Origin: Alphaproteobacteria bacterium
GTDB lineage: Bacteria; Pseudomonadota; Alphaproteobacteria; CAAHEQ01; UBA3637
Length of the DNA: 40,701 nt
Direction of reading: 5' to 3'
NCBI GenBank assembly: GCA_045635125.1
Contig: JAZRBO010000004.1
Span: 1 to 40,701, forward strand
Position numbers and translations under genes: made by a program
Part shown: one piece after another, positions 1-40,701 of the stretch
Numbering within the stretch: the first letter of the stretch is position 1
How the letters are laid out: every line of letters begins with the position of its first letter
Notes under the pieces: generated by a model
The model's input: only the letters and a program-made list of their open reading frames with translations
Told to the model about the DNA's origin: nothing
The model's database searches: none

Positions 1-13
1 CTATTAATAAACA

Positions 14-58
14 AAACCGATGCGCCATTTTCCAATGACACATCGGTTTATTTTGCTT
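14..58 (+). terminator. Weak candidate intrinsic terminator for a gene ending left of the window
   Basis: Inverted repeat aaaccgatg (14-22) / catcggttt (41-49) followed by tttatttt. The 18-nt loop makes it weak. Confidence 0.3.
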
Positions 59-70
59 AGCAATATGCTA

Positions 71-118
71 CATGCATGCATGTATGTATGTATGTATGTA
101 TGTATGTATGTATGTATA
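71..118. repeat. Tetranucleotide microsatellite (CATG)3(TATG)8 plus a partial unit
   Basis: Read directly: catg x3 at 71-82, tatg x8 at 83-114, tata at 115-118. The 4-nt periodicity is uninterrupted over 48 bp of non-coding DNA. Confidence 0.95.
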
Positions 119-229
119 GAAATCCTTCATTTCCGTACATTTTCCTAATTTTCTTAACGCACACATTTTTTCTACATTTATCATACCAAAAATAAACCCT
201 ATTTACACACTCTTGTCAAGCATAAAAAA

Positions 230-256
230 TCCCCTTCACTCAATAAACGAAGGGGA
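230..256 (-). terminator. Intrinsic terminator downstream of rne
   Basis: tccccttc (230-237) pairs with gaagggga (249-256). On the minus strand the hairpin is followed by a T-run (complement of a-run 224-229) and starts 11 nt after the rne stop. Confidence 0.6.
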
Positions 257-267
257 GTAAAGTCACT

Positions 268-2556
268 TTAGTTCATCAATCGATTCCACCAACCGCCTTT
301 TTTGGGTGTTGGTTTTTCAATCTTTTTTTCCGATTGTCCTGCACTGAGTTCTGGCTCTATCGGAGCCGGCAAATGCGTTTCAACCGCAACCAGAGCATGC
401 TCTGATTTTTCCTCTTTTTTCACTGGTCTCCCTCGACGAGGTTTATCCTGATTTTGTTTTTCTGAACTTTCTGTTTCAACAACCGGCACTGATTTGTCTT
501 CGGCTGGCGAAACAGTTGCCTCATTTTTGTTTTGAGCTTTCCGTTTTTTTCGATCCCGATAACGCCCTTTCTTCGGTTTATCCGTGCGTTCAACATCGGC
601 CAGAGAAGCTTGCTCCACAACAGTAAAGTTTTCCGCTTCAATAACCTTTGATTGTGTTGCTTCCACAACCTGTTCATCCGTCATTTCCACTTCATGTTCC
701 GAACGCATATCGTTCAAAGCAGCCTGTTCTGCAGCTAATTGTTTTTGTTTTCTCCGCCAATCCCGACGCCGTTGATTCCGAGACCTCCGCCGTTTCCGAT
801 TAGCGTGAACATCTTCTTCTGTAGAAGGAGCATCCTCCTCAATCGGCGTTTCGATCGGTTGCTGTTTTTCAACATTCTTTTCTATCCGTTTTGGTGGAGC
901 AGGTGGTACAACGGGTACACTCACCCGTTCTCCATCTCCCCGTAAGCGTTCCAAACGGAAGTCAGACGGTTTATCCAAGGTGTTATCGCTTAAAATCTGA
1001 ATACGCAATTGGAACCGTTTTTCCAAAGAAATTAAATTGTCTCGTTTCACATTCAAAACATAGGTTGCAATTTCAGCTGGTACCGATAGAATAAGAGTAT
1101 TTCCTTGATTTTTAACACCGGCTTCTTCCAAAATATGGAGTGCATGCATAGCACATGATTCTGTCGACCGGATGACTCCTTTACCGCCACAGTGCGGACA
1201 CACCCGATAACTGCTTTCCAAAAAGCTGGAGTGTAACCGTTGCCGGGACATTTCCATTAATCCAAAACCGGATATTTTACCCACTTGGATACGGGCCCGA
1301 TCATGTTTTAACGCTTCTTTTAACCGCCGCTCAACTGCTGCATTGTTACGGGGTTCGTCCATATCAATAAAGTCAATAACAATAAGGCCGGCCAAATCCC
1401 GCAACCGAAGTTGACGAGCAATCTCATCACACGTTTCCAAATTGGTACGAAGAGCGGTTTCCTCAATATCATGTTCTCGTGTTGCCCGACCGGAGTTAAC
1501 ATCGACAGCCACCAAAGCTTCTGTCTGATCGATTACCAAATATCCGCCGGAACGCAATTGAACAATATTGTTGTGAATGGATTCCAATTGACCTTCAACC
1601 CGATATTCTTGAAAAAGAGGGACATCACCTTTATACTGCTTAATTTTCTTAGCCTGAGCCGGCATTAAAATTTTCATAAAATCACGAGCAGATTTAAAAA
1701 CGGACTCGCCTTCCACCCATATTTCATCAATATCTGGGGTAAACACATCACGCAAAGAACGTTTCACGATATCACCTTCTTCATGGATCAACATAGGTGC
1801 AATCGATTCTAACGTTTTTTCACGGATACGCATCCATGTTTTCATCAGGTAGTCAAAATCCCGCTTAATTTCTGTTTTTGTTTTTCCCTGACCGGCAGTA
1901 CGGATAATGACGCTCATTCCTTGGGGAATAGGCAATTTATCCACGATAGCCCGCAATGTTTTACGATCTTTGGCATTACTGATTTTACGGGAAACCCCAC
2001 CGCCTTTACCATTGTTTGGCATCAAAACGCTAAAACGACCAGCCAAAGACAGATAGGTAGTCAAGGCAGCCCCTTTATTTCCCCGTTCTTCCTTAATAAC
2101 CTGAATCAACATCACTTGCCCCTGACGGACAACTTCCTGAATTTTGTAGCGCCGAGAAAAAGACGGCCGATGACGAACAATATCATCTGCCTCGCTCACA
2201 GTTTCGACATCGGAGCTTACTTCAACATCACTTGCTTCTTTAATGTTTCGTTCTTCGGATTGATTTTGTTCGGCTGCGATTTGCTCCTTTAAAGCCTCCC
2301 GATCGGCGACAGGAATCTGATAATAGTCTGGGTGAATTTCGCCAAAAGCCAAAAAGCCATGCCGATTACCACCGTATTCGACAAAAGCCGCCTGCAAAGA
2401 AGGTTCAACCCGAACAACCTTTGCTAAATAAATATTTCCTTTAATTTGTTTTTTTGTGGATGTATCGACATCTAGTTCATCTAATCTCCCATCCTCCAAC
2501 ACAACGACGCGGGTTTCTTCCGAATGCGTCGCATCGATAAGCATTTTTTTTGCCAT
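268..2556 (-). CDS. rne: Ribonuclease E
   Basis: 762-aa ORF. It has an N-terminal S1 domain (GNIYLAKVVRVEPSLQAAFVEYGGNRHGFL), a catalytic core with VDVNSG, a Zn-link CPHCGGKG, and a long Arg/Lys/Glu-rich low-complexity C-terminal tail typical of RNase E. Confidence 0.92.
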   Translation of the reverse strand: MAKKMLIDATHSEETRVVVLEDGRLDELDVDTSTKKQIKGNIYLAKVVRVEPSLQAAFVEYGGNRHGFLAFGEIHPDYYQIPVADREALKEQIAAEQNQSEERNIKEASDVEVSSDVETVSEADDIVRHRPSFSRRYKIQEVVRQGQVMLIQVIKEERGNKGAALTTYLSLAGRFSVLMPNNGKGGGVSRKISNAKDRKTLRAIVDKLPIPQGMSVIIRTAGQGKTKTEIKRDFDYLMKTWMRIREKTLESIAPMLIHEEGDIVKRSLRDVFTPDIDEIWVEGESVFKSARDFMKILMPAQAKKIKQYKGDVPLFQEYRVEGQLESIHNNIVQLRSGGYLVIDQTEALVAVDVNSGRATREHDIEETALRTNLETCDEIARQLRLRDLAGLIVIDFIDMDEPRNNAAVERRLKEALKHDRARIQVGKISGFGLMEMSRQRLHSSFLESSYRVCPHCGGKGVIRSTESCAMHALHILEEAGVKNQGNTLILSVPAEIATYVLNVKRDNLISLEKRFQLRIQILSDNTLDKPSDFRLERLRGDGERVSVPVVPPAPPKRIEKNVEKQQPIETPIEEDAPSTEEDVHANRKRRRSRNQRRRDWRRKQKQLAAEQAALNDMRSEHEVEMTDEQVVEATQSKVIEAENFTVVEQASLADVERTDKPKKGRYRDRKKRKAQNKNEATVSPAEDKSVPVVETESSEKQNQDKPRRGRPVKKEEKSEHALVAVETHLPAPIEPELSAGQSEKKIEKPTPKKGGWWNRLMN

Positions 2557-2793
2557 ATAAAATTAATCTCCCAAAAATGTAATAGTGAAACAAAGGCCAT
2601 TTTGACCTTTTTCGTCAACAGCGACAAAGTAAAACCGTGGGCATACATGTCCTTTATGTCATTCATTAAATCCGTCACGGTTTTTCTCCTAATGTTAAAA
2701 AGAATTTGGGCAATCGTTTTTCAATTGCATTTTTGATTATATCGGTATATGAATAAATAAGCAAGTTTTTTCTATAACAGACAGGTATTTTTT

Positions 2794-3939
2794 ATGAAAT
2801 ACATTTTATGGGTTTTATTTATTGCTGTAATGGTTCTGATCGGGGACAGAGTCTCTGCAGCCATGATTCAGGACATTCGGATGGCATCTCGCTCCGCCGA
2901 TACAGTGCGCATTGTTGTAGATTTATCTGATAAGGCAGAAGCTGTTGTCTTTCGCCTTAAATCACCGGAAAGACTTGTTCTTGACTTTAAAAAAACATCA
3001 TTTAATCAGGAAAACAAGGCGCGTACATTACCGGCAACAAGCTTTATTAAAGGGGCTAGAACAGGGGGTCCTAATGCCAACACGGCACGCATTGTGATTG
3101 ACTTACCAGCGGAGCAACTGACTGAAAAACATTTCTTACTAAAACCACAAGGCGGAAATCCCTATCGATTTGTAATTGACCTAACCCGGGCAACTGGTGG
3201 CATGATCCCGGCCGCATCGACATCGTCAAATGTCGGATTACAACCATTTCGAAACAAAAAAACAAAGGTCATTATGCTTGATCCGGGACACGGCGGACAA
3301 GATCCAGGGGCTATTTCTAAGAATGGCCACTACGAAAAAGATTTAACTTTAAAAATGGCGCGGGAATTACGAGATGAATTGAAAAAAGAAGGATATAAAG
3401 TTCTTTTGACTCGTGATTCTGATATTTTTATTCCCCTACGTGGTCGCATCAAAAAAGCGCATGAAGCCAATGCTGATTTATTTATTTCTATTCATGCCGA
3501 CAGTGCTAAAAACAAATCGGCTCGAGGATTATCCGTTTATACAATTTCTGAAAAAGCTTCGGATGCTGAAGCTGCTGCATTAGCGGAACGAGAAAATAAA
3601 GCTGACATTATTTTAGGCATGGATTTAGGGGAATACCAACCGGAAGTCGGCAATATTCTAATTGACTTTGCCAAAAAACACACGATGGAACAATCCGCCA
3701 TTTATGCCGACCATGTTGTATCGGAAATGAAAAAACGAGTCACTCTCGTCCCGAATGCTCACCGGTTTGCTGGTTTTGTCGTCTTAAAATCTGCCAATAT
3801 TCCCTCTGTTTTGGTTGAACTCGGTTATTTATCCAACAAATCAGAAGAAAAACAATTACAGAAAAAAGCCTATCGTAAAAAGCTGGCTGAAGCTCTAACC
3901 CGAGCCATCAAAATCTATTTTGATGAAACAAAGGAATAA
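2794..3939 (+). CDS. amiC: N-acetylmuramoyl-L-alanine amidase (AMIN domain plus Amidase_3 domain, AmiC type)
   Basis: Signal peptide, then an AMIN-like repeat (VRIVVDL...LVLDF, ARIVIDL...FVIDL), then an amidase_3 core (IMLDPGHGGQDPGA ... FISIHADS ... VLVELGYLSN). Confidence 0.85.
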   Translation: MKYILWVLFIAVMVLIGDRVSAAMIQDIRMASRSADTVRIVVDLSDKAEAVVFRLKSPERLVLDFKKTSFNQENKARTLPATSFIKGARTGGPNANTARIVIDLPAEQLTEKHFLLKPQGGNPYRFVIDLTRATGGMIPAASTSSNVGLQPFRNKKTKVIMLDPGHGGQDPGAISKNGHYEKDLTLKMARELRDELKKEGYKVLLTRDSDIFIPLRGRIKKAHEANADLFISIHADSAKNKSARGLSVYTISEKASDAEAAALAERENKADIILGMDLGEYQPEVGNILIDFAKKHTMEQSAIYADHVVSEMKKRVTLVPNAHRFAGFVVLKSANIPSVLVELGYLSNKSEEKQLQKKAYRKKLAEALTRAIKIYFDETKE

Positions 3940-3941
3940 TC

Positions 3942-4565
3942 TTATTTACCGGATAACAAGGCTTTAATAGGTGCATATGATCGCCTATGGTGGGACGTAA
4001 TTCCGTATTGTTGCAAAGCCTCTATGTGTGCTTTGGTACCATATCCCGCATTTTTATCCCATCCATAAGCAGGATATTCTTTCGCTAAATCCGTCATGAT
4101 ATGATCCCTTGTCACTTTAGCAACAATCGAAGCGGCCGCTATAGACAGAGACAACGCATCACCCTTAATAATAGCCCGACACGGTATATCCCATTTTGGC
4201 AAACGGTTTCCATCGATAAGGGCATAATTAGGACTAAATCCTTTTTCCCGAACTTGATCCAAAGCCCGTTTCATAGCTAGAAAAGAGGCTTGTAAAATAT
4301 TAATCTCATCTATTTCAGCAGCCGATGCTTGACCAATACCGACCAATGCATTTGAAGCCATAATCTTAGGAAACAAAGCCTCCCTCTTTGCGGTGGTTAA
4401 TTTTTTAGAATCATTAATTGCTGTTGCCAGTTCAAAAGGAATCTCTTGTTGAGGCCAACACACACAGGCAGCAACGACTGGCCCACACCAAGGTCCTCGG
4501 CCGGCTTCATCCAAACCAAACACCAACCCATTTCCACAGGCTTTTTCATATGTAAAATCAGGCAT
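3942..4565 (-). CDS. rnhB: Ribonuclease HII
   Basis: 207 aa with the GLDEAGRGPWCGPVVAA catalytic motif and an RNase HII-like remainder. Its start overlaps the upstream peptidase stop by 8 nt. Confidence 0.9.
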   Translation of the reverse strand: MPDFTYEKACGNGLVFGLDEAGRGPWCGPVVAACVCWPQQEIPFELATAINDSKKLTTAKREALFPKIMASNALVGIGQASAAEIDEINILQASFLAMKRALDQVREKGFSPNYALIDGNRLPKWDIPCRAIIKGDALSLSIAAASIVAKVTRDHIMTDLAKEYPAYGWDKNAGYGTKAHIEALQQYGITSHHRRSYAPIKALLSGK

Positions 4566-5817
4566 TTTTTAACCGTTCACAGATTTGTTCATACGACATA
4601 ACCTGCCCTATTGGACCCAAAGCTGATACCGTTGGTTTACCCGAAAACAGGCGACGGGCAGCCCGCTGTAAGACAGAAGCATTCAGCGCTTCAATCTGGG
4701 CAATTACCTCTTCTTTAGGAACAATACGCCCCCGAATCAACATGTCCATAGCATTTCCTTCAGCATGCGTATTCCAATTTTCCTCACGCATTAAAAGACG
4801 AGCCTTTAACTGTTGTTTTGCCCGTTGAATTTCACTTTCTTTCAATGTGTCGGGCAATGCTAAAATCTCATCACACAGGACAGGAATCAATTCGGCGGCC
4901 TCCTTCTCACCCGTACCGGCATAAATACCGAACGTACCCGTATCTGCTTCTGGCGCATTAAAGGCATAGATACTGTAAACAAGGCCCCTTTTTTCACGAA
5001 TTTCCTGAAAGAGACGAGACGACATCCCTCCCCCAAATAAAGAAGCCAAAACGGCAGCGGCATAATAATCCGGATGGGTATATCCACATCCTTCAAACCC
5101 GACAACTAAATTGACCTGCTCATTGGCTTTTTTCTGATAAGAGGCTCCTCCCACATATTGGGCAGGCTCTGGCTTTTCAATATTTCCGCTTGCAATATTC
5201 CCAAACATACGTTCACAGTGTGCAACCATTTGATCTGCATCAAAATCACCTGCAACACTAATAATCATCCGACCAGCCAAATATTGCCGATGCATGTAGG
5301 CCAAAAGCGTTTCACTTGTCACAGCACGGACCGTTTCAGGTGTCCCTAAAATTGTCCGTCCTAATGGCTGATTCGGATAAGCTGCCGCACTGTACAAATC
5401 AAAGACCAAATCATCCGGTGTATCATTACTCATATTAATTTCTTGAATGATCACCCCTTGTTCACGAGCCAACTCATCTTTATCCATGACAGAGTTTTGT
5501 AAGATGTCTGCAATAATATTCATACCCAGATTTAAATCACTTTTTAAAACCTTCACATAATATGCTGTCACGTCCCGTCCGGTATAAGCGTTCATAATAC
5601 CGCCGACATCTTCTATTTCACGTGAAATATCAAAGGCCGTTCGGGTCGTTGTCCCCTTAAAAGCCATATGCTCCAACACATGAGAAATTCCATTTATTTC
5701 TGGTGTTTCAAAACGGGCACCAACGCCTACCCAAACGCCGAAAGAAATACTTTCGCATAAAGAATTGGTATCCGTAATCAAACGGATACCATTAGATAAA
5801 GTATGTGTTTTAATCAT
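4558..5817 (-). CDS. M16 family zinc peptidase (pitrilysin / processing-peptidase-like)
   Basis: 419 aa with the inverted zinc motif HVLEHMAFKGT (HxxEH) near the N-terminus and a two-lobed M16 organisation. Confidence 0.85.
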   Translation of the reverse strand: MIKTHTLSNGIRLITDTNSLCESISFGVWVGVGARFETPEINGISHVLEHMAFKGTTTRTAFDISREIEDVGGIMNAYTGRDVTAYYVKVLKSDLNLGMNIIADILQNSVMDKDELAREQGVIIQEINMSNDTPDDLVFDLYSAAAYPNQPLGRTILGTPETVRAVTSETLLAYMHRQYLAGRMIISVAGDFDADQMVAHCERMFGNIASGNIEKPEPAQYVGGASYQKKANEQVNLVVGFEGCGYTHPDYYAAAVLASLFGGGMSSRLFQEIREKRGLVYSIYAFNAPEADTGTFGIYAGTGEKEAAELIPVLCDEILALPDTLKESEIQRAKQQLKARLLMREENWNTHAEGNAMDMLIRGRIVPKEEVIAQIEALNASVLQRAARRLFSGKPTVSALGPIGQVMSYEQICERLKNA

Positions 5818-6778
5818 TTTTAGGTGTCTCTAAGTATAATAAATTAGTAACTGTCTGACCGGCAGCCTTTAACGGAGTAAGAACTGACTTTGATTCACGA
5901 GGAATCGGCGTAACCTGAATGGTTCGTGCCGGAATAGCAGTTCCCGCCCCTGACTGTACCGGTACAACTGGCGTATTAACCTCCGGCACGACCGGATCTG
6001 GTTGTGCTTGCGATTCTGCCGTCTGTTTTGTTTCTTCCGTTTTTGTGTTTGAAACGGATGTATCTCCCGCCAATTGAGGGGCTACAATTTTTTGATTAAC
6101 AATAATTTGATCAATTACAATTGCTTCCTGTTGTGGCGTATTTTTTCCTGTCAAACGCATCAAAACATAACCACTCTTCTCTCCCTGGACAGATTCGCCA
6201 ACTCCGAAAGTATAGTACCCGCCGATAAAGCCATAATCAAAATCAATATAGTCGATATTAAAAGAGGCATTCACTGATGTATTTCCTGTTTCCGTGATAT
6301 GGCACGAAAAATCGGGAATCGTCCATTCCACTTTATCAACATAGGCAACATTTAAACGGGAAATAACTGCCTCGCAACGGGGAATTGTTTGATTGGCCTG
6401 AACCTGAAAATCCAACACGACATTTAATTGTGGGGTACCGTTTGTTAATTTTGTATCGACAATATTAACAGATGGGATAACAATATCTGTTGCGGCAAAA
6501 GCGGCCTGAGCCGGTATCTGAATCCCTTCGTTCAAACACACATGAGAAATAGGATCAGCCTCACAAATTAGGGCTTTTTTACCGATATTTTCCCCCATCA
6601 TTTGATTAACTTTGTTAAACAAGAATCCCCGTGTCATTGAATAACTGGCCGCAGCACACTGATGCGCCCGACACACCAATACTGAAGATGGAATGGCTGG
6701 CATCTGTGCTTCAGCCTGTCCGATTCCCATAATACCCAACAAAGTAGCTCCGATACAAATTCCCGAATAAATTTTCAT
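5810..6778 (-). CDS. Secreted hypothetical protein with a Pro/Thr/Gln-rich C-terminus
   Basis: 322-aa ORF with a signal peptide (MKIYSGICIGATLLGIMGIGQAEA) and several Cys pairs. Its stop overlaps the M16 peptidase start by 8 nt. No recognisable motif. Confidence 0.6.
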   Translation of the reverse strand: MKIYSGICIGATLLGIMGIGQAEAQMPAIPSSVLVCRAHQCAAASYSMTRGFLFNKVNQMMGENIGKKALICEADPISHVCLNEGIQIPAQAAFAATDIVIPSVNIVDTKLTNGTPQLNVVLDFQVQANQTIPRCEAVISRLNVAYVDKVEWTIPDFSCHITETGNTSVNASFNIDYIDFDYGFIGGYYTFGVGESVQGEKSGYVLMRLTGKNTPQQEAIVIDQIIVNQKIVAPQLAGDTSVSNTKTEETKQTAESQAQPDPVVPEVNTPVVPVQSGAGTAIPARTIQVTPIPRESKSVLTPLKAAGQTVTNLLYLETPKND

Positions 6779-6857
6779 GTTGTTTTCCTTTATGTTAAAG
6801 AATGATATACCATATTAAGCACAAAAATAAATCAATTGCAACAATAATCTGCAAGAT

Positions 6858-7868
6858 TTAAAGGGCGCTTAATTCATCCTCCAAAGCGATCATATCATCC
6901 GGCATAGGAGCTTCAAAGCACAACCGCTCATCCGTTCGGGGATGAGTAAACCCTAAAAATCCGGCATGTAAAGCCTGTCTTGGGAAGTATTTAGCACATT
7001 CAGGGGCGCCCCTTGGAATAACACCGTAAACAGGATCTCCAATTAATGAATGCCCCAAGGATGCCATATGCACCCGAATCTGGTGTGTCCGTCCTGTTTC
7101 TAAAATACATTGAATATGGGAGGCTATTCCGCCACCAAAAACAGCCACCCGTTCATAGTGCGTTACCGCCTTTTTACCATTACGGGTCACAATAGCCATT
7201 TTTTGCCGATTTTGTGGAGAACGACCAATATCTCCTGTTACGACGCCTGTTGTTTTTTGAACATATCCCCAAACAAAAGCCTGATAAATTCGTTCAATTG
7301 TGTGTTCCGCGAACTGTTCTGATAATCGTTGATGCGTCCAATCATTTTTAGCAACGACCAAGATACCACTTGTGTCCTTGTCAATACGATGAACTATACC
7401 AGGACGCTTAACACCACCTATTCCCGACAAAGAATCCTGACAGTGTGCCAACAATGCATTCACAAGGGTTCCTCTTGGATTACCGGCTCCGGGATGAACG
7501 ACAAGACCGGCCGGTTTGTTAACAACCAACAAATCGTCATCTTCATATAAGATATCTAAGGGAATCGCTTCCGGTTCCGGATGCGCGGGTACAGCTTCTG
7601 GAGGCGTCATTTCATAGATATCTCCGGCTTTAACTTTATCATCAACGGCGAGAATACGCTCTCTATCTGATTGCAGACGCACTTGATCTGCCTCGATAAT
7701 ACGAGCAACTCCACTGCGTGAAAATTGTGGAAAACACAAGGCCAAAAATTTATCTAAACGCATTTTAGCTTGTTCTTCTGTTACTTTAGGCGTGACAAAA
7801 ACACCTGTTTCGGGATATACTGTTTCCGAATCGACAGATTCTGTATCCCATATATCATCTATTTGCAT
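6858..7868 (-). CDS. rluD: 23S rRNA pseudouridine synthase, RluD family
   Basis: S4 domain (MRLDKFLALCF...GVARII) and catalytic motif HRIDKDTSGILVVAK. The start is placed at ATG 7868 (MQIDDIW) because AAGGAG lies 6 nt upstream. The track ORF extends to 7904. Confidence 0.85.
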   Translation of the reverse strand: MQIDDIWDTESVDSETVYPETGVFVTPKVTEEQAKMRLDKFLALCFPQFSRSGVARIIEADQVRLQSDRERILAVDDKVKAGDIYEMTPPEAVPAHPEPEAIPLDILYEDDDLLVVNKPAGLVVHPGAGNPRGTLVNALLAHCQDSLSGIGGVKRPGIVHRIDKDTSGILVVAKNDWTHQRLSEQFAEHTIERIYQAFVWGYVQKTTGVVTGDIGRSPQNRQKMAIVTRNGKKAVTHYERVAVFGGGIASHIQCILETGRTHQIRVHMASLGHSLIGDPVYGVIPRGAPECAKYFPRQALHAGFLGFTHPRTDERLCFEAPMPDDMIALEDELSAL

Positions 7869-7889
7869 TTTCAACTCCTTGGAGAAACG

Positions 7890-8192
7890 ATGAAAACAAT
7901 CCACTTACTCAAAATCACAACGGGCTTATTGGCATTTTTTATCCTGATCGGCCTTGTTTTAGTTATTACTAAGTTATCAGAAAACGCCTCGAAACGCAAG
8001 CCTGTCTTGCCAAAAACAACAACCTTTTCCCTGCCCTTTCCGGAAGATATTAACCATACACTCCCATGCGGCGATTTTTTGTGCCTCATGACAGAGGGCC
8101 ATCCAGAAGGTCGACGCCTGATAATTGTTGATCCACAATCCGGTCACATTACACATATTGTTCAATTTCCGGAAAAGAAAGACCAACCTTAG
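7890..8192 (+). CDS. Small membrane-anchored hypothetical protein (100 aa)
   Basis: ATG at 7890 is preceded by GGAG (7881-7884). It has an N-terminal TM helix (ITTGLLAFFILIGLVLVITKL). The track ORF from 7770 would overlap rluD, so the internal start is preferred. Confidence 0.55.
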   Translation: MKTIHLLKITTGLLAFFILIGLVLVITKLSENASKRKPVLPKTTTFSLPFPEDINHTLPCGDFLCLMTEGHPEGRRLIIVDPQSGHITHIVQFPEKKDQP

Positions 8193-9142
8193 CCCGAGAC
8201 AAGTAACTCCCGAACACGTTCTGCGATTGTAAAAGCGGCATTCAAACTTCCTTTTGGTTCTATTCGACTACCACCTAAGGGGGCTGCATATCCCTCTCGA
8301 TACAACGTAGCATGGAAACGTTTATGTTTTGGCCCCATCATTTCTTCTGGAGCAAAAATAAAGACAGGCACACCAGCGGCACAACACTCTGAACACATGG
8401 AAATAGAATCCCCTGTCACAACAATTTCATCGGCATAAGCCAATAATCCGAAATACGGATTTTCACCAGCATCTCCATACCGGTAAAAAAAAGACGGCGT
8501 TGGTAAATTCTGCTCTAATAAGGAAACAATCTCTGGCGGCGTTCGACGAGATGTTGTCACTAAAACAGAACCCGGCTGTAATGACTTGACTTTTTCAATT
8601 AATTCTTGAGCCATATCTATAGTAAACGGCTTATCTTTTGTTGCGCCACCAACAATTAAGGCCACTCGCTTGGATGGATAGACCCCTAATATTTTTTTCC
8701 AATATTGACGTTCTGACTTTAAGCGATTGCCTGTCACTCGATGCGGCGCTCCTGTCACAACAGAAACATTATCTGCCCGCCCATTATATTTGTCATGCGC
8801 CGGTAAAATAATCAAATCTGCTTTATTAGCTCCCCAATACCCTGGATTCATTAATTGAACAACTTTTGTTTTGCCGCCGGATTTTTTTTGAATGTAACGA
8901 GCAACCGGAAAAGAACGACGACCGGCACTCAAAACAACATCCGGCCAAGGTTCACACAAATTTTGTTGTGATTCTGATGTAATACCAACACAAGAGCTCC
9001 CCCGTAAACAATTAGGTAAACGCACCCATTTTGTATATCGGATATCTTTTCTCTCATACGGTTCGCCAAGAACATCAGCTATTCCCAACAATTGATTGAC
9101 ATTACCGGCCCGATCATCGGCCAAAACCCACACACGCGTCAT
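8189..9142 (-). CDS. ELM1/DUF1022-family protein (mitochondrial-fission-ELM1-like, function unknown in bacteria)
   Basis: 317 aa. The N-terminus VWVLADDRAGNVNQLLGIADVLG and overall length match my memory of this family, which is common in alphaproteobacteria. Confidence 0.65.
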   Translation of the reverse strand: MTRVWVLADDRAGNVNQLLGIADVLGEPYERKDIRYTKWVRLPNCLRGSSCVGITSESQQNLCEPWPDVVLSAGRRSFPVARYIQKKSGGKTKVVQLMNPGYWGANKADLIILPAHDKYNGRADNVSVVTGAPHRVTGNRLKSERQYWKKILGVYPSKRVALIVGGATKDKPFTIDMAQELIEKVKSLQPGSVLVTTSRRTPPEIVSLLEQNLPTPSFFYRYGDAGENPYFGLLAYADEIVVTGDSISMCSECCAAGVPVFIFAPEEMMGPKHKRFHATLYREGYAAPLGGSRIEPKGSLNAAFTIAERVRELLVSG

Positions 9143-25173: not shown

Positions 25174-25250
25174 ATTCGGGTTTTCCCCTCACCCCTAACG
25201 GGGCCGCCTTCGGCGTTGCCTACGTTACACTTCGGCTGAACCCTACGGCT

Positions 25251-25323
25251 TCAAATTTTCTGCGAAATCGCATAAAAAAAACCCCTCTCGGGGTGTTTTT
25301 TATTGGCGACCCTAACGGGATTT
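25251..25323. repeat. Direct repeat copy B: genuine tRNA-Glu 3' end plus its terminator and downstream sequence
   Basis: Same sequence as copy A, offset by 148 bp. It overlaps the intact tRNA-Glu 3' end (25304-25323). Confidence 0.85.
25274..25300 (-). terminator. Short intrinsic terminator after tRNA-Glu
   Basis: Minus strand reads ACCCC GAGA GGGGT followed by a T-run, 3 nt past the tRNA CCA end. The stem is only 5 bp. Confidence 0.45.
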
Positions 25324-25378
25324 GAACCCGTGTACCGGCCTTGAGAGGGCCGTATCCTAACCGCTAGATGATAGGGTC
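25304..25378 (-). tRNA. tRNA-Glu (anticodon CUC)
   Basis: Minus strand folds by hand: GACCCTA TC ATCT AGCGGTT AGGAT A CGGCC CTCTCAA GGCCG GTAC ACGGG TTCAAAT CCCGT TAGGGTC G CCA. The layout parallels E. coli tRNA-Glu. 75 nt. Confidence 0.88.
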
Positions 25379-25428
25379 TTAACGGGTATGTATCATACAC
25401 CTTTACTGATCAAAAATCAATATTTTTC

Positions 25429-25734
25429 TTAATCGGCAAACATTTTCTGTAATAATTGTAAAATTTGTCGATGCGTTTCCTTTGGTAGAGTCCCGATTTT
25501 TTCAATCAAAGCAGCCTTAGGCACCGCCCGTATCATATCAAGCGCAATTTGTCCCTGATGACCCTTTAAACGCACACCAACACGACATGGAAAAGCCCGT
25601 TCAACAACCGTAATGGGAGCCACAATTAAATAAGGCAAAGAGGCATTCATTTCATCCGGTGACACAACGACACAAGGCTTAGCTTTTCCACGAGAATCAC
25701 ACATAAAAACATCAAATCGTACTACCATTCCCAC
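25429..25734 (-). CDS. Type II toxin, MazF/PemK family endoribonuclease
   Basis: 101 aa with a PemK-like pattern (FDVFMCD...KPCVVVSPDEMN...LIVAPIT). It overlaps the upstream AbrB-type antitoxin gene by 13 nt. Confidence 0.75.
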   Translation of the reverse strand: MGMVVRFDVFMCDSRGKAKPCVVVSPDEMNASLPYLIVAPITVVERAFPCRVGVRLKGHQGQIALDMIRAVPKAALIEKIGTLPKETHRQILQLLQKMFAD

Positions 25735-25940
25735 TCTCCTCTTTCACGCACAGGATTTTCTTTGACATCTGCTTCAAAAGCTTGTTGCCAATCGGATCGC
25801 ACCCCTTCGGTTGGCGCCAAAACAACCTGCCCATCCACGACATTTAGCTCGGCCTCTTTTCCTAATCCGCAAGCTTGAATGACACCTTTAGGTAATCGCA
25901 CACCAACAGAGTTTCCAATTTTAATCAATTTAACCCGCAT
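25722..25940 (-). CDS. Type II antitoxin, AbrB/MazE/SpoVT fold
   Basis: 72 aa with the swapped-hairpin signature MRVKLIKIGNSVGVRLPKGVIQACGL and an acidic/Trp-rich C-terminus. Confidence 0.75.
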   Translation of the reverse strand: MRVKLIKIGNSVGVRLPKGVIQACGLGKEAELNVVDGQVVLAPTEGVRSDWQQAFEADVKENPVRERGEWEW

Positions 25941-25941
25941 T

Positions 25942-27462
25942 TTAATTTCCTTTCAACACATCGGCTAAAACCATGTATAAACGACCAGCATCTGATCCAA
26001 TAACAATGCTGAGTAACATTTTATTACTATCATCCTGACCAACTTTTTGCGTCATTTTTTCAAATGCGGCCATATATCCCTGTGCTGCTTTTTTGAAAGT
26101 TCGATCATTTTGATACAACTCTTTCATTTTTTTAGCGGTAGAAGCCCCCAACTCAGACCGAATATGACGCATAAAAATGGTTTTATCACCACCGTGATAT
26201 CGCTCCCATAAATCTTCAACAACTTTAGGAGAGAATAATTGAGCCATATCCACTGACAACGCCTGTAATTGATCTAAAATAGCCGCTGCTTCGGCCAACA
26301 TATCCTTGTTTTCAATATTGTTTAACAAAGAACGAGCCACCATACGTCGCCCCACACTTTCCATTTGTTGGTGAATTTCGTTTAAATCACCTTTCAAAGT
26401 CATTGCGGCCGACCTAAAATCTTCCGTTTGTCTGGTCAATGCTTCACCAGCATTTTCAAACTCTAAAACTGCTTGTTCAGCCGTTCCCTGTAAGCGTCTA
26501 GCACTTTCTGCCATACCGGATTCAACAACGGCAATACGATTGGCAATTTTACCAACTTCCTGATCCAATAATTCTCCTTGCGCCCGGAAAACAGATAATA
26601 CTTTTTCTAAATTACCGAATAAACGAGCATTTTGTTTATGAGCATCCGTTTCATACATATCAACAGCAGCCTCAATTTTTTGGGCAGCCACAGCCAAATT
26701 TTGCGTTGTTTGACCGGCTTGAACCGTTGCAACCCCAACCCGATTATTCACAGCCTCGATTGCATTCATTAAAGAATGTAACTGATCAGCCCGAGCGCTT
26801 AAATTTTGAGCCATTCCCTCTGTTTCAGATACACTTTGCGAGGTTACTCTTTGCAAAACAACGGCTTGTTCTGAAAATAAACGAGCCGCCTGTTGTGCTT
26901 GTTCCGTAGCACCTGCAATAGCTTCAGATAAATTTTGAATATGGCCAGCAATTTCCCGAACAGATGCCACCGTTTGAGTATCCACATGATTAATAACAGT
27001 CCCTAAATCACTAATCCAGTGCTTTAAATCATCCCGAACGGATTGTGTTTGTTCGTTTACCTCATTAAAAACACCTCTAAATTCTTGAATTTGAAGGCGT
27101 AAGGCATCTGTCAGTGTTTTAGTATAAATAGCACCTTCCTTTGTCGGATAAACTAACTCATTTAAATAACCTCTCAACGTTTCTGCTTCATCGGCTAATT
27201 GTTCAGATCTATCAAAATAAGCACTAACCAACCATACAATTAACACCGGCAAACATAATCCGCCCAATTCCCCAACAAGTTCAGCTGGTGACAATTCAGA
27301 CCGCGAAGCCCACCATCCAGATATCCTTAAATAATTGAGAACAAAAGAAAACCAAATAACACCAAACACAACAGAAATAATAAACCCCTTTTTCTGCCAA
27401 ATTGTCGGCCGAACTGGTACATCTTCTTCAAAATCAGCCTGCTTTTGATTTTTATTAGCCAT
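25942..27462 (-). CDS. Membrane-anchored coiled-coil hypothetical protein (506 aa)
   Basis: ATG 27462 is preceded by AAGGAGGG. There are two N-terminal TM helices (GFIISVVFGVIWFSFVLNYL; LGGLCLPVLIVWLVSAYF), about 300 aa of Gln/Ala/Glu-rich heptad-like sequence, and a distinct C-terminal domain. The track ORF start 27528 is not supported by an SD. Confidence 0.7.
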   Translation of the reverse strand: MANKNQKQADFEEDVPVRPTIWQKKGFIISVVFGVIWFSFVLNYLRISGWWASRSELSPAELVGELGGLCLPVLIVWLVSAYFDRSEQLADEAETLRGYLNELVYPTKEGAIYTKTLTDALRLQIQEFRGVFNEVNEQTQSVRDDLKHWISDLGTVINHVDTQTVASVREIAGHIQNLSEAIAGATEQAQQAARLFSEQAVVLQRVTSQSVSETEGMAQNLSARADQLHSLMNAIEAVNNRVGVATVQAGQTTQNLAVAAQKIEAAVDMYETDAHKQNARLFGNLEKVLSVFRAQGELLDQEVGKIANRIAVVESGMAESARRLQGTAEQAVLEFENAGEALTRQTEDFRSAAMTLKGDLNEIHQQMESVGRRMVARSLLNNIENKDMLAEAAAILDQLQALSVDMAQLFSPKVVEDLWERYHGGDKTIFMRHIRSELGASTAKKMKELYQNDRTFKKAAQGYMAAFEKMTQKVGQDDSNKMLLSIVIGSDAGRLYMVLADVLKGN

Positions 27463-27533
27463 ATGCCCTCCTTTTAAGGTGATTAATAACACCTCCACTA
27501 TAACAGACCTATTAATAAAAAGCAACACAAAAA

Positions 27534-27695
27534 ATAATTACATTGTTATTACTTTATTAATTTGTAATTACAATGTAATCACATCATGAGATCCCTCTAA
27601 ATTTCACACAACAACGTAATTACATTGTTATCATAAAAATAGAAACATAATTACAATGTAATTACACACCCATTTTGTAAATACATTGTAATTAC
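27534..27695. repeat. Array 1 of five 19-bp palindromic sites (consensus GTAATTACAWTGTAATTAC)
   Basis: Sites: 27534-27552 ataattacattgttattac; 27564-27582 gtaattacaatgtaatcac; 27616-27634 gtaattacattgttatcat; 27647-27665 ataattacaatgtaattac; 27677-27695 gtaaatacattgtaattac. Start-to-start spacings are 30, 52, 31 and 30 bp. Confidence 0.9.
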
Positions 27696-27753
27696 AAAAA
27701 AAACAATCATATTTCTTTTAATAGTGTCTCTGATTTCTCGATTCAAAAAAGTA

Positions 27754-28782
27754 TTATCGGCGCAATCGATTTGCTCGAGCTGTAATTTGCGTCACAGTTC
27801 GACTTAAAATCAATTCCGATGGCATGCCGGTACTTTTAATCTGCTGTTCTGTTTCTAATAATAAATTCAATACCTTAACAATATATTCAACAGGCCACAT
27901 CATTATTTGACGACGCATTGTTTCTTCCAATCGAAATTGAGCGGGCTTTATTATTTTTTTTACCGCTGTATCTAATGACGCCCCCTTTCCCAATAAATCA
28001 GAAGCCGTCAACAACAAATGAAAATGCGTCAATAACAAACGAACTAACCCGACGGGATTTTCCCCATTAGACAATAATAAAGCAGCTGCTTTGTCTGCAT
28101 TTTTTTGATTTCCTTCGGCGACAGCACAACAAAATAAATCTGCTGATGTATTAACAGTATCCGTAATAACAGCAAGAACATCAGAAGCCGTCACTGTTTT
28201 CCTATCACCCAAGTAAACTATTAGTTTTTCCAACTCTCGACGGGTTGCCAATCTATTTTCACTCAACCGTTCTACCAACATCGGCATAACCTTAGGATCA
28301 ACCCCAATTCCCTCTCCTGATAAAATTTCTCTTATAAAAACAGCCACATCCTTTGATTCATCTGCATAACAAGCCACCGTTAAAATATCGGGATGAGCCT
28401 CACAAAAAGTCCGCAAAGAAGATGACTTTGTTAAATTATCAGCGGTTATCAACAAAAAAGAATCGGTTTGAATATGTGTAACAAAAGAATCTACAGCCTC
28501 CGTTGCAAAATTATCCCCGTCCCTTAAACAAATTAATCGGCGCCCTCCCATCAATAAGACGCTATTCCCCTCATCCAATAATAAACTGGGCGTTTCTCGC
28601 AATTGTGCTGGCATCACACGACAAACAGCAAAAGAATCCTTTATATCCGGCACAATCAATCCAGCAATTTTAGTGGCGGTTTCCTGCACAACACCAAAAT
28701 CGGCCCCAAAAACCAACGCCCCCTTAAATCGGCCTTGAATTTGCGGTTTTAACGCCTCTATTTGATAGGGTTTTGCTTTCAC
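27754..28782 (-). CDS. holA: DNA polymerase III delta subunit
   Basis: 342 aa. The N-terminus (ALVFGADFGVVQETATKI) and length fit HolA, and it sits in the canonical position immediately after lptE with a 4-nt overlap. Confidence 0.8.
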   Translation of the reverse strand: MKAKPYQIEALKPQIQGRFKGALVFGADFGVVQETATKIAGLIVPDIKDSFAVCRVMPAQLRETPSLLLDEGNSVLLMGGRRLICLRDGDNFATEAVDSFVTHIQTDSFLLITADNLTKSSSLRTFCEAHPDILTVACYADESKDVAVFIREILSGEGIGVDPKVMPMLVERLSENRLATRRELEKLIVYLGDRKTVTASDVLAVITDTVNTSADLFCCAVAEGNQKNADKAAALLLSNGENPVGLVRLLLTHFHLLLTASDLLGKGASLDTAVKKIIKPAQFRLEETMRRQIMMWPVEYIVKVLNLLLETEQQIKSTGMPSELILSRTVTQITARANRLRR

Positions 28783-29276
28783 TGTTCCCTTCCCCGCAAA
28801 TATGAAAAGATATGTAACGAAATATCATCTGCTAAAATACGGATCAGATTTTGATACATTTTTTCTTTAGCTGTTATTGTTGCATACGGTTCATTGACGA
28901 TATTATAAGAACCGCTTGCAGATGTATCAGAAGATACAATCGATGTATTTGTTTTTAAATCAACTAATTGATAAGAAGCGGTCAGCGTCATTTTTTCAAG
29001 GCTTATAAAATTATCTCCCCGAATACTTTGATCATAAAAAACAGGTTCCTTTAGTTGAATACGCAACTCCCATTTTTTCAAAGCTATTATTTGTTTCGGA
29101 TTTAATTTCTGCCGCAAGAGCATATCCATCTGATAGCCACCCGCATTAGGAATTGGGGCAATTTGAATTTTTTCAGCTTCTTGCACAACATTTTGATTAT
29201 TTTCAGACATATAGAGGGGTTTAAAACCACACGCCCCTATTCCAACACAACACAATAAAACCAAAAACCAACGCAT
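28779..29276 (-). CDS. lptE: LPS-assembly lipoprotein LptE
   Basis: 165 aa with a lipobox (LLCCVGIGACGFKPLY) and the conserved lptE-holA gene pair context. Confidence 0.7.
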   Translation of the reverse strand: MRWFLVLLCCVGIGACGFKPLYMSENNQNVVQEAEKIQIAPIPNAGGYQMDMLLRQKLNPKQIIALKKWELRIQLKEPVFYDQSIRGDNFISLEKMTLTASYQLVDLKTNTSIVSSDTSASGSYNIVNEPYATITAKEKMYQNLIRILADDISLHIFSYLRGREQ

Positions 29277-29363
29277 ATGCCTCTCCTTTTCTTATCGACA
29301 GTATACCGATTTTTAACTTGAAAGACAAGGAAAAATCGGCTATTCTAGTCAAAAAGGATAAAT

Positions 29364-30239
29364 ATGAAAAAACGACACATTATTGTGATAGCTGGTCCAA
29401 CGGCCAGCGGTAAATCGGACTTAGCTGTTCAAACGGCTGCTGCAATAGGTGGTACCGTTATCAATGCGGATGCGACCCAAGTATATCAAGACCTAACAAT
29501 TGTATCAGCCCGTCCAACGTGTGCAGATATGCAAGGTATCCCTCATGCATTATACGGATATATTGATGCCTGGACCCAAAATACGGTTCAAGATTGGTTG
29601 CGGGATATAACATCTGTTCTAGAAACAACAGAACATCCGGTTGTTGTTGGGGGAACAGGCCTGTATATCGGCGCTTTAGTTAACGGCTTTCATACGATTC
29701 CGGATATTGATCCAAGTATTCGGGAAAAGGTTCGTTCCATGCCAATATCAGAGGTTCAAAAACAAGTTCCAGATTGTCGCTTTACAGATCCACAACGCCT
29801 ATGTCGCGCTTTAGAAGTATATCTCAGTACTGGAAAACCACTTTCTTATTTTTACGAGCAACCCAAAACAAAGATTGTTGATGCTGACTTTACGGTTGTT
29901 TTTCTGAATCCCGACAGAAAAACACTATACAGCCGATGTGATACCCGTTTTCATAAAATGTTAGAGCAGGGGGGTATTGAAGAGGTTCGACACCTTTTAT
30001 CACTTAATCCGACAGGTGGGGTATTAAAAGCAATCGGTGTACCGGAAATAACCGCTTATTTACAGGGTGAAAAATCTTTTGAAGAAATGGTTCAGGCTGC
30101 TACTTTATCTACCCGACACTATGCTAAGCGACAAATCACCTGGTTTCGTCATCAATTATCGGCTGATATAACAGCCACCACCCTTGATGCTGACTTGATT
30201 CATCACTTGACAAACCGACATAAAATGAGTATGATATAA
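29364..30239 (+). CDS. miaA: tRNA dimethylallyltransferase
   Basis: 291 aa with a P-loop (IAGPTASGKSDLAV) and IPPT family pattern (VVGGTGLYIGALV, AKRQITWFR). Confidence 0.9.
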   Translation: MKKRHIIVIAGPTASGKSDLAVQTAAAIGGTVINADATQVYQDLTIVSARPTCADMQGIPHALYGYIDAWTQNTVQDWLRDITSVLETTEHPVVVGGTGLYIGALVNGFHTIPDIDPSIREKVRSMPISEVQKQVPDCRFTDPQRLCRALEVYLSTGKPLSYFYEQPKTKIVDADFTVVFLNPDRKTLYSRCDTRFHKMLEQGGIEEVRHLLSLNPTGGVLKAIGVPEITAYLQGEKSFEEMVQAATLSTRHYAKRQITWFRHQLSADITATTLDADLIHHLTNRHKMSMI

Positions 30240-30305
30240 GTTAAGCGACTGTTCTGTCGTTCTTTTTCCCATTTATTTTGATATATAACATGCATAGGAG
30301 ATACC

Positions 30306-31565
30306 ATGCAATTAAAAGACCTTAAGAAAAAAACGCCGGCCGAATTGTTAATTTATGCCGAGGAATTAGAAGTTGAAAACGCAGCATCATTACGTACACA
30401 AGACTTAATGTACTCTATTTTAAAGAAATTATCTGAATCCGAAACAACTTTATTTGGTGAGGGTGTTTTAGAAGTTATGCAGGATGGATTTGGCTTTTTA
30501 CGCTCGGCAGAGGCAAATTATTTAGCGGGTCCTGATGATATTTATGTTGACCCGAGTCATATCAAAAAATGGGGACTTCGGACTGGTGATACAGTTGAAG
30601 GCAAAATCAGTGCCCCACAAAATGGAGAAAAATACTTTTCTCTGACATCGATTAATACAGTTAACTTTGTCAAACCAGAAGAATTAAGATATCGCATTAA
30701 CTTTGATGATTTGACACCACTTTATCCGGATACGGGTATCAAAATGGAACACGATACAACGCCGGAAGATAAAGATATGACAGCCCGTATCATTGATTTA
30801 ATCTGTCCTCAAGGATTTGGACAACGCTCTTTAATTGTGGCACCACCCAGAACTGGAAAAACGGTTATGCTTAAAAACATAGCGCATGCTATTACAGCGA
30901 ATTATCCGAAAGCCCATTTAATTATGTTATTAATTGACGAACGCCCTGAAGAAGTCACAGACATGATTCGCTCGGTAAAAGGTGAGGTGATAAGCTCTAC
31001 CTTTGATGAACCGGCAGCTCGTCACGTTCAAGTCGCCGAAATGGTGATTGAAAAAGCAAAACGCCTTGTTGAGCATAAAAAAGATGTGATTATTTTACTG
31101 GATTCCATTACCCGACTAGCCCGTGCCTACAACACCGTTATTCCAACATCAGGTAAGGTATTAACAGGTGGCGTGGATGCAAATGCCCTACAAAAACCGA
31201 AACGCTTTTTCGGGGCTGCTCGTAATATAGAGGAGGGGGGCTCTTTAACGATTTTCGGAACAGCTTTAATTGATACCGGTTCCCGTATGGATGAAGTTAT
31301 TTTTGAAGAGTTTAAAGGAACTGGTAACAGCGAAATTATATTAGATCGTAAAGTATCCGACAAACGTATTTTTCCTGCCATTGATATTACGAAATCAGGT
31401 ACCCGAAAAGAGGAATTGCTTGTGGATCGGAATCGGTTACCCAAAATGTGGGTATTACGTCGCGTATTAATGCCTATGGGAGTAACGGACTCAATGGAAT
31501 TTTTAATGGATAAGTTACGTATTTCTAAAACAAATGATGATTTCTTTGATAGTATGAATCAATAG
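30306..31565 (+). CDS. rho: Transcription termination factor Rho
   Basis: 419 aa with the N-terminal Rho_N motif ([13 protein letters not shown]), a cold-shock-like RNA-binding domain (GFGFLR), Walker A (PPRTGKT), and a highly conserved remainder. Confidence 0.95.
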
Positions 31566-32263
31566 TTTTTAGAGATAGCATCCTCATTTAAATTTAATCG
31601 ATTAATAATCGAATAGGGTTCTTTATTTCCACCAATAATTAAATGATCGGCTAAATGAATACCATTTGCATATAAAATCCGTCGCAGTTCTTTGGTTAAC
31701 CGAATATCATCCTGCGACGGTTTAATATCCATGGATGGATGATTATGGGCTAAAATAACCGTAACCGCATTAAGAGATAATGCCTTTTTAAGAACTTCTC
31801 TTGGATACAAATGTACTTGATCACACGTCCCTGGATGAGATGTTTCCTGTCTAATTAATTTCATATTTTTATCTAAATAAAATACGATAAACCGCTCAAC
31901 CATCTCTTGTCCAATAGACATCCTGCAATAATCAATCACATTGTGCCATTGACTAAAAACAGGATGGCATTTTAAGTCATTTAACAATAAGTATTTATTC
32001 GCCTCTAAAATAATCTTAAACATTGTAATGGTTGATTCTTTTATCCCTTTGAATTGTTTTAATTCTTCCGGATTAGCATGTAACACACCAGCAAATGAAA
32101 AGAAATGTTTTAATAACTGTTTAGCAAGTGGTTTAACATCCCGACGAGGAATACATCTTGTTAAAATCAGCTCTAAAAACTCATAATCAGGAAGCGAATT
32201 TCCCTCTGTCGATAAAAAACGTTCTTGTAATCTCTTTCGATGTCCGGCAGGATCAAAAGGCAT
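31559..32263 (-). CDS. radC: RadC-family JAB/MPN domain protein
   Basis: [11 protein letters not shown]-terminus, HhH region and JAMM motif [14 protein letters not shown]. The start is set at ATG 32263 ([12 protein letters not shown]). The track start 32302 would overlap map by 28 nt. Confidence 0.85.
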
Positions 32264-32274
32264 TAATACCCCCC

Positions 32275-33072
32275 TTATGCCCTGTACGGTGGGCAATGCC
32301 ATCCTTTTGGGGAAAGCGTAAAAATTTCATATCCTGTGGCTGTTATGCCAATCATATGCTCAAATTGTGCTGACAATGACCGATCTTTCGTAATAACCGT
32401 CCATCCATCAGACAAAGTCAAGGTATCCGAACCACCAATATTAACCATCGGCTCAACCGTAAAGACAAGGCCAGGAACAAGCTCTATTCCCGTTCCAGGA
32501 ACGCCATAATTCAACACATTCGGTTGACCATGATAAACACGACCAATACCGTGTCCACAATAATCCGTTACAACAGAATATCTGTTTTTAAAGGCTGTCT
32601 GTTGCATAGCGTGACCAACATCCCCCAATGTCCGACCGGGGAGGGCATTCTGAATACCAGCCATCATTGTTTCATAAGTTGTTTCAACCAATCTTTTTGC
32701 TTTGACGGACGGTTTTCCGACATAATACATACGGGATGTATCGCCATACCATCCATCTAAAATAACGGTAATATCAATATTAATGATGTCTCCGTTTTGT
32801 AATACTTTTTGTTCGGACGGAATCCCGTGACACACCACATGATTTGGGGAAATACAACTTGCTTTAGGAAAACCGTGATAACCAATATTGGCCGGAATCC
32901 CCCCATGGGATGTCATAAACGATGTTAATAAATCATCCAAAGCCCCCGTTGTGACCCCCGGCTTTACATATTCTGTAATATAATCAAGCGTTTCAGCGGC
33001 CAAACGTCCAGCACGTCTTAATCCGTCAAAATCAGATAAAGGATAAATTGTCAGTTCATTTTTATGTTTCAT
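32275..33072 (-). CDS. map: Type I methionine aminopeptidase
   Basis: 265 aa with metal ligand pattern (NHVVCHGIP, DIINIDITV, GHGIG, FTVEPM, AQFEH). Confidence 0.95.
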   Translation of the reverse strand: MKHKNELTIYPLSDFDGLRRAGRLAAETLDYITEYVKPGVTTGALDDLLTSFMTSHGGIPANIGYHGFPKASCISPNHVVCHGIPSEQKVLQNGDIINIDITVILDGWYGDTSRMYYVGKPSVKAKRLVETTYETMMAGIQNALPGRTLGDVGHAMQQTAFKNRYSVVTDYCGHGIGRVYHGQPNVLNYGVPGTGIELVPGLVFTVEPMVNIGGSDTLTLSDGWTVITKDRSLSAQFEHMIGITATGYEIFTLSPKGWHCPPYRA

Positions 33073-33308
33073 GGGAAACAGTTTATCTTATTTTACAAAA
33101 AAATACTAGCTTTTTTTAATACTTTGTTCTAAATTAAAAAACGTAAAAAGGAATGAATGCCCATGATGTCACGTTACGAACATATCATTATTTTAGCTAT
33201 AATTTTCGGCTTTATTGTATACTACTTACTAAAAAACTCACCACTAGTTAATTAAAATCCTGCCAAAGATAAAACTCATTGACAGGATTTATAAACAGCT
33301 GTTTGACA

Positions 33309-34706
33309 CTATATAAAACGCCAAACAGGCCCTTGTGGTGTATCTTTTACTTCAATTCCTTGAGTAATTAACTCTTGCTTTAAAGCATCTGCCGTAGCCC
33401 AATCCTTTGCTAAACGAGCCGCCTGTCGACGGTCAATCAAATCCTGTTGAGCCGGCGTCAACGTTTGTTCTTTTTCCTTAGGAAAAACTGCTAAAACACT
33501 ATCAAATTGAGTCATAACCGATATAATAGCTTTAGCATTTTCAGAACTCAATTCAGAAAAGTGCTTATTAACTTCTGTCATAAAATCAAAAATAGAGGCG
33601 AGGGCAACCGGCACATTTAAATCATCATCCATGCCCTTTTCAAAGCCTTTGAGAGCCTTTTCCACAACAATGGGTAGGTCACCCCATCCCAATCCATTTG
33701 CTTCGTTCCTCAGGCGATTTAAAAAGTTTCCGAATTTATCAATAACCGTTTGATTGCCGGGAAGGGAGGCTTCTTGAAAATCCATCCGTTGCCGATAATG
33801 AGCTTTAATAAACTCATACCGAATAGCTTCAGCGGAATATCCTTTTTCAATTAACTCATTAAGGGTAAAACAATTTCCAAGAGATTTTGACATTTTTTTA
33901 CCGTTAACGGTAATATGTTCATTATGCATCCAATAATTCACATACTTTGAACAATAAGCGCATTCGGATTGAGCAATTTCATTTGTATGATGTGGAAAAA
34001 CCAAATCAATTCCACCGGTATGAATATCAAACGGTTGTCCGAGATATTTTTTAGACATGGCCGAACATTCAATATGCCAACCTGGACGCCCCTTTCCAAA
34101 GGGAGAGTCCCAATAATTATCCCCATCTCGCTCTTCCCATGCTTTCCAGAGAGCAAAATCCTGAGCATTTTCTTTTTCATATTCATCAGAGGACAATCGC
34201 CCATCCGCATTTAATTTTAAAGCAGAGGCATCAATACCGGCCATCTGACCATACTCAGAAAACTGGTTGATTTTAAAATAGACATCCCCTTTTTCTGTTT
34301 GATAAGCATATCCTTTATCCATTAAATGTTGTATCAATTCCAACATAGCGGGGATTTCTTCTGTCGCGCGTGGAACAATATCCGGCTTTTTAATATTTAA
34401 AGTTGTACAGTCTTTAAAGAACTCCGCCGCATAAAAATCTGTAAAATCACGCAGTCTTTTGCCTTCTTTTTGTGAATGCCGAATGGTTTTATCATCCACA
34501 TCAGTTAAATTCATACAGAACGTAACTTGATATCCCTTATAACGTAAATATCTATTCAGCAAATCATAAAATACAAAAGCACGCATATTACCGATATGGG
34601 CATAATTATAAATTGTTGGTCCACATCCATAAAAACGAACTTCATTTTCCCGAATAGGTTTAAATTCTTCTTTGCAATGTGTTGCTGTATTATAGACTTT
34701 TAACAT
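33309..34706 (-). CDS. cysS: Cysteine--tRNA ligase
   Basis: HIGH-type motif (AHIGNMRAF) and KMSKS (GKKMSKSLGN). The start is set at ATG 34706 (MLKVYNT) with GGAGAG upstream. The track ORF extends to 34754. Confidence 0.93.
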   Translation of the reverse strand: MLKVYNTATHCKEEFKPIRENEVRFYGCGPTIYNYAHIGNMRAFVFYDLLNRYLRYKGYQVTFCMNLTDVDDKTIRHSQKEGKRLRDFTDFYAAEFFKDCTTLNIKKPDIVPRATEEIPAMLELIQHLMDKGYAYQTEKGDVYFKINQFSEYGQMAGIDASALKLNADGRLSSDEYEKENAQDFALWKAWEERDGDNYWDSPFGKGRPGWHIECSAMSKKYLGQPFDIHTGGIDLVFPHHTNEIAQSECAYCSKYVNYWMHNEHITVNGKKMSKSLGNCFTLNELIEKGYSAEAIRYEFIKAHYRQRMDFQEASLPGNQTVIDKFGNFLNRLRNEANGLGWGDLPIVVEKALKGFEKGMDDDLNVPVALASIFDFMTEVNKHFSELSSENAKAIISVMTQFDSVLAVFPKEKEQTLTPAQQDLIDRRQAARLAKDWATADALKQELITQGIEVKDTPQGPVWRFI

Positions 34707-34776
34707 AAATATCTCTCCGTCATAGTCAATTTTATAATAGCTAAACAATAACACATTCCTCCCTTTTTTGCAATGC

Positions 34777-35091
34777 TTTTATCCGATGACAAATTGTTGT
34801 TTTTATCCACATCATCCCGCCCATCTTATATATAAAAAATATAAATAGTATTAGTATGTGCCTGTGGATAAGTGGGATATCTTTTTTATTTTTTGCTTGA
34901 CAGTTGGAAAAAACAAATACGAATCGGTGATTTTATTTATTTTTTTGTCATTATCAGGTCTTTTTTTTCGAATCGTAGAGGTGTTAAAATAGAGTGAGTA
35001 TTTTTGAGAATAAAAAAGGATATCTTTTCCTGTTTTTTTTATATAGACCTAGTAACTTATCACTTATCCACATTATTAAAAGTTACTCACA
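34777..35091. other. Probable chromosomal replication origin (oriC): DnaA-box cluster with AT-rich tracts
   Basis: Perfect TTATCCACA at 34803-34811 and 35064-35072. Perfect reverse box TGTGGATAA at 34863-34871. One-mismatch box TTACTCACA at 35083-35091. Weaker boxes at 34779-34787 and 35057-35065. AT-rich runs at 34826-34858 and 34881-34960. GANTC at 34921-34925 and 34970-34974. Flanking genes diverge. Confidence 0.55.
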
Positions 35092-35097
35092 ATTTTC

Positions 35098-35126
35098 TTG
35101 CTTTTTTAGGGGAAATCTTGTATGAT
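35098..35126 (+). promoter_or_regulatory. Candidate dnaQ promoter
   Basis: TTGCTT (35098-35103), 17-nt spacer, TATGAT (35121-35126), 24 nt upstream of the dnaQ ATG. It overlaps the right edge of the DnaA-box cluster. Confidence 0.25.
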
Positions 35127-35150
35127 ACCTATTATTAAAAAGGAGCCCAA

Positions 35151-35858
35151 ATGCGCGAAATAGTTTTAGATACGGAAACAACGGGATTGGATCCTGCCTC
35201 TGGTGACAGAATTGTTGAAATCGGATGTGTTGAGTTGGAAAATCACGTTCCGACAGGACGTAAATATCAATGTTATTTAAATCCTGAAAAGGTAATGAGT
35301 GAGGAAGTCATTGCCGTTCATGGTTTGACAAATGATTTTTTAGCTGATAAACCCAAGTTTTCTGAGGTAGCTGATGAATTTTTGGCTTTTATCGGAACGG
35401 ATTCTCAACTTGTTATTCATAATGCCGCCTTTGATATGAAGTTTTTAAATGCTGAATTAACAGCATGCGGTAGGGAGGCTCTTCAATTTAATAGAGTAAC
35501 AGATACTTTGTTGATTGCTCGGCAAAAATTCCCAGGTTCCCGTGTCAATTTGAATGAGTTGTGTAAGCGTTTTAATGTGGATGCTTCTGCTCGAACAGTT
35601 CACGGAGCATTGTTGGATAGTGAATTGTTAGCGGAGGTTTATTTAGAGTTGATTGGAGGACGAGAGCCTGGCCTTGTTCTAATGACATCTCAAAAAGAAG
35701 CTGTAAAAACACAACAAATTCAATCTGTTCAAAAAGTTATAAACAAAGAGTTTAGACCCCCTCGCGTCTTTGAAATCCCTACTGAAGAAATATCACAACA
35801 TATTGAATTTGTTAAAAAAATAAAAAACAATCTTTGGGGTGTTTTTGAAAAAGAATAA
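35151..35858 (+). CDS. dnaQ: DNA polymerase III epsilon subunit (3'-5' exonuclease)
   Basis: Exo I (VLDTETTGLDP), Exo II (VIHNAAFDMKFL) and Exo III (HGALLDSELLAEVYL) motifs. 235 aa. Confidence 0.9.
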   Translation: MREIVLDTETTGLDPASGDRIVEIGCVELENHVPTGRKYQCYLNPEKVMSEEVIAVHGLTNDFLADKPKFSEVADEFLAFIGTDSQLVIHNAAFDMKFLNAELTACGREALQFNRVTDTLLIARQKFPGSRVNLNELCKRFNVDASARTVHGALLDSELLAEVYLELIGGREPGLVLMTSQKEAVKTQQIQSVQKVINKEFRPPRVFEIPTEEISQHIEFVKKIKNNLWGVFEKE

Positions 35859-35877
35859 TATAAAAAGGTGGAGAGGG

Positions 35878-36330
35878 ATGAAAACAAAGTACTTTCTTTT
35901 AGGATTTTTACTATTGTCATCGTATACAGCAAATGCTCAAATATTGGACTCATTGGGGACTTTAGGAATTCAAGGAGTCTTAACGAGACAATCTGTTAGT
36001 CAAGTCGGGCAGGGACTTTCTCTGTTGAAGCAAAATCAAATTTTACAGGATTTAGTGCAAACGGTTACTCAAATTCGGACAACATATATAAACGGGTATA
36101 CAGGTGTGAATCTAGCTTCTGTGTATGGTCAGCCGTTTAAAGATATATCGTGGTCCATTGGTCCGAAAGGGGCAAAACAGTTTTATATTGAATTAAATGG
36201 AATAGATCAATCCGCATGTCAAAAACTTGTTTCTTCTATGACGGATGCTCAGGAAATTGAAGTGAATCATGTTGTAGGTACTTCACGGCAGTGTAAAAAT
36301 AATAACACATTGAAATTTATATTTAATTAA
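35878..36330 (+). CDS. Secreted hypothetical protein (150 aa)
   Basis: ATG 35878 is preceded by GGTGGAGAGGG. It has a signal peptide (MKTKYFLLGFLLLSSYTANA) and a C-terminal Cys pair (SACQKL...SRQCKNN). The track start 35839 would overlap dnaQ. Confidence 0.55.
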   Translation: MKTKYFLLGFLLLSSYTANAQILDSLGTLGIQGVLTRQSVSQVGQGLSLLKQNQILQDLVQTVTQIRTTYINGYTGVNLASVYGQPFKDISWSIGPKGAKQFYIELNGIDQSACQKLVSSMTDAQEIEVNHVVGTSRQCKNNNTLKFIFN

Positions 36331-36357
36331 TTGTTTTGTTTTTATGTGTAATATAAT

Positions 36358-36382
36358 ACCACCCTAAAATAGGGTGGTTTTT
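36358..36382 (+). terminator. Intrinsic terminator after the 35878-36330 gene
   Basis: accaccct (36358-36365) / agggtggt (36371-36378) with a 5-nt loop, followed by ttttt. Confidence 0.65.
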
Positions 36383-36422
36383 ATTAAAAAATACTTGCAA
36401 ACAGAGCCTGACTTGGATACAT

Positions 36423-36438
36423 TGTTCCACATGAAACA
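36423..36438. other. parS-like centromere site 1
   Basis: TGTTCCACATGAAACA compared with the canonical TGTTTCACGTGAAACA (2 mismatches). Lies 22 nt upstream of rsmG. Confidence 0.6.
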
Positions 36439-36459
36439 ATAAAAAAAAGGAAAAAGGAA

Positions 36460-37065
36460 ATGTTTCACGTGGAACAATTGGATGGTATTTTACAAAAGGC
36501 TCGTCCGAAATTGATAACTTATTTGTCACTGTTGGAACGATGGCAAAAAGCAGTTAATTTGGTTTCAAGTGCGACTTTATCGGACGCTTGGAATCGGCAT
36601 ATCGTTGATTCGGCTCAGTTATTTCCATTATTGCCTCAAGATGCAAAAACGATAATAGATATGGGGAGTGGGGCTGGATTTCCAGCATTGCTTTTGGCTA
36701 TCTTGACGCAAGTATGTTGGCAAGATCATCCTTTAGTAACGATGGTTGAAAGTGATACAAAAAAATGTTTGTTTCTGAAGGAAGTGGCTCGTCAAGTTGG
36801 TGTGTCCGTAACTATTTTAAACCAGCGTTTAGAAAAGTGTGATACACGACCGTCTGATGTTATTACAGCTCGTGCTTTAGCTCCATTAGATTGTTTGTTG
36901 GATTGGGCAAGTCCATTTTTAAAGCCGACTTCAACCTGCTTATTTTTAAAAGGTGAGGGAGTTGAAAAGGAAATTGAAGCCTTAACACATAAGGCTAATA
37001 TTGAAAAAGTACAAAGTGTAACCCATCCGAAAGGATGTATTTTAAAAGTAACGGAGGTAAGATAA
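36460..37065 (+). CDS. rsmG: 16S rRNA (guanine527-N7)-methyltransferase
   Basis: 201 aa with a SAM-binding motif (IIDMGSGAGFPALLLAI) and the conserved rsmG-parA-parB order. Confidence 0.9.
   Translation: MFHVEQLDGILQKARPKLITYLSLLERWQKAVNLVSSATLSDAWNRHIVDSAQLFPLLPQDAKTIIDMGSGAGFPALLLAILTQVCWQDHPLVTMVESDTKKCLFLKEVARQVGVSVTILNQRLEKCDTRPSDVITARALAPLDCLLDWASPFLKPTSTCLFLKGEGVEKEIEALTHKANIEKVQSVTHPKGCILKVTEVR
36461..36476. other. parS-like centromere site 2
   Basis: TGTTTCACGTGGAACA compared with the canonical TGTTTCACGTGAAACA (1 mismatch). It forms codons 1-6 of rsmG (MFHVEQ). Confidence 0.7.
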
Positions 37066-37833
37066 ATGAATCCATTAGTGTTTTCTGTATCTAATCAAAA
37101 AGGGGGGGTGGGAAAAACAACCACAACCGTTAATGTAGCTACGGCTTTAGCTGCTTTGGAAAAAAAGGTTTTGATTATTGATTTGGATCCTCAAGGAAAT
37201 GCAACTGTTAGCTTAGGGCGCCAGAGAGTGAGTGGAGGGGCAAATTCCTACACTGTTTTGACAGGACGTCACAGCGTTGAAGATACTGTTCAAAAAACGG
37301 ATATTCCGTATTTGTCCTTGATACCGGCAGGCCCTGAATTGTTAGGCTTGGATATGGAATTAGCTGATATTGAACGCCCTCAGTTCTTTTTGAAAAAAGC
37401 TATTGAAAATATAGATTTTGATTATGTTTTTATTGATTGTCCGCCGGCTGTTGGTATGTTGACAATGAATGCTTTGGTTGCTTCTAATCGGGTTGTGATT
37501 CCAGTTCAATGCGAATATTTGGCTTTGGAAGGTGTGGCTGATTTAATGAAGACAATTGATCGAGTTAAGTATAATTTTAATCCGGATTTAACTGTACAAG
37601 GAATTGTGATGACAATGTTTGATGGTCGTTCGAATCTGTCAAAATCAGTTGTTAACGATGTTCGTTCCTTCTTTAAAGAGCTTGTTTTTGATACGGTTAT
37701 TCCTAGAAATGTGCGGATTCCCGAGGCTCCTTCTCATGGAAAGCCGGTGATGTTGTATGATTTTAGGAGTGTGGGAGCTCAAAATTATATCCGTTTAGCG
37801 GGCGAAATTTTAAAACGTGAAAAGGAGAATTAA
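37066..37833 (+). CDS. parA: Chromosome partitioning ATPase ParA
   Basis: Deviant Walker A (NQKGGVGKTTTTVN). 255 aa, immediately followed by parB. Confidence 0.95.
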   Translation: MNPLVFSVSNQKGGVGKTTTTVNVATALAALEKKVLIIDLDPQGNATVSLGRQRVSGGANSYTVLTGRHSVEDTVQKTDIPYLSLIPAGPELLGLDMELADIERPQFFLKKAIENIDFDYVFIDCPPAVGMLTMNALVASNRVVIPVQCEYLALEGVADLMKTIDRVKYNFNPDLTVQGIVMTMFDGRSNLSKSVVNDVRSFFKELVFDTVIPRNVRIPEAPSHGKPVMLYDFRSVGAQNYIRLAGEILKREKEN

Positions 37834-37835
37834 GT

Positions 37836-38744
37836 ATGGAAAAAAACTTGGGATTAGGTAAAGGATTGAGTGCTTTAATGGGGAATGATACCTTGTATGC
37901 ACCGCAAACAGTGCGAAAATCGTCTGCAACTGATATTATTTTTGTCAATGCAGCTGATTTGGAGCCAAGTCCTTTTCAGCCTCGTCGTGTTTTTACAGAA
38001 GAAGCTTTGAGTGATTTAGTTTCTTCCATTCGTGAAAAAGGAATTTTACAACCCTTATTGGTCCGCAGAAATCCGCGCCAACCAATGGGATATGAAATTA
38101 TTGCTGGTGAACGGCGGTTTCGGGCATCTAAAATAGCAGGTTTAAGTCAAATACCTGTTATTGTTAAAGATTTTGATGATAAAGCAACGCTGGAAGTGGC
38201 GTTAATTGAAAACTTACAACGGGAAGATTTAAATCCTTTGGAAGAAGCGGAAGCTTATCGCCGTTTGTTGCAGGAATTTCGATATACACAAGAACAATTA
38301 TCTCAAGTTGTCGGGAAAAGTCGTAGCCATGTGGCTAATATGATGCGATTAATGGATTTGCCAAATGAAATCAAGTCTTTAATTGAAGAAAAAGAATTGA
38401 CTATCGGACATGCTCGGGCGTTATTAAATGCACAAAATCCAGTAGAATTGGCTCAGGAAGTTGTTAAAAAAGGTTTGAGTGTTCGTCAAACAGAAAAATT
38501 AGCAACCACTGCCGGTGGTGTTAAAACGCATCGTCGGACCATGAAACAAATCCAAAAGAAAATGACAATGGAAAAGGATGCGGATATTTTGGCCTTGGAA
38601 AAGGAAATGTCCAACCTTTTAAAAACAACGGTTACGATTAATTGGACTGGGCAAGGTGGGGAAGTGGTTGTATCTTATGATTCATTGGATAAATTAGATG
38701 TTATTTTACAACAGCTTATGCAACTTGATCCTATTGGGGAATAA
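37836..38744 (+). CDS. parB: Chromosome partitioning protein ParB
   Basis: ParB box (IIAGERRFRASKIAG), HTH region (TQEQLSQVVGKSRSHVANMMRL). 302 aa. Confidence 0.95.
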   Translation: MEKNLGLGKGLSALMGNDTLYAPQTVRKSSATDIIFVNAADLEPSPFQPRRVFTEEALSDLVSSIREKGILQPLLVRRNPRQPMGYEIIAGERRFRASKIAGLSQIPVIVKDFDDKATLEVALIENLQREDLNPLEEAEAYRRLLQEFRYTQEQLSQVVGKSRSHVANMMRLMDLPNEIKSLIEEKELTIGHARALLNAQNPVELAQEVVKKGLSVRQTEKLATTAGGVKTHRRTMKQIQKKMTMEKDADILALEKEMSNLLKTTVTINWTGQGGEVVVSYDSLDKLDVILQQLMQLDPIGE

Positions 38745-38754
38745 TTAAGATTTT

Positions 38755-40077
38755 ATGGAAAATAAGGAAGATATAATTTTATCTGTTACTGAAATATCTC
38801 TTTCTTTAAAAGGATGTGTCGAACAGATTTTTGGTCATATTAAAGTTCGGGGTGAAATTTCCGGCTTAAAAAAGGCTGCTTCGGGACATACATATTTTTC
38901 TTTAAAGGATACAGATTCAGTTCTATCGGCTGTTTGTTGGCGTGGTCGAAGTGAATCTACTCAAGCGGCATTGCAAGAAGGGTTAGAGGTTGTTTGTACA
39001 GGGAAATTATCAACATACCCAGGACGGTCAAATTACCAGATGATTGTGGAAACCGTTGAACCGTCGGGGGAGGGGGCTCTGTTAAAACTTCTCAAAGAAA
39101 GAAAAGAAAAACTTGAAAAAGAAGGGCTTTTTGATATTTCTAAAAAAAAGAAAATTCCTTATTTACCTGAAGTTATTGGTGTGGTCACAAGCCCTTCTGG
39201 TGCTGTTATTCGAGATATTATGCATCGATTACAGGATCGTTTTCCTCGTCCTGTTTTGCTTTGGCCTGTGTTGGTTCAAGGCGTTGGAGCTGCTGAGCAA
39301 ATTGCTCGTGCAATTCAGGGATTTAATCAAATTCCTAAAGAAGGTCTTATCACCCCGACAGGGATTGTATATCGTCCGGATGTTTTGATTGTTGCCCGTG
39401 GTGGCGGTAGCTTAGAAGATTTGTGGTGTTTTAATGAGGAAATAGTCGTTCGTGCAGTTGCTGCTTCTGATATACCGATTATTTCGGCTGTCGGACATGA
39501 AACAGATACGACATTAATCGATTATACGGCCGATTTAAGAGCGCCAACACCAACAGGCGCTGCTGAAAAAGCTGTTCCTGTTCGTAGTGAATTACAAATT
39601 CAATTACAAGGTTTTCAAAATCGTTTAATGGATGCTTCTTATCGTTTGTGTGAAGAACAAAAAATACGATTAACGGGATTGTCTCGTTCTTTACCGAATT
39701 TATCTGAGGTTGTTGACCGTTTTATTCAAAAGCTTGATGATCGTTCGGAGCGGTTAGAACAATCGTTTCAGGTTTTCATTTGCCTGATTCAAAATAAATT
39801 GGAAACTCTTTCTAAGTTATTGAAATCATATTCATATCGTTCGATTTTAGAGCGTGGTTTTGCCCTTATTTCAGGGACCTCAGGAAAAATAATCGGTAAG
39901 TCGCAGGATGCGCAGGCTGAAAAACGGCTTAAAATCATGTTTGCAGATGGGAGCCTTTCGGTCATTCCTGAAAAAAAGGAGTCAAAATTGAAAAAAGTAT
40001 CCTCATGTTTATCTGAAGAATCCAAAAAGAAAAAAGAAGATTTATCAATTGATAGTCAGCCAAACTTATTTGATTAA
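38755..40077 (+). CDS. xseA: Exodeoxyribonuclease VII large subunit
   Basis: N-terminal OB fold (VRGEISGLKKAASGHTYFSLKD), catalytic region (VARGGGSLEDLWCFNEE, SAVGHETDTTLIDYTADLRAPTPTGAAE) and a coiled C-terminus. Confidence 0.9.
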   Translation: MENKEDIILSVTEISLSLKGCVEQIFGHIKVRGEISGLKKAASGHTYFSLKDTDSVLSAVCWRGRSESTQAALQEGLEVVCTGKLSTYPGRSNYQMIVETVEPSGEGALLKLLKERKEKLEKEGLFDISKKKKIPYLPEVIGVVTSPSGAVIRDIMHRLQDRFPRPVLLWPVLVQGVGAAEQIARAIQGFNQIPKEGLITPTGIVYRPDVLIVARGGGSLEDLWCFNEEIVVRAVAASDIPIISAVGHETDTTLIDYTADLRAPTPTGAAEKAVPVRSELQIQLQGFQNRLMDASYRLCEEQKIRLTGLSRSLPNLSEVVDRFIQKLDDRSERLEQSFQVFICLIQNKLETLSKLLKSYSYRSILERGFALISGTSGKIIGKSQDAQAEKRLKIMFADGSLSVIPEKKESKLKKVSSCLSEESKKKKEDLSIDSQPNLFD

Positions 40078-40087
40078 TTGAAAGGAA

Positions 40088-40269
40088 GTAATTACAATGG
40101 AATTACAAAATAAGAGATGTAATTACAAGGTAATTACATTGTTAAAAAAGGCGTTGTTTTCTCTTTCTGTGTATGTCGGGAGGAGAGTATGTGATTACAA
40201 TGTGATTACCTATAAAAAATGTAATTACAAAGTAATTACTTTGCTTAAATGTATATACATTGTAATTAT
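40088..40269. repeat. Array 2 of five 19-bp palindromic sites (same consensus as array 1)
   Basis: Sites: 40088-40106 gtaattacaatggaattac; 40119-40137 gtaattacaaggtaattac (with an extra overlapping half-site running on to 40144); 40191-40209 gtgattacaatgtgattac; 40221-40239 gtaattacaaagtaattac; 40251-40269 gtatatacattgtaattat. Spacings are 31, 72, 30 and 30 bp. Confidence 0.9.
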
Positions 40270-40336
40270 ATTTTTGTTGTTAGGATGTCGGATAGGATAT
40301 GCTTTTGAATTATTAACCCCTGTTCAGGAGGGGCAA

Positions 40337-40701
40337 TTGATTTATGGAAAGTTACATTCTGATGAAAAATTATATATAGATTATAGTTTGTTAAATATTG
40401 ATATTAATTTATTGAATAAAGATAATCGATTGCATGATTATCGCAATTCTATTCAAAAGATGCAGCCAGATAGAACAGCTGGTGAGAAAGGTGGACGTTT
40501 AACGGATAATAAGTCTGATTTGACTGATATTATTTTGAAAGATGGTCCTACGTCATATGAAAAAGAACGGGAGAATAGGATTCAGAGTCAAGAAAAAGAG
40601 AAAGAAGATTTGTTTGATAAATATGAAATAGAAGCAGATTCATTCGGTAATTTTGTTTTAGGGGTGCCTCAAAATGCTCCAGAAACGTTAATCTTATATT
40701 T
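40337..40701 (+). CDS. Hypothetical protein, 5' part only (runs off the window), probable TTG start
   Basis: The frame is open from 40337 to the window end (hand translated as LIYGKLHSDEKLYIDYSLLNIDINLL...GVPQNAPETLILY). AGGAGG (40326-40331) lies 5 nt before TTG 40337. It is not in the ORF track because no stop lies within the window. Confidence 0.45.
   Translation, partial: MIYGKLHSDEKLYIDYSLLNIDINLLNKDNRLHDYRNSIQKMQPDRTAGEKGGRLTDNKSDLTDIILKDGPTSYEKERENRIQSQEKEKEDLFDKYEIEADSFGNFVLGVPQNAPETLILY

Follow-up and report, generated by a model that had tools for sequence, protein, structure and literature searches.

On chromosomes, toxin-antitoxin modules are as a rule mobile and patchy in distribution; they are commonly taken to control nothing beyond themselves, and what they do physiologically is a matter of dispute. 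The operators of such modules usually overlap the -35/-10 region of the promoter. Arrays of regulatory repeats are found in other settings: the AbrB-fold regulator MraZ acts on spaced repeats upstream of the dcw cell-division and cell-wall cluster, and in parC, iterons in the form of contiguous direct repeats of 11 bp flank the parMR promoter and are the sites of a ribbon-helix-helix protein that acts as adaptor to a segregation motor. The E. coli mazEF operator is made up of three consecutive MazE-dimer sites (c-a-b), all bound by MazE, and MazE dimers alternate with MazF dimers in chains (PMC4333400). The E. coli relO operator, with relB adjacent, is composed of [A/T]TGT[A/C]A hexad repeats in abutting 12-bp units, and the insertion of bases between its two half-sites abolished repression (PMC2812701).

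The stretch of DNA analyzed here (40.7 kb; the window), which comes from an uncultured alphaproteobacterium of the gut or rumen, codes for a comparable system. Like E. coli mazEF (PMC4333400) and the Kis-Kid parD system of plasmid R1 (PMC1865072), it has a regulated operon coding for an antitoxin of the AbrB fold together with a MazF/PemK toxin; unlike in both of these, the operon is headed by a gene for a 506-aa membrane coiled-coil protein and the sites lie upstream of the -35 element (Table 1). A sequence-only reading of the window had placed five palindromes at 27534-27695, and we confirm their positions, their form (GTAATTAC-N3-GTAATTAC) and their start-to-start spacings of 30, 52, 31 and 30 bp, the 52-bp step separating sites 2 and 3. 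Each of these sites carries one to three mismatches to the 19-mer GTAATTACAWTGTAATTAC, with none of the five being perfect. Allowing up to three mismatches to this 19-mer, the window holds 10 matches, as against a mean of 0.01 in shuffled sequences (0 of 100 shuffles reach 10). Five of the matches constitute array 1, and the remaining five form a second array at 40088-40269, 12.5 kb from the first and absent from the sequence-only reading, with spacings of 31, 72, 30 and 30 bp. Scored with a position weight matrix derived from 45 sites, the window has no site of at least 12 bits outside the two arrays. The information content of the motif is highest at G1 T2, A7 C8, G12 T13 and A18 C19; it reads TTAC-N7-TTAC, with C at a frequency of about 0.8-0.9 at positions 8 and 19. 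The earlier judgment that it corresponds to no CtrA, parS or DnaA box holds, and these readings are rejected on sequence: the CtrA box is TTAA-N7-TTAAC and goes with a large cell-cycle regulon, and the motif occurs in only two contexts among the scan matches listed.

Table 1. Positions of the palindromic sites and of the associated genes and promoter in the window.
Feature	Positions	Strand	Sequence	Remarks
PemK/MazF-family toxin gene	25429..25734	-		PF02452, E 3.8e-17; overlaps mazE end
AbrB/MazE/SpoVT-type antitoxin gene (candidate site binder)	25722..25940	-		72 aa
Coiled-coil gene, first in operon	25942..27462	-		506 aa, membrane-anchored; faint matches to MamY_C and ATG17-like
Putative sigma-70-type operon promoter	27497..27525	-		-35 TTGCTT (27525-27520), 17-nt spacer, -10 TATAGT (27502-27497)
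Array 1 site 1, promoter-proximal	27534..27552		ATAATTACATTGTTATTAC	27.1 bits; ends 8 nt before -35 hexamer
Array 1 site 2	27564..27582		GTAATTACAATGTAATCAC	
Array 1 site 3	27616..27634		GTAATTACATTGTTATCAT	22.7 bits; weakest of array 1's five
Array 1 site 4	27647..27665		ATAATTACAATGTAATTAC	
Array 1 site 5, distal	27677..27695		GTAAATACATTGTAATTAC	
Array 2 site 6	40088..40106		GTAATTACAATGGAATTAC	M23 probably starts at its central ATG (40097-40099)
Array 2 site 7	40119..40137		GTAATTACAAGGTAATTAC	ORF reading C-N-Y-K-V-I-T
Array 2 site 8	40191..40209		GTGATTACAATGTGATTAC	72 bp (24 codons) past site 7
Array 2 site 9	40221..40239		GTAATTACAAAGTAATTAC	31.6 bits, the window's best site
Array 2 site 10	40251..40269		GTATATACATTGTAATTAT	encodes C-I-Y-I-V-I-I, opening a hydrophobic signal/anchor segment
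M23 (LytM-type) peptidase gene, 5' part	40097..40701	+		continues beyond window end

Array 2 lies downstream of xseA, where its sites are part of the reading frame at the 5' end of a gene whose identity as an M23 peptidase was assigned from full-length orthologs. The predicted N-terminus of its product, MELQNKRCNYKVITLLKK...CDYNVITYKKCNYKVITLLKCIYIVIIFLLLGCRIGYA/FELLTPVQEGQLIYGKL, is the same as that of the ortholog P0169, and in more than 60 M23 orthologs the array is present in frame as N-Y-K-V-I-T repeats with a repeat length of 10 residues. In site 6, position 40100 has G where the consensus has T; with T, the M23 frame would be closed there by a TAA stop. The residue preceding N in the repeat varies (C, S, R, G or N), its codon being xGT or AAT, which indicates that this position tracks the DNA motif and not a need of the protein. 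An M23 promoter suggested by a generic scan (TTGATT-17-TACAAT, with the -10 inside site 6) was rejected, its layout being unconserved in L117, L033 and L027.

Two collection-wide scans recovered, among the matches listed, six arrays in relatives, two of them (L041 and L131) of the coiled-coil type and four (L014, L027, L033 and L117) of the xseA-M23 type, with no third context, which is in keeping with a small regulon. The scan of genome contigs with a two-site pattern gave 69 matches, mostly chance or unrelated repeats, with only L014, L027, L033 and L041 being related; the unrelated matches included 11-bp tandem repeats, an element of the GTTATTAC type conserved in Nocardia, and a partition locus from Clostridium that is plasmid-like (L024). 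Among the matches listed for metagenome contigs (at least 120), only L117 and L131 are related. The earlier view that these are specific multi-site candidate protein-binding sites tied to the coiled-coil/mazEF operon is supported. The palindromes are clustered and rich in AT, their copy number varies, and translation of array 2 yields a repeat of 10 residues, as might be expected of a selfish or REP-like palindrome or, in the case of array 2, of an N-Y-K-V-I-T repeat selected at the protein level. Such a non-regulatory origin is nevertheless extremely improbable, given the two contexts to which the listed matches of both scans are confined, the codon before N that follows the DNA motif, and the non-coding nature of array 1, whose non-30 spacings are not multiples of 3. 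Assignment to the REP/BIME class, whose many copies are dispersed over unrelated intergenic regions, was likewise rejected, since the window has no other site of at least 12 bits and array 2 lies inside an ORF.

The helical phasing that the sequence-only reading had stressed breaks down as a conserved property across relatives: spacings are 27 bp in L200, 28 and 32 bp in L041, and 32 and 33 bp in L014. What is conserved is the position of the sites relative to the promoter. The 71 nt counted earlier between the proximal site and the ATG at 27462 are correct, as is the TTTTTGTGTTG that follows this site on the gene strand, and the last three bases of TTTTTGTGTTG are the TTG that opens the -35-like TTGCTT. 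A generic promoter scan of the window left the operon promoter uncalled because TTGCTT matches at only 3 of 6 positions; in 11 of 11 mazEF-bearing loci, a TTGnnn-16/17-TAnnnT sequence lies 3-8 nt past the end of the proximal site. The coiled-coil gene has a Shine-Dalgarno sequence, AAGGAGGG, at 27473-27466, and its product in the window returned no record in an exact-sequence look-up. In the window mazE starts 1 nt past the coiled-coil stop codon, and among the mazEF loci it either begins 1 nt after that stop or overlaps the end of the gene, with pemK in turn overlapping mazE. As there is no intergenic gap before mazE, the region of array 1 is the sole promoter region for the toxin-antitoxin genes. 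The PemK orthologs start at the ATG equivalent to 25728 and are 99 aa long.

The antitoxin matches the Pfam MazE_antitoxin family (E 9.8e-5; 22.7 bits, under the 24.7-bit cut-off), the PDB entry 7d2n at 1.8e-5 and E. coli MazE at about 0.01. It keeps clade-wide an N-terminal M-R-[IV]-K-L-[IV]-K-I-G-N-S-x-G-[VI]-R-L-P-K motif and a C-terminal GEWEW motif, so that its DNA-binding N-terminus and toxin-binding C-terminus are both near-invariant in the clade, paralleling the invariant DNA motif. As in E. coli mazEF and Kis-Kid, a conserved Asn and Arg are present (Asn10 and Arg15, the equivalents of the base-contacting N11 and R16 of E. coli MazE), and the C-terminal Trp tail would permit bridging by the toxin. 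A word-index search with MazE gave three matches only, all near-identical, and a tblastn search of plasmids returned only ~31%-identical Leptospira and Gemmatirosa matches.

Sites are found in all 11 loci where a coiled-coil gene is followed by genes for a 72-aa MazE-like protein and an about 99-aa PemK (the window, L070, L071/L072 as one locus, L131, L041, L193, L194, L195, L196, L199 and L200). These loci have one to seven sites each, and their coiled-coil proteins range from 31 to 97% identity; the upstream neighbor of the operon varies between holA, miaA, radC and cysS, while the sites stay with the operon. In contrast, L197 and L198, which have the coiled-coil gene and no mazEF, show no sites even at five mismatches and have unrelated promoters, although the two form one subclade and their common lack of sites may reflect a single evolutionary event (their coiled-coil proteins are 45% identical to each other and each 33-35% identical to that of the window). 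Retention of the gene without the sites in these two loci led us to reject the coiled-coil protein as the site binder. The co-occurrence of sites with mazEF, 11 of 11 loci against 0 of 2 without, gives comparative support to the proposal of MazE autoregulation made in the sequence-only reading, in which MazE itself remains the predicted ligand. As in type II toxin-antitoxin operators, inverted-repeat sites are located in the promoter region of an operon coding for an antitoxin with a DNA-binding domain and its cognate toxin (11 of 11 loci). They do not overlap the core promoter (-35/-10/start), a placement that the sequence-only reading had not noted: the proximal site of the window ends 8 nt upstream of the -35 element and is centered near -50, and only in L195, of the 11 loci, does a weak additional site cover the spacer and -10. 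A position upstream of -35, near -50, is typical of activators too.

With moderate confidence, and judging from sequence comparisons, we favor the sites being a multi-site operator of the AbrB-type antitoxin, with the toxin as a bridging co-repressor, and the same operator having been extended to the peptidoglycan hydrolase gene. Here we infer the binder, its stoichiometry, the bridging, and repression as against activation. Each palindrome would be bound by one antitoxin dimer, with the conserved Asn10 and Arg15 in its two symmetric loops reaching the two GTAATTAC half-sites, whose centers are 11 bp apart. PemK dimers seated on the C-terminal GEWEW tails could bridge neighboring antitoxin dimers 27-33 bp apart, and occupancy would be set by the toxin:antitoxin ratio, as in the alternating chains of MazEF, Kis-Kid and CcdAB. 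Being directly upstream of the -35 of the sole coiled-coil-mazE-pemK promoter, array 1 would autoregulate the whole operon. At array 2, where the same sites occupy the first ~60 M23 codons in frame, the bound complex may block initiation or read-through, so that expression of the hydrolase would depend on the toxin-antitoxin state. Control of an unlinked gene by an antitoxin is, to our knowledge, unusual. L200 has seven sites at its mazEF operon with 27-bp spacing, and its M23 gene has no array despite the presence of mazEF; hence, the operon's own promoter looks to be the primary target, as autoregulation expects.

A tentative alternative, which we consider unlikely, is that the sites serve a transcription factor of the ribbon-helix-helix or OmpR type encoded outside the window and binding two GTAATTAC units per site, with the coiled-coil membrane protein and the M23 hydrolase co-regulated as envelope genes and mazEF a mere passenger. 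The location of the proximal site upstream of -35, a typical activator position, is compatible with this, and the sites are common to two functionally plausible partner genes. The motif also has a likeness to the direct-repeat boxes of response regulators, and the proximal site of L194, GTATCTAC-ATT-GTATCTAT, is a direct and not an inverted repeat. Furthermore, the 19-mer is readable as two TGTAATTACA units 11 bp apart, like the relO pair TTGTAATGACAT + TTGTAATTACAA (PMC2812701). However, no such regulator is seen near either array in any locus, the presence of sites tracks mazEF and not the coiled-coil gene, and an envelope regulon would sit poorly with L200, where seven operon sites are accompanied by none in the M23 gene.

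Action of the arrays mainly as RNA is improbable. ACA and UACA(U) are the classic cleavage sites of the MazF family, and hairpins and such motifs in array 2 might let PemK cut the hydrolase mRNA specifically: array 2 is inside the ORF in the window and the orthologs, the ACA at motif positions 7-9 is among its most conserved parts, and adjacent palindromes together fold stably (z-scores of -5 to -6). Against this, array 1 is upstream of the conserved promoter, and thus absent from the operon's own mRNA, and a cleavage motif of 3-5 nt needs no 19-bp two-fold symmetry (G1 T2, A18 C19). A single 19-bp site folds only weakly (-5.5 kcal/mol, z -1.2), without a terminator signature; a generic scan found no terminator at array 1, and an Rfam search of the window detected two tRNAs only, with no RNA family at either array.

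The sequence-only reading had also offered a centromere-like iteron array. As in parC/ParR-type iterons of plasmid R1, the repeats of the window fall into two groups, in a 2 + 3 layout; unlike those, they are spaced palindromes that lack a motor or adaptor of their own, ParB has its parS, and the layout is not conserved, relatives having 1, 2, 3 or 7 sites. Membership in the plasmid-type iterons (parC/ParR, sopC) and the centromere option itself were rejected, as parS adjoins parAB (37066-38744; canonical parS sites at 36423 and 36461) and the arrays instead follow the coiled-coil and M23 genes. A broader form of this idea is that they are centromere-like or origin-tethering sites, perhaps anchored via the membrane coiled-coil protein (compare RacA-ram and the parC iterons). 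The arrays are multi-site and flank a probable oriC at -7 kb and +5 kb (perfect DnaA boxes occur at 34803, 34863 and 35064, at the GC-skew minimum), parAB adjoin array 2 and the coiled-coil gene adjoins array 1. Even so, we hold it to be very improbable: ParB already has canonical parS sites, the arrays keep to two genes when the neighbors change and vary from 1 to 7 sites, L197 and L198 have the coiled-coil gene without sites and L200 lacks the M23 array, and the exact 3-8 nt juxtaposition to the promoter favors transcriptional control.

Returning to the antitoxin operator, its likeness to E. coli mazEF and Kis-Kid extends to several adjacent antitoxin-dimer sites, which are predicted in the present case. 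It differs from E. coli mazEF in having up to 5-7 separated 19-bp palindromes at 27-33 bp steps and not three abutting sites within 47 bp, in a site sequence unrelated to those of mazEF, and from both systems in vertical inheritance over a deep clade and in a second array in an unlinked coding region. With E. coli relO (PMC2812701) it shares paired palindromic units about one helical turn apart and, here as a prediction, toxin-antitoxin autoregulation with the toxin as co-repressor; it departs from relO in its unit period (11 against 12 bp), in being an array rather than one pair, and in the AbrB fold of the local antitoxin, there being no RelB/ribbon-helix-helix gene at the locus. The sequence at 27562-27573, across site 2, is TTGTAATTACAA, identical to the perfect half-site of relO. 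We rejected a relO-type operator, as this core match comes with the 11-bp period and no ribbon-helix-helix gene is present at any locus. It speaks against the antitoxin reading, on the other hand, that this core is the RelB (ribbon-helix-helix) half-site of relO, and another kind of protein could recognize it. MraZ offers a parallel in that an AbrB-fold protein, here a candidate, is associated with a series of repeats at approximate helical-turn multiples before cell-envelope genes; the MraZ repeats are short and direct, MraZ lacks a partner toxin and does not act as an antitoxin, and the comparison is by shared fold only.

On this reading the arrays would represent a new, variant form of toxin-antitoxin autoregulation, with MazE binding predicted from sequence. 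Unlike the usual chromosomal modules, this MazEF pair is vertically inherited, in one operon with the gene for a conserved coiled-coil protein of the membrane, and its presumed operator has grown to arrays of up to seven sites, which are also found in frame at the start of a peptidoglycan hydrolase gene. With a defined consensus, copy number and spacing, and natural variants of 27, 30 and 52 bp, it is an operator suited to ratio-dependent cooperativity on separated sites. More speculatively, MazEF may have been domesticated across this gut alphaproteobacterial clade as a dedicated regulator of envelope genes, with its operator copied in frame into the M23 gene, a scenario for which we claim only a limited likelihood. 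The 19-bp units would then be at once antitoxin DNA sites, codons of the 10-residue N-Y-K-V-I-T repeat that leads into the signal or anchor segment, and transcribed ACA/UACA targets for the PemK RNase, so that cell-wall hydrolysis would come under transcriptional and post-transcriptional control by a single toxin-antitoxin pair. If the predicted binding is true, this would be a clear natural case in which a toxin-antitoxin system has become part of the control of cell-envelope genes, and also a case of a transcription-factor site array doubling as protein-coding sequence.

The sequence-only reading had placed five 19-bp palindromes between holA and an operon that runs from a coiled-coil protein gene through a MazE-like antitoxin gene to a PemK toxin gene. 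Their positions proved exact, with start-to-start spacings of 30, 52, 31 and 30 bp, and each site departs from the consensus GTAATTACAWTGTAATTAC by one to three mismatches. At no more than three mismatches the window holds 10 matches to this consensus against 0.01 expected from dinucleotide-preserving shuffles; the remaining five, absent from that reading, form array 2, spaced by 31, 72, 30 and 30 bp and, read along the plus strand, in the same two-gap-three arrangement as array 1. A position weight matrix built on 45 sites from the window and its relatives yields no further site of at least 12 bits in the 40.7-kb window outside both arrays. The information content peaks at G1 T2, A7 C8, G12 T13 and A18 C19 and is lowest at the three central bases, and the palindrome unit is therefore best expressed as GTAATTAC-N3-GTAATTAC. 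The regions of the 52-bp and 72-bp gaps (27583-27615 and 40138-40190) each contain a degenerate third 8-mer in an 11-bp register with a flanking site: GTTGTGTG (~27605-27612, minus strand), gapward of the holA-side site at 27616, and GTTAAAAA (~40141-40148), gapward of the xseA-side site at 40119.

Coordinates of the palindromic sites and neighboring features in the window
Feature	Position	Strand	Remarks
Array 1 site	27534		ATAATTACATTGTTATTAC, motif match
Array 1 site	27564		GTAATTACAATGTAATCAC, motif match
Array 1 site	27616		GTAATTACATTGTTATCAT, motif match
Array 1 site	27647		ATAATTACAATGTAATTAC, motif match
Array 1 site	27677		GTAAATACATTGTAATTAC, motif match
Array 2 sites	40088, 40119, 40191, 40221, 40251		motif matches
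Putative operon promoter	27525-27497	minus	TTGCTT-17-TATAGT
holA	27754-28782	minus	upstream neighbor; array 1 lies between holA and the operon
Membrane coiled-coil protein gene (506 aa)	25942-27462	minus	operon gene 1; Shine-Dalgarno AAGGAGGG
AbrB/MazE-type gene (72 aa)	25722-25940	minus	operon gene 2; starts 1 nt past the coiled-coil stop
PemK/MazF-family gene	25429-25734	minus	operon gene 3; overlaps mazE
tRNA-Glu(CTC) gene	25304-25378	minus	directly downstream of pemK
xseA	38755-40077		precedes array 2
Perfect DnaA boxes, TTATCCACA	34803, 34863, 35064	minus (34863)	cysS-dnaQ spacer (34755-35150), at the cumulative GC-skew minimum
parS, two near-perfect canonical sites	36423-36438, 36461-36476		start of rsmG-parA-parB

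The window is housekeeping DNA with a GC content of ~40%, and uncultured Alphaproteobacteria of the gut or rumen are the source of all close homologs of its proteins. Upstream of xseA lie rsmG, parA and parB; the DnaA boxes at the GC-skew minimum, together with the parS sites, place the probable chromosomal origin (oriC) between the two arrays. Readings of the arrays as centromere or origin-tethering elements, as REP-like elements or as CtrA sites each fail specific tests, which also disposes of the centromere-like iteron array offered as an alternative by the sequence-only reading.

The feature is real and conserved. Orthologous loci, whose coiled-coil proteins range from 97% to 31% identity, were recovered by protein look-up (L070, L071/L072, L193, L194, L195, L196, L199 and L200) and by a DNA pattern scan (L041 and L131), giving 11 loci with the window included and L071/L072 taken as one. 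The gene order coiled-coil, 72-aa MazE-like, ~99-aa PemK is kept in all 11, and so are GTAATTAC-N3-GTAATTAC sites upstream: five each in the window and L070, three in L071, two in L131 (one a perfect 19-mer), about six in L041, seven in L200 (51% coiled-coil identity), and one or two in L193, L194, L195, L196 and L199. The operon's upstream neighbor may be holA, miaA, radC or cysS; hence, the sites travel with the operon, and array 1 belongs to it rather than to holA. The 3' flank is variable as well, since in place of the tRNA gene of the window L070 carries an unannotated 344-aa ORF and L071 a 338-aa hydrolase. Homologs of the coiled-coil membrane protein, which is conserved clade-wide, form ~97 clusters, all without names; its only domain matches (MamY_C and ATG17-like) are faint or weak. 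Coiled-coil, MazE and PemK constitute an undescribed conserved gene trio.

In every one of the 11 loci a TTGnnn-16/17-TAnnnT element follows the end of the proximal site at a distance of 3-8 nt, with variants such as TTGACA-17-TATAGT, TTGACT-17-TATAGT and TTGATT-17-TATAGT in the relatives. The spacer sequences vary from locus to locus, which argues that the element is a conserved promoter whose -35 is closely preceded by the putative operator, with the proximal site centered near -50. Two further orthologous loci, L197 and L198, encode longer coiled-coil proteins (573 and 568 aa, 45% identical to each other) with no mazEF downstream of the coiled-coil gene; they have unrelated promoters and zero sites even at five mismatches. 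Site presence therefore tracks mazEF (11/11) and not the coiled-coil gene (0/2), with the caveat that the two negatives may represent one evolutionary event. Within the clade, both the N-terminal DNA-binding segment of the antitoxin, M-R-[IV]-K-L-[IV]-K-I-G-N-S-x-G-[VI]-R-L-P-K, and its C-terminal GEWEW tail are nearly invariant, which parallels the constancy of the DNA motif. The antitoxin residues Asn and Arg are counterparts of E. coli MazE N11 and R16, which contact bases (PMC4333400). That an unlinked regulator instead binds the sites is a minority possibility, which we regard as rather improbable; in its favor, the core TTGTAATTACAA equals the half-site of RelB, an E. coli ribbon-helix-helix antitoxin, in its operator relO, the proximal site of L194 is not an inverted repeat but a direct one, and a location ahead of the -35 would fit an activator.

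An array of the same type also follows xseA in L014, L027, L033 and L117, and the gene downstream of such arrays codes for an M23/LytM peptidase. For the window, L117, L033 and L027 the M23 reading frame is open across the entire array, and for L014 across the last three sites. In L117, L033 and L027 the M23 start ATG overlaps the final xseA codons, with an xAT GAx pattern retained despite differing xseA residues (ND, DE, HE). The likely start ATG in the window (40097) is the center of site 6, the first of array 2, where a T-to-G mismatch at 40100 eliminates a TAA that the consensus would put in the M23 frame. The palindromes translate as x-N-Y-K/N-V-I-T, the last one encoding the beginning of a hydrophobic signal or anchor segment (for the window, ...CIYIVIIFLLLGCRIGYA, followed by FE). 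Spacings inside the ORFs are all multiples of 3: 72, 30 and 30 in the window, 30 three times in L117 and five times in L027, 60, 30, 30 and 30 in L033, and 81 and 33 in L014; outside ORFs many are not (52, 31, 32, 28, 59, 89, 27). The array 2 gap itself is in frame, its 72 bp amounting to 24 codons. A homolog search recovered more than 60 distinct M23 orthologs with two to seven N-terminal 10-residue repeats, and others in which repeats are lacking and the signal peptide is of the ordinary lipoprotein type. N is preceded by C, S, R, G or N, encoded by xGT or AAT; because these codons follow the DNA motif and not a protein need, the repeats are selected at the DNA level, with the protein accommodating them. 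Although L200 carries seven sites at the mazEF operon, the M23 gene assigned to its genome (P0202) has no array, which marks the own-promoter array as universal and its M23 counterpart as a secondary extension. A purely RNA-level role, through hairpins and ACA/UACA toxin targets, could draw on hairpin z-scores of -5 to -6, but it can explain neither array 1, located upstream of the promoter, nor the full two-fold symmetry.

The spacings of 30, 31, 52 and 72 bp approximate 3, 3, 5 and 7 helical turns, although 30 bp falls 1.5 bp under three 10.5-bp turns. In L200 (9746-9931) the seven sites, most of them made up of a GTAATAAC half and a GTAATTAC half, follow a regular 27-bp spacing (~2.6 turns) with 8-nt spacers; steps of 28 and 32 bp occur in L041, and of 32 and 33 bp in L014. 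Given these departures from whole turns, the proposed phasing of all sites on one face is no conserved requirement.

The two-site pattern scan ran to completion over a genome collection with one genome per species. Together with the metagenome matches listed, it returned at least six arrays in relatives, all within the two known contexts. Had further array contexts of similar quality been present, such an outcome would be improbable (~2% for two additional contexts). L193 has two weaker mirror-image sites, AGAATTACTTTGTAATTAT and GTAATTACAAAATAATTCT, 43 bp apart (9878-9940) upstream of a gene for a response-regulator/SpoIIE (PP2C) phosphatase, a possible additional member of the regulon in this species. 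A similar pair in a Clostridium sp. MAG (L024, 5717-5770), ATAATTACAATGTAATTTG and TTAATTACTTTGTAATTAC, 32 bp apart, lies in plasmid-like DNA between a ParM-like operon and an operon of ParA and a small ribbon-helix-helix-like protein; it is not independent evidence because it was found solely through matching the search pattern. In about 20 Nocardia species (L002, L004, L008, L013, L019 and others) a shared intergenic element is conserved that carries GTTATTAC-type repeats, reading ...GTTATTACACAGTTAT...ATTACACCGTTATTCCGATGTTATTCC..., and is unrelated to the 19-bp motif.

It is directly established that the motif is specific, conserved and symmetric, has an in-frame copy in the M23 gene, abuts the sole promoter able to serve mazEF and co-occurs with mazEF. 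In type II toxin-antitoxin systems, antitoxin dimers autoregulate with the toxin as co-repressor, and MazE2-MazF2 form alternating chains (PMC4333400, PMC1865072, PMC2812701). By analogy, one AbrB-fold antitoxin dimer would occupy each 19-mer, touching two major grooves 11 bp apart, and neighboring dimers would be bridged by PemK dimers via flexible C-terminal tails, with occupancy set by the toxin:antitoxin ratio. Such tails would accommodate steps of 27-33 bp as well as the 52- and 72-bp gaps. At array 1 the outcome could be either repression, by a bulky complex occluding the UP-element and -35 region, or activation; at array 2 the complex could either act as a roadblock that stops read-through from xseA or occlude a local promoter. 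Most likely, the palindromes are the operator belonging to a MazEF module that is vertically inherited and lies within the three-gene operon. An unusual second copy of this putative operator is contained in the coding part of a peptidoglycan hydrolase gene, and we class the system as a putative new variant of toxin-antitoxin autoregulation.

Follow-up and report, generated by a model that had tools for sequence, protein, structure and literature searches.

Array 2, a cluster of five 19-bp palindromes directly downstream of xseA, lies within the reading frame of an M23 family metallopeptidase gene and is coding DNA that doubles as a row of putative binding sites. The window (the whole stretch of DNA analysed, 40,701 nucleotides) also holds array 1, a non-coding row of the same palindromes upstream of an unrelated gene, p506 (Table 1). 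The identity of arrays 1 and 2 as the same cis-element is supported, and the two unrelated genes very probably share one sequence-specific DNA-binding regulator. In the main reading, which is given a probability of roughly 0.5, the palindromes would be operators for a single sequence-specific protein, a small multimerising repressor that would assemble on a single helix face.

Table 1. Positions of the arrays, neighbouring genes and associated elements in the window.
Feature	Position	Strand	Remarks
mazF/PemK-type toxin gene	25429..25734	-	overlaps mazE; PF02452, E = 4e-17
mazE-like antitoxin gene, 72 aa	25722..25940	-	AbrB/SpoVT-type N-terminus; PF04014, E = 1e-4, below the curated cut-off
p506	25942..27462	-	first gene of the operon downstream of array 1
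Predicted sigma-70-type p506 promoter	27497..27525	-	consensus match, read directly from the sequence
Array 1	27534..27695		five sites, at 27534, 27564, 27616, 27647 and 27677; non-coding, between holA and the p506 promoter
xseA (exonuclease VII large subunit)	38755..40077	+	upstream of the M23 gene, co-directional
Array 2 site 1	40088..40106		GTAATTACAATGGAATTAC, 1 mismatch; holds the M23 start ATG, 40097-40099
M23 family metallopeptidase gene, 5' part	40097..40701	+	runs off the window
Array 2 site 2	40119..40137		0 mismatches, 29.6 bits; translated C-N-Y-K-V-I-T
Array 2 site 3	40191..40209		GTGATTACAATGTGATTAC, 2 mismatches, 25.1 bits
Array 2 site 4	40221..40239		0 mismatches, 32.0 bits
Array 2 site 5	40251..40269		GTATATACATTGTAATTAT, 3 mismatches, 24.1 bits; translated I-Y-I-V-I-I
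AGGAGGGG-caa-TTG of the earlier note	40327..40339	+	coding, conserved residues Q-E-G-Q-L

The palindromic unit

The repeat unit spans 19 bp, GTAATTAC-N3-GTAATTAC, and is described more finely as a pair of 10-bp palindromes (TGTAATTACA) set 11 bp apart around an A/T-only centre. The palindrome itself measures 8-10 bp, is paired at 11 bp, and the pairs recur about every three helical turns. The earlier note had listed five such repeats downstream of xseA with spacings of 31, 72, 30 and 30 bp, which were reproduced exactly, and their clustering is indeed non-random: the window contains 11 matches to the unit with at most three mismatches, compared with 0.29 expected from shuffles. Ten of these make up the two five-site arrays, and the eleventh (27553) is a shadow within array 1, shifted by 11 bp. 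Exact GTAATTAC octamers occur nine times in the 40.7 kb, all of them within arrays 1 and 2, against an expectation of 0.70. A weight matrix derived from the sites yields hits of at least 12 bits almost exclusively within arrays in the loci of the clade, and the same matrix finds six hits of this strength in 1.2 Mb of unrelated control loci. The motif is thus both over-represented and clustered, as operators are. Apart from those of the p506 and M23 type, of which the window has two, no further arrays were found in about 350 kb of DNA from the clade.

Judged by the substitutions, selection on the sites is acting on DNA sequence rather than on structure or peptide, because only 3 of 179 mismatches are compensated in the other half of a site and the central triplet is restricted to A and T (AAA, AAT, ATT or TTT), giving K, N, I or F when translated. 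Start-stop mini-ORFs (ATG-TGA or ATG-TAA) at the sites are not treated as a feature, since an A preceding TGTAA inherently yields ATG-TAA.

An element acting in RNA, either as a 5' fold in the M23 mRNA or as a cluster of ACA/UACAU-type cleavage sites for the MazF ribonuclease encoded nearby, is improbable. The RNA of array 2 is predicted to fold at -57.6 kcal/mol (z = -7.9), every site contains ACA, the ATT-centred sites contain UACAU, a motif of some MazF toxins, and mazF is conserved in the p506 operon. However, the strength of the fold follows automatically from the repetition of palindromes, compensatory changes are all but missing, and a dyad of 19-21 bp far exceeds what a MazF site needs. 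Furthermore, array 1 would not be part of the p506 mRNA because it lies upstream of the predicted promoter, and a search of the window against Rfam returned two tRNAs only, with no match to either array.

Other repeat classes were considered and rejected. CtrA boxes (TTAA-N7-TTAA(C)) have only the 11-bp pitch in common with the unit, whose consensus lacks TTAA. CRISPR arrays are built from repeats of 23-47 bp and unique spacers of similar length, accompanied by cas genes; here the repeat is 19 bp and the spacer 11 bp, cas genes are absent, and the array is within an ORF. Among the matches listed by a metagenome-wide scan with a 16-base motif, none came from this clade; they were environmental contigs in which the motif occurs once by chance or belongs to an 11-bp minisatellite such as (GGTAATTACC)n.

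Array 2 and the M23 reading frame

The gene that follows xseA was identified as an M23 metallopeptidase by tblastn with the protein of a related genome (L015), by its open frame and by the conserved motif FELLTPV.EGQL.YG; only the 5' part of the gene is in the window. For the xseA protein itself, an exact-match look-up found no record. There is no real intergenic region at this gene, whose start codon stands at or just after the xseA stop. In the window the two are 20 nt apart, and an SD-like AAGGAAG (40082-40088) precedes the ATG, from which the orthologue P0103 is also called. From this ATG in site 1, the frame stays open across the entire array. The sites are read as N-Y-[K/N/I/F]-V-I-T in the n-region of a long signal peptide, and site 5 forms the start of its hydrophobic core. 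The signal peptide ends at about G-Y-A, before F-E-L-L, and the mature part begins near 40304. In the second half-site of site 1, a T>G change removes the ATG-TAA start-stop of the consensus, and L015 carries T>A at the same base.

The same arrangement is found in relatives. A stop-free frame continuous with M23 runs through 11 of 11 M23 arrays, whereas all non-coding arrays with at least five sites have stops in all three frames (the shortest, in L001 and L201, keep one open). Site spacings are divisible by three in 25 of 28 cases in the M23 arrays of relatives versus 8 of 23 in non-coding arrays, counts that, like those of open frames, are non-independent trials because the genomes share a phylogeny. 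Past the upstream ATG, L003 has no ATG, GTG or TTG before the hydrophobic core; in L213 a strong SD and an ATG lie midway through the array. More than 60 diverse M23 orthologues are called as long ORFs with the repeats. The DNA of the M23 arrays is thus under two constraints, in that the sequence of the putative sites is kept and the reading frame stays open. This follows from the position of the array in signal-peptide coding sequence, and it results in a strict 30-bp (10-codon) pitch and in N-Y-x-V-I-T decapeptide repeats.

The converse relation, in which a functional N-Y-K-V-I-T tandem repeat in the M23 pre-protein is selected and the palindromy of the DNA is incidental, would also account for the open frame and for the repeats in so many orthologues. 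It is nevertheless very unlikely: the DNA motif is equally conserved in arrays that cannot be translated, the central residue is K, N, I or F, the very set expected from an A/T-only triplet, and copy number ranges from 2 to 8. Short-form M23 proteins of related bacteria (L211 and L212), encoded in other genomic contexts, have an ordinary lipoprotein signal peptide and no repeats. An exhaustive HMMER search with the 69 N-terminal residues of the window M23 protein recovered only the close orthologue P0103, and a word-indexed protein search with a synthetic N-Y-K-V-I-T repeat produced no candidates for other genes with embedded arrays.

The earlier note had proposed that both arrays are non-coding, promoter-proximal operators and that a T-rich element, some 70 nt of leader and a very strong SD come after each of them, with translation behind array 2 starting at TTG 40337 and the whole cassette copied between two genes. 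Array 1 fits this description well, and by eye a weak promoter match (TTGTTG-18-TATGCT) can be read after array 2 in the window. Comparative data contradict the proposal for array 2 and leave it with very little probability. The presumed SD and start codon are within the M23 frame, and the T-rich element codes for the signal peptide's hydrophobic core. The conserved protein sequence FELLTPV.EG begins upstream of the TTG, which is replaced by CTT, CTG or TTA in six of seven relatives and kept as TTG only in L005; a protein started there would be without a signal peptide. No genome has a stop in the M23 frame across the array, where the pitch is in multiples of three. A conserved internal promoter downstream of array 2 was rejected, since the weak match is not kept and the relatives compared have no conserved promoter after the array. 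A scan found no terminator-like site in the gap from xseA to array 2, and the only one near the array on the + strand lies within the M23 frame, downstream of the array.

Nor do the arrays share a promoter-proximal architecture, given that array 1 is upstream of a -35/-10 pair and array 2 is downstream of the M23 start. When their gene-proximal ends are aligned, the likeness consists of the last site and T-richness and nothing further; in local alignments of the non-site segments, 846 and 1039 of 2000 shuffles did as well, so the segments resemble each other no better than shuffled sequence does. A duplicated cassette was therefore rejected, because the arrays have no similarity outside the sites themselves. 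The same cis-element is present at two unrelated genes and is kept across 15 related genomes. Transposon ends were rejected because the interval between the arrays consists of housekeeping genes and the arrangement varies by species.

Array 1, the p506 operon and conservation

Array 1 has stop codons in all three frames, and no terminator-like site separates it from holA. The predicted p506 promoter, TTGCTT (27525-27520), 17 nt and TATAGT (27502-27497), starts 8 nt after the proximal site and is followed by an untranslated leader, a real SD and the p506 ATG at 27462. It was missed by an automatic promoter scan of the window. The same layout occurs in L015, L005, L201, L004, L202, L208, L215, L216 and L217, so that by consensus match a TTGnnn-17-TAnnnT pair is found 3-8 nt past the proximal site in 10 genomes. 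The gap between the proximal site and the -35 differs among species by 5 bp, half a helical turn. Array 1 thus abuts a conserved -35/-10 pair, recognised by consensus match only, whereas array 2 has no conserved promoter nearby. The p506 product features an N-terminal membrane segment and a long coiled coil, with a weak match to MamY_C (PF26389) and none in a PDB sequence search. The mazE start lies 1 nt past the p506 stop codon, and p506, mazE and mazF are translationally coupled, with mazE as the second rather than the first gene of the operon.

The source lineage is an uncultured gut/rumen clade of Alphaproteobacteria, known from metagenome-assembled genomes alone. Across 15 related genomes the arrays stay with p506 and M23 through several synteny rearrangements, a phylogenetic footprint of the kind expected of operators, and the association with p506 is kept down to 31% p506 identity. 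The p506 array follows holA (in the window, L015, L005, L201 and L004) or miaA (in L202, L208, L215, L216 and L217). An array is present at the M23 5' end in the window, L002-L007, L015, L213, L214 and L217. At these two genes the copy number ranges from two to eight sites, and non-coding arrays have spacings grouped at 28-34 bp. Among the 11 genomes with p506, mazE-mazF follow directly in all 11 and an array precedes p506 in 10; the L205-L207 lineage has no array although it retains p506-mazEF and its MazE N-terminus is unchanged.

Orphan arrays, which have lost the downstream gene, occur in L001, L002, L006, L007 and L208. These are read as remnants, and that of L208 is visibly a decaying M23 5' end; they could instead point to another purpose. 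The orphan arrays of L001, L006 and L007 sit between convergent genes, and all arrays seen are within roughly 2-25 kb of parS/parAB, a distribution that could suit a REP/BIME-like or selfish repeat, or a parS-like or origin-linked set that organises the chromosome near the replication origin. Such a reading is very unlikely. The parS reading was rejected because canonical TGTTTCACGTGAAACA pairs occur elsewhere, upstream of rsmG, in the window and in seven of seven relatives that span this region. The REP/BIME reading was rejected on the presence of just two arrays in 40.7 kb, on the 3 of 179 compensated mismatches and on the intragenic position of one array. In addition, the arrays travel with p506 and M23 when synteny changes, and plasmid and phage collections contain no similarity to them.

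Candidate binding proteins

The preferred reading, that of operators for a multimerising repressor, infers repression rather than activation from the position of the sites. At p506 a repressor would occlude the -35/UP region. At M23, just past the complete xseA, the array would serve, within the gene, as a roadblock to RNA polymerase arriving from xseA, which would uncouple the peptidase from this housekeeping gene. The short palindromic unit suggests a DNA reader of the beta-sheet type (AbrB/MazE or ribbon-helix-helix), bound as a dimer of dimers. Counting against repression, an array upstream of the -35 is also a classic arrangement for activators or for Lrp-type regulators.

Several known systems resemble the arrays in part. 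Intragenic operator roadblocks (PurR at purB, lac O2, CodY/CcpA) consist of one or two sites in ordinary coding sequence. The M23 array resembles them in that it lies in frame downstream of a start codon and is proposed to stop elongating polymerase, but its 2-8 tandem sites shape decapeptide repeats in a dispensable part of a signal peptide, at an operon junction. The Omega repressor heptads and ParR iterons are contiguous units of 7-11 bp on plasmids, where tandem repeats at several promoters are bound by a small repressor of the beta-sheet type whose gene accompanies a toxin-antitoxin or partition module; the present sites, in contrast, are chromosomal 19-bp dyads with a 30-bp pitch. The ESPR of autotransporters is a conserved peptide motif in an extended signal peptide. 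As with the ESPR, the M23 extension makes the n-region unusually long and leaves the hydrophobic core and cleavage site normal, but it is a variable-copy by-product of DNA sites.

Operators of type II toxin-antitoxin systems (E. coli mazEF 'cab', relBE relO and F-plasmid ccdAB) share more with the arrays. They comprise several short AT-rich palindromes, each bound by one small antitoxin dimer, with neighbouring dimers 11-16 bp apart and toxin dimers that can bridge them into chains and make binding cooperative (PMC4333400). In E. coli, MazE dimers occupy three short palindromes, and MazE alternates with MazF in chains (PMC4333400). The RelB antitoxin dimer reads TTGTAATTACAA, which is present in relO (PMC2812701), and a literature search for TGTAATTACA gave, primers aside, the E. 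coli relBE operator and an unrelated oligonucleotide in a DriD paper. A mazEF pair is encoded in the operon behind array 1, and the MazE encoded there, bridged by MazF dimers, is tentatively the most concrete candidate for the binder. Its genes follow p506 in every genome that has p506, and the array precedes the p506-mazE-mazF operon, as an antitoxin operator would, though mazE is its second gene. E. coli MazE site 'c' (GTATCTACAATGTAGATTG) is identical to the consensus at 13 of 19 positions (the proximal site of L217 is GTATCTACATTGTATCTAT) but scores only 2.7 bits on the weight matrix, a value reached by 87 of 5000 shuffles (p ~0.02).

Against this candidate, L205-L207 carry mazEF and no array, while array and mazEF co-occur in 10 genomes. 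Furthermore, known operators of this type cover about 25-115 bp, overlap the core promoter and are directly upstream of the antitoxin gene; array 1 ends 3-8 nt upstream of the -35 with a pitch of about 30 bp, and the 1.5-kb p506 gene separates it from mazE. A second, larger array within an unrelated gene likewise has no counterpart in these systems.

At least as likely as MazE is an unlinked regulator. It is possible, at less than even odds, that an Lrp/AsnC-type or other oligomeric protein wraps the DNA and activates or remodels the p506 promoter, with the M23 array still coding and used as a binding platform, and with no role for MazE. The p506 array is wholly upstream of the -35, non-coding arrays have a pitch of 30-32 bp or about three helical turns, and L205 and its relatives show that mazEF can exist apart from the array. 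The 13-bp core, ATTAC-WWW-GTAAT, has the 5-3-5 form of Lrp/AsnC-family sites. As in Lrp/AsnC- and NrdR-type arrays, AT-rich dyads recur about every three turns on one helix face and in variable copy number. NrdR boxes, for their part, come in twos at nrd genes. The sites here, however, are pairs of 10-bp palindromes, and a 5-bp spacing of half-sites in such a palindrome is unusual for helix-turn-helix dimers. No Lrp/AsnC gene or other regulator gene besides mazE was found in the window or beside any array in about 350 kb of related loci. All M23 sites are downstream of the start codon, where an activator would have no obvious promoter to act on.

A more elaborate version of the MazE proposal, and a doubtful one, is that a MazE-MazF pair passed on by vertical inheritance now serves, after domestication, as a transcriptional switch at its own operon and at a peptidoglycan endopeptidase gene. 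Chains of antitoxin and toxin dimers would form on the paired-palindrome arrays at the three-gene operon, and in the signal-peptide coding region the complex would control, as a regulated roadblock, whether transcription passes from xseA into the peptidase gene. If stress removed the antitoxin, the cell-wall hydrolase, the membrane coiled-coil protein and the toxin would be released together. The operator, written in translated sequence, would have forced a 10-codon repeat on the protein.

For annotation, the M23 locus calls for caution, since a textbook-looking SD and start codon at 40327-40339 are coding sequence, and the repeat-rich N-termini of these M23 peptidases are not gene-calling artefacts. 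The arrays define a cis-element and a two-locus regulon of three or four genes in a lineage without cultured members or known regulators. They also offer an unusually clear natural case of dual constraint, in which tandem putative binding sites are embedded in a reading frame with measurable effects: a pitch in threes, substitutions that avoid stops, and a signal peptide with a passenger decapeptide that varies in copy number. Should MazE/MazF prove to be the binder, a toxin-antitoxin pair would be tied to the control of a cell-wall hydrolase.

A palindromic site repeated at two genes

The five copies of GTAATTAC-N3-GTAATTAC that the earlier note described in array 2, downstream of xseA, are confirmed, with starts at 40088, 40119, 40191, 40221, and 40251 and spacings of 31, 72, 30, and 30 bp. 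The window contains 11 matches to the motif at up to three mismatches, while dinucleotide-preserving shuffles give a mean of 0.29 and a maximum of 2. Ten of these matches make up array 2 and the five-site array 1 upstream of p506, and the eleventh (27553) is an 11-bp-shifted shadow within array 1. Likewise, the two arrays contain every one of the window's nine exact GTAATTAC octamers. A weight matrix built from 51 sites of related genomes resolves the site unit into a pair of 10-bp palindromes (T-GTAATTAC-A) offset by 11 bp, and half-units recur within arrays at offsets of 0, 11, ~31, and ~42 bp, and so on. The central triplet is composed only of A and T in 83 sites (ATT 21, AAT 21, TTT 21, AAA 11). 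The element is sequence-specific, dyad-symmetric, arranged on one face of the helix, and demonstrably conserved at two genes.

Both arrays of the window species are broken by one longer gap between sites, of 53 nt in array 2 (40138-40190) and 33 nt in array 1 (27583-27615); the former is shared with P0103, a close orthologue of the M23 peptidase. Among the matches listed, seven environmental contigs contain 11-bp minisatellites based on the GTAATTAC octamer, for example (GGTAATTACC)n and (AGTAATTACT)n. These show neither 30-bp phasing nor a link to the clade of the window, and are probably unrelated tandem repeats.

Coordinates of arrays, genes, and neighboring features in the window and in related loci
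Feature	Locus	Coordinates	Strand	Remark
Array 1	window	27534-27695		between holA and p506
Array 2	window	40088-40269		downstream of xseA
holA	window	27754-28782	-
p506	window	25942-27462	-	506 residues; N-terminal membrane segment, long coiled coil, weak MamY_C match
mazE-type antitoxin gene	window		-	72 residues; starts one base past p506
PemK/MazF toxin gene	window		-	follows and overlaps mazE
p506-mazE-mazF operon	window	25429-27462	-
parS pair, near-canonical	window	36423-36438, 36461-36476		upstream of rsmG, running just into its start
cysS	window	33309-34706	-	cysteinyl-tRNA synthetase
tRNA-Glu	window	25304-25378	-
tRNA-Glu 3' end duplication	window	25103-25173, 25251-25323		directly downstream of mazF
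Two adjoining ORFs	window	15734-16912, 16922-18697	+	392 and 591 residues; between dnaE and thrS
Orphan sites	L001	3640-3700		after holA, p506 absent
Orphan sites	L002	3530-3615		after holA, p506 absent
Orphan sites	L006	4437-4592		between convergent miaA and parB
Orphan sites	L007	5091-5249		between convergent miaA and parB
Orphan sites	L208	3120-3200		after xseA, before greA

Array 2 and the M23 reading frame

The gene downstream of array 2 encodes an M23 family metallopeptidase. The array had been taken as promoter-proximal, followed by a strong SD and a TTG start codon. However, translation upstream of this TTG in the same frame reads ...C-R-I-G-Y-A-F-E-L-L-T-P-V-Q-E-G-Q-L-I-Y-G, and the pattern F-x-x-x-(T/S)-P-(V/L)-x-(E/D)-G-x-L-x-(Y/F)-G is kept in all relatives. 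Since frame and motif conservation continue upstream, AGGAGGGG-caa-TTG codes for Q-E-G-Q-L within conserved protein sequence, and the Leu codon proposed as the start is CTT, CTG, or TTA (non-start) in six of seven relatives. The M23 frame remains open through the whole of array 2, back to an ATG at 40097 within site 1 that follows AAGGAAG, 20 nt beyond the xseA stop. The frame is likewise open across the entire M23 array in the related loci L002-L007, L015, L213, L214, and L217. It begins with an ATG that overlaps the xseA stop and follows AAGGAG (L002-L007), an ATG at the xseA end (L214 and L217), a TTG at the position of the window's ATG (L015), or an ATG with a strong SD mid-array (L213). 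Every site of array 2 is downstream of the M23 start codon, which leaves the proposed promoter-proximal layout unsupported.

Because GTAATTAC contains TAA, a full site can be read without a stop in just one register out of three. Every M23 array has one stop-free frame running on into M23, whereas non-coding arrays of at least five sites are closed in all three frames and only the shortest (L001, L201) keep one open; site spacings are multiples of three in 25 of 28 cases in M23 arrays (mostly exactly 30) versus 8 of 23 in non-coding arrays, where 31 and 32 occur as often as 30, although all of these counts are drawn from related genomes and are not independent. Two of the three exceptions in M23 arrays are first sites containing the start codon. 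In the window and L015, a T>G or T>A change in the second half of site 1, which follows the start codon, falls on exactly the base that would otherwise give ATG-TAA. L003 has no ATG, GTG, or TTG after the upstream ATG and before the hydrophobic core, which makes a shorter pre-protein with a signal peptide impossible there. About 60 of 120 M23 orthologues in public data are called as long ORFs of 290-410 residues, whose N-termini feature two to eight copies of N-Y-[K/N/I/F]-V-I-T at a spacing of mostly 10 residues. The hydrophobic core, which precedes an A-x-[ST/A] cleavage-type motif, includes the last copy (Y-Y-I-V-I-T). L006, L007, and L217 have only two sites and a signal peptide of ordinary length, and short-form M23 proteins, which related bacteria encode in other genomic contexts, lack sites and start with a plain lipoprotein signal peptide. 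Variation in copy number and spacer sequence indicates repeated gain and loss of 30-bp units, and the open M23 frame through the array appears to be selected.

Several observations show that the constraint on the sites themselves acts on the DNA sequence. The same motif is kept in untranslatable arrays, and the residue encoded by the site center is K, N, I, or F, matching AAA, AAT, ATT, and TTT. Mismatches go uncompensated, the compensated ones numbering only 3 of 179 between half-sites and 21 of 153 within half-sites (the latter mostly GTATATAC). The predicted RNA fold is strong (z = -7.9), which is an automatic outcome of repeated palindromes, and no Rfam match was found.

Array 1, the p506 operon, and their genomic surroundings

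The array 1 region contains stop codons in all three frames. Eight bases past its proximal site lies the promoter-like TTGCTT-17 nt-TATAGT (27525-27497), followed by AAGGAGGG and an ATG. The p506-mazE-mazF order occurs in each of the 11 related genomes that yielded p506, and the three genes form a translationally coupled, vertically inherited tricistron (window, L004, L005, L015, L201, L202, L205, L208, L215-L217). MazE and MazF identities parallel those of p506. Toxin-antitoxin pairs are normally patchy and mobile, and such vertical inheritance is unusual for one. The order of last site, 3-8 nt that are often T-rich, TTGnnn, 17 nt, and TAnnnT recurs at the nine of these related loci other than L205. 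The array travels with p506 and not with the neighboring gene: whether p506 comes after holA or after miaA, the array is found upstream of it, at p506 identities as low as 31%. The L205-L207 lineage (38% p506 identity) has p506-mazEF but neither the array nor any trace of the motif. Upstream of p506 in this lineage (L205 5824-5924), a promoter-like TTGATT-17-TAAAAT and a different 10-bp palindrome, CTTTATAAAG, beside the SD are found.

The earlier proposal that the arrays are copies of one cassette was rejected, as similarity outside the sites is no better than in shuffled sequence: for the 33- and 53-nt gaps and for the gene-proximal ends, 1039 and 846 of 2000 shuffles align as well. The supposedly shared T-rich element is a run into the -35 in array 1 and codons for I-I-F-L-L-L in array 2.

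Orphan arrays, lacking the usual downstream gene, also occur in three settings: past holA where p506 is absent (L001, L002), between convergent miaA and parB (L006, L007), and between xseA and greA (L208). The L208 sites are degenerate, and one frame resembles an M23 signal peptide that has decayed and runs into a stop; on this basis, the orphan arrays are read here as probable remnants of gene loss. L006 and L007 have four site positions in common, which leaves some room for another role.

Genes in the window include RNase E, an AmiC-type amidase, a CcrM-type methylase, dnaE, thrS, ptsN, holA, lptE, miaA, rho, radC, map, cysS, dnaQ, rsmG, parA, parB, and xseA. The nearest relatives, with 73-84% CysS identity, are genomes assembled from human gut and rumen metagenomes and labelled "Alphaproteobacteria bacterium". 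The parS pair is kept in seven relatives and, together with a cumulative GC skew minimum at 34-36 kb near the divergent cysS/dnaQ gap, marks the region as origin-proximal, with the replication origin probably close by. The cysteinyl-tRNA synthetase is of archaeal type. Its best relatives outside the clade among 185,579 species genomes are from Woesearchaeota and Bathyarchaeia (~50% identity) and not other Alphaproteobacteria, which suggests horizontal replacement of cysS. The 3' end and terminator of tRNA-Glu are duplicated 150 bp off (79-97% identity), which looks like an att-type scar of an integration event. The two large adjoining ORFs have no Pfam family, save a faint HNH match in the second.

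Candidate binding proteins and biological meaning

We infer that both arrays are bound by one oligomerising DNA-binding protein. The basic unit is a palindrome with half-sites only 5 bp apart, a distance that suits a two-fold symmetric beta-sheet in one major groove (ribbon-helix-helix, AbrB/MazE) better than helix-turn-helix dimers. Precedents exist in E. coli. RelB recognises TTGTAATTACAA as dimers, a pair of which sit 12 bp from each other (PMC2812701). MazE also binds as dimers, to three short palindromic sites, and builds alternating chains with MazF (PMC4333400).

At p506, only 3-8 bp separate the end of the proximal site from the -35, a position at which hindrance of polymerase by a bound protein would be expected. 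At M23, the relatives compared show no conserved promoter within or after the array, and no terminator-like site lies between xseA and array 2. As all sites are also past the start codon, the most economical reading is that M23 would be co-transcribed with xseA and that bound array 2 would stop elongation just past xseA. Repression by -35 occlusion at p506 and by a roadblock at M23 is given a probability of roughly 0.5.

No regulator gene was found in the window or adjoining any array. MazE is the most concrete candidate, though a tentative one: mazE is part of the operon downstream of array 1 wherever p506 occurs, its N-terminal DNA-binding segment (K-L-x-K-I-G-N-S-x-G-V-R-L-P-K) aligns with E. 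coli MazE, E. coli site "c" (GTATCTACAATGTAGATTG) matches 13 of 19 consensus bases, and the L217 proximal site is GTATCTACATTGTATCTAT. However, the E. coli MazE site reaches only 2.7 bits against the weight matrix, a value that 87 of 5000 shuffles also attain, the L205 lineage has the same MazE N-terminus without an array, and the array geometry is atypical of toxin-antitoxin operators. An unlinked regulator, either Lrp/AsnC-like or ribbon-helix-helix, is at least as likely to bind the arrays.

Taken as a whole, the five-site observation of the earlier note stands and its interpretation holds in part, while the anatomy of array 2 and the copied cassette do not. Operator arrays, intragenic roadblocks, and toxin-antitoxin operators are each already known. 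The new feature is the pairing of a multi-site array that forms part of the translated n-region of a signal peptide, where signatures of dual constraint are clear, with a putative two-locus regulon of an uncultured gut lineage, in which a peptidoglycan endopeptidase would be joined to a MamY_C-like membrane protein and to a mazEF pair that is vertically inherited. The novelty lies in this combination of features and not in any single component.
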